Source: Microcystaceae cyanobacterium
GTDB taxonomy: Bacteria > Cyanobacteriota > Cyanobacteriia > Cyanobacteriales > Microcystaceae
Assembly (NCBI GenBank): GCA_041746575.1
Contig: JBGTGT010000055.1
Coordinates: 9,550-73,549 of the forward strand
Reading direction: 5' to 3'
DNA: 64,000 bases
In this document: positions 1 to 64,000 of the stretch, piece by piece
Position numbering within the stretch: the stretch's first letter is position 1
Layout: every line of letters begins with the position of its first letter
The notes under the pieces: model-generated
Databases searched by the model: none
What the model was told of the DNA's origin: nothing
What the model saw: the letters and a program-made list of their open reading frames with translations, nothing else
Program-made: the position numbers and the translations under genes

Positions 1-70
1 TCCATTCTAGCTTAATCATTACACGGTCAGGTCGTTGTCTAACCTGTTGAAAATATTGAGTAAATTTCAA
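1..70 (-). CDS. Small putative toxin-like protein, 5' part (runs off window)
   Basis: Hand translation from a TTG overlapping the upstream stop (TTGA): MKFTQYFQQVRQRPDRVMIKLEW...; resembles small hypothetical proteins of TA-like clusters. Confidence 0.5.
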   Translation of the reverse strand, partial: MKFTQYFQQVRQRPDRVMIKLEW

Positions 71-252
71 AGATTCTTTCCTTGATTCATCTGTAAACGA
101 ATTGCCTCTACTATTTTAGTTTCCCATTCAGGATTATTATAAGCAATCGAAACTTTATTCGGTCGAGAATGTCTTCTGTCCATATAAGTATAAAAGGCTT
201 CTTTAGTATCTTTGCGAGCAATTAAATATTGCTTTAATTCTTGCTCACTCAT
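67..252 (-). CDS. DUF6887-like small protein (second, probably degenerate copy)
   Basis: ELKQYLIARKDTKEAFYTYMDR parallels 344..538; upstream frame reads ENINYN*MSEQ, matching the neighbour's NAINYN but with a stop. Confidence 0.55.
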   Translation of the reverse strand: MSEQELKQYLIARKDTKEAFYTYMDRRHSRPNKVSIAYNNPEWETKIVEAIRLQMNQGKNL

Positions 253-343
253 CTAATTATAATTAATATTTTCCTTTATGACTCCACCTCAATAAAAATT
301 TCTTACATCAAACATAAAACCTACTAATAAATTCAATATAATT

Positions 344-538
344 TTATGATTGATCAGATTGTAGATGAGGGATAATTTTCTCCTCCCAATCATTAGTGTC
401 TAAGTCTATTGTAATCATTTTACCCTCTGCTTTAGAACGATCAACATATGTATAAAAAGCATTAGTATCTTCTCGATGAGTTAAAACATATCGTCTTAAT
501 TCTTCTAAACTAAGACTATTGTAATTAATTGCGTTCAT
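344..538 (-). CDS. DUF6887-like small protein
   Basis: ELRRYVLTHREDTNAFYTYVDR motif; 4-nt ATGA overlap with 535..723. Confidence 0.65.
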   Translation of the reverse strand: MNAINYNSLSLEELRRYVLTHREDTNAFYTYVDRSKAEGKMITIDLDTNDWEEKIIPHLQSDQS

Positions 539-723
539 GGTTCATAGCCTCCAGAAGGTTTAATTTCAAAATCTAATTCTTGTGCTAATACATATAAATT
601 TCCTGTTCTTTCATCAATTCTAACTAATTCAATATTACGGTATTGCCATTGGGGATAAATGGCATTGGTTAAACGATAGCACAAACGATAAAGTCCTTGA
701 GCCTGTTGATCAGTTGGATTCAT
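535..723 (-). CDS. DUF6888-like small protein
   Basis: PTDQQA...RIDERTGNLYVLA motif; coupled to the DUF6887-like gene. Confidence 0.65.
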   Translation of the reverse strand: MNPTDQQAQGLYRLCYRLTNAIYPQWQYRNIELVRIDERTGNLYVLAQELDFEIKPSGGYEP

Positions 724-910
724 AAAGAAAGGTTATTTTGAATATTACTCATTTTCATTGTAAACAGCAACTTGTCACCCTTTACCTGTTGTATCTATCC
801 CACCTATAGATAAATTCTTATCTCCAGAATTCCTCACAATTCTAAAGCCTTCTCCCTAAAAAATTGTAAAATTCTTTTAAGATGCGTTAACTCTATATCA
901 AGGGGATATT

Positions 911-3109
911 ATGACCGTTGCTAGCACAATACCAGCATTTTGTCAAGGAATTCAATATTTTGGGCAAGACTTACCCGAATTTAAGAAATATATCAGTGAA
1001 GTTGCGATTAAAGAAGGAAAAACGGCGATTTCGTCCCCTAGTGACCCTGTAGCAGTTTATCAAACCCTCTTAGCGGCGGATGCTTTACGTTATTTAACCC
1101 TGCAAACCACTGCCACCAAAGCGTCAGGACATCCGGGGGGATTTGCCAGTATTGCAGAAGCGATCGCATCCTTAGTGATGTTAGGTCATAAAAATATCAT
1201 CACCGAAGTCGGACATCATGCACCTGGATTTTACAGTAATATGTTCCTTGACCGTTCCCTCGAAGACATGGGTATTAAGACGGTAGAACAAATGGGAGAA
1301 CGTTACCGAGAGATGCACGGACTTTTAGGTCATCTTTCGGGACAAATTCCCGGATTATTGAACCCTGCAGGTCCTCTGGGACAGGGACAACACTTTGCCA
1401 TGGCTGGTGCAAAACTGCATCCGGGGATATTATTTCCCGTGACGATTGGAGATGGGGGACTGGGTGAGCCTTATATAACAAGCAGTTTTGGGCATTTCAA
1501 TACGGCTTATCCGAAAATTACGAACTTTTTGCCTATTTTAGTTTGGAATGGTTATTCCCAAGAACATCACAGCATGGTATCAACAAAAACCAACGCAGAG
1601 ATGATTAACTATTGGCAAGGCAATGGGTTTCAAGAAGTTATCTTAATCAATGCCAAAGACTTCGATGATACCAACCAAGCAGGGGAATATGTAGATAGCA
1701 CTCAGTTTTCCATGGCAAAACGCTTAGAATTTATGCAAGCTGTCTTAGAAGCCACCGATAAAGCGGCAAAATCGGCATTAGGGGGTACATTAACCGTCCT
1801 AATTGTCAAACAGCTCAAAGGCGCAGGGGTTCACAAACGGGGTGCGGCTTCTCATAATTTATATGCAGGAGACACCTTAGAGAAGGATTATATTGTTAAA
1901 GCGCTGCAAGAGCGAGCCTTATCTCCGCGAGCATGGCAAATCGTCCGAACCAACTTTGAGCGCGCCGCAGGAGGCTCGGCATCCCATCAGGTGGTAACGG
2001 AGCAAGAATTATCCTTACCCGATTTAGGCCGTCTCCCCTTAAATGAATTTCCGGTACAGGGAGATAAACAGGTAGCAACAACGGCAATGGGGGAATTAGT
2101 CGTCTATGTGGGTAAAAAAGATCCCAATTTCGTGATTACGAATGCCGATGGTAATGCGGCATCAGGAATTAATAACATTAATGTGGGGTTGAAAATTATT
2201 CATCCGACGGTTGATGAGACCTATTTTCAGCAACCTCAAGGACAAGTCTATGAACCGCTCAGTGAAGATGCTTGTGCGGGTTTAGCGGCGAGTTTAGCTT
2301 TATTTGGTGCAAGAACACTATGGTGTTCTTATGAGTCTTTTGCGATTAATGGATTACCAATTTGGCAAACGGTGACGCAAGCAATGGCCGAATTACGTCG
2401 ACCGACTCCTTCTACGATAGCCTTATTCACTGCCGGCGCATTAGAACAAGGACGGAATGGTTGGACGCATCAACGGCCAGAAATTGAGAATTATTTTGCG
2501 GCAATGATGCGAAATGGCAATGTTTTCCCTCTATTTCCTTGTGATGCTAATAGTATTCAAGTTTGCTATGAATGGGCATTACATACGAAGAATAAAGGGG
2601 TTACCATTACAGCGAGTAAATCTCCTTTACCCATTCGCACAACCGTTGCACAAACTCGTCAAGGGTTACAAGATGGTGGCATTATCTTACACGAAACCGA
2701 AGGTAAGAAAAAAGTCGTTTTTGCGGTGATTGGGGATATGACCTTAATTCCCGTTTTTGAAGCAGCAACGCGTCTTGAAAATGAAGGAATGGGTGTCCGC
2801 ATTGTTTCGGTGATTAACCCCCGTCGTTTATATCGCCCCGATGACGTATCGTGGCAAACTTGTACGGAAAAAGAAAGTCATTTTTTAGACGATCATGGCT
2901 TTGAAATGCTATTCGGTGGCGATGCGTTAATTGGCGTAACAGGAGGAAGTTCTGCGATGTTAGAACCCATTATGTTACGCAGTAATTGTCAACGGGATAC
3001 TTTCGCTTGGAAACGGGGTGAAACCACCGCCAGTGCCGGGGAAATTATGGCCTTTAATGGGTTAACCGCCGAGGCGTTAAGTAACCGTGCGATCGCTTTG
3101 GTTAAATAG
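911..3109 (+). CDS. TPP-dependent phosphoketolase/transketolase-family enzyme
   Basis: 732 aa; SGHPGG, GHH, GPLGQG, GDG TPP motif, NGWTHQ. Confidence 0.85.
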   Translation: MTVASTIPAFCQGIQYFGQDLPEFKKYISEVAIKEGKTAISSPSDPVAVYQTLLAADALRYLTLQTTATKASGHPGGFASIAEAIASLVMLGHKNIITEVGHHAPGFYSNMFLDRSLEDMGIKTVEQMGERYREMHGLLGHLSGQIPGLLNPAGPLGQGQHFAMAGAKLHPGILFPVTIGDGGLGEPYITSSFGHFNTAYPKITNFLPILVWNGYSQEHHSMVSTKTNAEMINYWQGNGFQEVILINAKDFDDTNQAGEYVDSTQFSMAKRLEFMQAVLEATDKAAKSALGGTLTVLIVKQLKGAGVHKRGAASHNLYAGDTLEKDYIVKALQERALSPRAWQIVRTNFERAAGGSASHQVVTEQELSLPDLGRLPLNEFPVQGDKQVATTAMGELVVYVGKKDPNFVITNADGNAASGINNINVGLKIIHPTVDETYFQQPQGQVYEPLSEDACAGLAASLALFGARTLWCSYESFAINGLPIWQTVTQAMAELRRPTPSTIALFTAGALEQGRNGWTHQRPEIENYFAAMMRNGNVFPLFPCDANSIQVCYEWALHTKNKGVTITASKSPLPIRTTVAQTRQGLQDGGIILHETEGKKKVVFAVIGDMTLIPVFEAATRLENEGMGVRIVSVINPRRLYRPDDVSWQTCTEKESHFLDDHGFEMLFGGDALIGVTGGSSAMLEPIMLRSNCQRDTFAWKRGETTASAGEIMAFNGLTAEALSNRAIALVK

Positions 3110-3121
3110 GGTTATGATTTT

Positions 3122-3146
3122 AAGGTGGGCTATTGATGTCCACCTT
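3122..3146. repeat. Stem-loop (REP-like or terminator) after the phosphoketolase gene
   Basis: AAGGTGGGC-loop-GTCCACCTT. Confidence 0.5.
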
Positions 3147-3237
3147 TATCTATCTTTCGCCGATTATAAATATACGAAGAAAAGCAGTATTTTAAGTCTC
3201 TTGCTCATAAGAATTTCTCTATTGTGAAAACAAATTA

Positions 3238-3771
3238 ATGATTGCAGAAGGAGGACAAGTTATAGAAATGATTGATTTAAGACAAGCGGTATATTATGAA
3301 TTTGTTGATGATATTACTGTGGAGATTTTTGATCAATATAAATGGGGACTAAAAAGACTCGGAATTGACTTTTCTCAAGAGCTTTTAGAGATGATTGTCT
3401 ATTGTTCATTTGGCTTAGAAAGTACATTACTTGCTTTTTGTGCTTGGACTTTACGCAAAAAAGAAAAAGGAGAAAGCTTTAGTCGCGAATTATTAACAAA
3501 TATTTTAATTGATGCCTTGAGAGAAGGGTGGATTCCCAGCGAGTTTCAAAAAGATTATCTTAAAAAGCACGGTAATATTTTAACTCATCCAAGAGAATCA
3601 ATTTGGAAAGAAGCCGAAAAAATACTGGGATATGAGTTGAGGAACCAAACCATCTCTGATATTACAGAAGAAGGTCAGTTGATTTTTAGGAATAATTTAC
3701 AACTTACACCCAATGACACTGATAAATTGGCTATTTTAAGAACATATATTGTTAGATTAGTGAATGATTGA
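3238..3771 (+). CDS. Hypothetical protein
   Basis: 177-aa ORF; alternative start MIDLRQ follows GGAGG; no motif recognised. Confidence 0.6.
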   Translation: MIAEGGQVIEMIDLRQAVYYEFVDDITVEIFDQYKWGLKRLGIDFSQELLEMIVYCSFGLESTLLAFCAWTLRKKEKGESFSRELLTNILIDALREGWIPSEFQKDYLKKHGNILTHPRESIWKEAEKILGYELRNQTISDITEEGQLIFRNNLQLTPNDTDKLAILRTYIVRLVND

Positions 3772-3830
3772 AACTTGAAGTTTTGAATTCCTATTGTCCT
3801 TTTTTAACGCAATATTAAATTCGATTTTGA

Positions 3831-3862
3831 TTAACGTGAATTTACCGTCAAACCCACGTTAA
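3831..3862. repeat. Imperfect palindrome between convergent genes
   Basis: TTAACGTG...CACGTTAA arms, resembling the ends of 36645..36809. Confidence 0.5.
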
Positions 3863-3874
3863 CAAAGGAGTCAT

Positions 3875-4894
3875 TTAAGATTCAATGGGTTTGAAACCAT
3901 GTTTGAGCGAAAATTCGCCAATCTTTTCCATTTTCTCGACGGTAATTTGATTACGTCCCCAAGAAAAATTGGTGTGATATTGTTCAAATTCTAGTAACAT
4001 TGCTTCAGCAAAACAAGCAAACATTTGACGATTTGGCACATCCATGCTGACAATTTCCATGATTTTCCAGTTAATATCGAGGAAATGTTCGACAATTCCC
4101 CCATTTAAAACCGTCACATCGGGATGTTGAATTTTGGTGCCTAAATTTTTGGGATAACCCCCATCAAGAATTAAACAGGGTTTTTTTAGGGTTTCTGGTC
4201 GAATCTCTACCCCTTTGGGCATACTAGCGACCCAAACAATCACATCTGCTAAGGGTAACGCCTCTTCTAACCCCATAATCTTACCCCGTCCCAGTTCCGC
4301 CTGTAAAGCATTTAAACGTTCTTGGTTACGAGCAATATAGAGTAAATCAGCGACATCTGATTTCTGATCGAGCCAGCGACAGACTGCACTGCCAATATCT
4401 CCAGTTGCACCACAAACAGCAACAGTTGCTTTAGATAAGTCTATATTTAATTTCTTAGAAACCGTTTCCACTTGACGACAAATCACATAAGCCGTATGCG
4501 TGTTACCTGTCGTAAAACGATTGAAGTCTAATTCGACATTGCGAACTTGTCGGTTATTTTTCAGGTCAAATTCTTCAAAAATAATGGAAGAAAAGCCACC
4601 TAGCGCAGTAATGTTCAAATCTGCCTTTTGCGCTAAAGCCATAGCGTTTAAAATTTTCCGAATAGCCGCTTTAACTCGACGATTCATCAACATTTCAGGT
4701 AAGAAGCAAGATTCCACATACTTGCCTTCAATGATTTGTCCTGTCGCACTTTTAACCTGAAAATGATCTACAATTTGCGGGGGTGCAGAACACCAAAAAT
4801 CAAGACCTTCATTGGCGTATTCGGGATAACCAAGGACTTCTGCAACGGATTGAGCGTGTTCTAAACTGGTAAGATGACCAATAAGACCAAACAT
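3875..4894 (-). CDS. aar: Long-chain acyl-ACP reductase (alkane synthesis)
   Basis: [16 protein letters not shown]-terminus, GATGDIGS Rossmann motif, [20 protein letters not shown]. Confidence 0.95.
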
Positions 4895-5198
4895 AGATTA
4901 AAAAGATAGGATTAGGTAACGTCAATAAGAAGAATAAGGAATTTTGAACAGTATCCTTTCAAAGATGATTAAGACTTCTTAACTATCATAGCGAAAAAAG
5001 GCCATTTTGAGGCTAACCCTATTTTTCCCGAACAAAAAAAGACGGTATTCAAAAATATTTTTGCTTATTTGTTCCTGTTTTTTTGGTCTCTATCTGCAAC
5101 TGCAATGGATATTACAACCCCATCAAACTGTTGATTAGATAGTACATATTATAGTCTCAAGGCATTTTGTCTTTTTTTATACTGTGAAGTGAGAACAG

Positions 5199-5777
5199 AT
5201 GATCATTAATCCCAGGCAAATTAATTTAGATTCCCTTCATCTAACTGATGAACCATTTTATCAACTGTGTCAAGATAACCGAGATTTGCACCTTGAAAGA
5301 AATGTCAAAGGAGACTTAATTATTATGCCACCGATGGGAGGAAAAACAGGTCATAAAAATGCCAAATTAACTCAAAAACTAGAAAACTGGATGGACGAAG
5401 AAGATACAGGAATTTGCTTTGATTCATCAACAGGATTTAAGCTGCCAAATGGTGCAGAAAGATCTTCTGATGCCGCTTGGATACCTTTAGCAAAGTGACC
5501 TAATTTAACGCTTCAACAACGTCAAAAGTTTTTACCTTTATGTCCCGATTTTGTAATTGAATTTCGCTCCAAAAGTGATTACCTAAAATCTTTACCAGAG
5601 AAGAAGAAAGAATATAAAGAAAATGGCACAAAATTAGAATGGTTGCTCAATTGCAAAGAGAGACAAGTGGAAATTTATCGTCAAGGAAAAGCAGTCAAAA
5701 TTTTAGAGAATCCCAGTACCTTATCAGGAGAGAATGTGTTATCAAATTTTGTTTTAGATTTAGAATTTGTTGGGTAG
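5199..5777 (+). pseudogene. Uma2-family endonuclease with internal stop
   Basis: LERN..GDLIIMPPMG, FDSSTGFKLPNGA; TGA at 5496-5498, then frame continues CPDFVIEFRSKSD...LSGENVLSNFVLDL. Confidence 0.85.
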
Positions 5778-5814
5778 CATCTAAGCAAAAGAAATTATCA
5801 ATTAAATTATCTTG

Positions 5815-5990
5815 AAAACCAAGAAGGGTAAGAGAGGATGCTGTTCTAAACTTTCGATTCTAGACAAATTTTGCTAACGTTACTATATTGGAGAGAGTAT
5901 AAAACCTTCTTTCATATAAGGCAAGATTGGGGAGTTCATGAGTCGACAGCTAGTCGAATAGTAAAAAGAATTTACGATATTCTAATTAGC
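5815..5990 (+). mobile_element. IS5-family-like transposase HTH remnant
   Basis: LLTLLYWREYKTFFHI..DWGVHESTASRIV; truncated. Confidence 0.7.
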
Positions 5991-6042
5991 TACCTAATTA
6001 GAATATCGCAAGAGGTCTATTATGATGACTTTATGTCCCGTA

Positions 6043-6825
6043 TCATAACCATCCTTGTAGCCTATAAATCAGAATTCCCATATACTCTTTTAACGCTAAT
6101 GTGGTTAGGGATAAACGATGAGCATCAGGCAACAATCCTAATAGCAGTCCTTCCAAACTAAAGGGATCTTCTTCTCTTGTCACAAAGAAGTCCGTCGGCG
6201 CAGGAATTACGTCAATACCGAGTTTTTTAAAGATTAAGAGGGAGCGGGGCAGGTGAAAAGCGGAGGTTACCAAGATAATTTGTTTAATTCCTTGGCTTTC
6301 TAGAATTTTCTGCACATTCACTGCATTTTGATAGGTGTTTAAAGAGTCGGGTTCTTGCGTAATAATCTGAGCAGGAATTCCCATTAATTGAAGAACTTCT
6401 GCCATATCTTGGGCTTCTGAGCGAGTATTTCCAGACCAGCTAATTCTACCGCCAGCAACAATAATCAAAGGGGCTTTTTGTTCTCGATAAAGCTTAACGC
6501 CATATAATAAGCGATCGCCATGTTCATTCAAATCTACCATTGGACGCGGGGCTACGGGGGATTTTGTTGCCCCCCCTAAAATTACAATCGCATCGGCTTG
6601 CGGTATATCAGTAGGAGGAATAATACGGCTTTCTAGCGATCGCATCAGACCCTCACTTACCCAAGCATTACTAGCAAGTAAAATCACGAATAAGGCGATT
6701 AGAAGGGGATAGGGAGTCCAACGGGAACGTCTGCCCCACAAAAATAAAGTAATAACCAACAAAACACAGGTTAATCCCAACGGATAGAGAAATAGAGGTA
6801 ATATTTTGGATAGAAAGAGAAACAT
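6043..6825 (-). CDS. YdcF/ElyC-family (DUF218) membrane protein
   Basis: ADAIVILGG, SLNTYQNA, LVTSAFHLPRS, ALKEYMG. Confidence 0.9.
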   Translation of the reverse strand: MFLFLSKILPLFLYPLGLTCVLLVITLFLWGRRSRWTPYPLLIALFVILLASNAWVSEGLMRSLESRIIPPTDIPQADAIVILGGATKSPVAPRPMVDLNEHGDRLLYGVKLYREQKAPLIIVAGGRISWSGNTRSEAQDMAEVLQLMGIPAQIITQEPDSLNTYQNAVNVQKILESQGIKQIILVTSAFHLPRSLLIFKKLGIDVIPAPTDFFVTREEDPFSLEGLLLGLLPDAHRLSLTTLALKEYMGILIYRLQGWL

Positions 6826-7924
6826 TTGAGTTGATGAGGAATATTATTTTTACGCTTCGCGAATAATGGGTAAATCTAGCCAATCACTCAGTTCACCCAC
6901 TAGCCAATCTAATTCAATTTCAGATAGTAAACCTTCTCCACCAATTGTAAACTTTTTCGTTCCTGCCCAAATATTAATTTGTGGCTTAACTTCTGTCTTG
7001 CTACCTTCAGAGCTACTTTTGTATGATATCTTAGTCCGTTCTAACTTAATGATATTATGGCGTGATGCTGGACGAGGACGTTGATAATTTAAACCAAAAA
7101 GTCGGTACTTCAAAGTGATTTTTTCTGAATTAATTTGTAACCAAACTTGTCCAAAAAGGGCGAACAAAATCCGCAAGGTGAACCAAATACCGACTCCGAC
7201 ATGCACTAGAGGGAAAAAAACAGCAAACCACTCTATTGTATTCATCGAATTCCCTGAACGGAGTGCCATTAGATACCAGTTTACCAAAAATCCATTCCAA
7301 ACAGCTGCAAATCCAATGGTAGGCAATAACTCAAGGGTAAATCCTCGAGGCGGAATATAAATTTCCAGAAAATTATGCCTTTTATTAAGAATTACTTGAG
7401 AATCCGCGGGTTTTGTAGAAACTAAAAAAGCTTTTTTTCTGGTTTCTTCCTTTTCCAAAGCTTGTAATGCTTGATTAGCCGATTTCAATCGATGGTCAAG
7501 AGCAGGTTCAGTCATCCATTGTAACCAATCAATAAAAATAGATGAAAAGCTCACATGATTTTCAAAACAAATTTTAAGATTTCTTTGCGGCAAATCTGCC
7601 GGATGTTGTCCAGATGCTAGATAAATCAGTGTGCCCCTAAAGCGTACAGATCAGAAGCAGGTACGGCTCGTTCTCCAAATTGTTCGGGAGGCATATAGCC
7701 GTAAGTTCCCACAACGGTTCGACGAGTTCCCTTTTCGCTAGCCGCCGCTTGCACAGAGCCAAAATCAACCAGATAGATTTGACCGACGCTATTCCCTGAA
7801 CGATGGCCAGTAAAATGTTATTTGGCTTAATATCACGATGGATAATAGGAGGATATCGACTATGAAGATAAGTCAGAACTTGTGAACTGTCCCGACGCTG
7901 ACGCAAACGTACAGCGCGGGCTTC

Positions 7925-9199
7925 TTACCCAGAGACAAGCGCAGTAGTAGATTTCTTTCGTCCTCTATTACTACGACTTACAGTCTGGCGATAAGCTTCT
8001 TGATGAAGTTGTTCATGGGGGAGACCCCCAAGACCACACTTCATCGCTTTATCCCGCGTCCCACAGGTCAAAATTCGTAGTCCCTCATCTCTGAGATTAA
8101 TTGCGGCGTTAACATCTCTGTCGTGTTTTGTCTGGCAGTTTTCACAAGTCCAATGTCTGATATCAAGCGGCAAACTACCCACCTGATTTAAGCAAACATG
8201 ACAAGTTTTTGATGAAGGGAAAAACCTATCAACTTCTTGATAAATCTTACCCTCATTTTCTGCTTTGTATTTAAGCAGGGTCATGAACATTCCCCATCCA
8301 ACTTGTGCGATTGCTTTAGCTAGACAGTGGTTTTTCATCATGCCTTTTACATTAAGATTCTCTGTCACAATGACTTGGTTTTCGTCTACTATCCTACGAG
8401 ATAGCTTATGTAGATAATCTTCACGGCAGTTCGTTATTTTACGATGTACTCTAGCAACTTTTCTTCTAGACTTATTACGGTTGCTAGACCCTTCTTGGTG
8501 CAGTTGTTCATGGGGGAAACCCCCAAGACCACACTGCACCGCTTTTTGTTTTCTAGATAGTTGCTGCTGTTTTAGCTTTAAATTCTTTTCATGTTTGGCT
8601 AGGAATCTTGGATTGTCAAATTTAGAGCCATCGCTAGTAATAGCAAAATGGGTTAAACCTACATCAACACCTATCGCTTTTCCTTCTGTGGATGATTCTG
8701 GTTGTTCTTGATCATCTTTAAATAATATAGAAGCAAAGTATTGGTTACAGCAATTTTTAGATACAGTAACCGTTTTGATTGTACCCTCTATAGGTCTATG
8801 GATAATCGCTTTTATTTCTCCAATCTTTGGAAGGTTCAAGCTTTTTTCTAGAACTTTGACATTTTGAGGATACTGAATAGACTGTTTACCCTGTTTTGAC
8901 TTAAACTTAGGATACCTTGCCCTACGTTCAAAAAAGTTATTAAAGGCAACTCCAAGATTTAAACAGGCTTGCTGTAAACACTGGGAATAAGTCAGTTTTA
9001 ACCATTCATGCTCTTTTTTAAGAGCAGGTATTAGTTTCTTAACTTCATATCCAGACAAACCCTTCCCTGTCTCTTTATAGGTCTGATTCATCAAGTTTAG
9101 GCAATAATTCCACAGCCAACGAACATTGCCAAAACTTTGTTCTAGCGACTGTTGTTGTTCTGTATTTGGATATAGCCTTACTTTGACAATCTTTAACAT
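7925..9199 (-). CDS. tnpB: RNA-guided endonuclease TnpB
   Basis: HTH (VRLYPNTEQ), RuvC GVDVG / TENLNV / DRDVNAA, Zn ribbon CHVC-CENC; two 17-aa insertions. Confidence 0.95.
   Translation of the reverse strand: MLKIVKVRLYPNTEQQQSLEQSFGNVRWLWNYCLNLMNQTYKETGKGLSGYEVKKLIPALKKEHEWLKLTYSQCLQQACLNLGVAFNNFFERRARYPKFKSKQGKQSIQYPQNVKVLEKSLNLPKIGEIKAIIHRPIEGTIKTVTVSKNCCNQYFASILFKDDQEQPESSTEGKAIGVDVGLTHFAITSDGSKFDNPRFLAKHEKNLKLKQQQLSRKQKAVQCGLGGFPHEQLHQEGSSNRNKSRRKVARVHRKITNCREDYLHKLSRRIVDENQVIVTENLNVKGMMKNHCLAKAIAQVGWGMFMTLLKYKAENEGKIYQEVDRFFPSSKTCHVCLNQVGSLPLDIRHWTCENCQTKHDRDVNAAINLRDEGLRILTCGTRDKAMKCGLGGLPHEQLHQEAYRQTVSRSNRGRKKSTTALVSG
7997..8047 (-). repeat. 51-bp hairpin mini-element, copy 1 (in frame in tnpB)
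   Basis: GCGATGAAGTGTGGTCTTGGGGGTCTCCCCCATGAACAACTTCATCAAGAA. Confidence 0.9.
8492..8542 (-). repeat. 51-bp hairpin mini-element, copy 2 (in frame in tnpB)
   Basis: GCGGTGCAGTGTGGTCTTGGGGGTTTCCCCCATGAACAACTGCACCAAGAA; 46/51 identical to copy 1. Confidence 0.9.
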
Positions 9200-9936
9200 A
9201 CTTAGAGTGAATTGAATATCTTATAAAATATCTTAGCACAAGATTTTGATTGTGTGGCAAAAGTTTATTGGTCAATTTTCGGGGCATTGAACCCCTCAAT
9301 TGACGAAGTCAGAGGAAGCCTCGGCTTTCCAAGCCGGAGTACCGATGACCCGCCTTTCATCCCGACGCTGACCCTATCGGGTACAGCGCGGGGCTTCTCT
9401 GCGGTGAGCTAATAGGGCTTTGGCAATTTGCTTTAACTCAGTTTCACTGAAGGTTCGTCCTGATTGAACCTGTTGTTCTAGGGAAGGCGCATCATATAGC
9501 TTTGTACCAGCGCAAAACCTCTATTCGAAAGACTTTCAGTCTCAAAGTAGTCAATATAGCGAGGAATGGCAGGATGCTCAAGCTCTTTTAAGGTCTGAGC
9601 TTCACGTTCAAACAGTTTAACCGTTTCCCATGTTAGTCCACTATTAAAAATCAATCGTTTAACCACCACTAAATTTTGAGTTTGTCTGTCAAAAGCGAGT
9701 AGCGTCTGCTGACCCAATCCAAATCCTAGCTCTCGTCGAATTTCATAACGCCCTTGTAATACCTGCTCATTCATTAAAGCCACCTTAGAAATCTAGTAAC
9801 TTTTGCTAATTTCTTTTGTTCTTATACGCAACAATTAGGCTACAAGGTTCATCTCAATTTTTACTAAAAAGCGTAATAAGTCTTAACCATTGGAACATCC
9901 AACTTAACGAGAATTTTTTAAGTACCTATTTGAAGT

Positions 9937-10839
9937 CTATGCTTCCCCTGCATGATAGGAACTTCTGACCAACGGCGCAGAACGAACCTGAGAAAACCCC
10001 ATTGAACGGGCAATTTCGCCTAATTCTTCAAATTCTTCAGGTGTCCAGTATCTTTGGACGGGTAAATGCTCCAAAGATGGACGCATATATTGACCTAGAG
10101 TGAGGCGATCGCAATCAATTTGGCGTAAATTCTGTAATGTTTCGATAATTTCCCTTTTTGTTTCCCCGTGGCCTAGCATTATGCCTGATTTCGTGGCAAT
10201 CGTTGGCTCAAATTCCTTAACCCACCTTAGCACATTGAGCGATCGCTCATATTTTGCGCCCCGTCGTACTTTATCCTGTAAGCGATATACCGTTTCGAGA
10301 TTATGATTATAACAAGCGGGTTTTGCCTGAACAACGGTTTTAACTCTGTTTTTCTGACTACTTTCTTTGTCTTTGCCCCCAAAGAAATCGGGGGTTAGCA
10401 CCTCTATCTGCGTTTGCGGATTTAACTGGCGAATCGCCGTCATCGTTTGCACAAACCAACCTGCGCCACCGTCTGTCAAATCGTCCCTTGCTACGGAAGT
10501 TAAAACGACATAACGTAAGCCCAATAATTTGACTGATTCTGCGATTTTTTGGGGTTCTTCTGGGTCTAAAGCCATCGGAGCATGACCTTTATCCACTTGA
10601 CAAAAAGCACAACTGCGGGTGCAAGTCGGCCCCATTAATAAAAAAGTAGCCGTTTGACGAGCGTAACATTCCCCCCGATTAGGACATCTTCCCTCTTCAC
10701 AAATGGTATGGATTTGACGCTGTTTAATAATGCGTTGGACGGTGGACAATTCGCTGGCTCTACCGATAGAACGTTTTAGCCAAGGTGGCAGACTGGTGAT
10801 TTCATCCCGCCATTGCTGATGAGGAGGAGTTTGGGTCAT
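9937..10839 (-). CDS. lipA: Lipoyl synthase
   Basis: [12 protein letters not shown], radical [19 protein letters not shown]. Confidence 0.95.
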
Positions 10840-10899
10840 AAGTTCAGTCAATATAGAATTATGAAGCCATCTTAACGGCTTAGAACGTCAATTTATCAT

Positions 10900-11958
10900 T
10901 TAAGGGTGTCCATTCTCAATAATACCGCCGCCTAAGAGGATATCTCCTGCGTAGAAAACAGCGGCCTGTCCTGGCGTAATACCGAATTGAGGCTCATCAA
11001 AACTCAATTTAACCCGATTTTCCCCTAAGGGAATCACGGTTACCGGGGCAGGGGCGGAACGATAACGGACTTTCACCGTCGTTTGAATCGGGGTCGTGGG
11101 TTCAGCCATCGAAACCCAATTTAGGCGACCAACAGTACATTCGGCATTTCCTGCTTTGTCTCGCGTAGTGACGACCACTTGATTCATTGCGGCATCTAGT
11201 TTCACCACATACAGCGGGTCTGGGGCGGCAATTCCCAGTCCTTTGCGTTGTCCGATAGTGTAACGGTGAATGCCTTGGTGTTTTCCCAAAATATTGCCTT
11301 CTAAATCTATGATATTACCTTCTTTTTGCGTAATATACTTCTCTAAGAAAGCTTGCATTGAACCGTGGGCTTCGATAAGACATAAATCTTGACTATCGGG
11401 TTTGTCGGCCGTTTTTAAACCAAATTGGCTGGCGATTTTACGAGTTACTTCCTTTGTTTGTTCTCCTAACGGAAAAAGAGTGGATTTAAGGATATCTTGG
11501 CTTAAATCATAGAGAAAATAAGACTGATCTTTGTTTTTATCCACTGCACATAATAATTGATACCGTTGACTCCCTTCGTCGTATTGAATACGGGCGTAAT
11601 GGCCGGTGGCGATGCGATCGCAGTTAAACTGTTCCTTAGCATAGGTCAACATGGGGCTAAATTTAACGGCCTTATTACATTGAGAGCAGGGTAGGGGAGT
11701 TATGCCATTCTCATAGCCTGACACTAAGTAATCAATAATATTGGCTTGAAATACCTCTCGACTATCCACAATATGGTGAGGAATGCTCAATTGTTCACAA
11801 ATAGAGGCCGCATCTACCATTCCTTCTGAGCAACATTGACCTTTCCCTTTCATCAACCAGAGGGTTAAACCAATGACTTCGTATCCTTGATGATGGAGAG
11901 AAGCGGCGGCAACTGAACTATCCACGCCTCCTGATAAGCCGACCACGACCTGATTCAT
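10900..11958 (-). CDS. mnmA: tRNA 2-thiouridylase
   Basis: [38 protein letters not shown]. Confidence 0.95.
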
Positions 11959-12100
11959 AACTGTAATGGAAAATAATGTTTAGTATTTCCTTTCTAGGCT
12001 AACATTATCAATATTACAATGCCGGTATCAAAACTCGATGACTGGGGGGAAAATGCCCTTAGGTCAAATGGTTCAAAATTTCGTGTTTGGAGTGTTTTCA

Positions 12101-12682
12101 ATGAATAATTTATCCTTAACAGGAAGCTTTGCTGTCCTCGCTTGCGCTAGCTTTTGGTTTCAGCCTCTCATTACCTTGGCTCAAACTTTACCGCCGCCAC
12201 CACCGATTGCTAACCCCAGCCAATCGCCGTTAAAAACATCTGTTCCTCAGTTGACGACTCCTCCCCCCTTAGAAGTTCCCACCTCTTCTCCGCTCCCCCT
12301 CGAAGTTCCCGTTGCCAGCCCCCAAACAGAGCCTTCTCAACCGATTCGGGAATTTACCTTCCAAGCTCCCTCAGATAATACTCCTGAACCTGCCGAGACA
12401 TCGATAAAGCTCCCTGTCGCATCTCCTACGACGACTATCCCAGTTAAAGCGAATTTTTATCGGGTTGAAGTTGCCGCCACCGATGAATCTATCTTAGAAC
12501 AGGTCAGAGATATTGAACCCTTTGCCTTTTTTGAACGGGAACATCAAGTGGTTTATGCCGGACGTTTCCACCAACAAGACCAAGCACAACAAAGAGTTCA
12601 AGAATTGACCCAGAAAGGGTTATCTGCTCAAGTTGTCCCCGTCAGTCAAGAAAGTGGACAAAACCGCATATCCCCTCGTTAA
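12101..12682 (+). CDS. Pro-rich exported protein with SPOR-like C-terminus
   Basis: Signal-like N-terminus, poly-Pro linker, AGRF...AQQRVQELTQKGLSAQV; start uncertain. Confidence 0.6.
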   Translation: MNNLSLTGSFAVLACASFWFQPLITLAQTLPPPPPIANPSQSPLKTSVPQLTTPPPLEVPTSSPLPLEVPVASPQTEPSQPIREFTFQAPSDNTPEPAETSIKLPVASPTTTIPVKANFYRVEVAATDESILEQVRDIEPFAFFEREHQVVYAGRFHQQDQAQQRVQELTQKGLSAQVVPVSQESGQNRISPR

Positions 12683-12708
12683 ATCAGGATTAAGTGATAA
12701 TCTAATAG

Positions 12709-12729
12709 CTGATACCTGATACCTGATAC
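12709..12729. repeat. Heptamer tandem repeat (CTGATAC)x3, STRR-like
   Basis: Read directly from sequence. Confidence 0.6.
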
Positions 12730-12736
12730 GAATGTT

Positions 12737-13258
12737 ATGCTGAGTGATCTTTTGTCTTCTGATTTAGGGACTTATACAAAGTGGTCGGGAATTTTAACCC
12801 TGTTGTGTTTGTTTTTGGCGATTCTTGCCTTTGTTCTCCAATGGGGTATCCGTTTCCGCTTAGTGGGTGCTACGGGCTTTATGATGGTTCTCACCGTTGG
12901 GCTGTTTGGCTTAGGGCTAGGGTTGCTTAATCGAGTGACCATTCCTGATGCAGTACGATACACCAGAGTGTTTGATAATGGGTCAAATAACGTTGTTATC
13001 TCTGTTCCTCAAGAGATTGATAAGACCCAACTGCAAGCGACGCTTAAACAGGCCGCCTATGACTTCTTTTCTTATGGGAGAACCGATTTAGGGGGAGACC
13101 ATCAAATGACCATTCGTGCGAGAACCCTACTACATCCGAAACCCGGCCTCACCCTACCGATTTATCTAGGACAAGCCAAACGTTCTCTTGGGCTTAGAGA
13201 AGATGAAGCGATGAAAATTGAGGTTTTTGACCGTAATTTTGCTAAATTAACTCAATAA
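12737..13258 (+). CDS. ycf51: Ycf51 / DUF2518 family protein
   Basis: WGIRFRLVGATGF, FDNG, LQATLKQAA, IRARTLLHP. Confidence 0.85.
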   Translation: MLSDLLSSDLGTYTKWSGILTLLCLFLAILAFVLQWGIRFRLVGATGFMMVLTVGLFGLGLGLLNRVTIPDAVRYTRVFDNGSNNVVISVPQEIDKTQLQATLKQAAYDFFSYGRTDLGGDHQMTIRARTLLHPKPGLTLPIYLGQAKRSLGLREDEAMKIEVFDRNFAKLTQ

Positions 13259-13275
13259 ATCGTTTAATTTTATCT

Positions 13276-13548
13276 ATGACTGAACGAGAATTTGAAAGCA
13301 TTAGTCGTCAGCTAGGTCGCCTAGAAGACAAGATAGACAATTTAGAGCGAAAAATGGGTCAAGATACTCAACTTTTGTCTGAGAAACTGGAACTTTATCG
13401 TCAAACGGGAGAGGCACAAATTCAATCTATTCGGGCTGAGGTAGAAGCGTTTCAAGAAGCCAATAAGCAACAGCTAAATGTCTCTCTAGGCGTGTTAGTT
13501 ACGGCGGCGATTACGATTGTTGCTAGCGTGGTTATCGGAATGCAGTAA
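13276..13548 (+). CDS. Small coiled-coil protein with C-terminal TM helix
   Basis: 90-aa ORF, hydrophobic C-terminus. Confidence 0.6.
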   Translation: MTEREFESISRQLGRLEDKIDNLERKMGQDTQLLSEKLELYRQTGEAQIQSIRAEVEAFQEANKQQLNVSLGVLVTAAITIVASVVIGMQ

Positions 13549-13622
13549 TTGTCTAATTTTCCGCAAAGTCTAACCCTTTGCGCCTCGTATCAGCTTATAT
13601 TTTAGTAGAAGATTCGATTGAT

Positions 13623-13880
13623 TCAAGTCAATGGCATCAAGAAAAAATGTAAGGTATAGGCAATGAAAATGGCTTGAAGGGCTAAAAGACCGATTAATGC
13701 TAGGGCAATTAAAACAATATACTGGAATACTAACTCAATTAGGGCTTGTTTAATGGCGTTGACAACCGATTCTTCTAACCCTCGATTGGTCATGATTTTG
13801 TAAATCAGCGATTCAACCGTATTATCCACTTTCTGAGTTAAGGATTTTTTGGGCGGTTTATAGGAATAGGAATATTTCAT
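13623..13880 (-). CDS. Hypothetical membrane protein
   Basis: 85-aa ORF, C-terminal TM segment. Confidence 0.55.
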   Translation of the reverse strand: MKYSYSYKPPKKSLTQKVDNTVESLIYKIMTNRGLEESVVNAIKQALIELVFQYIVLIALALIGLLALQAIFIAYTLHFFLMPLT

Positions 13881-14022
13881 GAGACTTGTGGCAAAATTTA
13901 AAGATTTCGGTGAAGATTGGTTATCCTCTAAAATCTAGCATTTAAATCCTCTCTCTCCCAATCTTATCTACCAGCGATCGCGCCTCTTAAAATTTTACCT
14001 CAATCGTTGATAAGTACATATT

Positions 14023-14775
14023 ATGACTGAGTACAGAAGCGAAAAGAGAGTTGCACTCGTTACGGGTTCGACATCTGGCATTGGGCTGGCAATTGCAAAG
14101 CGGCTTGTTGAAGACGGCTTTATCGTCGCCTTTCACTCTAGATCTTCCGTGATAATAGGACAGGCGTTAGCGGCATCCCACCCCAATAACTCCTACTCCC
14201 AAGCTGATCTAGCTGACCAAAACCAAGTTCGTCATTTAGTTGCTGAAGTGCTATCTTACCACGGTCGGCTAGACGTATTGGTCAATAATGCGGGGATTAG
14301 TGCAACGATTCCTCATGCTTCTCTTAAGGAAGCTTCAGCAGAAATTTGGCGAGAACTTTACGAAGTCAACGTCATAGCACCTTGGACACTGATTACGGCG
14401 GCCGAAACGGCTCTACGTCAGACATCAAGTCGTGAATGTCCTAGTTGCATTCTCAATATTAGTTCTCACGCGGGTATTCGCCCGAAAGGAGCTTCAATCC
14501 CATATTCTGCCAGCAAGGCTGCTCTAAACCACATGACAAAGCTACTGGCACTGAGTCTTGCACCGCAGATTCGTGTGAATGCGATTGCACCGGGTTTGGT
14601 TGAGACTCCGATGAGCAAAAATTGGACAGAGGCACGAAAACTTTGGGAAGATCGATCACCAATGGGTAGGGCAGCGCAACCCGAAGAAATAGCACAGATA
14701 GCTTCCATGCTGATTGCAAGTCACTATATTACGGGCGAGATTTTGATTTCAGATGGGGGGCTAAACCTTACTTAA
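14023..14775 (+). CDS. Short-chain dehydrogenase/reductase
   Basis: TGSTSGIG, NNAG, YSASK, RVNAIAPG. Confidence 0.9.
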   Translation: MTEYRSEKRVALVTGSTSGIGLAIAKRLVEDGFIVAFHSRSSVIIGQALAASHPNNSYSQADLADQNQVRHLVAEVLSYHGRLDVLVNNAGISATIPHASLKEASAEIWRELYEVNVIAPWTLITAAETALRQTSSRECPSCILNISSHAGIRPKGASIPYSASKAALNHMTKLLALSLAPQIRVNAIAPGLVETPMSKNWTEARKLWEDRSPMGRAAQPEEIAQIASMLIASHYITGEILISDGGLNLT

Positions 14776-14830
14776 TAGTTCAAATCTACCATTTCACTGA
14801 AAAAAAAGGTAATTATCTTCTCAATAAAAA

Positions 14831-16264
14831 TTATGTAGATGCTCGAATTAGGGATTCAACTTTACTCTGTTCATCGGGCGTTAATTCACCTGATTGTCCC
14901 TTAACTTCTTTATAAATTTTGAGATATTCTGCGGCGGATTTGTACCAACTGAAATCTTGCTTCATGCCTCGTTTTTGTAATTTTGCCCAAGCATTTTTAT
15001 AACGGAAACCTTCCCAAGCGCGCACCATACAAGTAAATAAATCAAGCGGTTCATAGCGATCAAAACAATAACCAGTTCCCGCCTCATTCACCGGATCATT
15101 AAAGGAAACCGTATCGACTAATCCCCCCGTATTGCGAACAATGGGAACACAACCATAGCGCATCGCTAACATTTGACTGATGCCACAAGGTTCAAAGCGA
15201 GACGGCATCAAAAAGGCATCTGAACCCGCATAAACCCGACGAGAAAGGGCATCATTGTAGAGTAATTGAATCGCTAACCGTCCCCGATGTCGAGAAGCTA
15301 ATTGCCATAGTTGAGATTCATAATAGCGATCGCCTGTTCCTAAAATTAATAATTGAGTATCAGTATAAGAAATAATTCGATCTAAAATTTGCATCACTAA
15401 ATCGAGTCCTTTTTGTTCGACTAAGCGAGTGACCATTCCCACCAAAAAAGAATTTTTATTCACTTCCAAACCGACTTCTTCCTGAAGAGTCACCTTATTT
15501 AACGTCCGTTTTTCTAAGGTTTCTGCTGTAAAATTATGGGGAATAAATCTATCAGTGGCAGGGTTATAGCTTTCAATATCAATACCGTTTAAAATCCCTC
15601 GTATATTCCCACTAATAAAAGATAATAAGCCTTCTAGTTTTTCGCCATATTCTGCTGTTTGAATTTGCCCTGCATAGGTAGGAGAAACAGTGGTTACCCG
15701 TGTCGCAAACTGAACCGCCGCCGCCATCGTATTATGTCCTTGCATATACCACGGACACCACGTAATCTTTTCTAAATACCATCGCCAAGGTCCTTGATAA
15801 GCAAGGTTATGAATCGTGAAAACGGTGGCAATTTCAGGAGTTTGCTGCATCCAAACAGGAATCATCCCAGAATGCCAGTCATGGCAGTGGATAACGTCGG
15901 GTTTCCAGTAATTCCACGCAAATTCAGCCGCTCCATTCGCAAAAAAGGTAAACCGCCATGCTTCATCTTCACCACTATAGACGCGACGAGGGTCAAAAGC
16001 GGGATGACCAAACAGATACAAAGGAACGTCACTATTGGGCAGCAGAGTTTCGTAAACCGCAAAGTCATTAAACATGGCCGACCCTTTCCAGACGGGTTCG
16101 GCGGGAATATCCGTTTTATCGGGAAGAAACCCATAATAGGGCATAAAAATGCGCACGTCATAACCCAATTTCCGCAAGACTTTCGGCAATGCCCCGACAA
16201 CATCTCCCATACCACCGACTTTGGCTAGAGGGGCGGCTTCTGCTGAAACAAATAGAATCTTCAT
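14831..16264 (-). CDS. glgA: Glycogen synthase
   Basis: KVGG motif, [15 protein letters not shown]; start set at MKILF. Confidence 0.95.
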
Positions 16265-16458
16265 TGTCTTGGTCTCTTCTCTGAATCTTGGTCTTATCCA
16301 AGTTTTACTATACTCTAAGGCGGTCGTTCTCACGTCATCTTAGGAGAAGAAATCTCATGATTGATGATTCTTGTTTCTTCTTTGCATAAATATACAGAAA
16401 TCCTGACAATAATTTTTTAAAATTTAAAGATAAGACCTCCAATTCTTGAAAAACCACC

Positions 16459-18099
16459 ATGATTTCTTCAGACCACATCTTTGCAGAAATTGCGATTATT
16501 ATGATGATCGCAACGGTATTAGGAGCAGGGGCTGTGAGGCTAAGACAACCGCTCATTATTGCCTTTATTGCAGTGGGAATCCTCGTCGGGCCGGCTGGAT
16601 TAAGTCTTTTAACGGCTCATGAATCGGTCAATTTATTAGCAGAATTAGGCATTACTTTGCTGTTATTTGTAGTGGGTTTAAAACTCGATCTCCATGAAAT
16701 TCGGACGGTGGGGAAAGTTGCATTAATAGCAGGAATGGGGCAAATTTTACTGATAGGAGGATTGGGGTTTGGTGTCGCCATTCTGTTGGGGTTTACGCCT
16801 TTAACTGCCGCTTATTTAGGGATTACTTTTACTTTTTCGAGTACTATTATTATTGTCAAATTGTTATCCGATAAGCGAGAAATTGACGCCCTACATGGAC
16901 GCATTGCCGTGGGAATTCTCATTATTCAGGATATTCTAGTGGTTTTGGTGATGATTGGTTTAACGGCGTTTGCCGAAGCGTCTCAACCTTATTTATTCTT
17001 AACGATTTTTGGGGTGATAGTGAAAGGTAGTAGCTTTTTGGTGATTATCTCTGTTATTACTCGCTACTTGTTGCCTAAAATCTTAGATTTACTGGCCCAG
17101 TCTACAGAATTACTCCTTTTGTTTGCGATTACTTGGGCATTTTCTCTCGCATCGGTAGGGAATGCTTTAGGTTTTAGTAAGGAAGTGGGGGCATTTGTGG
17201 CAGGGGTAACGTTAGCATCAACCGCTTACCGAGCAACCATCGGGGCTAAATTGGTCAGCGTGCGGGATTTTTTGCTGTTGTTTTTCTTCATTAATTTAGG
17301 TATTCACGTTAATATTCACTATTTGACAGCAGAAATCGTTCCTGCACTGTTATTTTCTGCTTTCATCTTAATTGGCAAACCCATCATGTTGATGATTCTC
17401 TTGGCAAGGATGGGATACAGCAGATACACCAGTGTGATTACCAGTCTATCTTTAGGACAAATTAGTGAATTTTCGTTGATATTAGCAACATTAGGTGTAA
17501 GTTTGGGGCATATTTCCCCTTCTATTCTAGGTTTGATTACCTTAGTCGGCTTAATCACTATGGGGGCTTCTACCTATCTGATTCTCTATAGTCATCCTCT
17601 TTATGAGCGGCTCACGCCCTATTTAACGTTTTTTGATTACCTTATCACTTCTCCTAATCGATCTTTAAAGGAGGCTTCCCTGATGGATTTCAGTCATGTT
17701 GATGTCATTTTATTCGGATTAGGACGCTACGGGGGCAATTTAATGCAACATTTTCAGCAAATGGGATGGCACGTCTTAGGGGTGGATTTTGACCCTGAAT
17801 TGGTTTCTTTTTGGCAGAAAAAAGGAATGTTAGCGTTTTATGGCGATGCGGAAAATCCCGATTTTATGGCGACGCTTCCCCTTCAACACGTTCGTTGGAT
17901 CGTTAGTACCTTACCCAATAAGCGCATGGGGTTAATGCTATTACATACCTTAAAAAATCACTGTTTTAAAGGTAATATTGCTTTAACAAGTCATAATTTT
18001 GCCGAAAAAGAAATTTTATGTCAAGAGGGTGCAGATTTAGTACTTTTACCCTTTGAAGATGCCGCCCAAGAAGCTGCGAGACAAATTGTTTTATCTTAA
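16459..18099 (+). CDS. CPA2 cation/H+ antiporter with TrkA-N domain (Kef-like)
   Basis: Many TM helices, SSTIII, IIQD, GQISEFS, GLGRYG, YGDA. Confidence 0.9.
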   Translation: MISSDHIFAEIAIIMMIATVLGAGAVRLRQPLIIAFIAVGILVGPAGLSLLTAHESVNLLAELGITLLLFVVGLKLDLHEIRTVGKVALIAGMGQILLIGGLGFGVAILLGFTPLTAAYLGITFTFSSTIIIVKLLSDKREIDALHGRIAVGILIIQDILVVLVMIGLTAFAEASQPYLFLTIFGVIVKGSSFLVIISVITRYLLPKILDLLAQSTELLLLFAITWAFSLASVGNALGFSKEVGAFVAGVTLASTAYRATIGAKLVSVRDFLLLFFFINLGIHVNIHYLTAEIVPALLFSAFILIGKPIMLMILLARMGYSRYTSVITSLSLGQISEFSLILATLGVSLGHISPSILGLITLVGLITMGASTYLILYSHPLYERLTPYLTFFDYLITSPNRSLKEASLMDFSHVDVILFGLGRYGGNLMQHFQQMGWHVLGVDFDPELVSFWQKKGMLAFYGDAENPDFMATLPLQHVRWIVSTLPNKRMGLMLLHTLKNHCFKGNIALTSHNFAEKEILCQEGADLVLLPFEDAAQEAARQIVLS

Positions 18100-18181
18100 A
18101 AGTAGAATAGGATTTGCTAAACTTTGATTTCTTTTAAGACTTCTTTAGACTTTCTTAAAAATTGCTTTATATATTCATTAT

Positions 18182-18337
18182 TTAATCTTTATTTTGTTGT
18201 TGCCAAGTTTTCCATTTGTCAGAAATAGCTTGTGATTGAGATTGAAAGGTTTTTAACTTTTCTTCTCCGATGAGAACAATTTCTTTAATTTCTTGCAAAA
18301 TCGTTTCTTGTTGTTGGGTTAGTTTAGTTTGTTTCAT
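18182..18337 (-). CDS. Small hypothetical protein (51 aa)
   Basis: Hand translation MKQTKLTQQQETILQEIKE...KWKTWQQQNKD; GGAGG RBS upstream. Confidence 0.5.
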   Translation of the reverse strand: MKQTKLTQQQETILQEIKEIVLIGEEKLKTFQSQSQAISDKWKTWQQQNKD

Positions 18338-18384
18338 GGTAGATCCTCCAAGGGTTGTTTAATAGCGTTAACGAGGCAAATACC

Positions 18385-18612
18385 TTACTTCATAGTAACT
18401 GCACTGCCGAAAAGAGAAATTTCTACTCCCTTTGCTTGATAATCTTCTTTAACTAATTCCCAAGCATTTTTTAATTCTTCTAATGCTTCTAGTGGCGTAT
18501 CACCAAACGCAGAAATATTTGGCATTTCTTGAAAATGCGCTAACCAGTCGCCTTGCTCATCAACGTATAGGTCAATGATCATACCATCAAAATTATAATT
18601 ATCTAGAGACAT
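18385..18612 (-). CDS. hicB: HicB-family antitoxin
   Basis: WLAHFQEMPNISAFGDTPLEALEEL. Confidence 0.8.
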   Translation of the reverse strand: MSLDNYNFDGMIIDLYVDEQGDWLAHFQEMPNISAFGDTPLEALEELKNAWELVKEDYQAKGVEISLFGSAVTMK

Positions 18613-18846
18613 TTAAGATTCCTCCGTATAAGTAATAAATTGTTGAACTTGATAGGGTTTTGCTTTTCCGTCTTTTCGAGGTTGAATGGGTAAGGGTTAT
18701 CCTTTCGGTGAATACCATAAACGATGACTTCCTTTTTGACGGCTGAATGTCCAACCTGTTTGTTGTAATAGGGTTTCAAATTCACCGAAGGTTAAGTTTT
18801 GCGGATTTTGTTTTGCTTTTTTCCATAATTTTTCTCTCTTAGTCAT
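18613..18846 (-). pseudogene. hicA: HicA-family toxin with nonsense codon
   Basis: MTKREKLWKKAKQNPQNLTFGEFETLL...QKGSHRLW...G*PLPIQPRKDGKAKPYQVQQF; TAA at 18697-18699. Confidence 0.85.
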
Positions 18847-19045
18847 ACGCTATGGTAATGTAAGATGCCTAGATTGATTATACCTAATTTATTCTATGAC
18901 GCTAAGTAATTTAATCACTATAGTCCATCAATTAATCACATTTTATCGTAGGGATTTAACACTGTTCAATCCTAGAAAAATTCATAATTTATAATTTAGA
19001 ATTCATGATTTATTAAAGTCCATCAAACCATCACCTTAATCATCG

Positions 19046-19272
19046 TTTAATCGGGGTTATTATTACTATAAAGCTCATTGATAAAGGCTTGAAAGTCGGG
19101 GTTATTTAGCAGGTTATTGCGAAAGTCTTGGGGAAGGGAAGCAAATAATTGATCAAAGGTTTTGACTTCTCCTAACATTGCATAACATAATGCTTTATTG
19201 AAAATTGCTTCATGGTCATCCGGTTTAATTTCAAGGGCTTTGTTGTAGGAGGCGATCGCTTCATTATAAAGC
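19046..19272 (-). pseudogene. Orphan 3' fragment of a TPR gene
   Basis: YNEAIASYNKALEIKPDDHEAIFNKALCY...; 19212..19250 identical to 21011..21049. Confidence 0.8.
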
Positions 19273-19285
19273 TCAGATATAAATC

Positions 19286-19583
19286 TTAAGGAAAATAGCG
19301 ATAAAATTCTTTTCGATGTAAGACTCTCATAACTTCTATCTCATTTCCGTTAACTTCGATTCCAACACGATAATCACTAACACGAATACGATAACGATAA
19401 CCTTTCATGGCTTTGATATTCGTTAAACTTTCTACCTTTCATGGCTTTGATATTCGTTAAACTTTCTAAATTAGCTGCATTAGGAAGCGTTTCAAACGTT
19501 AAAGTCTTAATCCGTTTGTATATTGGTTGTGATTTCAATTTCTTTAAATCTTTCAGGAATAGTTGACGATAGCTTACCTGCAT
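19286..19583 (-). pseudogene. RelE/ParE-family toxin frameshifted by a 34-bp tandem duplication
   Basis: Removing one copy (19401..19434 = 19435..19468) gives an 87-aa ORF ending YRIRVSDYRVG...VLHRKEFYRYFP. Confidence 0.85.
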
Positions 19584-19589
19584 AATTAA

Positions 19590-19802
19590 TTATTCATCCA
19601 AATATTGTAAAGCTGTATCTTTATCCAACAAAGGAGTGTTTTTTGCTTCATCCATTGTCTTATTTAAGCAATAATTTTCTATGTTTTCGGTTAAGTTTTC
19701 TAAATTAGTTTTTTCTTCGGGGAAAATAGTTTCCCAAATATCAATGGGGATAATAACAGCTTTTTTGTTACCTTTTTCATCGGTTAAGTATTCAAGTTGC
19801 AT
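19590..19802 (-). CDS. Putative antitoxin partner of the RelE-like toxin
   Basis: EYLTDEKGNKKAVIIPI, acidic 70 aa, directly upstream of toxin. Confidence 0.7.
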   Translation of the reverse strand: MQLEYLTDEKGNKKAVIIPIDIWETIFPEEKTNLENLTENIENYCLNKTMDEAKNTPLLDKDTALQYLDE

Positions 19803-19902
19803 AATTAACTTTCCTTTCTGTTTTGAGTGACTATCAGAATTTTAGCAAATTTTGCTTAAGGTTATAGATATTTAATTCATCATTCATAATTTCCCTTATT
19901 CC

Positions 19903-19962
19903 ATCAAAATCACTGTCGATTTTTGCCATCTCTTGATAAGTTTCATCAAGGTTAATCGCACG
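19903..19962 (-). repeat. Diverged copy of the 3' region of the NTPase-TPR gene
   Basis: 53/60 identical to 20777..20836; RAINLDETYQEMAKIDSDFD vs RAINLDETCREMAKTNSDFD. Confidence 0.85.
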
Positions 19963-19977
19963 TTAAGGAGGACATTA

Positions 19978-20313
19978 TTAAGCCACGCCATAATCAGTAT
20001 ACGGTCGTTTATAAGGAGGATGCAATCCTAAAATGATGTCTTCTCTAGGAACACCCATTTTAACTAATTCTTCTGCAGGATTTTGATCGGTTAGATTTTG
20101 CTGTAGCCAAATTTTACCATCTTTAATATCAATATGTATAATAGACCGATAAACTCGATTTAATCCTTCCCAACCGATATTCATCCATTGATAATGATCT
20201 CTTGTGGTATCAAAAATGAGTTGGACTTCGACATTATGATTAGATTCGTCATCTTGGGAATAATCCTTTAATAAATCTTGAATCAATTTTCGATATTGTT
20301 CTATTTTATCCAT
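19978..20313 (-). CDS. xisI: XisI-family protein
   Basis: QLIFDTTRDHYQ, HIDIKDGKIWLQ, DIILGLHPP. Confidence 0.9.
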   Translation of the reverse strand: MDKIEQYRKLIQDLLKDYSQDDESNHNVEVQLIFDTTRDHYQWMNIGWEGLNRVYRSIIHIDIKDGKIWLQQNLTDQNPAEELVKMGVPREDIILGLHPPYKRPYTDYGVA

Positions 20314-20717
20314 TGGGTAATTACCTCATTCATCGGGTCATATATAATTAATAAAATTTTATATTCCTGAATGGCATTTTTGGGAAAAACTAATTGAAAA
20401 AAGGTTTGATAAGCCTCTAAAGGAACAGCTAAATATAGTATGCGATTGGGTTCTATTTTTGTCAAAGCTAGTCGATAACTTAAAAATTGTCCTAATGCAG
20501 TATAAAAGTCAGTAATGGCAGAAGGATTAAGAAAACTTTTAATTTCTACTGCAATTTTTTCTCCTGCTTTCTCTGCGGCAATTAATTTTTCTGCTCCTAA
20601 ATCAATTTGAAAGTTAACCTCCCCATATTTAAACTTTAAAGGATCATGGGTAATTGTCCATCCTTCTTTTTGTAAAGCTGTTTTAACTGACTCATGAAAT
20701 AAATCTTTAGCAGACAT
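20301..20717 (-). CDS. xisH: XisH-family protein
   Basis: MSAKDLFHESVK, IDLGAEK, IAVEIKSF, ALGQFLSY. Confidence 0.9.
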   Translation of the reverse strand: MSAKDLFHESVKTALQKEGWTITHDPLKFKYGEVNFQIDLGAEKLIAAEKAGEKIAVEIKSFLNPSAITDFYTALGQFLSYRLALTKIEPNRILYLAVPLEAYQTFFQLVFPKNAIQEYKILLIIYDPMNEVITQWIK

Positions 20718-20731
20718 AAAATTGTAAATGA

Positions 20732-22849
20732 TTAATGATTAATTATCTGTTTAAATAATTGCTCGTCTCGAATACTATCAAAATCACTGTTGGTTTTTGC
20801 CATCTCTCGACAGGTCTCATCAAGATTAATCGCACGGTGTAAGTTTTCAACCGCAAGAGAAACATTATTTTGCAAGGCATAATAGCAAGCAATATTATAA
20901 TAAACAATTGCATCATTAGGATTGATTTCTAAGGCTTTTTGATAAGAATTTAATGCTTCTTGATATTGTTTTGAACTCATTAACGCAACCCCTTTGTTAT
21001 ACCATGCTTGATGGTCATCCGGTTTAATTTCAAGGGCTTTGTTGTAGGATTGAATCGCTTCATCTAATTGGACTAAATTCCCTAAGGCAACCCCTTTGTT
21101 ATACCATGCTTCATGATAATCCGGTTTAATTTCAAGGGCTATGTTGTAGGATTGAATCGCTTCATGTAATTGGCCTAAATTCCCTAAGGCAACCCCTTTG
21201 TTATACCATGCTTCATGATAATCCGGTTTAATTTTAAGGGCTTTGTTGTAGGATTGAATCGCTTCATCTAATTGGACTAAATTCCCTAAGGCAATCCCTT
21301 TGTTATACCATGCTTCATGATAATCCGGTTTAATTTTAAGGGCTTTGTTGTAGGATTGAATCGCTTCTGCGTATTTTTCAAGATAATAGTATGTTGTTGC
21401 TAAATAAAACCAAATCTCTGCATCCTCTTTAACGGCAGTCACTAAATGTTGATAACCGATTAAGGCTCGTGGATAAAGATTAACCTGATAAAGAAATAAA
21501 CTAAAGTTTTTTAAAGCCTCTGTCATCAATTGTGGTTCAGCCTTAAACAACTTTAAGATTAACTTCTCTAACTGTTTAGAATAATCGGTAATCTCAACTC
21601 GCTTGCCTCTCTCTTTAATTTGTCCATCACGGGGGGTTAAAATTCGTTCAATAGCGATTAATTTATTCAAACTCTCTTTCAATCTAAACTGACACCATAA
21701 TCTTTGCAAACGATTTCCTTCTACCATCAACAAAGCCGTTTTCTTGACTAAAAATTCATTCAACGGCACATAACACTGCTGTAATAAATCCACTGCATCA
21801 TAAATCGCTTCTGCTAACTTATCCCGTTGAATCGCTGTCTGATAATGTTGATGCCATGTTCCTTGTAAAGTTGGTTTAAAGGTCTGTTTCGTTAAAGCTA
21901 AATTCTGATTATCTAAACTGACTAAATTTTCGACTACATTGCGAAATGTTCCATCATTGGACACCGCCAAATCAATATAGTTTGCTTCCTGTTTAATCTT
22001 TGTTTTTGGGATTACCTCTTGAAATAATTCCACAATTGCGCTATCTTCAGGATCAGGCATATTATAGACATGAAACTTACGCCAAAGATTTTGATATTTA
22101 TCCCATTGCAATTTATCCAAAGGACTATCTTGACCTGCTCGATAGACTTCTTTTTCATTACGAGTAATCGCTAATACCCGAATTTCTTGGGGATCAGCCA
22201 CATCATTTTCATAGGCTGTTAAAGTATCTAATAATCGCTCTTGTAAAGGAATATTCATCGGCATTGCTAAATTATCTTTTCCTTGTGGATGCTTTTCAAT
22301 TGCCTCACTGCGACGCATAAATTGATGTAAATCATCCAACAAAAACAGTAACTTTCGATCTGTGCCAATCGCTTGTAATTGTTCTGCGTTCGGACGATCT
22401 AACCATTCCCCTAATGCTAATTTTAATATTGTCCATCCTTCATGATTTAACTGTTGTGCGACTTCTGCCGCTTCTCTGGTTTTACCAATTCCTGTCCTCC
22501 CCATAATTAAAACCCAGCGATGTTCATGAAGATGTTGACACAATTCTTGGGTGATATTTCGCCCCTGAATGCGTCGCTGATAAGGAATATTTCTATCCGC
22601 TAAAACAGGGTTTTTATAGTCACTCACAGGAGGATAAACCAACGAAAAAACATCCCTATTCGGTTTAACCAACTCAAACGGTAAACGAGATGAAGGATCA
22701 AATGGTGGTGGATGCAAACGTTTAACCCAAAATATAAAAGCTGTTACCGCAACTACCCCTCCCCCTGAAAAAAGATTATCAATGGTGACTTGATGGGTAG
22801 TATAGAATTGGGTTAATTTTGCGATCGCATTTAATATAACGTCCCACAT
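20732..22849 (-). CDS. N-terminal TM + P-loop NTPase + TPR repeat protein
   Basis: Walker A GRTGIGKT, Walker B LFLLDD, about six TPRs, YNIACYYAL cap. Confidence 0.8.
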   Translation of the reverse strand: MWDVILNAIAKLTQFYTTHQVTIDNLFSGGGVVAVTAFIFWVKRLHPPPFDPSSRLPFELVKPNRDVFSLVYPPVSDYKNPVLADRNIPYQRRIQGRNITQELCQHLHEHRWVLIMGRTGIGKTREAAEVAQQLNHEGWTILKLALGEWLDRPNAEQLQAIGTDRKLLFLLDDLHQFMRRSEAIEKHPQGKDNLAMPMNIPLQERLLDTLTAYENDVADPQEIRVLAITRNEKEVYRAGQDSPLDKLQWDKYQNLWRKFHVYNMPDPEDSAIVELFQEVIPKTKIKQEANYIDLAVSNDGTFRNVVENLVSLDNQNLALTKQTFKPTLQGTWHQHYQTAIQRDKLAEAIYDAVDLLQQCYVPLNEFLVKKTALLMVEGNRLQRLWCQFRLKESLNKLIAIERILTPRDGQIKERGKRVEITDYSKQLEKLILKLFKAEPQLMTEALKNFSLFLYQVNLYPRALIGYQHLVTAVKEDAEIWFYLATTYYYLEKYAEAIQSYNKALKIKPDYHEAWYNKGIALGNLVQLDEAIQSYNKALKIKPDYHEAWYNKGVALGNLGQLHEAIQSYNIALEIKPDYHEAWYNKGVALGNLVQLDEAIQSYNKALEIKPDDHQAWYNKGVALMSSKQYQEALNSYQKALEINPNDAIVYYNIACYYALQNNVSLAVENLHRAINLDETCREMAKTNSDFDSIRDEQLFKQIINH
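20985..21367 (-). repeat. Near-identical 102-bp tandem repeats encoding TPR units
   Basis: CCCTTTGTTATACCATGCTT recurs every 102 bp, four times. Confidence 0.85.
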
Positions 22850-23023
22850 AATTCCGTCATATCAATTTTTCATATTATATATTTCAATTTATTCATTGTA
22901 GCGGCGCAAGCAAGGTTTGCGCCCACTCTCGTAGATGAAAGTTGCACCTTAGAGGATGAAAGTTGTATCCTATTGTAATTGGGATATCCCGTCAAAAATC
23001 GCTTTAAAATCTAAAATAGCCTT

Positions 23024-23977
23024 ATGTTAGGACTTTGGTTAGAAAATCAACAACTCAATCTCCGTCAAGATTTAGATATCCCTCAACCTGCCCCAGATGA
23101 AGCCTTAGTTAAAGTGCTACAGGCCGGCATTTGTAACACGGATTTGGAGTTAATTCGGGGGTATTATCCCTATACAGGAATCTTAGGCCATGAATTTGTC
23201 GGTATCGTGACAGAAGGTCCGGATTATCTTAAGCAGAAACGAGTCGTGGGAGAAATTAACGCTGCCTGCGGCTATTGTTATTATTGCCAGAAAAAACAAC
23301 CAACTCACTGCGAAAATCGAACCGTTTTGGGAATTGTCAACCGTAATGGCGCATTCTCTGAATATTTAACTCTACCTATTCGCAATTTACACCCGCTTCC
23401 TGCTCAAGTGTCCACCGATGCGGCAACCTTTACCGAACCCATTGCCGCCGCCTTAGAAATTCAACAGCAGGTGAAGATTGCCCCCAATCATCGGGTTTTA
23501 GTGGTTGGAGATGGCAAGTTAGGGCAATTAGTGGCGCAAACTTTGGCTTTGACTGGATGTGATTTGTTTGTTGTCGGCCGTTATTCCGAAAAATTGGCTT
23601 TACTGGCGGATTTTGGCATTCAAACGGGATTTCAAGAGATGATTACAGCTAGAAGCTTTGATATTGCAGTAGAATGTACAGGAAATCCCGAAGGATTTGA
23701 ATTAGCGAGGGTTTCTCTGCGTCCTAGTGGGGTTTTAGTCCTCAAAAGTACTTATGCCGGCAAATTGACCCTTGATGCTTCTGCGATCGTTGTAGATGAA
23801 TTGACGGTTATCGGTTCTCGTTGCGGCCCCTTTGAAAAAGCGATCGCTCTTTTAGAAGAAGATAAAATTAAAGTAGAATGCCTCATTCAAGGTCGTTATT
23901 CTTTAAAAGATGGATTAAATGCCTTTAAACACGCACAAAAACGAGGAAAACTGAAGATTTTGCTAGAAATGGACTAA
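23024..23977 (+). CDS. Zn-dependent alcohol dehydrogenase (MDR family)
   Basis: GICNTD, GHEFVG, CGYCYYC...C, GDGKLG. Confidence 0.9.
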   Translation: MLGLWLENQQLNLRQDLDIPQPAPDEALVKVLQAGICNTDLELIRGYYPYTGILGHEFVGIVTEGPDYLKQKRVVGEINAACGYCYYCQKKQPTHCENRTVLGIVNRNGAFSEYLTLPIRNLHPLPAQVSTDAATFTEPIAAALEIQQQVKIAPNHRVLVVGDGKLGQLVAQTLALTGCDLFVVGRYSEKLALLADFGIQTGFQEMITARSFDIAVECTGNPEGFELARVSLRPSGVLVLKSTYAGKLTLDASAIVVDELTVIGSRCGPFEKAIALLEEDKIKVECLIQGRYSLKDGLNAFKHAQKRGKLKILLEMD

Positions 23978-23992
23978 AAATAGGCAAAAGAA

Positions 23993-25414
23993 TCAAGAAA
24001 ATAACCGCTTTAAAAAACGGTAAATTAATTGAAATAAGGTAGCCACCGCAATCGCCGCTACTCCTCCCAATCCGGCATAGATCAAGATGGAATCAAAGCC
24101 TAAAGATCCTTGTAAAAAGGAGAAAAAATAAATAATTCCCGTTGAAATAGCGGCAAAAACTAATAAATCTACTCTTTCAATCCATTTTGCCCATTGCATC
24201 AACACAAGAACGGCAATGATGCCTAATCCAATATACAAAGCATTGGGAATTAGAGTGGTTATTGCCCCCTGAGAAAAGAAACTGTGTAGAGCAATCATGA
24301 TGATTGTCCCTTCAAATCCTGTAAAACCCGCACAAAATAGCACTTCAAAGGCAGAAAAACGAGGAGGTCGGGCAATTTTAGCAGGTTTGGGAGGTTTAGA
24401 AACTTGAGGCGGAGGCGGCGTTGGCGAGGTAGGTTGAATGGCGGTTTTCGGTTGGGAAGATAAAGAAGGATTGAGGGCAGTCAGAACCTCTTCAGCAGAC
24501 TGAAAGCGATCTTGGGGGGCATTCGCCAATAGTTTGTCTAAAATTTGACCTAAATTATCGCTAAGATTGGGGATATAGGGTCGCCAATTCCATTGATTGC
24601 GGTGATCATCGAATAATTCCTCAGAGGATTTTCCGCTTAATAAATATAAACAGGTGGTTGCTAAGGCGTACAAATCGGTAGAAGGATAAACTTGGCTACC
24701 GCGCATTTGTTCGGGGGGAGCAAATCCCATAGAATAGACGCTAGTCGAACGAGTAGAAGGGCTTGCAACCGAGGTAACTTGCTTAACTGCCCCAAAATCC
24801 AATAAATAAAGCTTATTATTCTTATCCCTCATAATATTTGAAGGTTTAATGTCTCGATGAATAATATTCAAGTTGTGAATATAGTTCAAAATTGGTAAAA
24901 TTTGGTTTAAGACAGTTCTAACTTCTGCTTCTGAGAATTTACCCCGTTTTTCGAGTTCTTCTTCTAGATTTTGACCATCAATAAACTCTTGAACGATATA
25001 GAAATATTGTTCTTCGCTTGTTTGTTGCAAATTGGGGACAACTAAAGGAAAAAAGGCAAACAAATCGGGAATCTGTGAGTGTTCGTTGCCGATTTCTTCT
25101 AAAACACTCGCTTCTCTTTCAAATAAGCCTTGTGCAACTTCGAGGGATTTAGGATCAAGATTGCCAGAGGGTTGAAATTGTTTGACGACACATTGACGAA
25201 GTTTGGTGGTATGGCGATCGCAAGCCAAAAAAGCTGCCCCAAATCCGCCTTTTCCGAGGAGTTTTAAGGTCAAATAGCGTCCCCCTAAAATTAACGGCAT
25301 TCCACAGCTTTTACAGTATCGCTGTTGAACGGTTTTCAGGGTAGTTGCATGATCGAGATCATCAAAACGATTTTCAGGACGAGGACAACTTGGACGCGTA
25401 CAAAGGATTTCCAT
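23993..25414 (-). CDS. Ser/Thr protein kinase with 4-Cys prefix and C-terminal TMs
   Basis: CTRPSC..CKSCG, GKGGFG, HRDIKPSN, DFG. Confidence 0.9.
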   Translation of the reverse strand: MEILCTRPSCPRPENRFDDLDHATTLKTVQQRYCKSCGMPLILGGRYLTLKLLGKGGFGAAFLACDRHTTKLRQCVVKQFQPSGNLDPKSLEVAQGLFEREASVLEEIGNEHSQIPDLFAFFPLVVPNLQQTSEEQYFYIVQEFIDGQNLEEELEKRGKFSEAEVRTVLNQILPILNYIHNLNIIHRDIKPSNIMRDKNNKLYLLDFGAVKQVTSVASPSTRSTSVYSMGFAPPEQMRGSQVYPSTDLYALATTCLYLLSGKSSEELFDDHRNQWNWRPYIPNLSDNLGQILDKLLANAPQDRFQSAEEVLTALNPSLSSQPKTAIQPTSPTPPPPQVSKPPKPAKIARPPRFSAFEVLFCAGFTGFEGTIIMIALHSFFSQGAITTLIPNALYIGLGIIAVLVLMQWAKWIERVDLLVFAAISTGIIYFFSFLQGSLGFDSILIYAGLGGVAAIAVATLFQLIYRFLKRLFS

Positions 25415-25592
25415 CAGTTAATCTCAATCGGAATTAAGAACGGATTTCTGAATCTCTAATTATAAATTAAGGTAGAAGTTAGATCTTCAGTTTACCGTAA
25501 AAATTACAAAAAAAGCTAAATTATTAAACTTCTTGAAGAATTCCATGATTCTGGTCAAGAAAGGCAAAAGGTCTATTATAAATTTCGGAAAT

Positions 25593-25891
25593 AGCATCGA
25601 TTATTGTGTCCCAAAATGTCGAGAAATGGTACGACAATGGTTTTCATGTTCTCAAAGGGATCAGTTTAACCGTTAATATAGGGGAAATAGTGATGTGAAT
25701 GGGGGGCCATCGAGTTCCGGAAAATCCACCTTATATTCGCACCTTTAATGCCCTTGAACCCTATCGAAAAGGGTGTTGATGGTACATTGATTGGTCATAA
25801 AGGCATTGAATTTGTGCGGCGAGAAGTAGGAATAGTTTTTCAGCAGTTTAACCTTTTTCCTCATTTGACCATTCTACAAAATGTGACCTAG
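25593..25891 (+). pseudogene. Polar amino acid ABC transporter ATPase, 5' remnant
   Basis: Frameshifted pieces NVEKWYDNGFHVLKGI, SSGKST, IRTFNALE, VRREVGIVFQQFNLFPHLTILQNVT. Confidence 0.8.
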
Positions 25892-26061
25892 GATTTGCTA
25901 TTAGCATCTCTCTTAATTGTTGAGGGAAAACTTAACTTTTGACTCTAAGTTAAGTCAGATAGATCCTTAAGTTTTCTGTATCGACAGGTCTATTCTTTCA
26001 TTTTATAAAAGTAGTAGTAACACCTACCTACCGATATATTAAACAGAGAAGGAGAAGCATC

Positions 26062-28944
26062 ATGGCTACTTTTACCGTCACGACAACCAGCGATGTTGTT
26101 AATGCTAATGATGGCGTTTTGAGCTTACGGGAAGCGATTACGGCGGCTGAGGCACTACCGGGGCGCGATCGCATTATTGTGAACAGTTTGGTCAATGTTG
26201 ATCGTCCATTCTCTATCAATATCGGTAATAATCTTGATTTTCAGGGGAATAACCAATTTTCAGGGGTTAATGGCAACAACCAAACTCAACTTTTCAGTAT
26301 TGAGAACGCCGAAGTGACCTTTGAAAACTTTTTGCTAACCAATGGTGTTGCCAGAGGCGGTAATGGACTGCGAGGCGGTGGCGGTGGTGGTGGCTTCGGA
26401 GGTGCGCTATTCATCAACGGCGGGACAGTGACCCTGACTAACGTCCAATTGATCAATAATCAAGCTATTGGTGGCAATGGTTCTAATGGTCGCGGAGACG
26501 GAGGACGGGGTGGGATTGATTCGAGTTCTGGTCAAAATGGCTTTAATGGTGGCAACGGTGGTGTATTGAGTCTCCCCTCATTCCATGCCATTGCTGCGGG
26601 TGGCAGTGGTGGTGAAGGAGGCACAAGAGGACTCTTGACGCGCGCACAATCCGGTGAAAGAGGCAACATAATCGGTAGAGCAGAGGGGGTAATTTTTTTT
26701 GGTAGCTTTTTTGGAACCGGCGGCGGCAGTGGCGGAGGAGGCGGTGGTGGCTTTGGTGGTTCTGCTGGTCTTAGAGGTGGCGATCAGGGTGCTGACGGTG
26801 GTAATGGTGGTAATGGTGGATTTGGTGGGGGTGGCGGCGGTGGCGGCGGTGGCGGTGGCGGCGGTGCTAACGTTCTTACAGGTGGTGCCGGTTCTCGTGG
26901 AGATGGTGGTCAAGGCGGTGCTGGTGGTGCCTTTGGCGGTAGAGGAGAAGACGGTCAGGATGGTCAAGATGGTCGAAGCACTTTCTTTGGTGACAGTCCT
27001 GGTAATGGTGGACTCGGTGGTGATGGCGGTGGTGGTGCCGGCTTAGGAGGGGCAGTCTTCGTTAACGGAGGCACACTGATCCTCAATGAGAATGTCCGTT
27101 TCGATCAGAATTCAGCTACGGGAGGCACGGGGTTTGAGAATGGTCAAGGCAAAGGGGGTGCGATTTTTGCTCGACAGGATACCAATGCCCAAATTGTGGT
27201 TTTAGGACAAGACTTCGCGGAGGCTAGCGTCCAATTTACTAACAATACGGCTGCTGATGGGGATAATATCATCAGTTTTACCGACAATCCTAACGTTTTC
27301 TTAACTGACAATGCTAATACCTTCGGTAATATTGAGTTTCGTCCTCGTCCCACCCCGGAGATCTCAGTTGATGTCGGTTTTAACAGCATTGCCACTTTTG
27401 TGGATGACAATGGAGATGGATTTCCTGAATCATACCTCGGTGCGGGTGACGGAACGATTCAAGTGATTCGCAATGGCAGTCCGGTTGTTATTCGGGATGT
27501 GGGTACGGATAGCGCACCGACATTTGCTGATATTGACAATGATGGTGACCCAGATTTATTTGTGGGTGATACTTTTGGGCGGATTCACTATTTTCGTAAC
27601 CGAGGCAGCGTAACTTCGGCAAGTTTTGCCCCTCCGATTATTAATCCCTTTGGGATTACCAGTAATGGGGGTTTAGCGAAACCCGATTTAGTCGATATCG
27701 ATGGCGATGGCGATCAAGATTTATTTGTGGGGACAGCAACAGGAACAATCTTGTTTTACCGTAATGTAGGGACTCGCACCAGTCCTAATTTTGTGCGAGG
27801 TGGCAATAATCCTTTTGGCATATCTGCTGTTATCGGCTCTGCTGCGCCTAATTTCGTCGATGTGGGCAATGATGGGGATTTTGATGTCTTTATCGGAGCT
27901 TCCGATGGCAGAACTCGTTATTTTGAAAATATCGGAACTCCTACCAATCCCCGCTTTTTTGAACGTTCCCTTTCTGAACTGATTACACCTCTACCTGATG
28001 TTGGAACTAATGCGACACCTGTCGTCATAGATGCTAATGGAGATGGCATTCTTGATGCTTTTATTGGCGAACAAGATGGTACGTTCAATTTTGTGAATCG
28101 GGTTGTCATAGGGGGTCAATATCCTGTTCCAGTCAATTTAGGCGATGGCACGATAGTTCTCGGCGGTTTTCGCGGGGTAGGTACTGAGGAAACCCCTCAA
28201 TCTAATCCTGTTCTGATCGATGAATTGCACTTCTTTGGAGAAGGATTGACGGCTGAAAATCTCTTGTTAACTCAAGAGGGGGATGATCTTAAAATTAGCT
28301 TTGAAGGCATTAACGACACAGAAGTCATCCTCAGAAGCTTCGACCTCGAAAATTTGGATAATTTAGCAAATGGGATAGGCAATATCCTCTTTGACGGAGA
28401 TGCGGAAATTCAAGATAGTTTTGATGTCTTCGATGCTGATTCCCAACGAAATCGGGTATTTAACCGCAACACAGTGACCTTTCTCAATGACTTAGATAAC
28501 CATGTGCGAGGATTTCATCACTCTGACGATATTATCAATGGTCAAGGCGGAAATGACCTGATTCGAGGACTCAGTGGCGATGACTTACTGCGAGGTGGAG
28601 AGGGGAATGATACTCTCAAAGGGGGTCGAGGGGACGATCTCCTCGTCGGCGGAACGGGTAGCGATGTTTTGCATGGTGGTCGTGGCAACGATACCTTCCG
28701 TTTTGGTGGCGATATCTTCCAAGATGGGCTGTCCGATATAGATATTATTCGAGACTTCCAAGCGGGTGATGCCTTCGATTTTAGTGAATACCTGCAAGTA
28801 GGCGGACAGATTAGTTTTACTCGCCTTCAACAAGATTTACTGATCAGCCTAAGTAATGAGGATTCAATTGTTGTTGGGGGTAATCTCGATGCGGCACGCC
28901 AACAGCTTTTAGCACTTATTCCACCCATTACCACAGCGATTTAA
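26062..28944 (+). CDS. Secreted Gly-rich protein with SLREA-type N-terminus, FG-GAP/VCBS repeats and RTX Ca-binding repeats
   Basis: DGVLSLREAI, poly-Gly, DIDNDGDPDLFVG repeats, GGxGxDxLx nonamers. Confidence 0.85.
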   Translation: MATFTVTTTSDVVNANDGVLSLREAITAAEALPGRDRIIVNSLVNVDRPFSINIGNNLDFQGNNQFSGVNGNNQTQLFSIENAEVTFENFLLTNGVARGGNGLRGGGGGGGFGGALFINGGTVTLTNVQLINNQAIGGNGSNGRGDGGRGGIDSSSGQNGFNGGNGGVLSLPSFHAIAAGGSGGEGGTRGLLTRAQSGERGNIIGRAEGVIFFGSFFGTGGGSGGGGGGGFGGSAGLRGGDQGADGGNGGNGGFGGGGGGGGGGGGGGANVLTGGAGSRGDGGQGGAGGAFGGRGEDGQDGQDGRSTFFGDSPGNGGLGGDGGGGAGLGGAVFVNGGTLILNENVRFDQNSATGGTGFENGQGKGGAIFARQDTNAQIVVLGQDFAEASVQFTNNTAADGDNIISFTDNPNVFLTDNANTFGNIEFRPRPTPEISVDVGFNSIATFVDDNGDGFPESYLGAGDGTIQVIRNGSPVVIRDVGTDSAPTFADIDNDGDPDLFVGDTFGRIHYFRNRGSVTSASFAPPIINPFGITSNGGLAKPDLVDIDGDGDQDLFVGTATGTILFYRNVGTRTSPNFVRGGNNPFGISAVIGSAAPNFVDVGNDGDFDVFIGASDGRTRYFENIGTPTNPRFFERSLSELITPLPDVGTNATPVVIDANGDGILDAFIGEQDGTFNFVNRVVIGGQYPVPVNLGDGTIVLGGFRGVGTEETPQSNPVLIDELHFFGEGLTAENLLLTQEGDDLKISFEGINDTEVILRSFDLENLDNLANGIGNILFDGDAEIQDSFDVFDADSQRNRVFNRNTVTFLNDLDNHVRGFHHSDDIINGQGGNDLIRGLSGDDLLRGGEGNDTLKGGRGDDLLVGGTGSDVLHGGRGNDTFRFGGDIFQDGLSDIDIIRDFQAGDAFDFSEYLQVGGQISFTRLQQDLLISLSNEDSIVVGGNLDAARQQLLALIPPITTAI

Positions 28945-29193
28945 TAAAATTTTCCGAGATAATTTCTCTGGATAACTGGTCATTTTTTTATTTTACTCAA
29001 TTGAGCATTCACTCACCTCGACTATCTCAGGTGACATTTCGATTAATGCTCTTGGCTGATTTCCAATCTAATAGATTCCCTTGCTGAGGGAAACACTCGG
29101 AGCAAAAGCTAATGTGATTTTTTGCATTACGCTCTCTTACATCAGACTGGGTTCTGAATTCTGGGGTTTTAGGTCAAAATCAAGATAAAGACC

Positions 29194-30165
29194 TTAAACT
29201 TTGAGTTCGGGGGCTAAGAGCCGCTCTAAATTGGCAATATCGGGATAGCTAGAAAATTGGGGCAAAATCTCTTTCAGGAATGCTTCTGCCGCCTTAGAAC
29301 GATAGCGGGTGGGGTTAATGATCACCGATAAAGTTCTTCTTACTTCGACCCCCTGAATGTGTTTCACTCGTAATGCTTGAATTTCTAATTCTTTCTCAAT
29401 CGCTGTTAAAGAAACAAAAGCGACTCCCAAACCTGCTTGTACGGCATTTTTAATGGCTTCTATTGAGTTTAATTCCATTTCTACTTTCAGACGCTTGGTG
29501 TCAATATCATACATTGTCAACACTTTATCAATGACCTTGCGAATGGTCGACTGGGAATCTAAATTAATAAAACTGAGGCGATACAAATCTTCCTTCTGAA
29601 TGGTTTCTGCTAAGGCTAACGGGTGGGAAGCTGAGATGATTAAGGCTAATTCGTCATCGGCATAAGGAAAGATCTTGAGGGTTTCCTGTAATTCTGCTGG
29701 GATCTCGCCACCGATAATCGCCAAATCGACTTGTCCATTGGCTACCCCCCAAGCGGTGCGTCGGGTAGAATGAACCTGTAACTGTACGGAGACATCTGGG
29801 TAAGTTGCCCGAAATAAACCAATCATGCGAGGCAAAAGATACGTGCCCGTCGTTTGAGATGCTCCGACAATTAAGGTGCCACCCTGTAAATTTTGTAAAT
29901 CTTCGATCGCCCGACAGGTTTCTTGACAAAGGGTCAGTATTTTTTCCCCATAGCTCAGAAGAAGATGTCCGGCTTCTGTTAATTGAGCTTTTCGCCCTCC
30001 TCTGTCAAATAGAGGAACATTTAGTTGTTTTTCTAAGTTCTGCACTTGAAGACTGACGGCCGGTTGGGAGACATACAACGTATCGGCAGCCCGCTTGAAA
30101 CTTCCTTCTGCCGCGATGGCTTTAAGAATTCGGAGTTGATCGAGAGAAAAAGGGATGTCTGACAT
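29194..30165 (-). CDS. rbcR: LysR-family regulator, Ycf30/RbcR type
   Basis: [36 protein letters not shown]. Confidence 0.85.
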
Positions 30166-30427
30166 GGGCGTTTTATAAACAACGTATAAACTAAAGACGG
30201 CAGATCAAAAAGGGGTTGTTGCTGAGGGTTGACTTCTGATGTTGACAGTAGCACAACTAGGGGATCAAATTTATCGGAAACGAAATAACTTAACACGATG
30301 AGTAAGTCGGTAAAATTCATTAAAAATAGGAGTTATTAAGAAATAAAGAAGAGTAACCCCTCGTAACCTATCCGTTTGATCCTTGACGGCCTACATCGAT
30401 GTTCAATTAATTTATCCCGACTAGCTT

Positions 30428-30985
30428 ATGCGTTATTCTACAATGATTATTTGTTCTGGATTTCATTCTTTAGGGTTAACCGAACAATTTTTGTTTCATC
30501 TGAAATCCCTTGATCCCCATTTATCTTATCTCATTTTTCCAACGAATTGCTATCCCGCTTATTCAGCTTGGCATCTCGAACAATTTATCCGAGAAAATAT
30601 TCCCAATTTGTCGAATCATTCTCTTTTATTTATAGGATTTAGTGCTGGAGTGGTTGCCGCTTTCTCAACGGCAATTAAATTGCAATTTGAAGGGATAAAA
30701 ATTCAAGGACTCATCGCTTTTGATGGATGGGGTGTGCCTTTATTGGCGAATTTTCCTCTTTTTCGTCTTAGCCACGATGCCTTTACTCATTATACTTCTG
30801 AATTTTTAGGCACAGGAAAAATGAATTTTTACGCTGATCCTGCCGTTGACCATCTGACCTTTTGGCAATCGCCTCATTGTGTTCGAGGATGGCAAATTGA
30901 ACCGATTGGTGTGGGTTCTTTTAGAAAAATACCGATCACTCTCATGGATTTTTTGAAAAATTTATTAAATTATTATAAATTTTAA
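30428..30985 (+). CDS. Alpha/beta-hydrolase-like hypothetical protein
   Basis: GFSAG nucleophile-elbow-like motif, DGWGVPL, SHD. Confidence 0.65.
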   Translation: MRYSTMIICSGFHSLGLTEQFLFHLKSLDPHLSYLIFPTNCYPAYSAWHLEQFIRENIPNLSNHSLLFIGFSAGVVAAFSTAIKLQFEGIKIQGLIAFDGWGVPLLANFPLFRLSHDAFTHYTSEFLGTGKMNFYADPAVDHLTFWQSPHCVRGWQIEPIGVGSFRKIPITLMDFLKNLLNYYKF

Positions 30986-31150
30986 ATCAGGCATTATTTA
31001 ATGATAAGATATAGTCTAATCTCGCCGAAATATTAAAATCTAAAATTAAACGCCCAAACTGAAACTCACTTTGTATAATACTAGATACTATTGTGATAGT
31101 GTAATCATCATTTTTATCCCCATTTCCTGACTCTCTATCTCCCTTGTTCT

Positions 31151-33385
31151 ATGACTCACCCATTATGTATCGCTTTTATTTGGCATCAACATCAACCCCT
31201 CTACAAATCTCGTCAAGCGAGTACTGATATCACCGGACAATATCGTTTGCCTTGGGTGCGTCTGCATGGCGTTAAGGATTATTTGGATCTAATCTTGATT
31301 TTAGAAAAATATCCCAAGTTACATCAAACAGTCAACTTAGTTCCCTCTTTAATCCTGCAATTAGAAGATTACGCTCAAGGACTAGCGATTGATCCCTATC
31401 TTGCTTTAACGGTTACCCCCGAAGTTCAGCTAAATCTAGGGCAAAAACAAGCAATTCTCAGCAATTTCTTTGACGCAAACCACCGTACTCTCATCGACCC
31501 CCATCCCCGTTACCGCGAATTGTACGAAGTTCGACAAGAAAAAGGCATAGCTTGGTGCTTAGAAAACTTTACTCCTCAAGATTACAGTGATTTGTTAATG
31601 TGGCATAATCTTGCTTGGATTGATCCCCTCTTTTGGTCAGATCCGGTTATTGAAACTTGGTTGAAACAAGATAGAAACTTTAGTTTAAGCGATCGCCAGC
31701 GTATTATTGCCAAACATCGGGAGATTATTCAGCAAATTCTGCCGAAACATCGTCAAATGCAGGAATCTGGACAATTAGAAATTACGACAACCCCTTATAC
31801 TCATCCCATTTTACCTTTACTGGCCGATACAAATTCAGCGCGCGTCGCTATTCCTGAAATTGGCTTACCGAAATATCGCTTCCAATGGGCAGAAGATATT
31901 CCGAGACATTTATACAAAGCCAGAGAGATATATCGAGATCGCTTCGGAGTAGCTCCTAGAGGGTTGTGGCCGTCTGAACAGTCCGTTAGTCCTACCATTT
32001 TATCCTATATTGCCCAAGCCGGTTTTCAATGGTTATGTTCTGATGAGGCAGTGCTAGGATGGAGTTTCAGCCACTTTTTCCAACGCGATGAAGTGGGAAA
32101 TGTGAATCAACCCGAAATCTTGTATCGTCCTTATCGTTTAGGCACTGCTCACGGAGATTTATCGCTGGTCTTTCGGGATCATCGTTTATCGGATTTAATC
32201 GGCTTCAGCTATAGTGCAATGGACGTAGAAGAAGCAAGTGATGATTTAGTAGGTCATTTAGAGTCTATTTATCGTTCTTATCGCAATTTTAGCCAAATAG
32301 ATGCCACCCCTTGGTTAGTCACGATTGCGTTAGATGGGGAAAACTGTTGGGAAAGTTACGAAAAAGATGGTTTGCCTTTCCTAGAAAAACTCTATCAGCA
32401 ACTGAGCGAGAGTCAACACCTAAAACTGGTAACTGTCTCTGAATATCTGGCTAAATACCCTCCTAAGGTAGAAATTCCCTGTCAACAGTTACATAGCGGC
32501 TCTTGGGTCGATGGCAGTTTTACGACATGGATTGGCGATCCCGTTAAAAATAAGGCATGGGAGTTACTGGGTGCGGCTAGAGAAGTCCTAGCAAGTCATC
32601 CCGAAGCTACAGAAGCGAATAATCCTGAAGTCTGGGAAGCATTATACGCCGCCGAAGGGTCGGATTGGTTTTGGTGGTTTGGCGAAGGTCATTCCTCGAA
32701 TCATGATGCCATGTTTGATCAATTGTTCCGAGAACATCTCTGGGCAATCTACACCGCATTAAATGAACCCATTCCTGCTAATTTACGTCAACCCCTTGAA
32801 GATCACCATCGTAAGCGAGATTATCGTCCTGAAGGGTTTATTCATCCCGTTATTGATGGTTACGGAGACGAACAAGACTGGGATAAGGCAGGAAAAATCG
32901 AAATTGGTGGAGCTTCTGGAACAATGCACCGCGCAAGTGCCGCACAAAGGCTTTACTTTGGCTTAGATCATCTCAAATTCTATTTACGGATTGATTTTAA
33001 ACGAGGGATCAAACCGGGCAGAGACTTCCCTAACGAGTTACACTTGCTATGGTATTATCCCGACCTTCATCATGCCATTTCCCCAGCACCGATTGCTAAT
33101 ATTCCTAACAAACCCCCCATTAATTACTTATTTCGTCACCATGTTGGCATTGATCTTGTTTCTCAGTTGTCATGGTTTCAAGAAGCGCAACCTGATATCT
33201 TCTGGCAAGCAAAAACCCATCGTACCCAAGTGGCAATGGAGCAATGTTTAGAAATTGGAATTAATTGGGCAGATTTACAGATCAAACCCGATTCTCCCTT
33301 GCATTTAGTGGTAGTTTCAGCGGAGGATGGCGAATTCCGAGAAATGATTTTAGAAGATAAATTGGTAATGCTACAAGTGCCTTAA
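31151..33385 (+). CDS. Glycoside hydrolase family 57
   Basis: WHQHQP, HPILPLL, GLWPSE, ALDGENCWE, AEGSDWFWW. Confidence 0.9.
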   Translation: MTHPLCIAFIWHQHQPLYKSRQASTDITGQYRLPWVRLHGVKDYLDLILILEKYPKLHQTVNLVPSLILQLEDYAQGLAIDPYLALTVTPEVQLNLGQKQAILSNFFDANHRTLIDPHPRYRELYEVRQEKGIAWCLENFTPQDYSDLLMWHNLAWIDPLFWSDPVIETWLKQDRNFSLSDRQRIIAKHREIIQQILPKHRQMQESGQLEITTTPYTHPILPLLADTNSARVAIPEIGLPKYRFQWAEDIPRHLYKAREIYRDRFGVAPRGLWPSEQSVSPTILSYIAQAGFQWLCSDEAVLGWSFSHFFQRDEVGNVNQPEILYRPYRLGTAHGDLSLVFRDHRLSDLIGFSYSAMDVEEASDDLVGHLESIYRSYRNFSQIDATPWLVTIALDGENCWESYEKDGLPFLEKLYQQLSESQHLKLVTVSEYLAKYPPKVEIPCQQLHSGSWVDGSFTTWIGDPVKNKAWELLGAAREVLASHPEATEANNPEVWEALYAAEGSDWFWWFGEGHSSNHDAMFDQLFREHLWAIYTALNEPIPANLRQPLEDHHRKRDYRPEGFIHPVIDGYGDEQDWDKAGKIEIGGASGTMHRASAAQRLYFGLDHLKFYLRIDFKRGIKPGRDFPNELHLLWYYPDLHHAISPAPIANIPNKPPINYLFRHHVGIDLVSQLSWFQEAQPDIFWQAKTHRTQVAMEQCLEIGINWADLQIKPDSPLHLVVVSAEDGEFREMILEDKLVMLQVP

Positions 33386-33429
33386 AAAAATGAGACAGAA
33401 TACCCTCTTAATCCTATCTAAATGGAGCA

Positions 33430-33910
33430 AGAGGACTCCCGCTACACCGAGGGTTAGCAGAGAATCCCATCAATAAACAGACTGGGTTGCGCAACGTTCT
33501 GTCAGGAGAAAGCTTACGCAGTTTGATATTGTGTGTAGAATTAATTATGATGAAAAGGTATCCACATTTTGCACGAGCATGTTGACGCTAACTTACGAGT
33601 ACAAGCTAATCTCAGATAGACAGCAAATTGAGGTCATCGAAAACACCTTAAATGTTTGCCGTTCAGTTTGGAATTATGCTCTAAGAGAACGTAAAGATTG
33701 GCTCTTGTCTCGTAAATTTCCTGTAAATACTGGCTCTGTAAAACAAGAATATATTATCCCTGTTGACACCGCTTATCCTAATTACCACAATCAAGCTAAA
33801 GCCTTAGCAGAAGAGAAGAAAACTAACGATTAGTTTGAAAAGCAGGAAACTGAAATGCGAGTTTAAGAATCCCCCGTCGAGGGTGTAGCTTGACGGCTGG
33901 AGTATGTTAA
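33430..33910 (+). mobile_element. Internally deleted IS200/IS605 element (tnpB 5' fragment 33579..33833 plus right end)
   Basis: MLTLTYEYKL...CRSVWNYALRERKDW; then AAGAATCCCCCGTC...GACGGCTGGAGTATGTTAA right-end-like hairpin; left boundary approximate. Confidence 0.75.
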
Positions 33911-33972
33911 TAGTATTTATTAAGTTTCACGGAGTTCTTTCGACATTGTAGTCATCTAGTTTTTATTAGGAA

Positions 33973-35007
33973 TTAACTTTCCGTCATGACTCGTAGGCGA
34001 ATGGTGATTTCTCCACTTTCATCTAATTGAACTTCAATCATCTCCCCAGATAGGGTTTCTAACGCCGTTAAAAGCGATCGCAGATTGGGATTACTTGCCC
34101 CGGTATCCACATATAAGCGATCGGCTAACTTGCCAATTCGTTTCCAAGTAGTGTAAAGTTTTCCGACCATTTGTTCGAGTTGAGTCGCTTGCTTAACCAA
34201 ATCAGAGGTTGTATTTAAACAATCTAAACGCAGGGCTTCTTCTAAAGCCATTTCAATGTCAATGGGGGTTTTTCTTAAGGCTTGAACTTGAGCGGCGGCA
34301 TCTAAATATTTGGCTAAATTACGGGCAGAAGTCGTTAGGGTTTTCGCCGTATCCACATCAGGACTTTCTTGAATCTCTTTCTGAATGGCGGCTAAATGGG
34401 TACTGGGCAACTTTTCTAATTCTTTGACGAGTGGGGCAAGATAACGGGCAGGAAGCGTTCCATCTGAGGCTTTTTCTTTGACTTCCGTGGGCAATAATTC
34501 AGAACTCATGGCAGTCCATTCATCGGATAATTGTTTCACTTCCCGACGAGTAATGCGATCGCCTTTTTGAGCGGCTTCACTGACTAATTGTTGAATTTCG
34601 GGGGACGATTTAGCCGTTTCGACGAAGGCATTTTTACTAAAATTATTAATACTAGCCGGATCAAGTAATCCTTCTGCTAACAAGGTATCCGCACTATTAG
34701 CCAATTGAATCAGAGAATAAGCTTGAGATTTAGTAATTTCCCGTTGTTTTAGCCAATTTAAGAAACCGGTTCCCCGTCCATCCCCTCCTTGCTTTTCTCG
34801 ATCTCGAATTGCCCTTAAAATACGCCCGCGCCAGATATCGGTTTGTAAGTCGAAGCGATCGCACACTTTCCAAATAGCATCGAGTTGTTGCTGAAAATCG
34901 TGTTCTTGTAGGTCTTCATCTTCAGGATCCGGCAATTGGAAGTTAAAGTCAACTGGGGTATCTAAGGCTTCAGCAATCTCTTGCGGGGAAGGGGAAAGGT
35001 GGGTCAT
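33973..35007 (-). CDS. Conserved cyanobacterial hypothetical protein
   Basis: 344-aa ORF, CDRFDLQTDIWRGRILRA motif. Confidence 0.75.
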   Translation of the reverse strand: MTHLSPSPQEIAEALDTPVDFNFQLPDPEDEDLQEHDFQQQLDAIWKVCDRFDLQTDIWRGRILRAIRDREKQGGDGRGTGFLNWLKQREITKSQAYSLIQLANSADTLLAEGLLDPASINNFSKNAFVETAKSSPEIQQLVSEAAQKGDRITRREVKQLSDEWTAMSSELLPTEVKEKASDGTLPARYLAPLVKELEKLPSTHLAAIQKEIQESPDVDTAKTLTTSARNLAKYLDAAAQVQALRKTPIDIEMALEEALRLDCLNTTSDLVKQATQLEQMVGKLYTTWKRIGKLADRLYVDTGASNPNLRSLLTALETLSGEMIEVQLDESGEITIRLRVMTES

Positions 35008-35173
35008 AAAAAGGAATCGGTGAAAAATATCAGACAGCTAAAATTCGGATCATTATTGTAGCAGTAACCTGTTATTCGGTGATCAACGACCTGAAGGCGT
35101 CCTTTTTTGACTGACTGGGAGAGCGCGTTTTTGTTAGAATTACGGGGTGAAAATCTAAGAATCATTGAACCTG

Positions 35174-36601
35174 ATGGAAAATTCATGGCAGAAACTTTTG
35201 AACTTTTTAAGGTATCCGCTTTTTAAAGTTGGTGATAGTATTTTTACCCTCATTTCACTGGCGGATTTACTCATTTTGCTCTTTTTAGTTTATGGGTTTG
35301 CCCGCTTAACAAAATGGATAGCCAAACGGTGGTTACTCGCCCGTTTAGGAGTAGATGATCTAGGCAGTCAAGAAGCGATCGCTAAATTATTAGCATACAT
35401 TGTTGCCATTCTCGGTTCGATTTTAGGCTTAAGAATTGTCGGGGTTAATCTGACTTCTTTAGCGGTTGTTTTGGGGGGATTGGGTATTGGAATTGGTTTT
35501 GGTTTACAAGAGATCACCAGAGATTTTATCAGTGGCTTAATTTTACTTTTGGATCGTTCGGTTAAAGTAAACGATTATATTCAGTTGGCAGAAAATAACG
35601 GGTTTAAAGAAGTTAAAGGATTGATCAAAAATATCTCTTTTCTAGTGACAATCATTGAAGTCGACAATGGAGGAAATTTAATCATTCCCAATAATGCCAT
35701 TGTGTCTGCACCTGTCTTAAATTGGAGTTACGGCACCTCTCAAACCCTACTTGAAATTCCGATTAAAGTTCAACCCAATACAGATTTAGTTCTCTTGGCA
35801 GAAACGGTTTTAAAGGTAGCTTATCGTAATCCGAATATTTTAGCCGAACCTGCACCTCAATGGATTTTTAAGAAAATTGAAAGCAGTTACTGGGAGTTTG
35901 TTCTACAAGTCTGGATTAGAGATGTTCGGGATCAAGATAATATTATCAGTGCGCTGAATTACACGATTGAGTATTATTTACGTCAACAACGAATTCAATT
36001 AGCTTTTCCCACGCAACGCTTTCTATTCGATACGCCACCTACCTCACCGATTTTACTAGAAGGGAATGGTTTAACGATCAATAAAGAAATTTCAGTCCGC
36101 GATTTACTGAAACAGATGGTTTATTTCAATACTCTTAATGAATTAGAATTGCGCCAATTAGTTGAGATTGGTTATCATCGTTATTTAAAGACAGAAGAAA
36201 TTTTGTTTGATGAAGGAGATCCGGGGGATGCTTTTTATATTATTTTAGAAGGACGGGTAGAAATTTTTGTTTCTAAGATTAATAAGCAATTAGCGATTCT
36301 AGAAAAAGGAGCATTCTTTGGAGAATTAGCCCTCTTATTAGGCATTCCAAGAACAGCTTCAGTTAAGGCAATAGTGCCAACCACTTTATTTGCTATTGAT
36401 AAGATTAAATTCCAAAATCTGTTACAAAGTTATCCCGATATGGCTGAAATTATTATGAATAGTTTAGCCGGACATCAAGAAGAATTAACCCTGCGTCAAA
36501 AAGAATTACGAAAAATGGGACTGATTGATGAAAACGAAGACGATACAAATCCGGTGACTTGGATGCGAAAACGATTAGGAAAGTTATTTTTGAATAAATA
36601 A
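35174..36601 (+). CDS. MscS mechanosensitive channel with cNMP-binding domain
   Basis: GIGIGFGLQ, IIPN, EGDPGDAFYII, FFGELALL..PRTASV. Confidence 0.9.
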   Translation: MENSWQKLLNFLRYPLFKVGDSIFTLISLADLLILLFLVYGFARLTKWIAKRWLLARLGVDDLGSQEAIAKLLAYIVAILGSILGLRIVGVNLTSLAVVLGGLGIGIGFGLQEITRDFISGLILLLDRSVKVNDYIQLAENNGFKEVKGLIKNISFLVTIIEVDNGGNLIIPNNAIVSAPVLNWSYGTSQTLLEIPIKVQPNTDLVLLAETVLKVAYRNPNILAEPAPQWIFKKIESSYWEFVLQVWIRDVRDQDNIISALNYTIEYYLRQQRIQLAFPTQRFLFDTPPTSPILLEGNGLTINKEISVRDLLKQMVYFNTLNELELRQLVEIGYHRYLKTEEILFDEGDPGDAFYIILEGRVEIFVSKINKQLAILEKGAFFGELALLLGIPRTASVKAIVPTTLFAIDKIKFQNLLQSYPDMAEIIMNSLAGHQEELTLRQKELRKMGLIDENEDDTNPVTWMRKRLGKLFLNK

Positions 36602-36644
36602 TTTTATAAGGATGTTCTGATAAATTGTCCCTACGTTATTGGTA

Positions 36645-36809
36645 AACGTGAGTTCGACAATTAGAAAATCTACGAGACTTCTTTATTTAATTTTTTTGTG
36701 CAGGGAGTTTGGGGGGCTAGTCCCCCAATTAAGAATTTGTTTTTCTTTTCCTAATCCCAATGAGAATGAATAAAAGGATTGAGATAATTGCCCTCGTCGA
36801 ACTCACGTT
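36645..36809. mobile_element. 165-bp MITE-like element
   Basis: 14-bp perfect terminal inverted repeats AACGTGAGTTCGAC / GTCGAACTCACGTT; internal hairpin TTGGGGG...CCCCCAA. Confidence 0.7.
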
Positions 36810-36817
36810 GATTAAGA

Positions 36818-37408
36818 TTAAAAATCTACTTCATCCGCAAAACTTGCCCAACGGCGAAAATAAAATGCCCCTGCAATTGAACCCCAAATCAATTCATCTG
36901 TTTCAGGATCATAACCCCGATCTAAACTAATTAGTTCGTCTTCATTAACTTCAAAACTATTATCTAAATAGGTGGTTTTATTATTGCGAACGACGAGACA
37001 ATTTTTACCCGGTTTAACGACTCCTTTAAAGTGCGTTCCAGTCCATGTTACCGTCATATCGCACCCCGATAACTTTTCGATATTCTCAGCCGTTAATTGC
37101 TTCAATCGTTCTGGCTCTCGCGCCGCCCCATAAAATTTTTCTTCTTCTTTAACTTTATAATTTTCCCATTCAATACGCTCATCGACAATCTTCAGTTTAA
37201 AAACCCTTAAACGATAAGGACGGTTTAGCATGAAATCATAAGCTTGCTCTAAAAATAAAGCGGGTTCGCCCAGTTGGGCAAGGGATAAAGGACGAACACA
37301 TACCCGTATATTGGCATATAAAGGGGGATTAGCAAAAGCTTGTTCTTGATTGCTAAAGTCTGCCGCCATCCAACGGGCTAAGGTTCTAATGTCGGTTGCG
37401 TGAGGCAT
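36818..37408 (-). CDS. cpcT: CpcT/CpeT phycobiliprotein lyase
   Basis: LARWMAADFSNQEQAFANPP, PYRLRV, DRGYDPET. Confidence 0.9.
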   Translation of the reverse strand: MPHATDIRTLARWMAADFSNQEQAFANPPLYANIRVCVRPLSLAQLGEPALFLEQAYDFMLNRPYRLRVFKLKIVDERIEWENYKVKEEEKFYGAAREPERLKQLTAENIEKLSGCDMTVTWTGTHFKGVVKPGKNCLVVRNNKTTYLDNSFEVNEDELISLDRGYDPETDELIWGSIAGAFYFRRWASFADEVDF

Positions 37409-37472
37409 GAAAGCAAATCGGTAACTATGGTTGTTTATTTTACCCTATGACGGTTATTTTCATTGCAGTTTA

Positions 37473-38027
37473 TTAAGGTTGGCTTTGTTCAATGACGGTT
37501 TGAGTCGGTTGTAAGAGTTCGCTGGGTTTTAATCCTACTCTGTGAACGATAAATAGAGAACTTCCCGCAAAAAGAGCGATAACTGCGACTAAACTACCGG
37601 TTAACATCCTGACTTGCTTACGTAAAGTTTGAACTTCTCGCAATTTTGCTTGGACTTCGGGGGGAGATAATTGACGATCAATAATGGTAACCGGCGCGAT
37701 CGGTTCTTTTTTAAATTCTACCAGAGAATAAAGGTAATTCGCCACTAATTTGGGACAGTAAGCTTGAAAAATTCGCACTGCTAAAATAAGAATCAGGGGT
37801 TTAGAAGAGGAAGCAATCAATTTTAATAAAGGACTCACCACTTTTAAAGGAATTTTTTGATTGACTAGATTGATGGTGCCAACATCATAAAGATTTCCTA
37901 AAATGAGCCTAGCAGTTGCTGTTTCGCGTTTGAAAAGATTATCTAATAATAATAAAACATCTCGCATTTTTTCCTGTTCTTGTGCTTGTTCTTGCAAACT
38001 GGGAATCGGTTTAATGAGCTTAGACAT
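37473..38027 (-). CDS. Hypothetical membrane protein
   Basis: 184-aa ORF, LYDVGTINL motif, C-terminal TM. Confidence 0.7.
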   Translation of the reverse strand: MSKLIKPIPSLQEQAQEQEKMRDVLLLLDNLFKRETATARLILGNLYDVGTINLVNQKIPLKVVSPLLKLIASSSKPLILILAVRIFQAYCPKLVANYLYSLVEFKKEPIAPVTIIDRQLSPPEVQAKLREVQTLRKQVRMLTGSLVAVIALFAGSSLFIVHRVGLKPSELLQPTQTVIEQSQP

Positions 38028-38203
38028 AAAAAATTAAGTAATTGTAAACTTCGTCAGTTTTATGATCACCATTCTCTTCTAAAATGACGAATTCTGCACT
38101 TTTTGACATTGATCTATCGGAAGAATGACCGTTATTTGATGCTTGAATTACATCATTTCGATGCAAAAAATGCCTTTTTATGCTTGCGTGACAATTTCAT
38201 CTT

Positions 38204-38313
38204 TCAAAACAGGTAAAACGTCGTGCCAACCCCAACGACACTCTCAATCTCAATTGTGCCTTGACAGGCTTCTACACAACGCTGAACAATGGCCAAACCA
38301 ATCCATTACCGAG
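38204..38313 (-). pseudogene. Orphan 3' tail of a histidine kinase (HATPase_c G2 box)
   Basis: GNGL(frameshift)LAIVQRCVEACQGTIEIESVVGVGTTFYLF*. Confidence 0.7.
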
Positions 38314-38466
38314 GATCAGTCGCACACGAATTAGGCTGGTTAAAACTATAGGGCGATTGTCACCTTTTCTTCTACCTTAACGTAAACAGGAACTATCTTT
38401 ATTATATTTTTTTGAGGGTTTAGCGGCTGAGAAAATTTAATAAAGCGATCGCACATTTGTACGGTC

Positions 38467-38487
38467 AAAAGCCTACCAAAGTAGGCT
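38467..38487 (-). terminator. Intrinsic terminator after the YlqD-family gene
   Basis: AGCCTAC-TTTG-GTAGGCT then TTT on minus strand. Confidence 0.6.
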
Positions 38488-38517
38488 AAGGAAGGGAATG
38501 AGGAAAGTCACTAACTT

Positions 38518-38964
38518 CTACAATTCGCCACGAATTTCTTCGACCATGCCATCTCTAACGAGGACTTCAACCGATAGCTTTTTAACCAAGTTATCACCTT
38601 TTTCGAGACGAAAGAAGCTCTCCATTTGGGCTTGGACGACTTCCTGATTCAGTTCAACTAATTGAACTTGTTGCATTTGTTGGAGAAATTGGTTTTTTTG
38701 TTGCAACAGTTCATTCTTTTTCTGATTGATTTGGGATTGAATATTGTCAATTTGTTGTTGAGTTTGAGGTCCGATGGGAATCGTACTTTGTTTCTGAATT
38801 TCTGAAATCATGCGTTGCCCTTGGGCATCGAGTTGTTGCATTTGACTATCAATTTGATTGATTTGTAGCTGTAGCTGTTGCTGTGCCTCTTCTTTCCATG
38901 TTGGGGTTACAATCACTTTAATCGGAATGACTCGTTTTAAGGTTAAATACTTGGTTTCTTCCAT
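38518..38964 (-). CDS. YlqD-family protein
   Basis: LKRVIPIKVIVTPTWKEE, Q-rich coil, GDNL..VEVLVRDG. Confidence 0.85.
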   Translation of the reverse strand: MEETKYLTLKRVIPIKVIVTPTWKEEAQQQLQLQINQIDSQMQQLDAQGQRMISEIQKQSTIPIGPQTQQQIDNIQSQINQKKNELLQQKNQFLQQMQQVQLVELNQEVVQAQMESFFRLEKGDNLVKKLSVEVLVRDGMVEEIRGEL

Positions 38965-39151
38965 GATTTTTTGATCCTGAGTAAGCAAATGGGTTAAGAC
39001 TGACCTGTTATATCATCAATGATGTTCTGCCATTTGACAAGTAAGGCTATTATCTTCAGCGACTGGCTAAGAGGCGAGCGTCTCAGTCTTCAGTCCAAAA
39101 ACAGAGGGGAAGGGAAAAAGGACGCAACTTCTGCGCCCCTGAGTTAAATTG

Positions 39152-39475
39152 TTAAGCTTGATCGCTTTTTTGGGGAGAAATTACGAATTTATACAATCCG
39201 TAGAAAATAATCGCCAAAATACCTAAACTAATCAAGGAGGCGACTAATTTTAAGACCATATTCAAGAGGGAAAAAATCACTAAAATTCCCCCAATGACGA
39301 CTATTGCTTTGATGGGGGTGGACAGGCCTTGATACCACAAGCGAAAGCGGTTAACGGTGGTTTCTAGGGTTTGGGAAGCGTTTTTCAACCGAATGGGGGT
39401 TGTCTCAAAGGTATCGTTTACCTCTTTTTCTAATTCTTCTAATCGTTGTTGCCACTGTTTTTGCTCGTCAGACAT
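39152..39475 (-). CDS. Hypothetical membrane protein
   Basis: 107 aa, two TM helices; hairpin plus T-run downstream. Confidence 0.7.
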   Translation of the reverse strand: MSDEQKQWQQRLEELEKEVNDTFETTPIRLKNASQTLETTVNRFRLWYQGLSTPIKAIVVIGGILVIFSLLNMVLKLVASLISLGILAIIFYGLYKFVISPQKSDQA

Positions 39476-39810
39476 AGGACACTAGGGTGTATCGTGAAAA
39501 GGGTTCTCTTAATAATCTAGATCAACACGCCCCCAAGCGATCGCGCTTTGTTACGTAAAGTTGCGAAGCGGGGAAGTATAATTTAACCTCTTTGAGTTTT
39601 TAAGGAAAATCTTGGCTAAGATTGATTTTTTTGCAAATTCCCGAATTCTTCTCCCTAGTTCCTTCTGATTGCCCTCTGATTCTAAGAATAACGAATTTAT
39701 TTTTTTTGAAGCAAATTGCGAGTTAATATCATACCCCTTTGGGCGCAAACCTTGCACCTTTACCATCACTACCCTATTGATATAAAACAATGAGTCAATA
39801 CATTGAGAAT

Positions 39811-42800
39811 TTATGAGCTTGCCTCCGTATCATCAATAATTGTATCTCGGTCTAACAATAAGAGGTTTCTTAATTGTGCTGTATCTAATTGAGTTAACCA
39901 GTTTTCTCCCGCCTCAATCGTTTGTTCCGCAAGTTGTTTTTTACTTTCTAGCATCTCATTAATTTTCTCTTCTAAAGTGCCGCTACAGACGAATTTATGC
40001 ACTTGAACATTTTGTTTTTGACCAATCCGAAAAGCGCGATCTGTTGCTTGATTTTCTACGGCTGGATTCCACCAACGATCAATATGAAAAACATGATTAG
40101 CGCGAGTTAAATTTAAGCCTGTTCCTCCTGCCTTTAAGGACAAAATAAATAAATGTGGAGCAGAAGGATCATTTTGAAATCGATCTACCATTGCTTGACG
40201 TTGTTCTCGTTTAGTTGCACCGTAAAGCCAGAAAACATCTTGTTTGAATTTCTTTTCTAGATAGGACTTAAGCAGTTTACCCCATTCAGAAAACTGAGTA
40301 AAAATTAAGGCATGATCTCCTTCTTCGATTACTTCTTCTAACATTTCCTCTAATCTTAAAATCTTACCTGATCTGTTACTTTTGTCAAGGCTTTTTTCTT
40401 TATTAAAATGCGCAGGATGATTACAAATTTGTTTTAATTTCATTAGCAGAGTTAGAATTAAACCCTGTCGTTGAATCCCTTCAGCACCCGAAATTGTTGC
40501 TAAGGATTGCTCAACTAACTGTTGATAGAGTTGGGCTTGTTCTTGGGATAAACCACAAAAAACGGTCATTTCTTGCTTTTCGGGTAAATCTTGAATAATA
40601 CTTTTATCCGTTTTCAAGCGGCGAAGAATAAAAGGACGAACTAAAGAACGCAAAATTTGCAAGGATTCTTGATCCCCATATTTTTCAATGGGGGTAGCAA
40701 AACGTCTCTGAAAAAACTGTTTATTCCCTAAAAAGTCAGGATTTAAAAAGTCAAGAATTGACCATAGTTCTGACAAACGATTTTCAACAGGTGTACCTGT
40801 CAAAGCAATCCGAAAACCCGTTGCTAGTTGTCGCACCGCTAGAGATTGTTTTGCTTGAGAATTTTTAATATTTTGTGCTTCGTCTAACACAATTCCTTGC
40901 CAAGAAATGTTGACAAAAGTTTTTAAATCCCGATATACTAAGGCATAACTGGTAATCACAATATCCTTGTCTTTAACCCTACTTGCAAAGGCTTTGCCGC
41001 TGTTTCTATCACTGCCATGATGGACTAAAACGGATAAACTAGGGGCAAATTTTTGAGCTTCCCTTTCCCAATTATTAATCACAGAAGTTGGGCAAACAAT
41101 TAAAGTTGGATTTTCCAGTTTATTTTCGGCTTTAAGATGAAGAAGAAAGCCTAATAATTGTAGGGTTTTCCCTAAACCCATATCATCTGCTAAACAAGCT
41201 CCTAAACCCCATTTTTCTAGAAAAACTAACCAACCAACCCCTCTTCCTTGATAGGGACGAAGCGTTCCTTTAAAACCCATCGGATGGTCAATGGGTTGAA
41301 CGGCTTCATTATTGGTTAAATGATTGAGTAATTCTTGTAAAATTCCAGTTGCTTCAAATTGAACAACAGGCAATTTTGCTAAGGTTTGCGTGACTCCAAT
41401 TTGTAGACGAAGGGCATCTTCAACGGTTAAGTTTTCTGTGGCATAGGATTGATTTAAAATAGATTGTGCCGCTCGAACATCGGCCGGTTGTAAGGCAATC
41501 CACTGTCCATTCACTTGAACTAATGGAGATCTTTGTGCGAGTAATTTATTAAAGTCTTGGATTGAAATTATTTGATCACCTATCAGCAATTTTAAATCGT
41601 AATTTAGTAAACTTTTTAAACTTAAATGTTCTCCTTTTTTGAGCTTCACTTCTGCTTCTAATTTTACCCCTAATCGTCGTTCTGTTGTTCCTTCTGCTAA
41701 ACTGTGGGGCAGGATAACGCCTAAGCCATTATTTTGTAATTGCCATGCAGTTGAGCGTAAAAACTCATAAACTTGAATCGGATCTAAAGAACAATCATAA
41801 GGAATCTCTTGCAAGAGACTATCTGCAATGGGAGAATACAAACGAGAAGCCATTCCTAAGCCTTTTAGGAGGGTTTCTGGCGCATTGTCTAGAATACGAT
41901 TACCCGCCACTAAAGAGGGATTGGGATTATTAAAAATAGCCGCTGAACTGATCAGGCAATTGGGATCATCTAAAGCCTGTAAATGATAAAGGAGTTTCCA
42001 GTTTAACGCTCCTGCTTCTAAAGATGTAATTGAGGGAGGTTCAAGTACTAAGCAAAGACGAAAAGCGTTTCTTTTAAACTGATTATTCTCAAAATTAATA
42101 ATATATTCTTGATAAGAAAATGTCCAATTATAAAGAGAGTTTTTCAGTGTTTTTAGGGATTTAGTTGCCATGTCTAAATCTCCCGATGGATGAGTTAAAG
42201 ATTGTAAAAAAGGTTGAATCATTAGGGGTTTAGTTCCCGTCGAAACCTGCGTAATCCCTTGACGAACTTGAGCATTCAAGATTTCAATTAAAAAATGAGA
42301 GAGAAGAAATTGAGGGTTTAATTCTTCATCCTTATCATCCGATTGGTCTAAGAAGCATTCATAGGCATAACAAGACCTCGGCATTTGCTGGGAAAACTGC
42401 GCCAATCGCGTTTGATCGATGGTACTATCTATTACTGGATACCAATAACTCTGCGGATGTTTAGGATGAACACCCGATAAAAATTTACCTCTCACTACCA
42501 AATCGAGAATCCAGCGATAAACGTGTGTCCAGTATTGTAAATCTTGTCCAATTAACGAGTTATTTTCTAAAAGATTTAAAGGTAAGTTGATCAAAAACTC
42601 AATAGCAACTTCAACGTTTAATCGCATTCCTTCAACTTGCCAAGAAAAATAAGTCAGAGAATTTAAGTCAATATCTTGCTGTAATACAGTTGTGGAAAGT
42701 GTTGGAAAAACTTGATTTTTCTTTTTTGATTCCTGTGTAGGAAGGGTAATAATTTCTTTTTCCCACGTTCCCTGTTTTCTGAATTGAAGACTCTTTTTTA

Positions 42801-42957
42801 AGATATCTTTTAATTCTGCCAACTGCAAAGCAAATGGATTATAAGGAGGTAATTCATTCTTTTCTATTGCTGTTGTCTGGGGACGCCATGTTTCTCCCCA
42901 AATAAATAAATAACAATCGTCTGCTTGAACAATCCAACTACCATGTAAAGTTGCCAT
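39811..42957 (-). CDS. SNF2-family helicase
   Basis: LADDMGLGKT, DEAQ, LTGTPVEN, WWNPAVENQATDRAFRIGQ. Confidence 0.95.
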   Translation of the reverse strand: MATLHGSWIVQADDCYLFIWGETWRPQTTAIEKNELPPYNPFALQLAELKDILKKSLQFRKQGTWEKEIITLPTQESKKKNQVFPTLSTTVLQQDIDLNSLTYFSWQVEGMRLNVEVAIEFLINLPLNLLENNSLIGQDLQYWTHVYRWILDLVVRGKFLSGVHPKHPQSYWYPVIDSTIDQTRLAQFSQQMPRSCYAYECFLDQSDDKDEELNPQFLLSHFLIEILNAQVRQGITQVSTGTKPLMIQPFLQSLTHPSGDLDMATKSLKTLKNSLYNWTFSYQEYIINFENNQFKRNAFRLCLVLEPPSITSLEAGALNWKLLYHLQALDDPNCLISSAAIFNNPNPSLVAGNRILDNAPETLLKGLGMASRLYSPIADSLLQEIPYDCSLDPIQVYEFLRSTAWQLQNNGLGVILPHSLAEGTTERRLGVKLEAEVKLKKGEHLSLKSLLNYDLKLLIGDQIISIQDFNKLLAQRSPLVQVNGQWIALQPADVRAAQSILNQSYATENLTVEDALRLQIGVTQTLAKLPVVQFEATGILQELLNHLTNNEAVQPIDHPMGFKGTLRPYQGRGVGWLVFLEKWGLGACLADDMGLGKTLQLLGFLLHLKAENKLENPTLIVCPTSVINNWEREAQKFAPSLSVLVHHGSDRNSGKAFASRVKDKDIVITSYALVYRDLKTFVNISWQGIVLDEAQNIKNSQAKQSLAVRQLATGFRIALTGTPVENRLSELWSILDFLNPDFLGNKQFFQRRFATPIEKYGDQESLQILRSLVRPFILRRLKTDKSIIQDLPEKQEMTVFCGLSQEQAQLYQQLVEQSLATISGAEGIQRQGLILTLLMKLKQICNHPAHFNKEKSLDKSNRSGKILRLEEMLEEVIEEGDHALIFTQFSEWGKLLKSYLEKKFKQDVFWLYGATKREQRQAMVDRFQNDPSAPHLFILSLKAGGTGLNLTRANHVFHIDRWWNPAVENQATDRAFRIGQKQNVQVHKFVCSGTLEEKINEMLESKKQLAEQTIEAGENWLTQLDTAQLRNLLLLDRDTIIDDTEASS

Positions 42958-43068
42958 AAATTAAACAATGAAATAAAGAAATTTTAGAAAAACCTAATTT
43001 TTTCTCTTGGGAAATCTACGTTATATTGTAAGGGATACTTGTTCAATTTCTCAAGGGAATGCTATCTA

Positions 43069-44037
43069 ATGAATCCCAAGACAACTCGACGCAATTTACT
43101 ATTAGCCGGACTGTCCATGATAAGCAGTATGGCTTGTGAACAAACGAAAACCCCCTCTGTGAATGCAGTCACCCCTACCCCAGTCGCCACGATGCCTCAA
43201 CGTCTCTTAGGTCAAACGGGTCTCTCTCTTCCTATTTTAGGACTAGGAGGGGCAGGCAGAACCCCTTTGTCAAAATCAGGTCAAGAAAAGGCCGCCATTG
43301 AATTGATAGAAGCTGCTTTTCGCTTAGGAATTCGCTATTTTGATACGGCGGCCAATTATGGGCCGAGTGAAGACTATTTAGGACAAGGATTACGCCCTTA
43401 TCGTCGGCAAGTTATTCTAGCCAGTAAAACCGATCAACGCAACCGAGATGGGGCATGGCAAGAATTAGAGAAATCTCTCAAAAGATTGAATACAGATTAT
43501 TTAGATATATGGCAACTACATCATGTCTCTTTTAAAACAGAATTAGACCAAATTTTTCAGAAAAATGGTGCCATACAAGCCGTAAAAGAAGCACAAGAGC
43601 AAGGCGTAATTCGTCTAGCCGGTATTACAGGACACCACGAACCGGAGATTATTGTCGAGGGATTACGGCGTTATCCCTTTGATATGACGCTAATTTGTCT
43701 CAATGCAGCAGAAATTCATCATCCTCGTTCATTTGCTTCAACTGTACTTCCTGTGACACAAGAGAAAAACATTGGGGTTATTGCAATGAAAATTCCGGCC
43801 TATGGGCGGTTATTTCAACCGAATCTTTTAGAAAAGATGGATCAAGCGATGGGATATGTTCTATCGTTAAAAGGGGTTCATAGTTGTATCATTGCGGCGG
43901 AAAATGTGGCTCAATTAGAAAGTAATATTAAGGTGGCAGATGCTTACCAAATGTTAAGTCAAAATCAAATGAAAGAGATTGAACAAAAAACCGCTTCTGC
44001 TTGGCAAGAAATGACCTTTTTTCGTCAATGGACTTGA
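43069..44037 (+). CDS. Aldo/keto reductase with twin-arginine signal
   Basis: TTRRNLLL, FDTAANYG, LASK, LDIWQLH, IAMK. Confidence 0.85.
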   Translation: MNPKTTRRNLLLAGLSMISSMACEQTKTPSVNAVTPTPVATMPQRLLGQTGLSLPILGLGGAGRTPLSKSGQEKAAIELIEAAFRLGIRYFDTAANYGPSEDYLGQGLRPYRRQVILASKTDQRNRDGAWQELEKSLKRLNTDYLDIWQLHHVSFKTELDQIFQKNGAIQAVKEAQEQGVIRLAGITGHHEPEIIVEGLRRYPFDMTLICLNAAEIHHPRSFASTVLPVTQEKNIGVIAMKIPAYGRLFQPNLLEKMDQAMGYVLSLKGVHSCIIAAENVAQLESNIKVADAYQMLSQNQMKEIEQKTASAWQEMTFFRQWT

Positions 44038-44057
44038 TCAATTATGGAGTATAAATT

Positions 44058-44837
44058 ATGAATGACGAAAATTTAATTCGGTTATCTCAAGCGCATTTAA
44101 ACACTTTAGAAACTTGTCCCCCTCAATTTCAACGCTTATATTTAGATCAATTAAGTTCTTCAACGAATCCTGAGCAGTTAGAAAAAATTACTTGGGGTAG
44201 TCAATTTCACTTGCTAATGCAACAACACGCCTTAGGGTTATCGGTTCAAGATTTAGTTTTTTTGGATCAATCTTTAATCCAATCTTTGCAAGGATTATTA
44301 AGGGAAATTTCTCCAATTTGGGATCAGCCAAATGTATGGCAAGAAGCAGAACATCATCGAACTTTAACCTTTGAAAACTATTTGTTGACCGCCGTCTATG
44401 ATTTACTAATACTAGAAGAAAATTCTGCCCATATTTTAGACTGGAAAACCTATCCTAAACCCGAGCAAAAAGATCGCTTAGTTAAGAATTGGCAAACTCG
44501 CTTATATCCCTATATACTTGCGGAAACTTCTTCCTATTTACCTAAGCAAATTTCGATGACTTATTGGTTTGTTCAATTACCTGATAAACCTCAAAGTATC
44601 ACATTTAAATATGACTTACGGCAACATCAAAAAAACCAAAGAGACTTACAGAATTTAATTAAATTACTGAGTCATTATTTAGAAAGCTATCAAAACAATA
44701 AGCTCGATTTTCCCCATCACTCTAATTGTGAAACGTTTTGCCCTAATGCCGCTTTTTTGTGGGCAGAAAAGACTCAAGAATCCTTAAGCCAACAATTATT
44801 ACAAGAACTTGACTCCATCGAAGAAGTCATGATTTAA
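44058..44837 (+). CDS. PD-(D/E)XK nuclease (RecB/AddB C-terminal-like)
   Basis: CPPQFQ, YDLLI, ILDWKT, WQTRLY, CETFC. Confidence 0.8.
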   Translation: MNDENLIRLSQAHLNTLETCPPQFQRLYLDQLSSSTNPEQLEKITWGSQFHLLMQQHALGLSVQDLVFLDQSLIQSLQGLLREISPIWDQPNVWQEAEHHRTLTFENYLLTAVYDLLILEENSAHILDWKTYPKPEQKDRLVKNWQTRLYPYILAETSSYLPKQISMTYWFVQLPDKPQSITFKYDLRQHQKNQRDLQNLIKLLSHYLESYQNNKLDFPHHSNCETFCPNAAFLWAEKTQESLSQQLLQELDSIEEVMI

Positions 44838-44847
44838 TTCATAAAAA

Positions 44848-46893
44848 TTAAGTCAAAATTTTTGCTAAAAAAGCCCACTTATCGGCGATTTCTTCAATAA
44901 TTTTGCTCGTGGGTTTTCCGGCACCATGGCCGGCTTTAGTTTCAATCCGTATTAAAATGGGATTATTTCCTTGGTGTGCAGATTGTAAGGTTGCCGTAAA
45001 CTTAAAACTATGAGCAGGAACAACGCGATCATCATGATCTGCTGTTGTAATTAAAGTAGCAGGATAGGCAATTCTTTCTTTGATATTATGCAAAGGAGAA
45101 TAGGCATAAAGGGTTTTAAAATCTTCTTCAATGGCAGGATCTCCATATTCAGAACACCAAGCCCAACCAATAGTAAATTGATTAAAGCGTAGCATATCCA
45201 TGACCCCTACTGAAGGCAAAGCGGCGGCGAATAATTCGGGTTTTTGAGTGATACAAGCACCCACCAATAAACCGCCATTACTCCCCCCTCCTATGGCAAG
45301 TTTTTGCGAAGATGTATATTGATTTTTAATTAACCATTTTGCCGCCGCAATAAAGTCATTAAATACATTTTGTTTATGCTGCTTCATGCCGGCTTGGTGC
45401 CACATTTCTCCATATTCTCCTCCTCCTCTCAAGTTAGCAACGGCGTAAATTCCTCCCCTTTCCATCCAGACCAAATTACTGACAGAAAAATTAGGCGTTA
45501 AAGAGACATTAAACCCGCCGTAACCATAAAGATAGGTGGGATTATTTCCATTTTTTACTAAGCCTTTTTTATAGGTTAAAAATAGAGGAATTGATGTACC
45601 GTCTTTACTGAGATAAAAAATTTGTTCAATTTCGTAATCATTCGGATTAAAGTTAACATTGGGTTGACGAAATAAGGTACTTTTGCCTGTTGTTAAATCA
45701 TAACGGTAAATCGTGCTGGGAGTCGTGAAATTAGTAAACGAATAGAAGGTTTCAGTATCGTTTTTTTGACCATTAAAACCATTAACTGTACCAATACTGA
45801 GTAATTGAATTTCCCCCATGAATTGACCTTGAAGGTTAAAAATTTTCACTTCAGAATGAGCGTCTTTGAGATAATTAACGATAAATTGATTATTAAGTAA
45901 AGAAACATCTTCTAACGTTTCTTCTGCTTCTGGGATAATCTCTATCCAATGATCCTTATCAGGCTGATTAATATTAATAGCAATCACTCGACCTTTGGGG
46001 GCATCTAAATCGGTTTGAAACCAAAAAAGACTTCCTTCATTGTCGATAAATTGATAGCTTGCCTCAAAGTCACAAATCAATTCTTTAATCGGGGTATTTT
46101 CTGATTGTAAATCTTGATAAAAAATCAGACATTTAGGATCTGTACCACGCCAAACTGTAATAATCAAATATTGTCCATCATCAGTCACAAAGCCATCAAA
46201 TCCCCATTCTTTTTGGTCTAAACGTTGGTAAATTAAAACATCTTGATCTTGAGGTGTTCCTAAGAAATGATAGTAGAGCTTTTGATAATAATTGATGTCC
46301 TCAAGTTTTGTGTCTGGGTTGGGTTGATCGTAGCGACTGTAATAGAATCCTTGATGATCTTGTGTCCATGATACTCCAGAAAATTTCACCCACTTGATCT
46401 GATCCTCCAAGTCTATTTTAGTTTCAATCGTTTTTACTTTCCACTCGACCCAATCTGAACCTGATTGAGAAAGCCCATAAGCTAAATATTGACCATTCTC
46501 ACTAATAGATAAACCTGCAAGTGAAACGGTTCCATCTTCCGATAAGGTATTGGGATCTAGTAAGATTTCTGGTTTATCTTCCAAACTTTTCAGCGTATAA
46601 AGAACACTTTGATTTTGCAGTCCATCATTTTTAAAATAGAAATAACGATCGCCTTTTTTAAAAGGAATACTATATTTCTCATAATCCCAAAGCTCTGTTA
46701 ATCTTTGCTTAATTGGCTCTCGTTCTGCAATTTGTTCTAAATAATTAAAAGTTAATTCATTTTGCGCTTCTATCCAAGCTTGGGTTTCTTCTGTATCAGG
46801 ATTTTCTAACCAACGATAGGGATCTTTAACCGCATTTCCGTGATAAATATCGACCTGATTGTCTTGACGTGTAGAGGGATAAGAGAAAACCAT
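44848..46893 (-). CDS. Prolyl oligopeptidase (S9A)
   Basis: DPYRWLE, GGSNGG, DHDDRV, AGHGAGK. Confidence 0.95.
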   Translation of the reverse strand: MVFSYPSTRQDNQVDIYHGNAVKDPYRWLENPDTEETQAWIEAQNELTFNYLEQIAEREPIKQRLTELWDYEKYSIPFKKGDRYFYFKNDGLQNQSVLYTLKSLEDKPEILLDPNTLSEDGTVSLAGLSISENGQYLAYGLSQSGSDWVEWKVKTIETKIDLEDQIKWVKFSGVSWTQDHQGFYYSRYDQPNPDTKLEDINYYQKLYYHFLGTPQDQDVLIYQRLDQKEWGFDGFVTDDGQYLIITVWRGTDPKCLIFYQDLQSENTPIKELICDFEASYQFIDNEGSLFWFQTDLDAPKGRVIAININQPDKDHWIEIIPEAEETLEDVSLLNNQFIVNYLKDAHSEVKIFNLQGQFMGEIQLLSIGTVNGFNGQKNDTETFYSFTNFTTPSTIYRYDLTTGKSTLFRQPNVNFNPNDYEIEQIFYLSKDGTSIPLFLTYKKGLVKNGNNPTYLYGYGGFNVSLTPNFSVSNLVWMERGGIYAVANLRGGGEYGEMWHQAGMKQHKQNVFNDFIAAAKWLIKNQYTSSQKLAIGGGSNGGLLVGACITQKPELFAAALPSVGVMDMLRFNQFTIGWAWCSEYGDPAIEEDFKTLYAYSPLHNIKERIAYPATLITTADHDDRVVPAHSFKFTATLQSAHQGNNPILIRIETKAGHGAGKPTSKIIEEIADKWAFLAKILT

Positions 46894-47009
46894 TTTTTAG
46901 ATCAGATAAAAATTCTTTTTTATTTTAACGGATTTTATGGCTGTCGCATTCCGCTTCTTTGCTAAAATTCTAAATAGATAATATTTTCTAATTATGAAAT
47001 TTTATAATT

Positions 47010-47225
47010 ATGAACCAAAGTACAACGAAAACGCCGGAATATATTAAACTGGATCAGTTTCTCAAAAAATTAGGTCTCGTCAGTACGGGAGGTGAGGCGA
47101 AATTTCGTATTCAATCTGGAGATGTTAAAGTTAATGGGCAAATTGAAACCCGACGCGGACGTAAGTTAATTGTAGGGGATCAAATAGAGATTGACCATGA
47201 TGATTATGTCGTTGAAGAATTATAA
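47010..47225 (+). CDS. S4-domain RNA-binding protein (YaaA/YbcJ-like)
   Basis: IKLDQFLK, TGGEAK, ETRRGRKL. Confidence 0.9.
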   Translation: MNQSTTKTPEYIKLDQFLKKLGLVSTGGEAKFRIQSGDVKVNGQIETRRGRKLIVGDQIEIDHDDYVVEEL

Positions 47226-47875
47226 GGATTGATGATAATTGACTTTTGGGTTTCTGAGGAAGAATCAAAAGATGATAAATCTAGACACTGATTAAATAAA
47301 TATTTCAAGTTGCGGTTAATATTCTGGGCTAATTCTTGATCTTCTGATGCTTCTCCGAGTTTAACAAATTCATCATCTTCTAAGGATTTTTCCCAAAACG
47401 TTTCATAAAGCATTTGAATAGGATCGAGATAGAATTCTTTTAAGTTTTTAGAGACATATTCCTTAAAACAAGAATACCAAAAAATAAGGGGGACAGAAAT
47501 ATCAATCAATCCTTCTATTGTTCCTTGATCGCTAATATTTTCGATATTTTCTAAAAGCTCTATCAAATCCATGTAAATAGGTTCTAAAAGGTATTCAGAT
47601 AACATCGCTTGATCTTTAGGACGATACTGTCGCATATAGTCTTGTAACCATTGTTGGCTTTTGCTTTTGTTTTGTTGAAACTCTTCAGTAGGACAATGTA
47701 AAACTAAATACTGATCTTCGTATTGATTTCCTAAATATTCTTCTAATATTTCATACCATTCGTCTTCTAATTTTTCGGCATGAAATTGTAAATCTTCTGT
47801 TCCTTTAATGATAAGATGGGTTTTCTTACCATATTCATCGCCTAATAATTGTTTTCTGCGTTTTGCTTCTCCCAT
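47204..47875 (-). CDS. Hypothetical acidic protein (MGEAKRRK N-terminus)
   Basis: 223-aa ORF; overlaps the 3' end of the S4 gene convergently. Confidence 0.65.
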   Translation of the reverse strand: MGEAKRRKQLLGDEYGKKTHLIIKGTEDLQFHAEKLEDEWYEILEEYLGNQYEDQYLVLHCPTEEFQQNKSKSQQWLQDYMRQYRPKDQAMLSEYLLEPIYMDLIELLENIENISDQGTIEGLIDISVPLIFWYSCFKEYVSKNLKEFYLDPIQMLYETFWEKSLEDDEFVKLGEASEDQELAQNINRNLKYLFNQCLDLSSFDSSSETQKSIIINPYNSSTT

Positions 47876-48041
47876 CTTTATTTACCTAATCTAATGATCA
47901 TAACTATTGTACTGGGCTGACCGAACTTAAGCAATCGCTCCTCAACAGAATGTTAACAAATCGATTGAGTTCTTTCCGAGTTTTTTACTTCTTTTGTTTA
48001 GAATTAACGATGACATTTTTAAATATAACAGGATAGCAAAA

Positions 48042-48551
48042 ATGATTAATCCCTTCAAACCGTTTAATTTAGGAATTATTGCTGGATTCGTGGGTACAGT
48101 AGCACTTGGATTGACTTCAACTACCCAAGCACAAGAGTCTGTTTCTCAAGAACAAAAAAATGCGCTAGAGATTGCGACTCAATTAACCACACAACAACAA
48201 CCCTATTATCAAAAAAATGGTGAATTTAATACCGATGTCAAAAAACTGGCTAAAGAGTTAGATATCACATTACCTTCTAGCTTCAACTATGGTATTCGGA
48301 CTGGCTTTGAGTCTGCTTATATTTATGTAATGCCCGCCAAAACGGATCTCGCTGAGCAATTAAAATCTTATATTGGTGCGGCTTTTATCAATCCTAATAA
48401 TAAGTCAGAAATGATCAGCATTCTCTGCGAAAATACTAAATTAGGGCGGATGCGTCCTGCCGATCCCAAATTATTGATGAGTGGTGATCAACCGACGTTA
48501 GAATGTGGAGAAGGATCTGCTGCTGTACCCATTTCTGAAGCGAAAAAATAA
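48042..48551 (+). CDS. Type IV pilin-like G/H-family exported protein
   Basis: Signal peptide, QQPYYQKNGEF, LKSYIGAAF, SILCE...C. Confidence 0.7.
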   Translation: MINPFKPFNLGIIAGFVGTVALGLTSTTQAQESVSQEQKNALEIATQLTTQQQPYYQKNGEFNTDVKKLAKELDITLPSSFNYGIRTGFESAYIYVMPAKTDLAEQLKSYIGAAFINPNNKSEMISILCENTKLGRMRPADPKLLMSGDQPTLECGEGSAAVPISEAKK

Positions 48552-48601
48552 CTTTTCTTAAAATATTTAAGTCACTTTGTATTAAATTGTAAATTGAATT
48601 T

Positions 48602-48637
48602 AAGGTGCAGATATCTCTGCATCTTTTTATTTTTTTA
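48602..48637 (+). terminator. Intrinsic terminator
   Basis: AAGGTGCAGA-TATC-TCTGCATCTT plus T-rich tail. Confidence 0.6.
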
Positions 48638-49039
48638 TTGTGCAGTTCGCAACTTGATGAGGTACACAATTAATAGTGGGGGTGCAAGGCTTGACGAATT
48701 TGTTGGAATTATTGTTCATCGGAGGTTTTAGGGATTTTTTCCCTGTTTTGGGTAACATTGCTGTCGGTTGAGGAGCAAGCAGTTGAGATCACCCTAAAAG
48801 AAAGCAAATTCAAAGATAATTTTTGTAAAATTATGATAAATATATCAAAATCGAAGCTTAGAACCTTTTTGGGCAGTTTTAGTGGCGACTAATGGGACTT
48901 TTCTACCTCAGGCTAGAATGGATTATCAAATCATTAAGAAATATTACAGTTTTCCGGAGCATTTATATAACCTGATGTAGCCTTCAAGTATCCGAACGCG
49001 GACGTACCAACTTTATTTTTGTTCCACGGGAAAACGGAC

Positions 49040-49930
49040 ATGACTACACACACAAAACCGACTGACTCTTCTCCATCTCTGAAAAATAAAATTTTTTCGC
49101 TTACTATTGCTGATTTGCTAGCAATAATAATTGGTGCAATTTTACTCTATCTTGGAATTCAGATGACGGACATCAAGAAAGATGAAAATGCTCAATTTGA
49201 AATAGCTCATTCTCCCTTTACTGCCTCTGTGGTAATTGGATTGGGTAGTGCATTAATTATTTATCGTTTACTAGGTGGCATTGATAAAGATTCGATTAAT
49301 GTAAAGGGGAAAATTTTTGGATTAGATATTGAATCAGTTGGTGGAATAGCGACTTTTATAGTGATTTTTGCAGGCGGCTCTTTGTTACTTCCTAAAGAAA
49401 TGCGGAAACCTGAATTAACTTATAAACCTGATAATTATCCCTTGGTCATTCTTGATCATAATGGAAAAACGGTATCAACAATTAAGATCAATAGTAGCTT
49501 CGGTAGTATTTCCACAGATAAAACGATTACGGTTTCTCCAGAATTTGTTAATCAAGTAAAAGAAATTTGTCAACAGGAAGAAGGATTTTGTGCGCCAGAA
49601 GTTAAGGAAGTTGTCTTTTTTATTAACCCCGATTTAGGTCAAACCAATCAAGGATTATCTATACCTTATGCTAGCGTTTGTCCCCGTCATAAATGGGATT
49701 CACGTGCTTTACTAATCCATACTAAAGATCATCTACCTATCCGGGTTAAGCCACTCTCCAATCGAGATTGTTCTAGTACTGAAAACCCACCCATTATTGA
49801 AATTGATCCTGTGACTGCCAGAAAACTAGATGTTGATAATGGAGTTAAAGGCAGTGCTGAAACTGCACCTAAAGAGTTAGCTGTTCCCATAAATCCAACG
49901 CAAATAGTTACAAGAGTCTCAACAAATTAA
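49040..49930 (+). CDS. Hypothetical membrane protein (3 TMs plus Cys-containing domain)
   Basis: Three hydrophobic segments, four Cys in C-terminal half. Confidence 0.7.
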   Translation: MTTHTKPTDSSPSLKNKIFSLTIADLLAIIIGAILLYLGIQMTDIKKDENAQFEIAHSPFTASVVIGLGSALIIYRLLGGIDKDSINVKGKIFGLDIESVGGIATFIVIFAGGSLLLPKEMRKPELTYKPDNYPLVILDHNGKTVSTIKINSSFGSISTDKTITVSPEFVNQVKEICQQEEGFCAPEVKEVVFFINPDLGQTNQGLSIPYASVCPRHKWDSRALLIHTKDHLPIRVKPLSNRDCSSTENPPIIEIDPVTARKLDVDNGVKGSAETAPKELAVPINPTQIVTRVSTN

Positions 49931-49986
49931 TTATTTTTGAGCAAGTTATAACCAAGTATATTGCTAATAACTAAGAGGAAAATTCC

Positions 49987-50133
49987 ATGAAACAGATTTT
50001 GTTGACTTTCATCTTTTTCATCAATCTTACAACGGTTGCCTATGCTGACTGTATTTTTGAAGGAGTTAGTTATCCCGAAGGTACGAGATTAGGTAGCTTG
50101 ATCTGTAAAGATGGAACTTGGCAACCGAGATAA
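49987..50133 (+). CDS. Small secreted two-Cys peptide (48 aa)
   Basis: Hand translation MKQILLTFIFFINLTTVAYA-DCIFEGVSYPEGTRLGSLICKDGTWQPR; GAGGA RBS. Confidence 0.65.
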   Translation: MKQILLTFIFFINLTTVAYADCIFEGVSYPEGTRLGSLICKDGTWQPR

Positions 50134-50156
50134 TAATGACACCCATTTAACTTTAG

Positions 50157-50184
50157 GTAGAGATGTTTCATGAAATGTCTCTAC
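50157..50184. repeat. GTAG-type REP-like palindrome
   Basis: GTAGAGATGTTTCATGAAATGTCTCTAC; weaker relatives near 18948 and 22898. Confidence 0.6.
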
Positions 50185-50196
50185 ACTCGTTTTTAT

Positions 50197-50437
50197 CTAT
50201 AAAATCCATTCAACTGCCCAATCAGAGACAACCTTAGTCATTTTCGTTAAATTTTGCGGATCAAGATGGGGACATACCCCTAAGACAGGAATTTGCGTTA
50301 AAGACTCAATTAAATCAATAGGCGTCCAATTTGCTAAGTCTTCCCCTGAAGCCCCATTGACATCGCTTAAGATAATCCCTTTTAAAGCAATCTTGCAAGA
50401 ACGGGCGTAATTTACGTTAACCACCGCTTGAGCGATC
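50197..50437 (-). pseudogene. Displaced duplicate of the bioD 3' end (241 bp)
   Basis: Colinear with 51353..51593, about 20 mismatches by eye; ends within HIP1 (GCGATC). Confidence 0.9.
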
Positions 50438-50530
50438 AACTCAATGATTAAGCATTACCCATCATGGCAGTCTCACGCTCTTAAATTTAAGGTAGAATAT
50501 AGAATATAGTAAGTTTATTTTATCTTGACA

Positions 50531-50773
50531 ATGAATACACAAACTTCAATTAGTCAACGATTAAGCTTAGCCGAAATTTATCAATTCTATCCTAATCAGT
50601 GGGTTTTAGTGATTGATCCTAAATTAGATGATGACTTAAATATTATTGATGGACAAGTTATTTATGTCACTTCTAATAAAGAGGATTTATATAATTATTT
50701 ACATCTAAGTGGTGAATATAATTCTGCTTTAGAATATACGGGGGACGATGATGAAATAGGTTTATTAATATAA
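50531..50773 (+). CDS. Small acidic protein paired with retropepsin-like protease
   Basis: EIYQFYPNQWVLV motif, LEYTG; 2 nt from the next gene. Confidence 0.65.
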   Translation: MNTQTSISQRLSLAEIYQFYPNQWVLVIDPKLDDDLNIIDGQVIYVTSNKEDLYNYLHLSGEYNSALEYTGDDDEIGLLI

Positions 50774-50775
50774 TC

Positions 50776-51186
50776 ATGAGTCAGAAAAAAATTTATCGTT
50801 TATCTCGCTACGGTATTAACTTACTAAAAACGAAAGCAGTTATTAGTGATGTAAATCAAAAACGTTATCAATATTTTTCTTTATTAATAGATACAGGTTC
50901 AAGTTTTACAATTCTTCCTCGTCGAGTTTTAGAACATTTAGGGTATAATTTAGATCAACCGATTCGCTATCAATCTTTAATAACGGGACAAGGTAATACA
51001 TCTCCTTTACCTATTATTCGGGTAGTTTGGCTTAATTGTTTAGGTCATTTAATAGAAGATTTCGAGGTTATTGTTTATGATATTCCTAACACTTTACAAG
51101 TAAATGGTTTATTGAGAATGGATTTTCTAAAGCAAACAAAAGCAATTTTATCTTTAGAACAAGGAGAGATTTATTTTAAATCTTAA
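50776..51186 (+). CDS. Retropepsin-like aspartic protease
   Basis: LIDTGSSFT; second motif reads GLLRMDFL rather than GLLGMDFL. Confidence 0.8.
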   Translation: MSQKKIYRLSRYGINLLKTKAVISDVNQKRYQYFSLLIDTGSSFTILPRRVLEHLGYNLDQPIRYQSLITGQGNTSPLPIIRVVWLNCLGHLIEDFEVIVYDIPNTLQVNGLLRMDFLKQTKAILSLEQGEIYFKS

Positions 51187-51352
51187 GTTATCGTAAATTT
51201 TGAGCTTTTTTAAAAGTGATAAAGTGGGTATAAGCATCCTATAAAACCTATTTAATATTCGCATTAAACGGGGTTAAGTTCTCGTTTACTCGGATTTCTC
51301 AATTGAATTTGACCGAAAGCTAAACCCATTTTACCCTCAACTTTTTAGATAA

Positions 51353-52024
51353 TTAAAAGATCCATTCAACTGCCCAATCAGAAACAATATTCGGCATTTC
51401 TATTAAATTTTGCGGATCAAGATGGGGACATATTCCTAAAACAGGAATTTGCGTTAAAGACTCAATTAAATCAATAGGCGTCCAATTTGCTAAGTCTTCT
51501 GGCGAAACGCCATTGACATCGCTTAAGATAATCCCTTTTAAAGCAATCTTGCAAGAACGGGCGTAATTTACGTTAACCACCGCTTGAGCGATCGCTCCTA
51601 ATTTGACAGGAACAACTAAGATAATAGGGAGGTGCCAAGATCCCGCGAGATCCCCAAGGGTTAATTCATCGGTGACGGGTGATCCTAAGCCTCCTAAGCC
51701 TTCTATGAGCGTAAAGGGATGTTTTTGAGTCACATTATTAAACGCTTGCCAAACGACCTTTAAATCAATGGATTTACCCTCTTTTGCCGCCGATAAAGGA
51801 GGAGCTAAAGGTTCAGCAAAACGGAGAGGTGTAATCACCTCAATTTGAGGATTTTCTGCAAAAAGTGAGCGATAATGTTCCTCATCCCCCATTCCCGTCT
51901 GCATCAACTTTATTAATCCCATTGTCTCTTTCGGACGATAGGTTAAATAATAAGATGCTAGAGCAGTGGTGACCATCGTTTTGCCCACACCTGTATCTGT
52001 TCCTGCAATGAGTAAAGCTGTCAT
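51353..52024 (-). CDS. bioD: Dethiobiotin synthase
   Basis: GTDTGVGKT, PLAPPL, IEGLGGLGSP. Confidence 0.92.
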   Translation of the reverse strand: MTALLIAGTDTGVGKTMVTTALASYYLTYRPKETMGLIKLMQTGMGDEEHYRSLFAENPQIEVITPLRFAEPLAPPLSAAKEGKSIDLKVVWQAFNNVTQKHPFTLIEGLGGLGSPVTDELTLGDLAGSWHLPIILVVPVKLGAIAQAVVNVNYARSCKIALKGIILSDVNGVSPEDLANWTPIDLIESLTQIPVLGICPHLDPQNLIEMPNIVSDWAVEWIF

Positions 52025-52025
52025 T

Positions 52026-52067
52026 TAGAATAAAATAAAATAAATTGACCTAAGATTAAGCATAAAT
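52026..52067. repeat. 42-bp direct repeat, copy 1
   Basis: TAGAATAAAATAAAATAAATTGACCTAAGATTAAGCATAAAT identical to 53330..53371. Confidence 0.9.
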
Positions 52068-52226
52068 TAGTCAGATGCTACTAATCAATATCATTAATCC
52101 TAATTCCTATTCGTCGTTTCTTGCTGTATTGAACCTAATCTCTGGCTATATCGCTTGATTATCAACCCTCATGATTAAGTTAATATACTAGAAATGTAGA
52201 GATTAATCATCATTGCAATTGCAGAT

Positions 52227-52430
52227 ATGAAACTAAAAATCATCGTTCATCAAGCAGAAGAAGGCGGATATTGGGCAGAAGTGCCTTCCTTACCCGGTTG
52301 TACAACACAGGGAGACAATTTTGAGGAATTACTGGAAAATTTGTACGAAGCTATCGAAGGGTATTTATCCGTCGACGTAGACGCTCTCGATATTCAATCT
52401 GACGCTAAGGTGGTAGAGATTGCAATATGA
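52227..52430 (+). CDS. hicB: HicB-family antitoxin
   Basis: [20 protein letters not shown]. Confidence 0.9.
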
Positions 52431-52636
52431 AATCAATGTCAGGAAAAGCCCTAGCTAAATTATTAGAGAAAAATGGCTGGATATTGTTAAGAGTACAAGG
52501 GAGTCATCATATTTACCGGAAACTTGATGTTGCTCAAAAAATTTCCGTTCTGATACATAGCAATAAGGATCTCAAAATTGGCTTATTGAAATATTTGCTG
52601 AAAAAGGCAAATTTGTTAGACCAACTCGAAAATTAA
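52427..52636 (+). CDS. hicA: HicA-family toxin
   Basis: LLEKNGW...QGSHHIY...[14 protein letters not shown] overlap. Confidence 0.88.
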
Positions 52637-52809
52637 GCGAATTATGTTCTCGTGCTTGCCAATTACTTTTTATTCCCTAATATACTTTATACTGCTCTAA
52701 GACACCAAGACAACCGTTTTATCGCTTGCTCGACGGGAAGACCTCAGGCGTAAAGAAAGGGTTTTTTACACAAAGCAGAAATCTTACGCTAGGATAAGTT
52801 TTGTGTTCA

Positions 52810-53308
52810 ACTGTTCAGCCTGAGAATAAGTAGGCAACGGGAAGAACACGCTAAGAAACTGGCGAGAACCGTATATGCTTCTAACGACTGCATTTGCTAC
52901 GAAGACTTACCGGTCAAGAATTTGGTTCGTAACCATCACTTGTCTAAAGCAATTAATGACGCTGGCTGGTATCAATTCCGCAAATGGGTAGAGTATTTGG
53001 GTTGGAAATTAGGCAAGATAACCGTTGCTCTTCTGCCACAATTTACGACTCAAGAATGCCCTGTTTGTGGAAAAAGAACCGAAAAATCCCTATCAACTAG
53101 AACGCATAATTGTTCTTGTGGATACATAGAAAATAGGGACGTGGCAGCTAGTATTAATATCCTTAAAAAAGGATTGAGTACGAGAGGGCATCTCGGAACT
53201 TGGCTACTGGATAGTCAAAACGCTTCAGGAGAAATCCTGTTAAAGCAAGTCGAATCGTTGAATGGAGAATCTCCGCCCAAAGCCTAGCGACGTGCGTGAG
53301 AGTGTCAA
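52810..53308 (+). mobile_element. IS200/IS605 tnpB 3' remnant with right end
   Basis: RISRQREEHAKK..YEDL, DAGW, ECPVCG, NRDVAASINI; ends GAGAGTGTCAA; left boundary approximate. Confidence 0.8.
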
Positions 53309-53329
53309 TGACCTTATCTAGCATAGCTC

Positions 53330-53371
53330 TAGAATAAAATAAAATAAATTGACCTAAGATTAAGCATAAAT
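53330..53371. repeat. 42-bp direct repeat, copy 2
   Basis: Identical to 52026..52067; ends 6 nt before the miaE start. Confidence 0.9.
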
Positions 53372-53377
53372 CAGCCT

Positions 53378-53977
53378 GTGTCCCCTCTGACTCTTCCCAC
53401 CGTCAACATTTTGCAAACCCCTACCCAATTCGCTTGGGTGGAAATGGCGATCGCCCATTTAGACACGATCTTACTCGATCATTCCCATTGTGAGCGTAAG
53501 GCGGCCAGCGCGGCCATCAATTTAATGTTTCGTTACCCGTCTAATACGCTAATGGTGCGAAAACTGACTGCTATCGCCCAAGAAGAATTAGAACACTTTG
53601 AATTAGTCAATCAATGGTTAGATAAACGAGGAATTTCTCTGGCTCACTTGTCTGCACCTCCCTACGGTTCTCAGTTAAAAGCGGCGATTCGTCACCAAGA
53701 ACCCCAACGGCTGTTAGACTTTCTCTTAGTATCCGCCTTAATTGAAGCCCGTTCCCACGAAAGGTTAGGATTATTAGCAGAATATTGCCCTGATCTCGAT
53801 TTAGCGAAATTTTATCGCAGTTTAATGGCTTCAGAAGCCCGTCATTATGGCATTTATTGGGTGCTAGCGGATCATTATTTTGAACGAGAGGAAGTAAAAC
53901 AACGTTTAGAAGCGTTATCTATGATTGAAAGCAAAATTCTCTCTACTTTGCACCCTGAACCCAGAATCCATAGTTAA
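53378..53977 (+). CDS. miaE: tRNA-(ms2io6A) hydroxylase
   Basis: DHSHCERKAA, EELEHF, IEARSHER, SEARHY, PRIHS. Confidence 0.92.
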   Translation: MSPLTLPTVNILQTPTQFAWVEMAIAHLDTILLDHSHCERKAASAAINLMFRYPSNTLMVRKLTAIAQEELEHFELVNQWLDKRGISLAHLSAPPYGSQLKAAIRHQEPQRLLDFLLVSALIEARSHERLGLLAEYCPDLDLAKFYRSLMASEARHYGIYWVLADHYFEREEVKQRLEALSMIESKILSTLHPEPRIHS

Positions 53978-54069
53978 GCAAACAGTCATATCGAATTCGT
54001 TTGATTTTGATTACACCCTTGTCGTTAAAGAATCGCAATCACGTCCAATTAAAAAGATTTGATATCATT

Positions 54070-54240
54070 CTAAACTTGAGGTTTCGGCTGATCGTGGGGA
54101 ATTTCTGGAGCATTCTGTGGCATAACCTTATATTTCTTGACATTCTGCATAAATTGATCGCTATCCGATGATTTATCTGATAAATTCGCTTCAGACTCAT
54201 TGACTTTACGGATTTTTTTGAGCTTAGCTTGACGTCCCAT
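54070..54240 (-). CDS. Small hypothetical protein (56 aa)
   Basis: Hand translation MGRQAKLKKIRK...APEIPHDQPKPQV; GAGGA RBS. Confidence 0.55.
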   Translation of the reverse strand: MGRQAKLKKIRKVNESEANLSDKSSDSDQFMQNVKKYKVMPQNAPEIPHDQPKPQV

Positions 54241-54269
54241 TATTGCTAGTCCTCTTTTTAGCTTAACTT

Positions 54270-55028
54270 TTAAATAATCCCTTCTAATTCTAAGGCTTCA
54301 ATCATTTGTAAACCGCGCGGATCGCCTAGCTTTAATAATGCGCCTTTAGCGTCCTCTTTAACCCCTAAATCTTCATCTTCCACCAACGCCTCTAATAGCG
54401 CATCTATTGCTGTCGCATAGACCACATTTGAGGGTAATTCTCGACACAATTGACCAATCGACCATGCACAATTACTTCTAATGGCGGCAACTTTGTCTCT
54501 TCGTAATCCTTCAATTAACGGAGGAATCGTACTAATAACATCTGTATAAGCCAGTTTAGCAATTTGAGCCAATCCACTAGCTGCCCAAAGACGAACAGCT
54601 GAAATATCCGTTTTCAAAGCATGAAGGAGGGGAGCTAAAGCGCGGCGATCGCCACAATTGCCTAAAGCCCAAACCACGCCTTTACGCACATAACCGTTCC
54701 AATCGTTATTTAGGATGTTAATTAAGGGTTCTACTGTATCAGGACTCAAATTACTGCCCAAAGCATAGGCCGCACTCACTCGGACGAGGGGACAGACGTC
54801 ATCGAGTAAGGCAATCAGAGGAGGAATGGCGCGACTATCCTGTAGATCACAAAAAGCTCGAGTAGCCAACATCCGTTTAGAGGGGTCAGGATCACTCAAT
54901 AGCATCAGCATTTCTTCCGCATCAGGCGCAGTCTCCGGTTCAGGAACGTCATCAAGATGATCGAGGGGACTGTCTAGTTGGGCGGTGTCTTCAAGGAGGT
55001 TTAGGTCATCAGGATCATAACTGTGCAT
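54270..55028 (-). CDS. PBS-lyase HEAT-repeat protein
   Basis: VRVSAAYALG, VRKGVVWALG, VRLWAASGL repeats. Confidence 0.85.
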   Translation of the reverse strand: MHSYDPDDLNLLEDTAQLDSPLDHLDDVPEPETAPDAEEMLMLLSDPDPSKRMLATRAFCDLQDSRAIPPLIALLDDVCPLVRVSAAYALGSNLSPDTVEPLINILNNDWNGYVRKGVVWALGNCGDRRALAPLLHALKTDISAVRLWAASGLAQIAKLAYTDVISTIPPLIEGLRRDKVAAIRSNCAWSIGQLCRELPSNVVYATAIDALLEALVEDEDLGVKEDAKGALLKLGDPRGLQMIEALELEGII

Positions 55029-55070
55029 AATATGATACGTTACCTTATTCGGGGACGTGAGCCAAGTTAG

Positions 55071-55382
55071 TTATTCTAAAATCCATTCTGAGCTGCGATC
55101 GCCTAAATCAAGGGGAATACTGACGGCTTTTCCCAATCTTGGACGTTCACGGGTTTTTTCAATATGATCCTTCACTTGTTGGACGCTTCCCCACGCATCA
55201 AGATAAGTCACTACTGCGCTGAGATGTTCAAGATATTCAGTTTCAGATAGGGGAAAAGAGACTTGTTCAAGATATTTCCACATGATCTGCACAAAAATGC
55301 GCCCCCTTATTTTTTTAAGTTGAACATCATACGAATATCCCCATTTATCTTTGAGTAGCTGATGTAAATCTTGTCCCGTCAT
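55071..55382 (-). CDS. DUF3067-family protein
   Basis: KWGYSYDVQL, MWKYLEQVSFPL, RPRLGKAVSIPL. Confidence 0.85.
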   Translation of the reverse strand: MTGQDLHQLLKDKWGYSYDVQLKKIRGRIFVQIMWKYLEQVSFPLSETEYLEHLSAVVTYLDAWGSVQQVKDHIEKTRERPRLGKAVSIPLDLGDRSSEWILE

Positions 55383-55636
55383 AACTCATGGCATCTCAAA
55401 AAGGCATTTTTCTCTTATGGTAGCTTAAGACAAACACCGTAATCAGTAACCTGTTGAAATTAAGCATTTTACTTGAATTTATCGGCTTTTGCAGGATAAA
55501 TTTCGGCCGCTACCGCTTACTTCCCTAGGTACGGATATCCGAATAGAATAGGGGGTGTAATCCCAAAGGGGTTCTCCTGCAAAAATCGGGCAGAATTAAA
55601 GACAAGAACTGTCTATTTTTATGAAGAAAGATCCCT

Positions 55637-57610
55637 ATGACTGTATTAGAGAAAGGTAACATTACCATCCATACTGAGAATATCTTCCCGATCATTAAAA
55701 AATCCCTTTACACCGATCACGAAATTTTCTTACGGGAATTAATCTCTAATAGTGCGGATGCGATTGCCAAACTAAAAATGGCCTCTTTCGCAGGAGAAGT
55801 AAAGGGAGATGTACCTGAACCTGAAATTACTATTGCGGTGGATAAAGAACAAAAAACCCTTTCCATTTCTGATAATGGCATCGGCATGACCACCGAAGAA
55901 ATCAAGAAATATATTAACCAAGTTGCTTTCTCCAGTGCGGAAGAATTCATTACTAAATATCACAAAAGTGCCAATGATTTAATTGGTCATTTTGGTTTAG
56001 GATTTTATTCTGCTTTTATGGTGGCGAAAAAAGTAGAAATTGACACCTTATCCTATCAAGAAGGAGCGCAAGCTGTTCATTGGTCTTGTGATGGTTCACC
56101 CGAATTTGAATTAACAGAATCTAGTCTTAATACCATTGGCACAATGGTTACGCTAACTCTTTTAGAAGAAGAAACAGAGTATTTAGAACCCCAAAGAATT
56201 CGTCAACTGGTGAAAACGTATTCTGATTTTGTTCCCGTTTCGATTCAATTTGAAGGAGAACAAATTAATAAAAAAACAACGATTTGGAAAGAATCTACGC
56301 AAAACCTTAAGGATGAAGACTACCTTGAATTCTACCGTTATCTGTATCCTTTTCAAGAAGAACCTTTACTGTGGGTTCACTTAAATACAGATTATCCTTT
56401 TCTGCTGAATGGGATTCTTTATTTTCCCAAATTAAGACCCGACGTTGATATTTCCCACGGTCAAATTAAACTGTTTTGTAATCAAGTGTTTGTCAGCGAT
56501 CATTGTGAAGAGATCATTCCTGATTTCTTGATGCCTTTACGGGGCGTTATTGATAGTCCTGATATTCCGTTAAATGTGTCTCGGAGTTCTCTGACCAATC
56601 ATCGTACTGTTCGTCGGATTGCAGATTATATTGCCCGTAAAATTGGCGATCGCTTAAAATCACTTTATGAGGAGAATACAACCGAATATATTCGCTGTTG
56701 GGAAGATGTAGGAACGTTTGTCAAATACGGTTCGTTAAAGGATGAAAAATTCAAGAAACAAGTTGAAGACATTCTCATTTATCGTACCACTTATCAAGTT
56801 CCTCAAGCGGAAGAAACCCCGTCAGTAGAAATTCAAACGGAAGGAGATGCTTGGCAAGAATTACCCCAAACTAACAAGGGAGAAAATTCTTACGAACAAG
56901 CGGGTTATACTACCCTTAATGCCTACCTAGAACGGAATAAAGAAAAACACGAAAATCGAGTTTTCTACTGTACGGACAAAAACACCCAAGCCACTTACGT
57001 TGAACTGTACAAAAATCAAGGGTTAGAAGTCCTCTTTATGGACACTTTCATTGATAACAATTACTTTATTCCTTTCCTCGAACGGGAACATTCGGATGTT
57101 CAATTTTCTCGGGTTGATTCGGAATTGGATAAAACCCTAATTCAAGAAGATAGTAACAACGAAATTGTTGACCCCACTACCAATAAAACCCGAAGTGAGC
57201 AAATTAAGACCTTATTTGAACAGGCTTTAAACAACTCACAAATTAATATCAAAACAGAGGCAATCAAATCTGATAATCCTCAAAGTACCCCTCCTGCAAT
57301 GGTATTATTGCCCGAAGCGATGCGCCGCTTACAAGAGATGACCGCCTTGATGCAGCAGGATAATATGAGGTTTCCAGACCAACACGTTCTCTTAGTAAAT
57401 ACTGCTCATCCTTTGATTGAAAATATCTATAAACTCAGCCAAGGAAGTATTATTCAAGGCAGTGGCGAGTCTCCTTCGGGGACAATGGCAAAAATGCTCT
57501 GTTGTCATGTTTATGACTTAGCTTTGATCTCACAAAAAGGGTTTGATGCAGAAGGAATGAAATCGTTTGTTGAACGTTCTAATTCGATGTTGACTCAGTT
57601 GACAAAATAG
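55637..57610 (+). CDS. htpG: Hsp90 chaperone
   Basis: IFLRELISN, DNGIGM, IGHFGLGFYSAF, PLNVSR. Confidence 0.96.
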   Translation: MTVLEKGNITIHTENIFPIIKKSLYTDHEIFLRELISNSADAIAKLKMASFAGEVKGDVPEPEITIAVDKEQKTLSISDNGIGMTTEEIKKYINQVAFSSAEEFITKYHKSANDLIGHFGLGFYSAFMVAKKVEIDTLSYQEGAQAVHWSCDGSPEFELTESSLNTIGTMVTLTLLEEETEYLEPQRIRQLVKTYSDFVPVSIQFEGEQINKKTTIWKESTQNLKDEDYLEFYRYLYPFQEEPLLWVHLNTDYPFLLNGILYFPKLRPDVDISHGQIKLFCNQVFVSDHCEEIIPDFLMPLRGVIDSPDIPLNVSRSSLTNHRTVRRIADYIARKIGDRLKSLYEENTTEYIRCWEDVGTFVKYGSLKDEKFKKQVEDILIYRTTYQVPQAEETPSVEIQTEGDAWQELPQTNKGENSYEQAGYTTLNAYLERNKEKHENRVFYCTDKNTQATYVELYKNQGLEVLFMDTFIDNNYFIPFLEREHSDVQFSRVDSELDKTLIQEDSNNEIVDPTTNKTRSEQIKTLFEQALNNSQINIKTEAIKSDNPQSTPPAMVLLPEAMRRLQEMTALMQQDNMRFPDQHVLLVNTAHPLIENIYKLSQGSIIQGSGESPSGTMAKMLCCHVYDLALISQKGFDAEGMKSFVERSNSMLTQLTK

Positions 57611-57639
57611 TCCACTAACACTATTTTTCTTGGAAAATG

Positions 57640-57670
57640 ACAGGCACTTTCAGCCTGTTTTTCTTTTTTT
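57640..57670 (+). terminator. Intrinsic terminator after htpG
   Basis: ACAGGC-loop-GCCTGT plus T-run. Confidence 0.65.
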
Positions 57671-57829
57671 GATTAAATCAAGAAAGGAAAGATAAATATC
57701 TCTATTTTAGGGGTAAAAATCAAAATAATGGGTCACTGTTCACTGGCCGAGTTGTGCAAACTGTCCAAACCTGATAAATTAGTTAATTGTCCTCCCTCCC
57801 TCATTACGCTTAATTCCTAATCCCTAAAA

Positions 57830-58519
57830 ATGATGACTACCCTAGATGATAAAACCATTGTTAAAGATTATTTTAACTCGACAGGATTTGACCGTTGGCG
57901 CAGAATTTATGGCAATGGAGACGTAAATAAGGTTCAAAATGATATTCGGATTGGTCATCAAAAAACCATCGATACTGTGATTGATTGGTTAAAAGCAGAT
58001 GGCGATTTGGCGCAACTGACGATTTGTGATGCAGGTTGTGGTGTCGGTAGCTTGAGTATTCCCTTGGCTGAAGCAGGTGCAACGATATTTGCCAGCGATA
58101 TCTCTGCAAAAATGGTTAATGAAGCGAGTGAACGGGCAAGTCAGTCCTTAGAAAACCCTAAAAATCTCCGCTTTGCGACACAAGATCTCGAAGAACTTCA
58201 AGGAAGTTACCATACGGTTATCTGTTTAGATGTTTTGATTCACTATCCTAACGATGAAGCAGAAGCGATGATTGCCCATTTAGCGTCTCTAGCGGAAAAA
58301 CGACTAATTCTTAGCTTTGCACCCAAAACTGTTTTCTTATCTCTGCTGAAAAAGGTAGGTGAATTTTTTCCGGGGCCAAGTAAAACAACGCGTGCTTATC
58401 AACACAAAGCCAACGATATCATTAAAATTCTACAAGATAATGGCTTGACAGTTCAACGAAAATCGATGACCAGTACCCGTTTTTATTATTCTCAAATCTT
58501 AGAGGCAGTAAAAAGGTAG
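57830..58519 (+). CDS. chlM: Mg-protoporphyrin IX methyltransferase
   Basis: YFNSTGFDRWRRIYG, DAGCGVG, CLDVLIHYP, PGPSKTTRAY. Confidence 0.95.
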   Translation: MMTTLDDKTIVKDYFNSTGFDRWRRIYGNGDVNKVQNDIRIGHQKTIDTVIDWLKADGDLAQLTICDAGCGVGSLSIPLAEAGATIFASDISAKMVNEASERASQSLENPKNLRFATQDLEELQGSYHTVICLDVLIHYPNDEAEAMIAHLASLAEKRLILSFAPKTVFLSLLKKVGEFFPGPSKTTRAYQHKANDIIKILQDNGLTVQRKSMTSTRFYYSQILEAVKR

Positions 58520-58571
58520 TAGTCAGGAGAGAAAAAAACAAAATCTCTCCCCTTTCTCCTCTCAAATGGTT

Positions 58572-58907
58572 CTAAGATCCCAACTTGAAGGCTTCTAGAT
58601 ATAAACTGTAGGTAATACCAACCTTAAAAAGATTCAACACATCCATCCAAAGAGAACGAGTCTTGATTGAAGCAGAACGACGATAAGCAATCCGACTCAC
58701 GAATTCAGTAAAGATTAAAATCATAGCCGCTACTATCACATCCCATTGCGCTGCCTGTCCAACAGTCGTAGAAACGGCTTCTCCTACAAAAATCCCAAAA
58801 AATAACGCCAATAAAATTAAAGAAATCCGTCGCCAAGGATTACTAAAAAATTGATTCAGTTGATTGAGGAAATTATCAACAAGGGTGTTTAATCGAGTGC
58901 GTTGCAT
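58572..58907 (-). CDS. ycf20: Ycf20 / DUF565 family
   Basis: MQRTRL, NPWRR, EAFKLGS. Confidence 0.88.
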   Translation of the reverse strand: MQRTRLNTLVDNFLNQLNQFFSNPWRRISLILLALFFGIFVGEAVSTTVGQAAQWDVIVAAMILIFTEFVSRIAYRRSASIKTRSLWMDVLNLFKVGITYSLYLEAFKLGS

Positions 58908-58948
58908 AGGGTAAATCTGATGATTTCAATGACTGTTTATGATATAAC

Positions 58949-59518
58949 TTATTCATTATTCAGTCTATCTAAGAGCCATAAAGTAATCGCTAAACCCACC
59001 ACATGACAGAGAATGGTATGGGTATTGGCTAAAACGAGTAAAATTTCATTGGGGGTTACCAGTTCACGGGTATCATACACTGAAGCTCCTTGGGGAACGT
59101 TGGACAATTTGCGCCAGATAATACCTACAAAAGCCTCAGCCCCTAAAACAGCGAGAGAAATTCCTGCTAAATTGGTTAATAAGCCAAATTTAACCAGTTG
59201 TAAGGTATTTTTTTTCTTAGGACGTTGTTCCCCATCAAGAACTCGCATTAGCTGGGCAATTCGCTTATAGCGAAAACAGAGAACCACGCTAATTGCTAAG
59301 GCCACAACACCGGCGGCGGCACAAAAAAGGCTTAATCCCGTTCCGGTAGTGCTTTTTCCCTGTCCTGCTAAACCTGCCGATGAGAGGAGTAGCAAAGCCG
59401 CCGCAAAGACACCCAAGACTAACTGTAACCAGAATCCCACATTTCCCGCAATTTGCAGGGTATTCGACGCTTTTTGCACTCTAGAGGAAATCGGATGACC
59501 CAGTTCAGACCTTTCCAT
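58949..59518 (-). CDS. DUF3611-family membrane protein
   Basis: GFWLQLVLG, NLAG, LANTHTI..H. Confidence 0.75.
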   Translation of the reverse strand: MERSELGHPISSRVQKASNTLQIAGNVGFWLQLVLGVFAAALLLLSSAGLAGQGKSTTGTGLSLFCAAAGVVALAISVVLCFRYKRIAQLMRVLDGEQRPKKKNTLQLVKFGLLTNLAGISLAVLGAEAFVGIIWRKLSNVPQGASVYDTRELVTPNEILLVLANTHTILCHVVGLAITLWLLDRLNNE

Positions 59519-59722
59519 TTTTTAATAAAGCTCATGTTCATCTTACTGTTCAATCATAGCGAATGAGGCAAACGTAATTTAAAAGATTACGATTTGCTTA
59601 CCTATTGAAACATTGCGCGACAACTTTTTGCGAGATTGATGGTAGAGGTGCATCGGTGACGAACCATAAAAAATAGAAAAATTTCCAAATTCCTCTTCTT
59701 CATAAATTAAAGCACTCAAATA

Positions 59723-61220
59723 CTAAGTACTGGTCATCCCTTTGGACATTTTCTCTAACGCATCGCTGACGGTGAAACTAGCCGCCTTCTGACGAGGGGG
59801 ATAGTCTTTAAAGGTTTCTAAAAATTGACCCACATAAGATTGAGCCGGAACTACCATGAAAGCATGATTTAATAACTAATTCCAGTAGGTATTCGAGGTA
59901 ATATCTGCCCGTTCGTAAGGATCTGTCACCAAATTAAAGATTTTAGGCACTCGCAATACTGTGAAAGGTTCTGCCCAAATTTGCAACGTTCCCGTACAAC
60001 GCTGTTTCATGAAAACCAGTTTCCAGTTATCGTAACGTAATCCTGTTAAATCCCCATCATCAGAGAAGTAGAAAAATTCAACACGGGGGCTTTTATCGGT
60101 TTCACCTGTCCAATAATCCAGCATATTGTAGCCATCAAGGTGAATTTTAAAGGTTTTACTACCTACTTGATGCCCTTTTAACAGCTTATCCTTAATTTCG
60201 GTTTCTCCGGCGGCGGCAAGTAAGGTCGGTAACCAGTCTAAATGACTCACAATGCCATTGCACACCGAACCGGCCTCAATTTTACCCGGCCAGCGTACGA
60301 TAGAAGGAACACGATAAGCCCCTTCCCAGTTAGAATTCTTTTCGTTTCGGAAAGGCGTCATTCCCGCATCTGGCCAACTATTCATGTGAGGGCCATTGTC
60401 GGTAGAATACATAACGATAGTATCTTCTGCCAGACCTAATTCATCCAAATGATTGAGCAATTCGCCGACGACCTTATCATGGTCAATCATAGTGTCATGA
60501 TACTCTGACTGCCACCGTCCGGCTTGTCCTTTGCTTTCGGGTTTGCAATGAGTGCGGAAGTGCATATGGGTGGTATTAAACCAGATAAAGAAAGGTTCAT
60601 CGGCATTTTTGGCATCGCCGAGAAAGCGTTTGGTTTTCTCTAATACTTCATCATCGATGGTTTCCATCCGTTTTTTGGTTAAGGGGCCGGTATCTTCAAC
60701 GCGTTGGCCGCCGTTACCGTCTGCCCAACAGTGTAAAACGCCACGAGGTTCAAAGTTTTGGCGGAAATTAGGAAAATCTGCTGGTTTAGGATAATCGGGA
60801 AGTTCAGGTTCTTCTTCAGCGTTAAGGTGATAAAGATTACCGAAAAATTCATCAAACCCGTGCATAGTAGGCAGATGTTCATCTCTGTCACCAAAGTGAT
60901 TTTTGCCAAATTGCCCTGTTTTATAGCCTAAAGGTTTTAAAAGTTCGGCAATACTGGGATCTTCGGCACGGAAGCCTATTGCTGCCCCCGGAAGACCGAC
61001 TTTGCTTAGTCCACTGCGAAAAACGCTTTGTCCAGTGATAAAAGCCGCGCGTCCTGCCGTACAACTTTGCTCGCCATAATAGTGAGCGCATTCCTTCTTT
61101 AGCAATACGGTCGATATTGGGGGTACGATAACCCATTAAACCGTCAGAATAACAGCTTAGATTACTAATTCCGATGTCGTCGCCCCAAATAATCAAAATA
61201 TTGGGTTTACCGTTTGGCAT
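59723..61220 (-). pseudogene. Arylsulfatase with frameshift and nonsense codon
   Basis: [17 protein letters not shown] formylglycine motif, GKNH; frameshift near 61090; TAG at 59876 then LLNHAF...PPRQKAASF continues. Confidence 0.88.
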
Positions 61221-61415
61221 TGTGTTTTTCCTGTTACTGAGAAGGGTTGACTTGGCGTGAGATTAGGAGAAAAGCCATTTCGTAAAAATTTCTGAAACAT
61301 CCTATTTTGGGTGCAAAGCTACCCACAAATTTAAATTATCAAACAACATTCGTTCTGTCTAGAGCCGAAAAACGCTCATTTCCCGCTTAATTTGTAAAAT
61401 ATTATTACGCTCAAT

Positions 61416-61431
61416 TGTAATATGTAATACA
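61416..61431. promoter_or_regulatory. Candidate NtcA-binding site
   Basis: TGTA-ATATGTAA-TACA fits GTA-N8-TAC; no clear -10 box at canonical spacing. Confidence 0.4.
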
Positions 61432-61954
61432 AGCCTACGATTTTACGGCCTGCGAGGGTAATTCTCCAAATAATTGCCTATAATCAGACGCTAATCGTCC
61501 AGAGTACCAAAAACCCTACGCTTCAGCCACTTTATTAGTTATAGCTTTATCGGAGATTTGCATTTTGAGAGCTTGATCAACATTATATTCAGCAACGCCA
61601 AAGTTATAGCATCATCAAAATAGCGATAAGTGATGGAAAGAGAAGGAAAAATGCAATCAACAGCAGTTTTATCGGCAGTCATTCTAGAAAAAATAGAAAT
61701 TCTTTATCTTTTAAGATAGTGTCAAAGGAAATTATAGAGTAAAAAGATGAGAAAAATTAAATCAAATTTGCCCTAACGCTTGTTAAGCGTCCACTTTTAG
61801 AGATATGTCTCTGTTATTCTCTTTGACGAACTTGCCTAGAATCTTCTATAGTAGAAAAGACCTATCTTTATTAAAAATCCTTAAGGTAAAATCAGGGAGT
61901 GATTAATCGCCATTCCCAACACTTATTGAAACCCATAGCGGAGATTAAACCCTC

Positions 61955-62650
61955 ATGTCAAACGTTGCCCTACAATCCCCTCTCGATTACAGCAGTAACA
62001 CTTACAAAGATGCCTACAGTCGCATTAATGCCATCGTAATTGAAGGAGAAAAAGAAGCTTACAATAATTACCTCAAAATGGGAGAAATGCTCCCCGACTA
62101 TCAGGAGGAGTTAATTCGCTTAGCCAAGATGGAAAATCGCCACATGAAAGGCTTCCAATCCTGTGGTAAAAATCTGGATGTTACTCCTGATATGGACTAC
62201 GCACAAGAATTTTTTGCCCAATTACACGGCAATTTTCAAAAAGCACAAGCAGAAGACAAAATCGTCACTTGTTTTTTGATTCAATCTTTAATCATTGAAG
62301 CCTTTGCGATCGCTGCTTATAATATTTATATCCCTGTTGCTGACCCCTTTGCCCGTAAGATTACCGAAGGCGTGGTTAAGGATGAATATACTCACCTGAA
62401 TTTCGGTGAAGTTTGGCTAAAAGAACATTTTGAGGAGTCTAAAGCAGAATTAGAAGAAGCTAACGCTGACAACCTTCCCGTGGTTTGGCGGATGTTAAAT
62501 TCTGTCGAAGAAGATGCTAAAATCCTCAGCATGGAAAAAGAAGCCTTAATCGAAGATTTCATGATTAGCTATGGGGAAACCTTAGCAAATATTGGCTTTA
62601 CCACCCGTGAAGTCATGAAAATGTCGGCTCATGGTTTGAAGGCGGCTTAA
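61955..62650 (+). CDS. ado: Aldehyde-deformylating oxygenase
   Basis: [42 protein letters not shown]. Confidence 0.96.
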
Positions 62651-62673
62651 GACAAAAGATACCTTATACCCTT

Positions 62674-62704
62674 AATTCCGTCTTTGATACAGGCGGATTT
62701 TTTG
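62674..62704 (+). terminator. Intrinsic terminator after ado
   Basis: TCCGTCT-loop-AGGCGGA plus T-run. Confidence 0.6.
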
Positions 62705-62806
62705 TGTTTTTCACGCCTATAACTTTTCTGAAAATTAAAGGCTTTAACTGGGTATGCTCTAAATAACAGCCTATTTGCTTTTAGAAGAAATTCCTTGGCA
62801 GAGATT

Positions 62807-64000
62807 ATACCATTTTTCAAAAAGTGTGAGAGACTTAGAGCAGGTTAAAATAAGGAGAAGAAAAATGACAGGAGTGCCTCAAATAGAAATCAAGGAATCA
62901 GCGGAAGAATTGAAAGGATTAATGAAAAAGCAAAGCAGTAGCTGAGGGTTTGCTAAAGTACAATGCCTCTACCTGTTAAAGATTAAAGCAGTAGAAACCG
63001 TCAGATACTTAGCCGTCTTAATGGGCAGAGGAGAAAGTACAATTCATCGCTGGTTAAAAGTTTATAGAGAAAAAGGAATGAAAGGATTGCTCTCAGAAGA
63101 AGAGGAAGAAGAAGAGCTAGAAAACTTAAGGACTCCGGGAAGACCAGAAGTAATAGATGTAGAGACAGCCGCCGCTATTCAACTTCGTTCGGATTTTAAA
63201 TCCGAACATTAAGAATTAAAAGAGAAAGAAGGGTTTATATCTTATCAAGAAGTCGTCCTGTGGCTAGAAATAGTAAAAGGTCTAAAAATCAGTTATATAA
63301 CGGTGTGGAGAATTTGCCATATTGAGTTTCAAGCGAAATTGAAAGTTCCACGTCCAAAAAGTATAAAGCAAGAAAAAGGAACGATAGAAAAATTTAAACA
63401 AGAGTTAGCCGAACGTTTAACAGGCATAGTAGCGATAGTTCGACAAGAAAGAGGAGAAAGACAGAAAATTCGTTATTGGTGCGGAGATGAAACTCGATTG
63501 GAACTTCAAACAATTGAAGGAAAAGTCTTGACTCTCAAAGGAGTTAAACCGCAAGGAGAGAAACAATGGAAATTGGATTATTATTATCTTTACGGTCTAG
63601 TTGAACCTCAAACGGGAGAGACATTTTATGATGAGTTTTCTCATTTAGATACTCCTTATTTTGAAACCTTTTTAGAGCTTTTTAGTAAAGCTTATCCCGA
63701 AGAAATACAAATTCTTCAAATTGACAATGCTCCGAGTCATACAACCGAATATTTAAACCTTCCTGAAAACCTTATTCTCTTGTTTCAACCCCCCTATACT
63801 CCTGAAGTTAATCCGATTGAAAGATTGTGGGAACATCTTAAAAGTTTCTTGACTTGGCTAAACTTTGAACATCTAGATAAATTAAGAGATGAAGTTAGTC
63901 AAATTTTGGAAAGTTTCAGTCGAGAGACAATTCAGTCTTTGACGAGTTGGGATTTTATTCTCAACGCTCTATCTCTCTCAGGAATTTAGAAAAATGGTAT
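62807..64000 (+). mobile_element. IS630-family element with inactivated transposase
   Basis: TIR ATACCATTTTTC / GAAAAATGGTAT with TA at left; single frame 62865..63989 with stops at 62943 and 63210; DETR, DNAPSH, PEVNPIE. Confidence 0.9.

Follow-up and report, generated by a model that had tools for sequence, protein, structure and literature searches.

The window, as we call the whole 64,000-nt stretch of DNA that was analyzed, contains a tnpB gene on the minus strand that is interrupted in frame by two closely related 51-nt hairpins. The gene makes up most of an insertion sequence (IS) which in turn splits a Ser/Thr-kinase-like gene, as judged by eye from the ORF translations. The features of the locus are as follows:

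7637..7906, minus strand: C-terminal fragment of the Ser/Thr-kinase-like gene, with the motif HRDIKPNN (translation, by eye)
7881..8090, minus strand: 3′ end of tnpB and right end of the IS, with an RNA-like structure (consensus fold)
7882..9412, minus strand: tnpB-only IS200/IS605-type element, 1531 bp (identical ends elsewhere in the genome)
7925..9199, minus strand: tnpB ORF, 424 aa, intact with both insertions (ORF translation and Pfam)
7997..8047, plus strand: hairpin mini-element copy A, 51 nt (element sense CATGGGGG on the plus strand)
8492..8542, plus strand: hairpin mini-element copy B, 51 nt (orientation as copy A)
9478..9783, minus strand: N-terminal fragment of the IS-split kinase-like gene (translation, by eye)

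A tnpB-only element with two in-frame hairpins

The ORF encodes a complete TnpB, as the Pfam domains HTH_OrfB_IS605 (PF12323), OrfB_IS605 (PF01385), and Cas12f1-like TNB (PF07282) all score over their cut-offs (58.6, 85.5, and 79.4 bits); its profile matches the ISDra2 TnpB structures 8bf8, 8exa, and 8h1j with an E-value of 1.3e-85. The boundaries of the IS are given by ends that recur with 100% identity on contigs C88/C89 and C90/C91. In runs X1–X4, metagenomes that hold this genome, the unitigs 7882–8535 and 8506–9412 are covered about three times as deeply as the flanks (88 vs 28, 37 vs 14, 101 vs 33, and 9 vs 4), which implies about three copies of the IS in the genome and the presence of both inserts in all of them. 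No joint removing either insert was seen in the contigs of these four runs, where rare variants are dropped. Among six Y1_Tnp candidates in the genome (134 contigs, completeness 99.78%), none gave a Y1_Tnp match.

At its 3′ end the gene overlaps a conserved structure. The last 160–230 nt of nine tnpB loci yielded a consensus fold of 44 pairs, 12 of which show compensatory changes; its parts are a small hairpin and a long stem in which four compensatory pairs follow one another, and copy A lies in the linker between hairpin and stem. We predict that this covarying structure is the scaffold of a guide (omega) RNA, within which copy A has inserted. An Rfam search of positions 7000..10000 gave no match at E-values up to 1.

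With the element sense on the plus strand and the gene on the minus strand, tnpB reads copy A antisense. Copy A encodes the 17 residues AMKCGLGGLPHEQLHQE (approximately residues 385–401 of the C-terminal tail of TnpB), and copy B the 17 residues AVQCGLGGFPHEQLHQE (residues 220–236, between ...LSRKQK and GSSNR...). The coordinates and the 424-aa ORF confirm the first-pass annotation, made from the letters of the window, in which two in-frame 51-mers were described as adding 17 residues each to one tnpB. The plus-strand 51-mers are identical at 46 of 51 positions, with mismatches at positions 7, 10, 27, 45, and 48 (plus-strand numbering). It had been noted that four of these five differences form two compensatory pairs in the outer stem, which is correct (7:48, A–T to G–C; 10:45, A–T to C–G), as is the placement of the fifth, at position 27, in the loop of GGGGG-NNN-CCCCC. 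Simulation of five random substitutions gives two compensatory double changes with P = 2.7e-4. Folded as single-stranded DNA, each strand of either copy attains −13.3 to −17.9 kcal/mol with z-scores from −4.2 to −6.6, and none of 200 shuffles folds as well. The 32-nt core is matched only twice in the window (0.00 expected), so the statement that there is no third copy in this stretch holds.

Empty sites, junctions, and probably tolerated positions

We aligned the IS with its nine closest tnpB loci (tnpB loci were found in 65 of the 89 genomes of the window's family). In this DNA alignment site B is empty in all nine relatives and site A in eight, with a gap of exactly 51 nt at each site; the closest two, at 87% and 85% DNA identity, are without both inserts. 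The metagenomic assemblies hold the same type of allele: run X10 contains a 1627-nt contig of about 92% identity in which precisely 51 nt are missing at each site (7994→8046 at site A and 8490→8542 at site B, with a junction ambiguity of 4 and 3 nt), and a contig from run X7 is also without the insert at site B (8490→8542, 51 nt). True insertions had been postulated and empty-site alleles named as the evidence to look for; both the tnpB relatives and the X10 and X7 contigs supply them. Moreover, the picture of an element nested in an IS stands. We regard it as almost certain that both 51-mers are insertions belonging to a dispersed family.

In L020, the sole filled relative among the nine, site A is occupied by a diverged copy at exactly the position of copy A. 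This diverged copy and copy A differ at ten positions, eight of which form four compensatory pairs. In a coding-DNA tree the window's tnpB groups with the empty loci L010 and L011 (support 0.998), and L020 groups with the empty L012 (0.825) in a clade that also includes L019 and L014, both empty (0.995). Because the two filled genes fall in separate clades, site A was either hit twice or was emptied by several precise losses. Other hairpins occupy the same neighborhoods: L029 has a different 48-nt hairpin at exactly site B, with similar termini and another inner part, and L014, L019, and L020 have other, unrelated small hairpins about eight codons upstream of site A, which in L014 and L019 lie just 5′ of the small hairpin of the 3′ RNA-like structure. 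As a separate observation, the filled site A of L020 in a different tnpB clade could mean a real target preference and not mere tolerance.

The positions of the two sites were examined in relation to ISDra2 TnpB. In the profile match, site B aligns to LSRRKK|GS, and in the modelled secondary structure helices 197–222 and 240–269 flank it. An AlphaFold2 model of TnpB from 24 sequences was poor (mean pLDDT 53); the term surface loop for site B, a predicted loop between two helices, consequently derives from the alignment and the secondary structure only. The ISDra2 match ends at chain residue 374 of 408, and site A follows about nine residues beyond. We infer that the copies persist owing to these positions, site B as a predicted loop and site A in the C-terminal tail of the protein as well as in a linker between conserved stems of the RNA. 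Both sites look tolerant for the protein as well as for the presumed guide RNA, which would explain recurrent retention.

The ends of the repeat were compared in 37 copies with family termini. A T precedes CTTG in every one of them; one position further out, 21 copies have G, 11 have T, and five have C. At the other end, a T comes after ...CGC in 34 copies. From CTTG to CGC the repeat spans 49 nt (30 copies), 47 nt (five), or 50 nt (two), to which one to three end bases are added. Three copies (L054, L157, and L178) have inserted into heptamer arrays, where they split one heptamer as CC|T... with an insert of 51 nt, and no base is duplicated beyond a 1-nt ambiguity. A target-site duplication of fixed length, as is typical of MITEs, was not seen: the heptamer arrays show none, and the junction repeats elsewhere measure 1, 3, and 4 nt. 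In the window, site A has the junction repeat AAGC (4 nt) and site B the repeat AAG (3 nt). The first-pass annotation had described them as an AAG duplication, which as a description is nearly right, but their interpretation as a target duplication is unsupported in view of L054, L157, and L178. Since those insertions proceeded without duplication, the AAG(C) repeat probably results from a Y^T-type target combined with the element's own end.

Across ±140 nt, any of the six frames is open in only 22 of 144 copies, and most copies are accordingly intergenic. The proposal that frame preservation is intrinsic to the element is not supported, as the units vary from 47 to 51 nt and so few copies sit in an open frame; in-frame copies are survivors.

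A dispersed and modular repeat family

For comparison with published repeats, the family can be represented by CAGTCGCTCATGGGGGAAACCCCCAAGACCGCGCTG and by its outer part, which we call the shell, CTTGATGC...GCATCGC. The family core was defined as the 22-nt CATGGGGGNNNCCCCCAAGACC with up to one mismatch, and the reversed pattern served as control. Within the order, 83 of 401 genomes, from 42 of 142 genera, contain this core; the control gave 0 matches in every genome. In one genus the genomes carry 93, 171, 199, 208, 234, and 367 core copies, and the longer 32-nt core is present in only four of the 89 genomes of the window's own family. A scan of named genomes found at least 122 loci among the matches listed, which come from Nostoc, Rivularia, Calothrix, Moorena, Okeania, Xenococcus, and Pleurocapsa and further from Lyngbya, Dapis, Brasilonema, Scytonema, Fischerella, and others. 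Additionally, a megablast search of PLSDB with a consensus-type copy matched five plasmids (Nostoc flagelliforme, Nostoc sp. C057, Halotia, Brasilonema), with no N. punctiforme plasmid among the matches.

The subfamily form of the window copies can be written as xT-CTTGATGCAG-T-CGC-TCA-TGGGGG-AAA-CCCCCA-AGACC-GCG-CTGCATC-GC, and it comprises three helices: a variable outer, a middle, and an inner helix. The middle helix varies between CGC/GCG, TGC/GCA, and TGT/ACA, the last of which is found in the window copies. The inner helix is fixed by the search pattern, and its six pairs are thus invariant by ascertainment and carry no covariation signal. Covariation was measured in an alignment (A1) of 126 distinct 51-mers, including a match from a Gemmataceae MAG (L118). 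This match, lying inside other sequence without a flanking stem, was rejected as a family member and is put down to chance. In A1, 87.0% of cells are paired versus 78.3±0.4% in shuffles, 203 cells are changed on both sides versus 70.1±6.5, and the covariation score is 0.256 versus 0.094, values that 0 of 500 shuffles reach in each case; slid controls score at most 0.068. Together with the occurrence in 83 of 401 genomes, the excess of double-changed cells bears out the proposed membership of a dispersed hairpin family with stem covariation. A bulged T and an internal loop of TCA opposite AGACC are 90–100% conserved in the 126 copies.

The shell pattern CTTGATGC-N20-44-GCATCGC gave 253, 144, and 187 matches in three high-copy genomes (control, 0) and 4 and 0 matches in two other genomes. 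The listed shell matches recombine several left and right inner halves around GGGGGAAACCCCC. The family is built in a modular manner from a shell and a swappable inner hairpin. In the window's genome, the form with the GGGGG core was found only in the IS. The shell pattern has six matches there, one of them copy B of the window, versus one in the control; four are shell-type relatives of the form TCTTGRTGCGCGTTCCCTTG...GGGGTCGCACYGC on contigs C22 (two), C42, and C75, all of them in or beside DDE_5 transposase ORFs. A further match on contig C40 was considered as a relative and discarded, as it looks unrelated.

Residence in tnpB and IscB elements and proposed modes of spread

To place the two window copies among their relatives, we consider the surroundings of 30 loci, one per genome. 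Four of these lie in tnpB and two in a putative IscB guide RNA (HEARO). In L043 the repeat sits in the N-terminal part of tnpB with a Y1 tnpA next door, and in L051, L063, and L064 it sits in the C-terminal tail. In L041 and L042 it forms an insertion of 46–48 nt in one apical loop of the HEARO, which lies upstream of an RRXRR+HNH ORF and matches the Rfam model RF02033 end to end with 72.2 and 74.7 bits (E 5e-13 and 1.3e-13), scores that are below the gathering score of 83. All six loci come from genomes with 1–7 copies; from genomes with 93 or more copies, none of six sampled loci is in a tnpB or IscB element. In two loci of the named sample, which have short flanks (L130 and L095), the repeat follows just after the zinc-finger part of TnpB. 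Relative to tnpB, six copies run antisense and three run sense.

An enzyme that mobilizes the repeat was sought via Y1 genes. The five high-copy genomes have 14–46 Y1 matches each. Around 30 Y1 loci from these genomes, 97,566 nt contain five core matches, no clear excess, and none of the 30 Y1 genes is flanked on both sides by repeats. In the first 3 Mb of genome G279, three of ten Y1 matches have a copy within 500 nt, all three degenerate, which we read as co-location in IS-rich DNA and not as a dedicated pair. Neither in the window's genome nor in the five high-copy genomes did this search via Y1 genes yield a mobilizer.

The first-pass annotation had taken the lack of another copy in the window as a hint of IS targeting. 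On this reading, the repeat would preferentially insert into elements of the IS200/IS605 superfamily (tnpB, iscB), whose own Y1 transposase or single-stranded transposition intermediates perhaps mobilize or attract it. Six of 30 loci in such elements would fit, as would the filling of site A in two separate clades, the Y1 tnpA that adjoins L043, and the six other tnpB lineages in which the repeat follows just after the RuvC-III/zinc-finger part (L020, L051, L063, L064, L130, and L095). However, the six tnpB/IscB loci are all from low-copy genomes, with 0 of 6 in the genomes of 93 or more copies, repeats show no clear excess around Y1 genes, the window's genome yielded no such gene, and the related shell elements of this genome sit in DDE-type IS and not in IS200/IS605 elements. 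We consider targeting quite improbable. Because the sampled loci in tnpB and IscB elements all come from low-copy genomes, we prefer hitch-hiking in IS with retention at permissive sites, which fits at least as well. A different role would be exaptation, in which the hairpins are kept because they serve the IS, for instance by giving its guide RNA an added stem or TnpB additional loops. All of the approximately three IS copies carry both inserts with the ORF intact, copy A falls within the conserved RNA-like structure at the 3′ end, and the repeat occupies an apical loop of a putative IscB guide RNA in L041 and L042; yet the closest relatives (87% and 85%, and the X10 contig at about 92%) do without both inserts, the orientation to tnpB varies by lineage (six antisense vs three sense), and most family copies are intergenic, which together make a role of this kind very unlikely.

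Two further explanations concern how the hairpins arose and how their stems came to covary. Quasi-palindrome correction, in which one arm is rewritten from the other through template switching or intrastrand repair with no selection for the folded molecule, occurs in bacteria. It would account for the share of paired double changes among the differences (four of five between A and B, eight of ten between A and L020), which is very high for slow compensatory evolution and has P = 2.7e-4 if random. Against this, copying from arm to arm should erase the bulged T and the TCA/AGACC internal loop that are 90–100% conserved, and we judge such correction to be unlikely as the source of the pattern. 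The 51-mers might also be ancestral to this tnpB lineage and have been deleted in the relatives. Direct repeats of 4 and 3 nt flank the hairpins and favor precise deletion, and site A is common to L020; but many independent precise losses would be needed on the tree, and the family is dispersed at hundreds of unrelated sites. We disfavor ancestry as exceedingly improbable.

Our own account, in which a cyanobacteria-wide hairpin repeat resides in an IS200/IS605-type tnpB, moves by cut-and-paste of single-stranded DNA, and travels as a passenger of the IS, appears to us reasonably probable as a whole. Copies of a small non-autonomous hairpin repeat have inserted into the tnpB of an IS200/IS605-type element; they likely moved as single-stranded DNA hairpins in a cut-and-paste manner that leaves no target duplication, through an enzyme that is predicted to be encoded elsewhere and to be HUH/Y1-like. 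We put forward single-strand chemistry of the HUH type only tentatively, as possible and somewhat doubtful. The 51-mers likely entered the window's genome as passengers of the IS, a status that we hold to be fairly probable because the GGGGG-core form is confined to the IS, both inserts are covered by its roughly threefold depth, six of 30 loci lie in tnpB/IscB elements of low-copy genomes, and the shell relatives are found by DDE_5 ORFs. The second copy would have arisen from the first or from a common source. That repeats of this type are single-stranded DNA hairpin transposons of about 50 nt with fixed termini and swappable inner hairpins, which use IS (tnpB, iscB, and other IS) as vehicles to pass from one cyanobacterial genome to another, settle at the few sites tolerated by nuclease and guide RNA alike, and are mobilized by the Y1/HUH enzymes of those elements, is a speculative generalization that we think improbable.

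Relation to known repeats and significance

The repeats SDR1–SDR8 are 21–27 nt long. These small dispersed repeats (SDR1-8) of Nostoc punctiforme and relatives were reportedly described by Elhai et al. 2008. Our repeats resemble them in being very small, hairpin-forming, and dispersed through cyanobacterial genomes, in showing signs of insertion, in reaching high copy numbers in Nostoc-like genomes, and in nesting within other repeats or each other (here L057, L095, L103, L134, L144, L145, L148, and L187). Dispersal in Nostoc-type genomes is seen in the 93–367 core copies of one genus and in named Nostoc, and insertion, including nesting, in the empty sites, the heptamer-array insertions, and the copies in the loops of other copies. 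The comparison with Nostoc SDRs drawn in the first-pass annotation is apt in kind, as regards dispersal, insertion, and nesting. What differs is the unit, here 47–51 nt with defined termini, set against SDRs as they are characterized in passages of later papers, for example SDR5 as a 21-nt repeat associated with HIP1 (a passage of PMC13756078). The distribution differs as well: a passage of PMC5861425 states that no SDR was found outside Nostocaceae, whereas our repeat is present in named records of Moorena, Okeania, Xenococcus, Pleurocapsa, and Dapis. A full-text literature search for the core and shell strings returned no relevant paper.

According to passages of Bertels and Rainey 2011 (PMC3116915), REP/REPIN sequences are mobilized by RAYT (Y1/HUH) and SDRs are named as candidates that follow the same principle; the portion of the supplements that concerns the Nostoc punctiforme RAYT repeat gives it by position, without sequence. 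As described in these passages, REPs/REPINs resemble our repeats in being short, palindromic, and non-autonomous, with a hairpin as the likely substrate and no target duplication. In contrast to them, our repeats are single hairpins, with doubles nested or in tandem and not as inverted pairs; no Y1 gene is flanked on both sides by repeats at the 30 loci, copies also occur inside genes, and a Y1 gene was not found in the window's genome. Rickettsia palindromic elements (RPE) are about 100–150 nt long and are not known outside Rickettsia. They, too, are palindromic repeats in frame in protein genes that add a peptide at tolerated places, but their sequence is unrelated and our repeats are mostly intergenic. 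MITEs usually exceed 100 nt and have target duplications set by the parent transposase. Cyanobacterial MITEs such as Nezha are likewise non-autonomous and multi-copy with terminal complementarity; our unit differs in its length of about 50 nt, the lack of duplication in heptamer arrays, and ends that are common to no parent IS. Possibly new are the spread beyond Nostocaceae, the modular shell, and the residence in tnpB and IscB at sites that the guide RNA tolerates.

How the smallest bacterial mobile DNAs move has been a question since the small dispersed repeats of cyanobacteria were described. The present case contributes cleanly matched filled and empty sites resolved to the base, together with defined termini, a build of shell plus inner hairpin, and strong stem covariation, and the presence of repeats inside tnpB/IscB in low-copy genomes makes vehicle-borne spread and a Y1-type mobilizer testable. 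Furthermore, it points to natural positions at which TnpB tolerates insertions, namely the loop after ...SRKQK and the C-terminal tail, which are useful to nuclease engineers, and to insertion-tolerant positions of guide RNAs, the linker in the tnpB 3′ structure and the HEARO apical loop, that are useful for engineering. If the family corresponds to a published SDR, the window would be an ordinary new instance whose value lies in its details. Should the generalization that we think improbable hold true, these repeats would be parasites of a parasite and would remodel guide RNAs as well.

Host insertion sequence and interrupted gene

The IS200/IS605-type, tnpB-only IS that carries the two hairpin copies, A and B, interrupts a Ser/Thr-kinase-like gene, two fragments of which flank it in the window:

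7637..7906, minus strand: fragment with HRDIKPNN, on one side of the IS
9478..9783, minus strand: N-terminal ATP-binding-like part, on the other side

About three copies of this IS, with identical ends, are found in the window's own genome, despite the lack of any Y1_Tnp (PF01797) match in that whole genome, the assembly of which consists of 134 contigs and may be missing repeats.

Hairpin inserts at other loci

Relatives of the tnpB gene contain other small hairpin inserts, unrelated and 12-72 nt long, all of which are in frame and recur at the same few places:

L029: insert at site B, the position of copy B
L014, L019, L020: inserts about 8 codons before site A, the position of copy A
L011, L029: inserts near window position 8690

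The termini of the site B insert in L029 resemble those of copies A and B, while its inner hairpin differs. The window's genome also has a second mini-element whose termini, TCTTGRTGCGCGTTCCCTTG...GGGGTCGCACYGC, are of the same type; its copies lie within or adjoining DDE_5 transposase ORFs (loci L221-L223):

C22, 7737-7785
C22, 8140-8190
C42, approximately 9140-9210, containing further nested inserts
C75, 5896-5992, containing further nested inserts

An element of the window type is also inserted in matches to HEARO, the IscB guide RNA, where it occupies one stem's apical loop; downstream in both loci comes an ORF with RRXRR and HNH. The matches are end-to-end, and because of this insertion they score below the gathering score:

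L041, 1350-1626: HEARO match
L042, 1350-1626: HEARO match

Nesting, assembly breaks and co-resident copies

In eight loci (L057, L095, L103, L134, L144, L145, L148 and L187), one copy is contained within another like a Russian doll: the nested copies, with the ends CCACGGCAG...CTGCCTCC, are hosted by the loop of the other copy's GGGGG-AAA-CCCCC. In the window's genome, the last 25 bases of contigs C88 and C89 (...CATGGGGG) run precisely to the midpoint of copy A; the hairpin thus coincides with assembly breaks. In three (X1-X3) of the metagenome runs that contain this genome, other contigs, aligned at window positions 8501-8547, bear the core in a CTTACGAA...-type shell at depths of 8-18; the family is therefore also present in co-resident organisms or at other loci.
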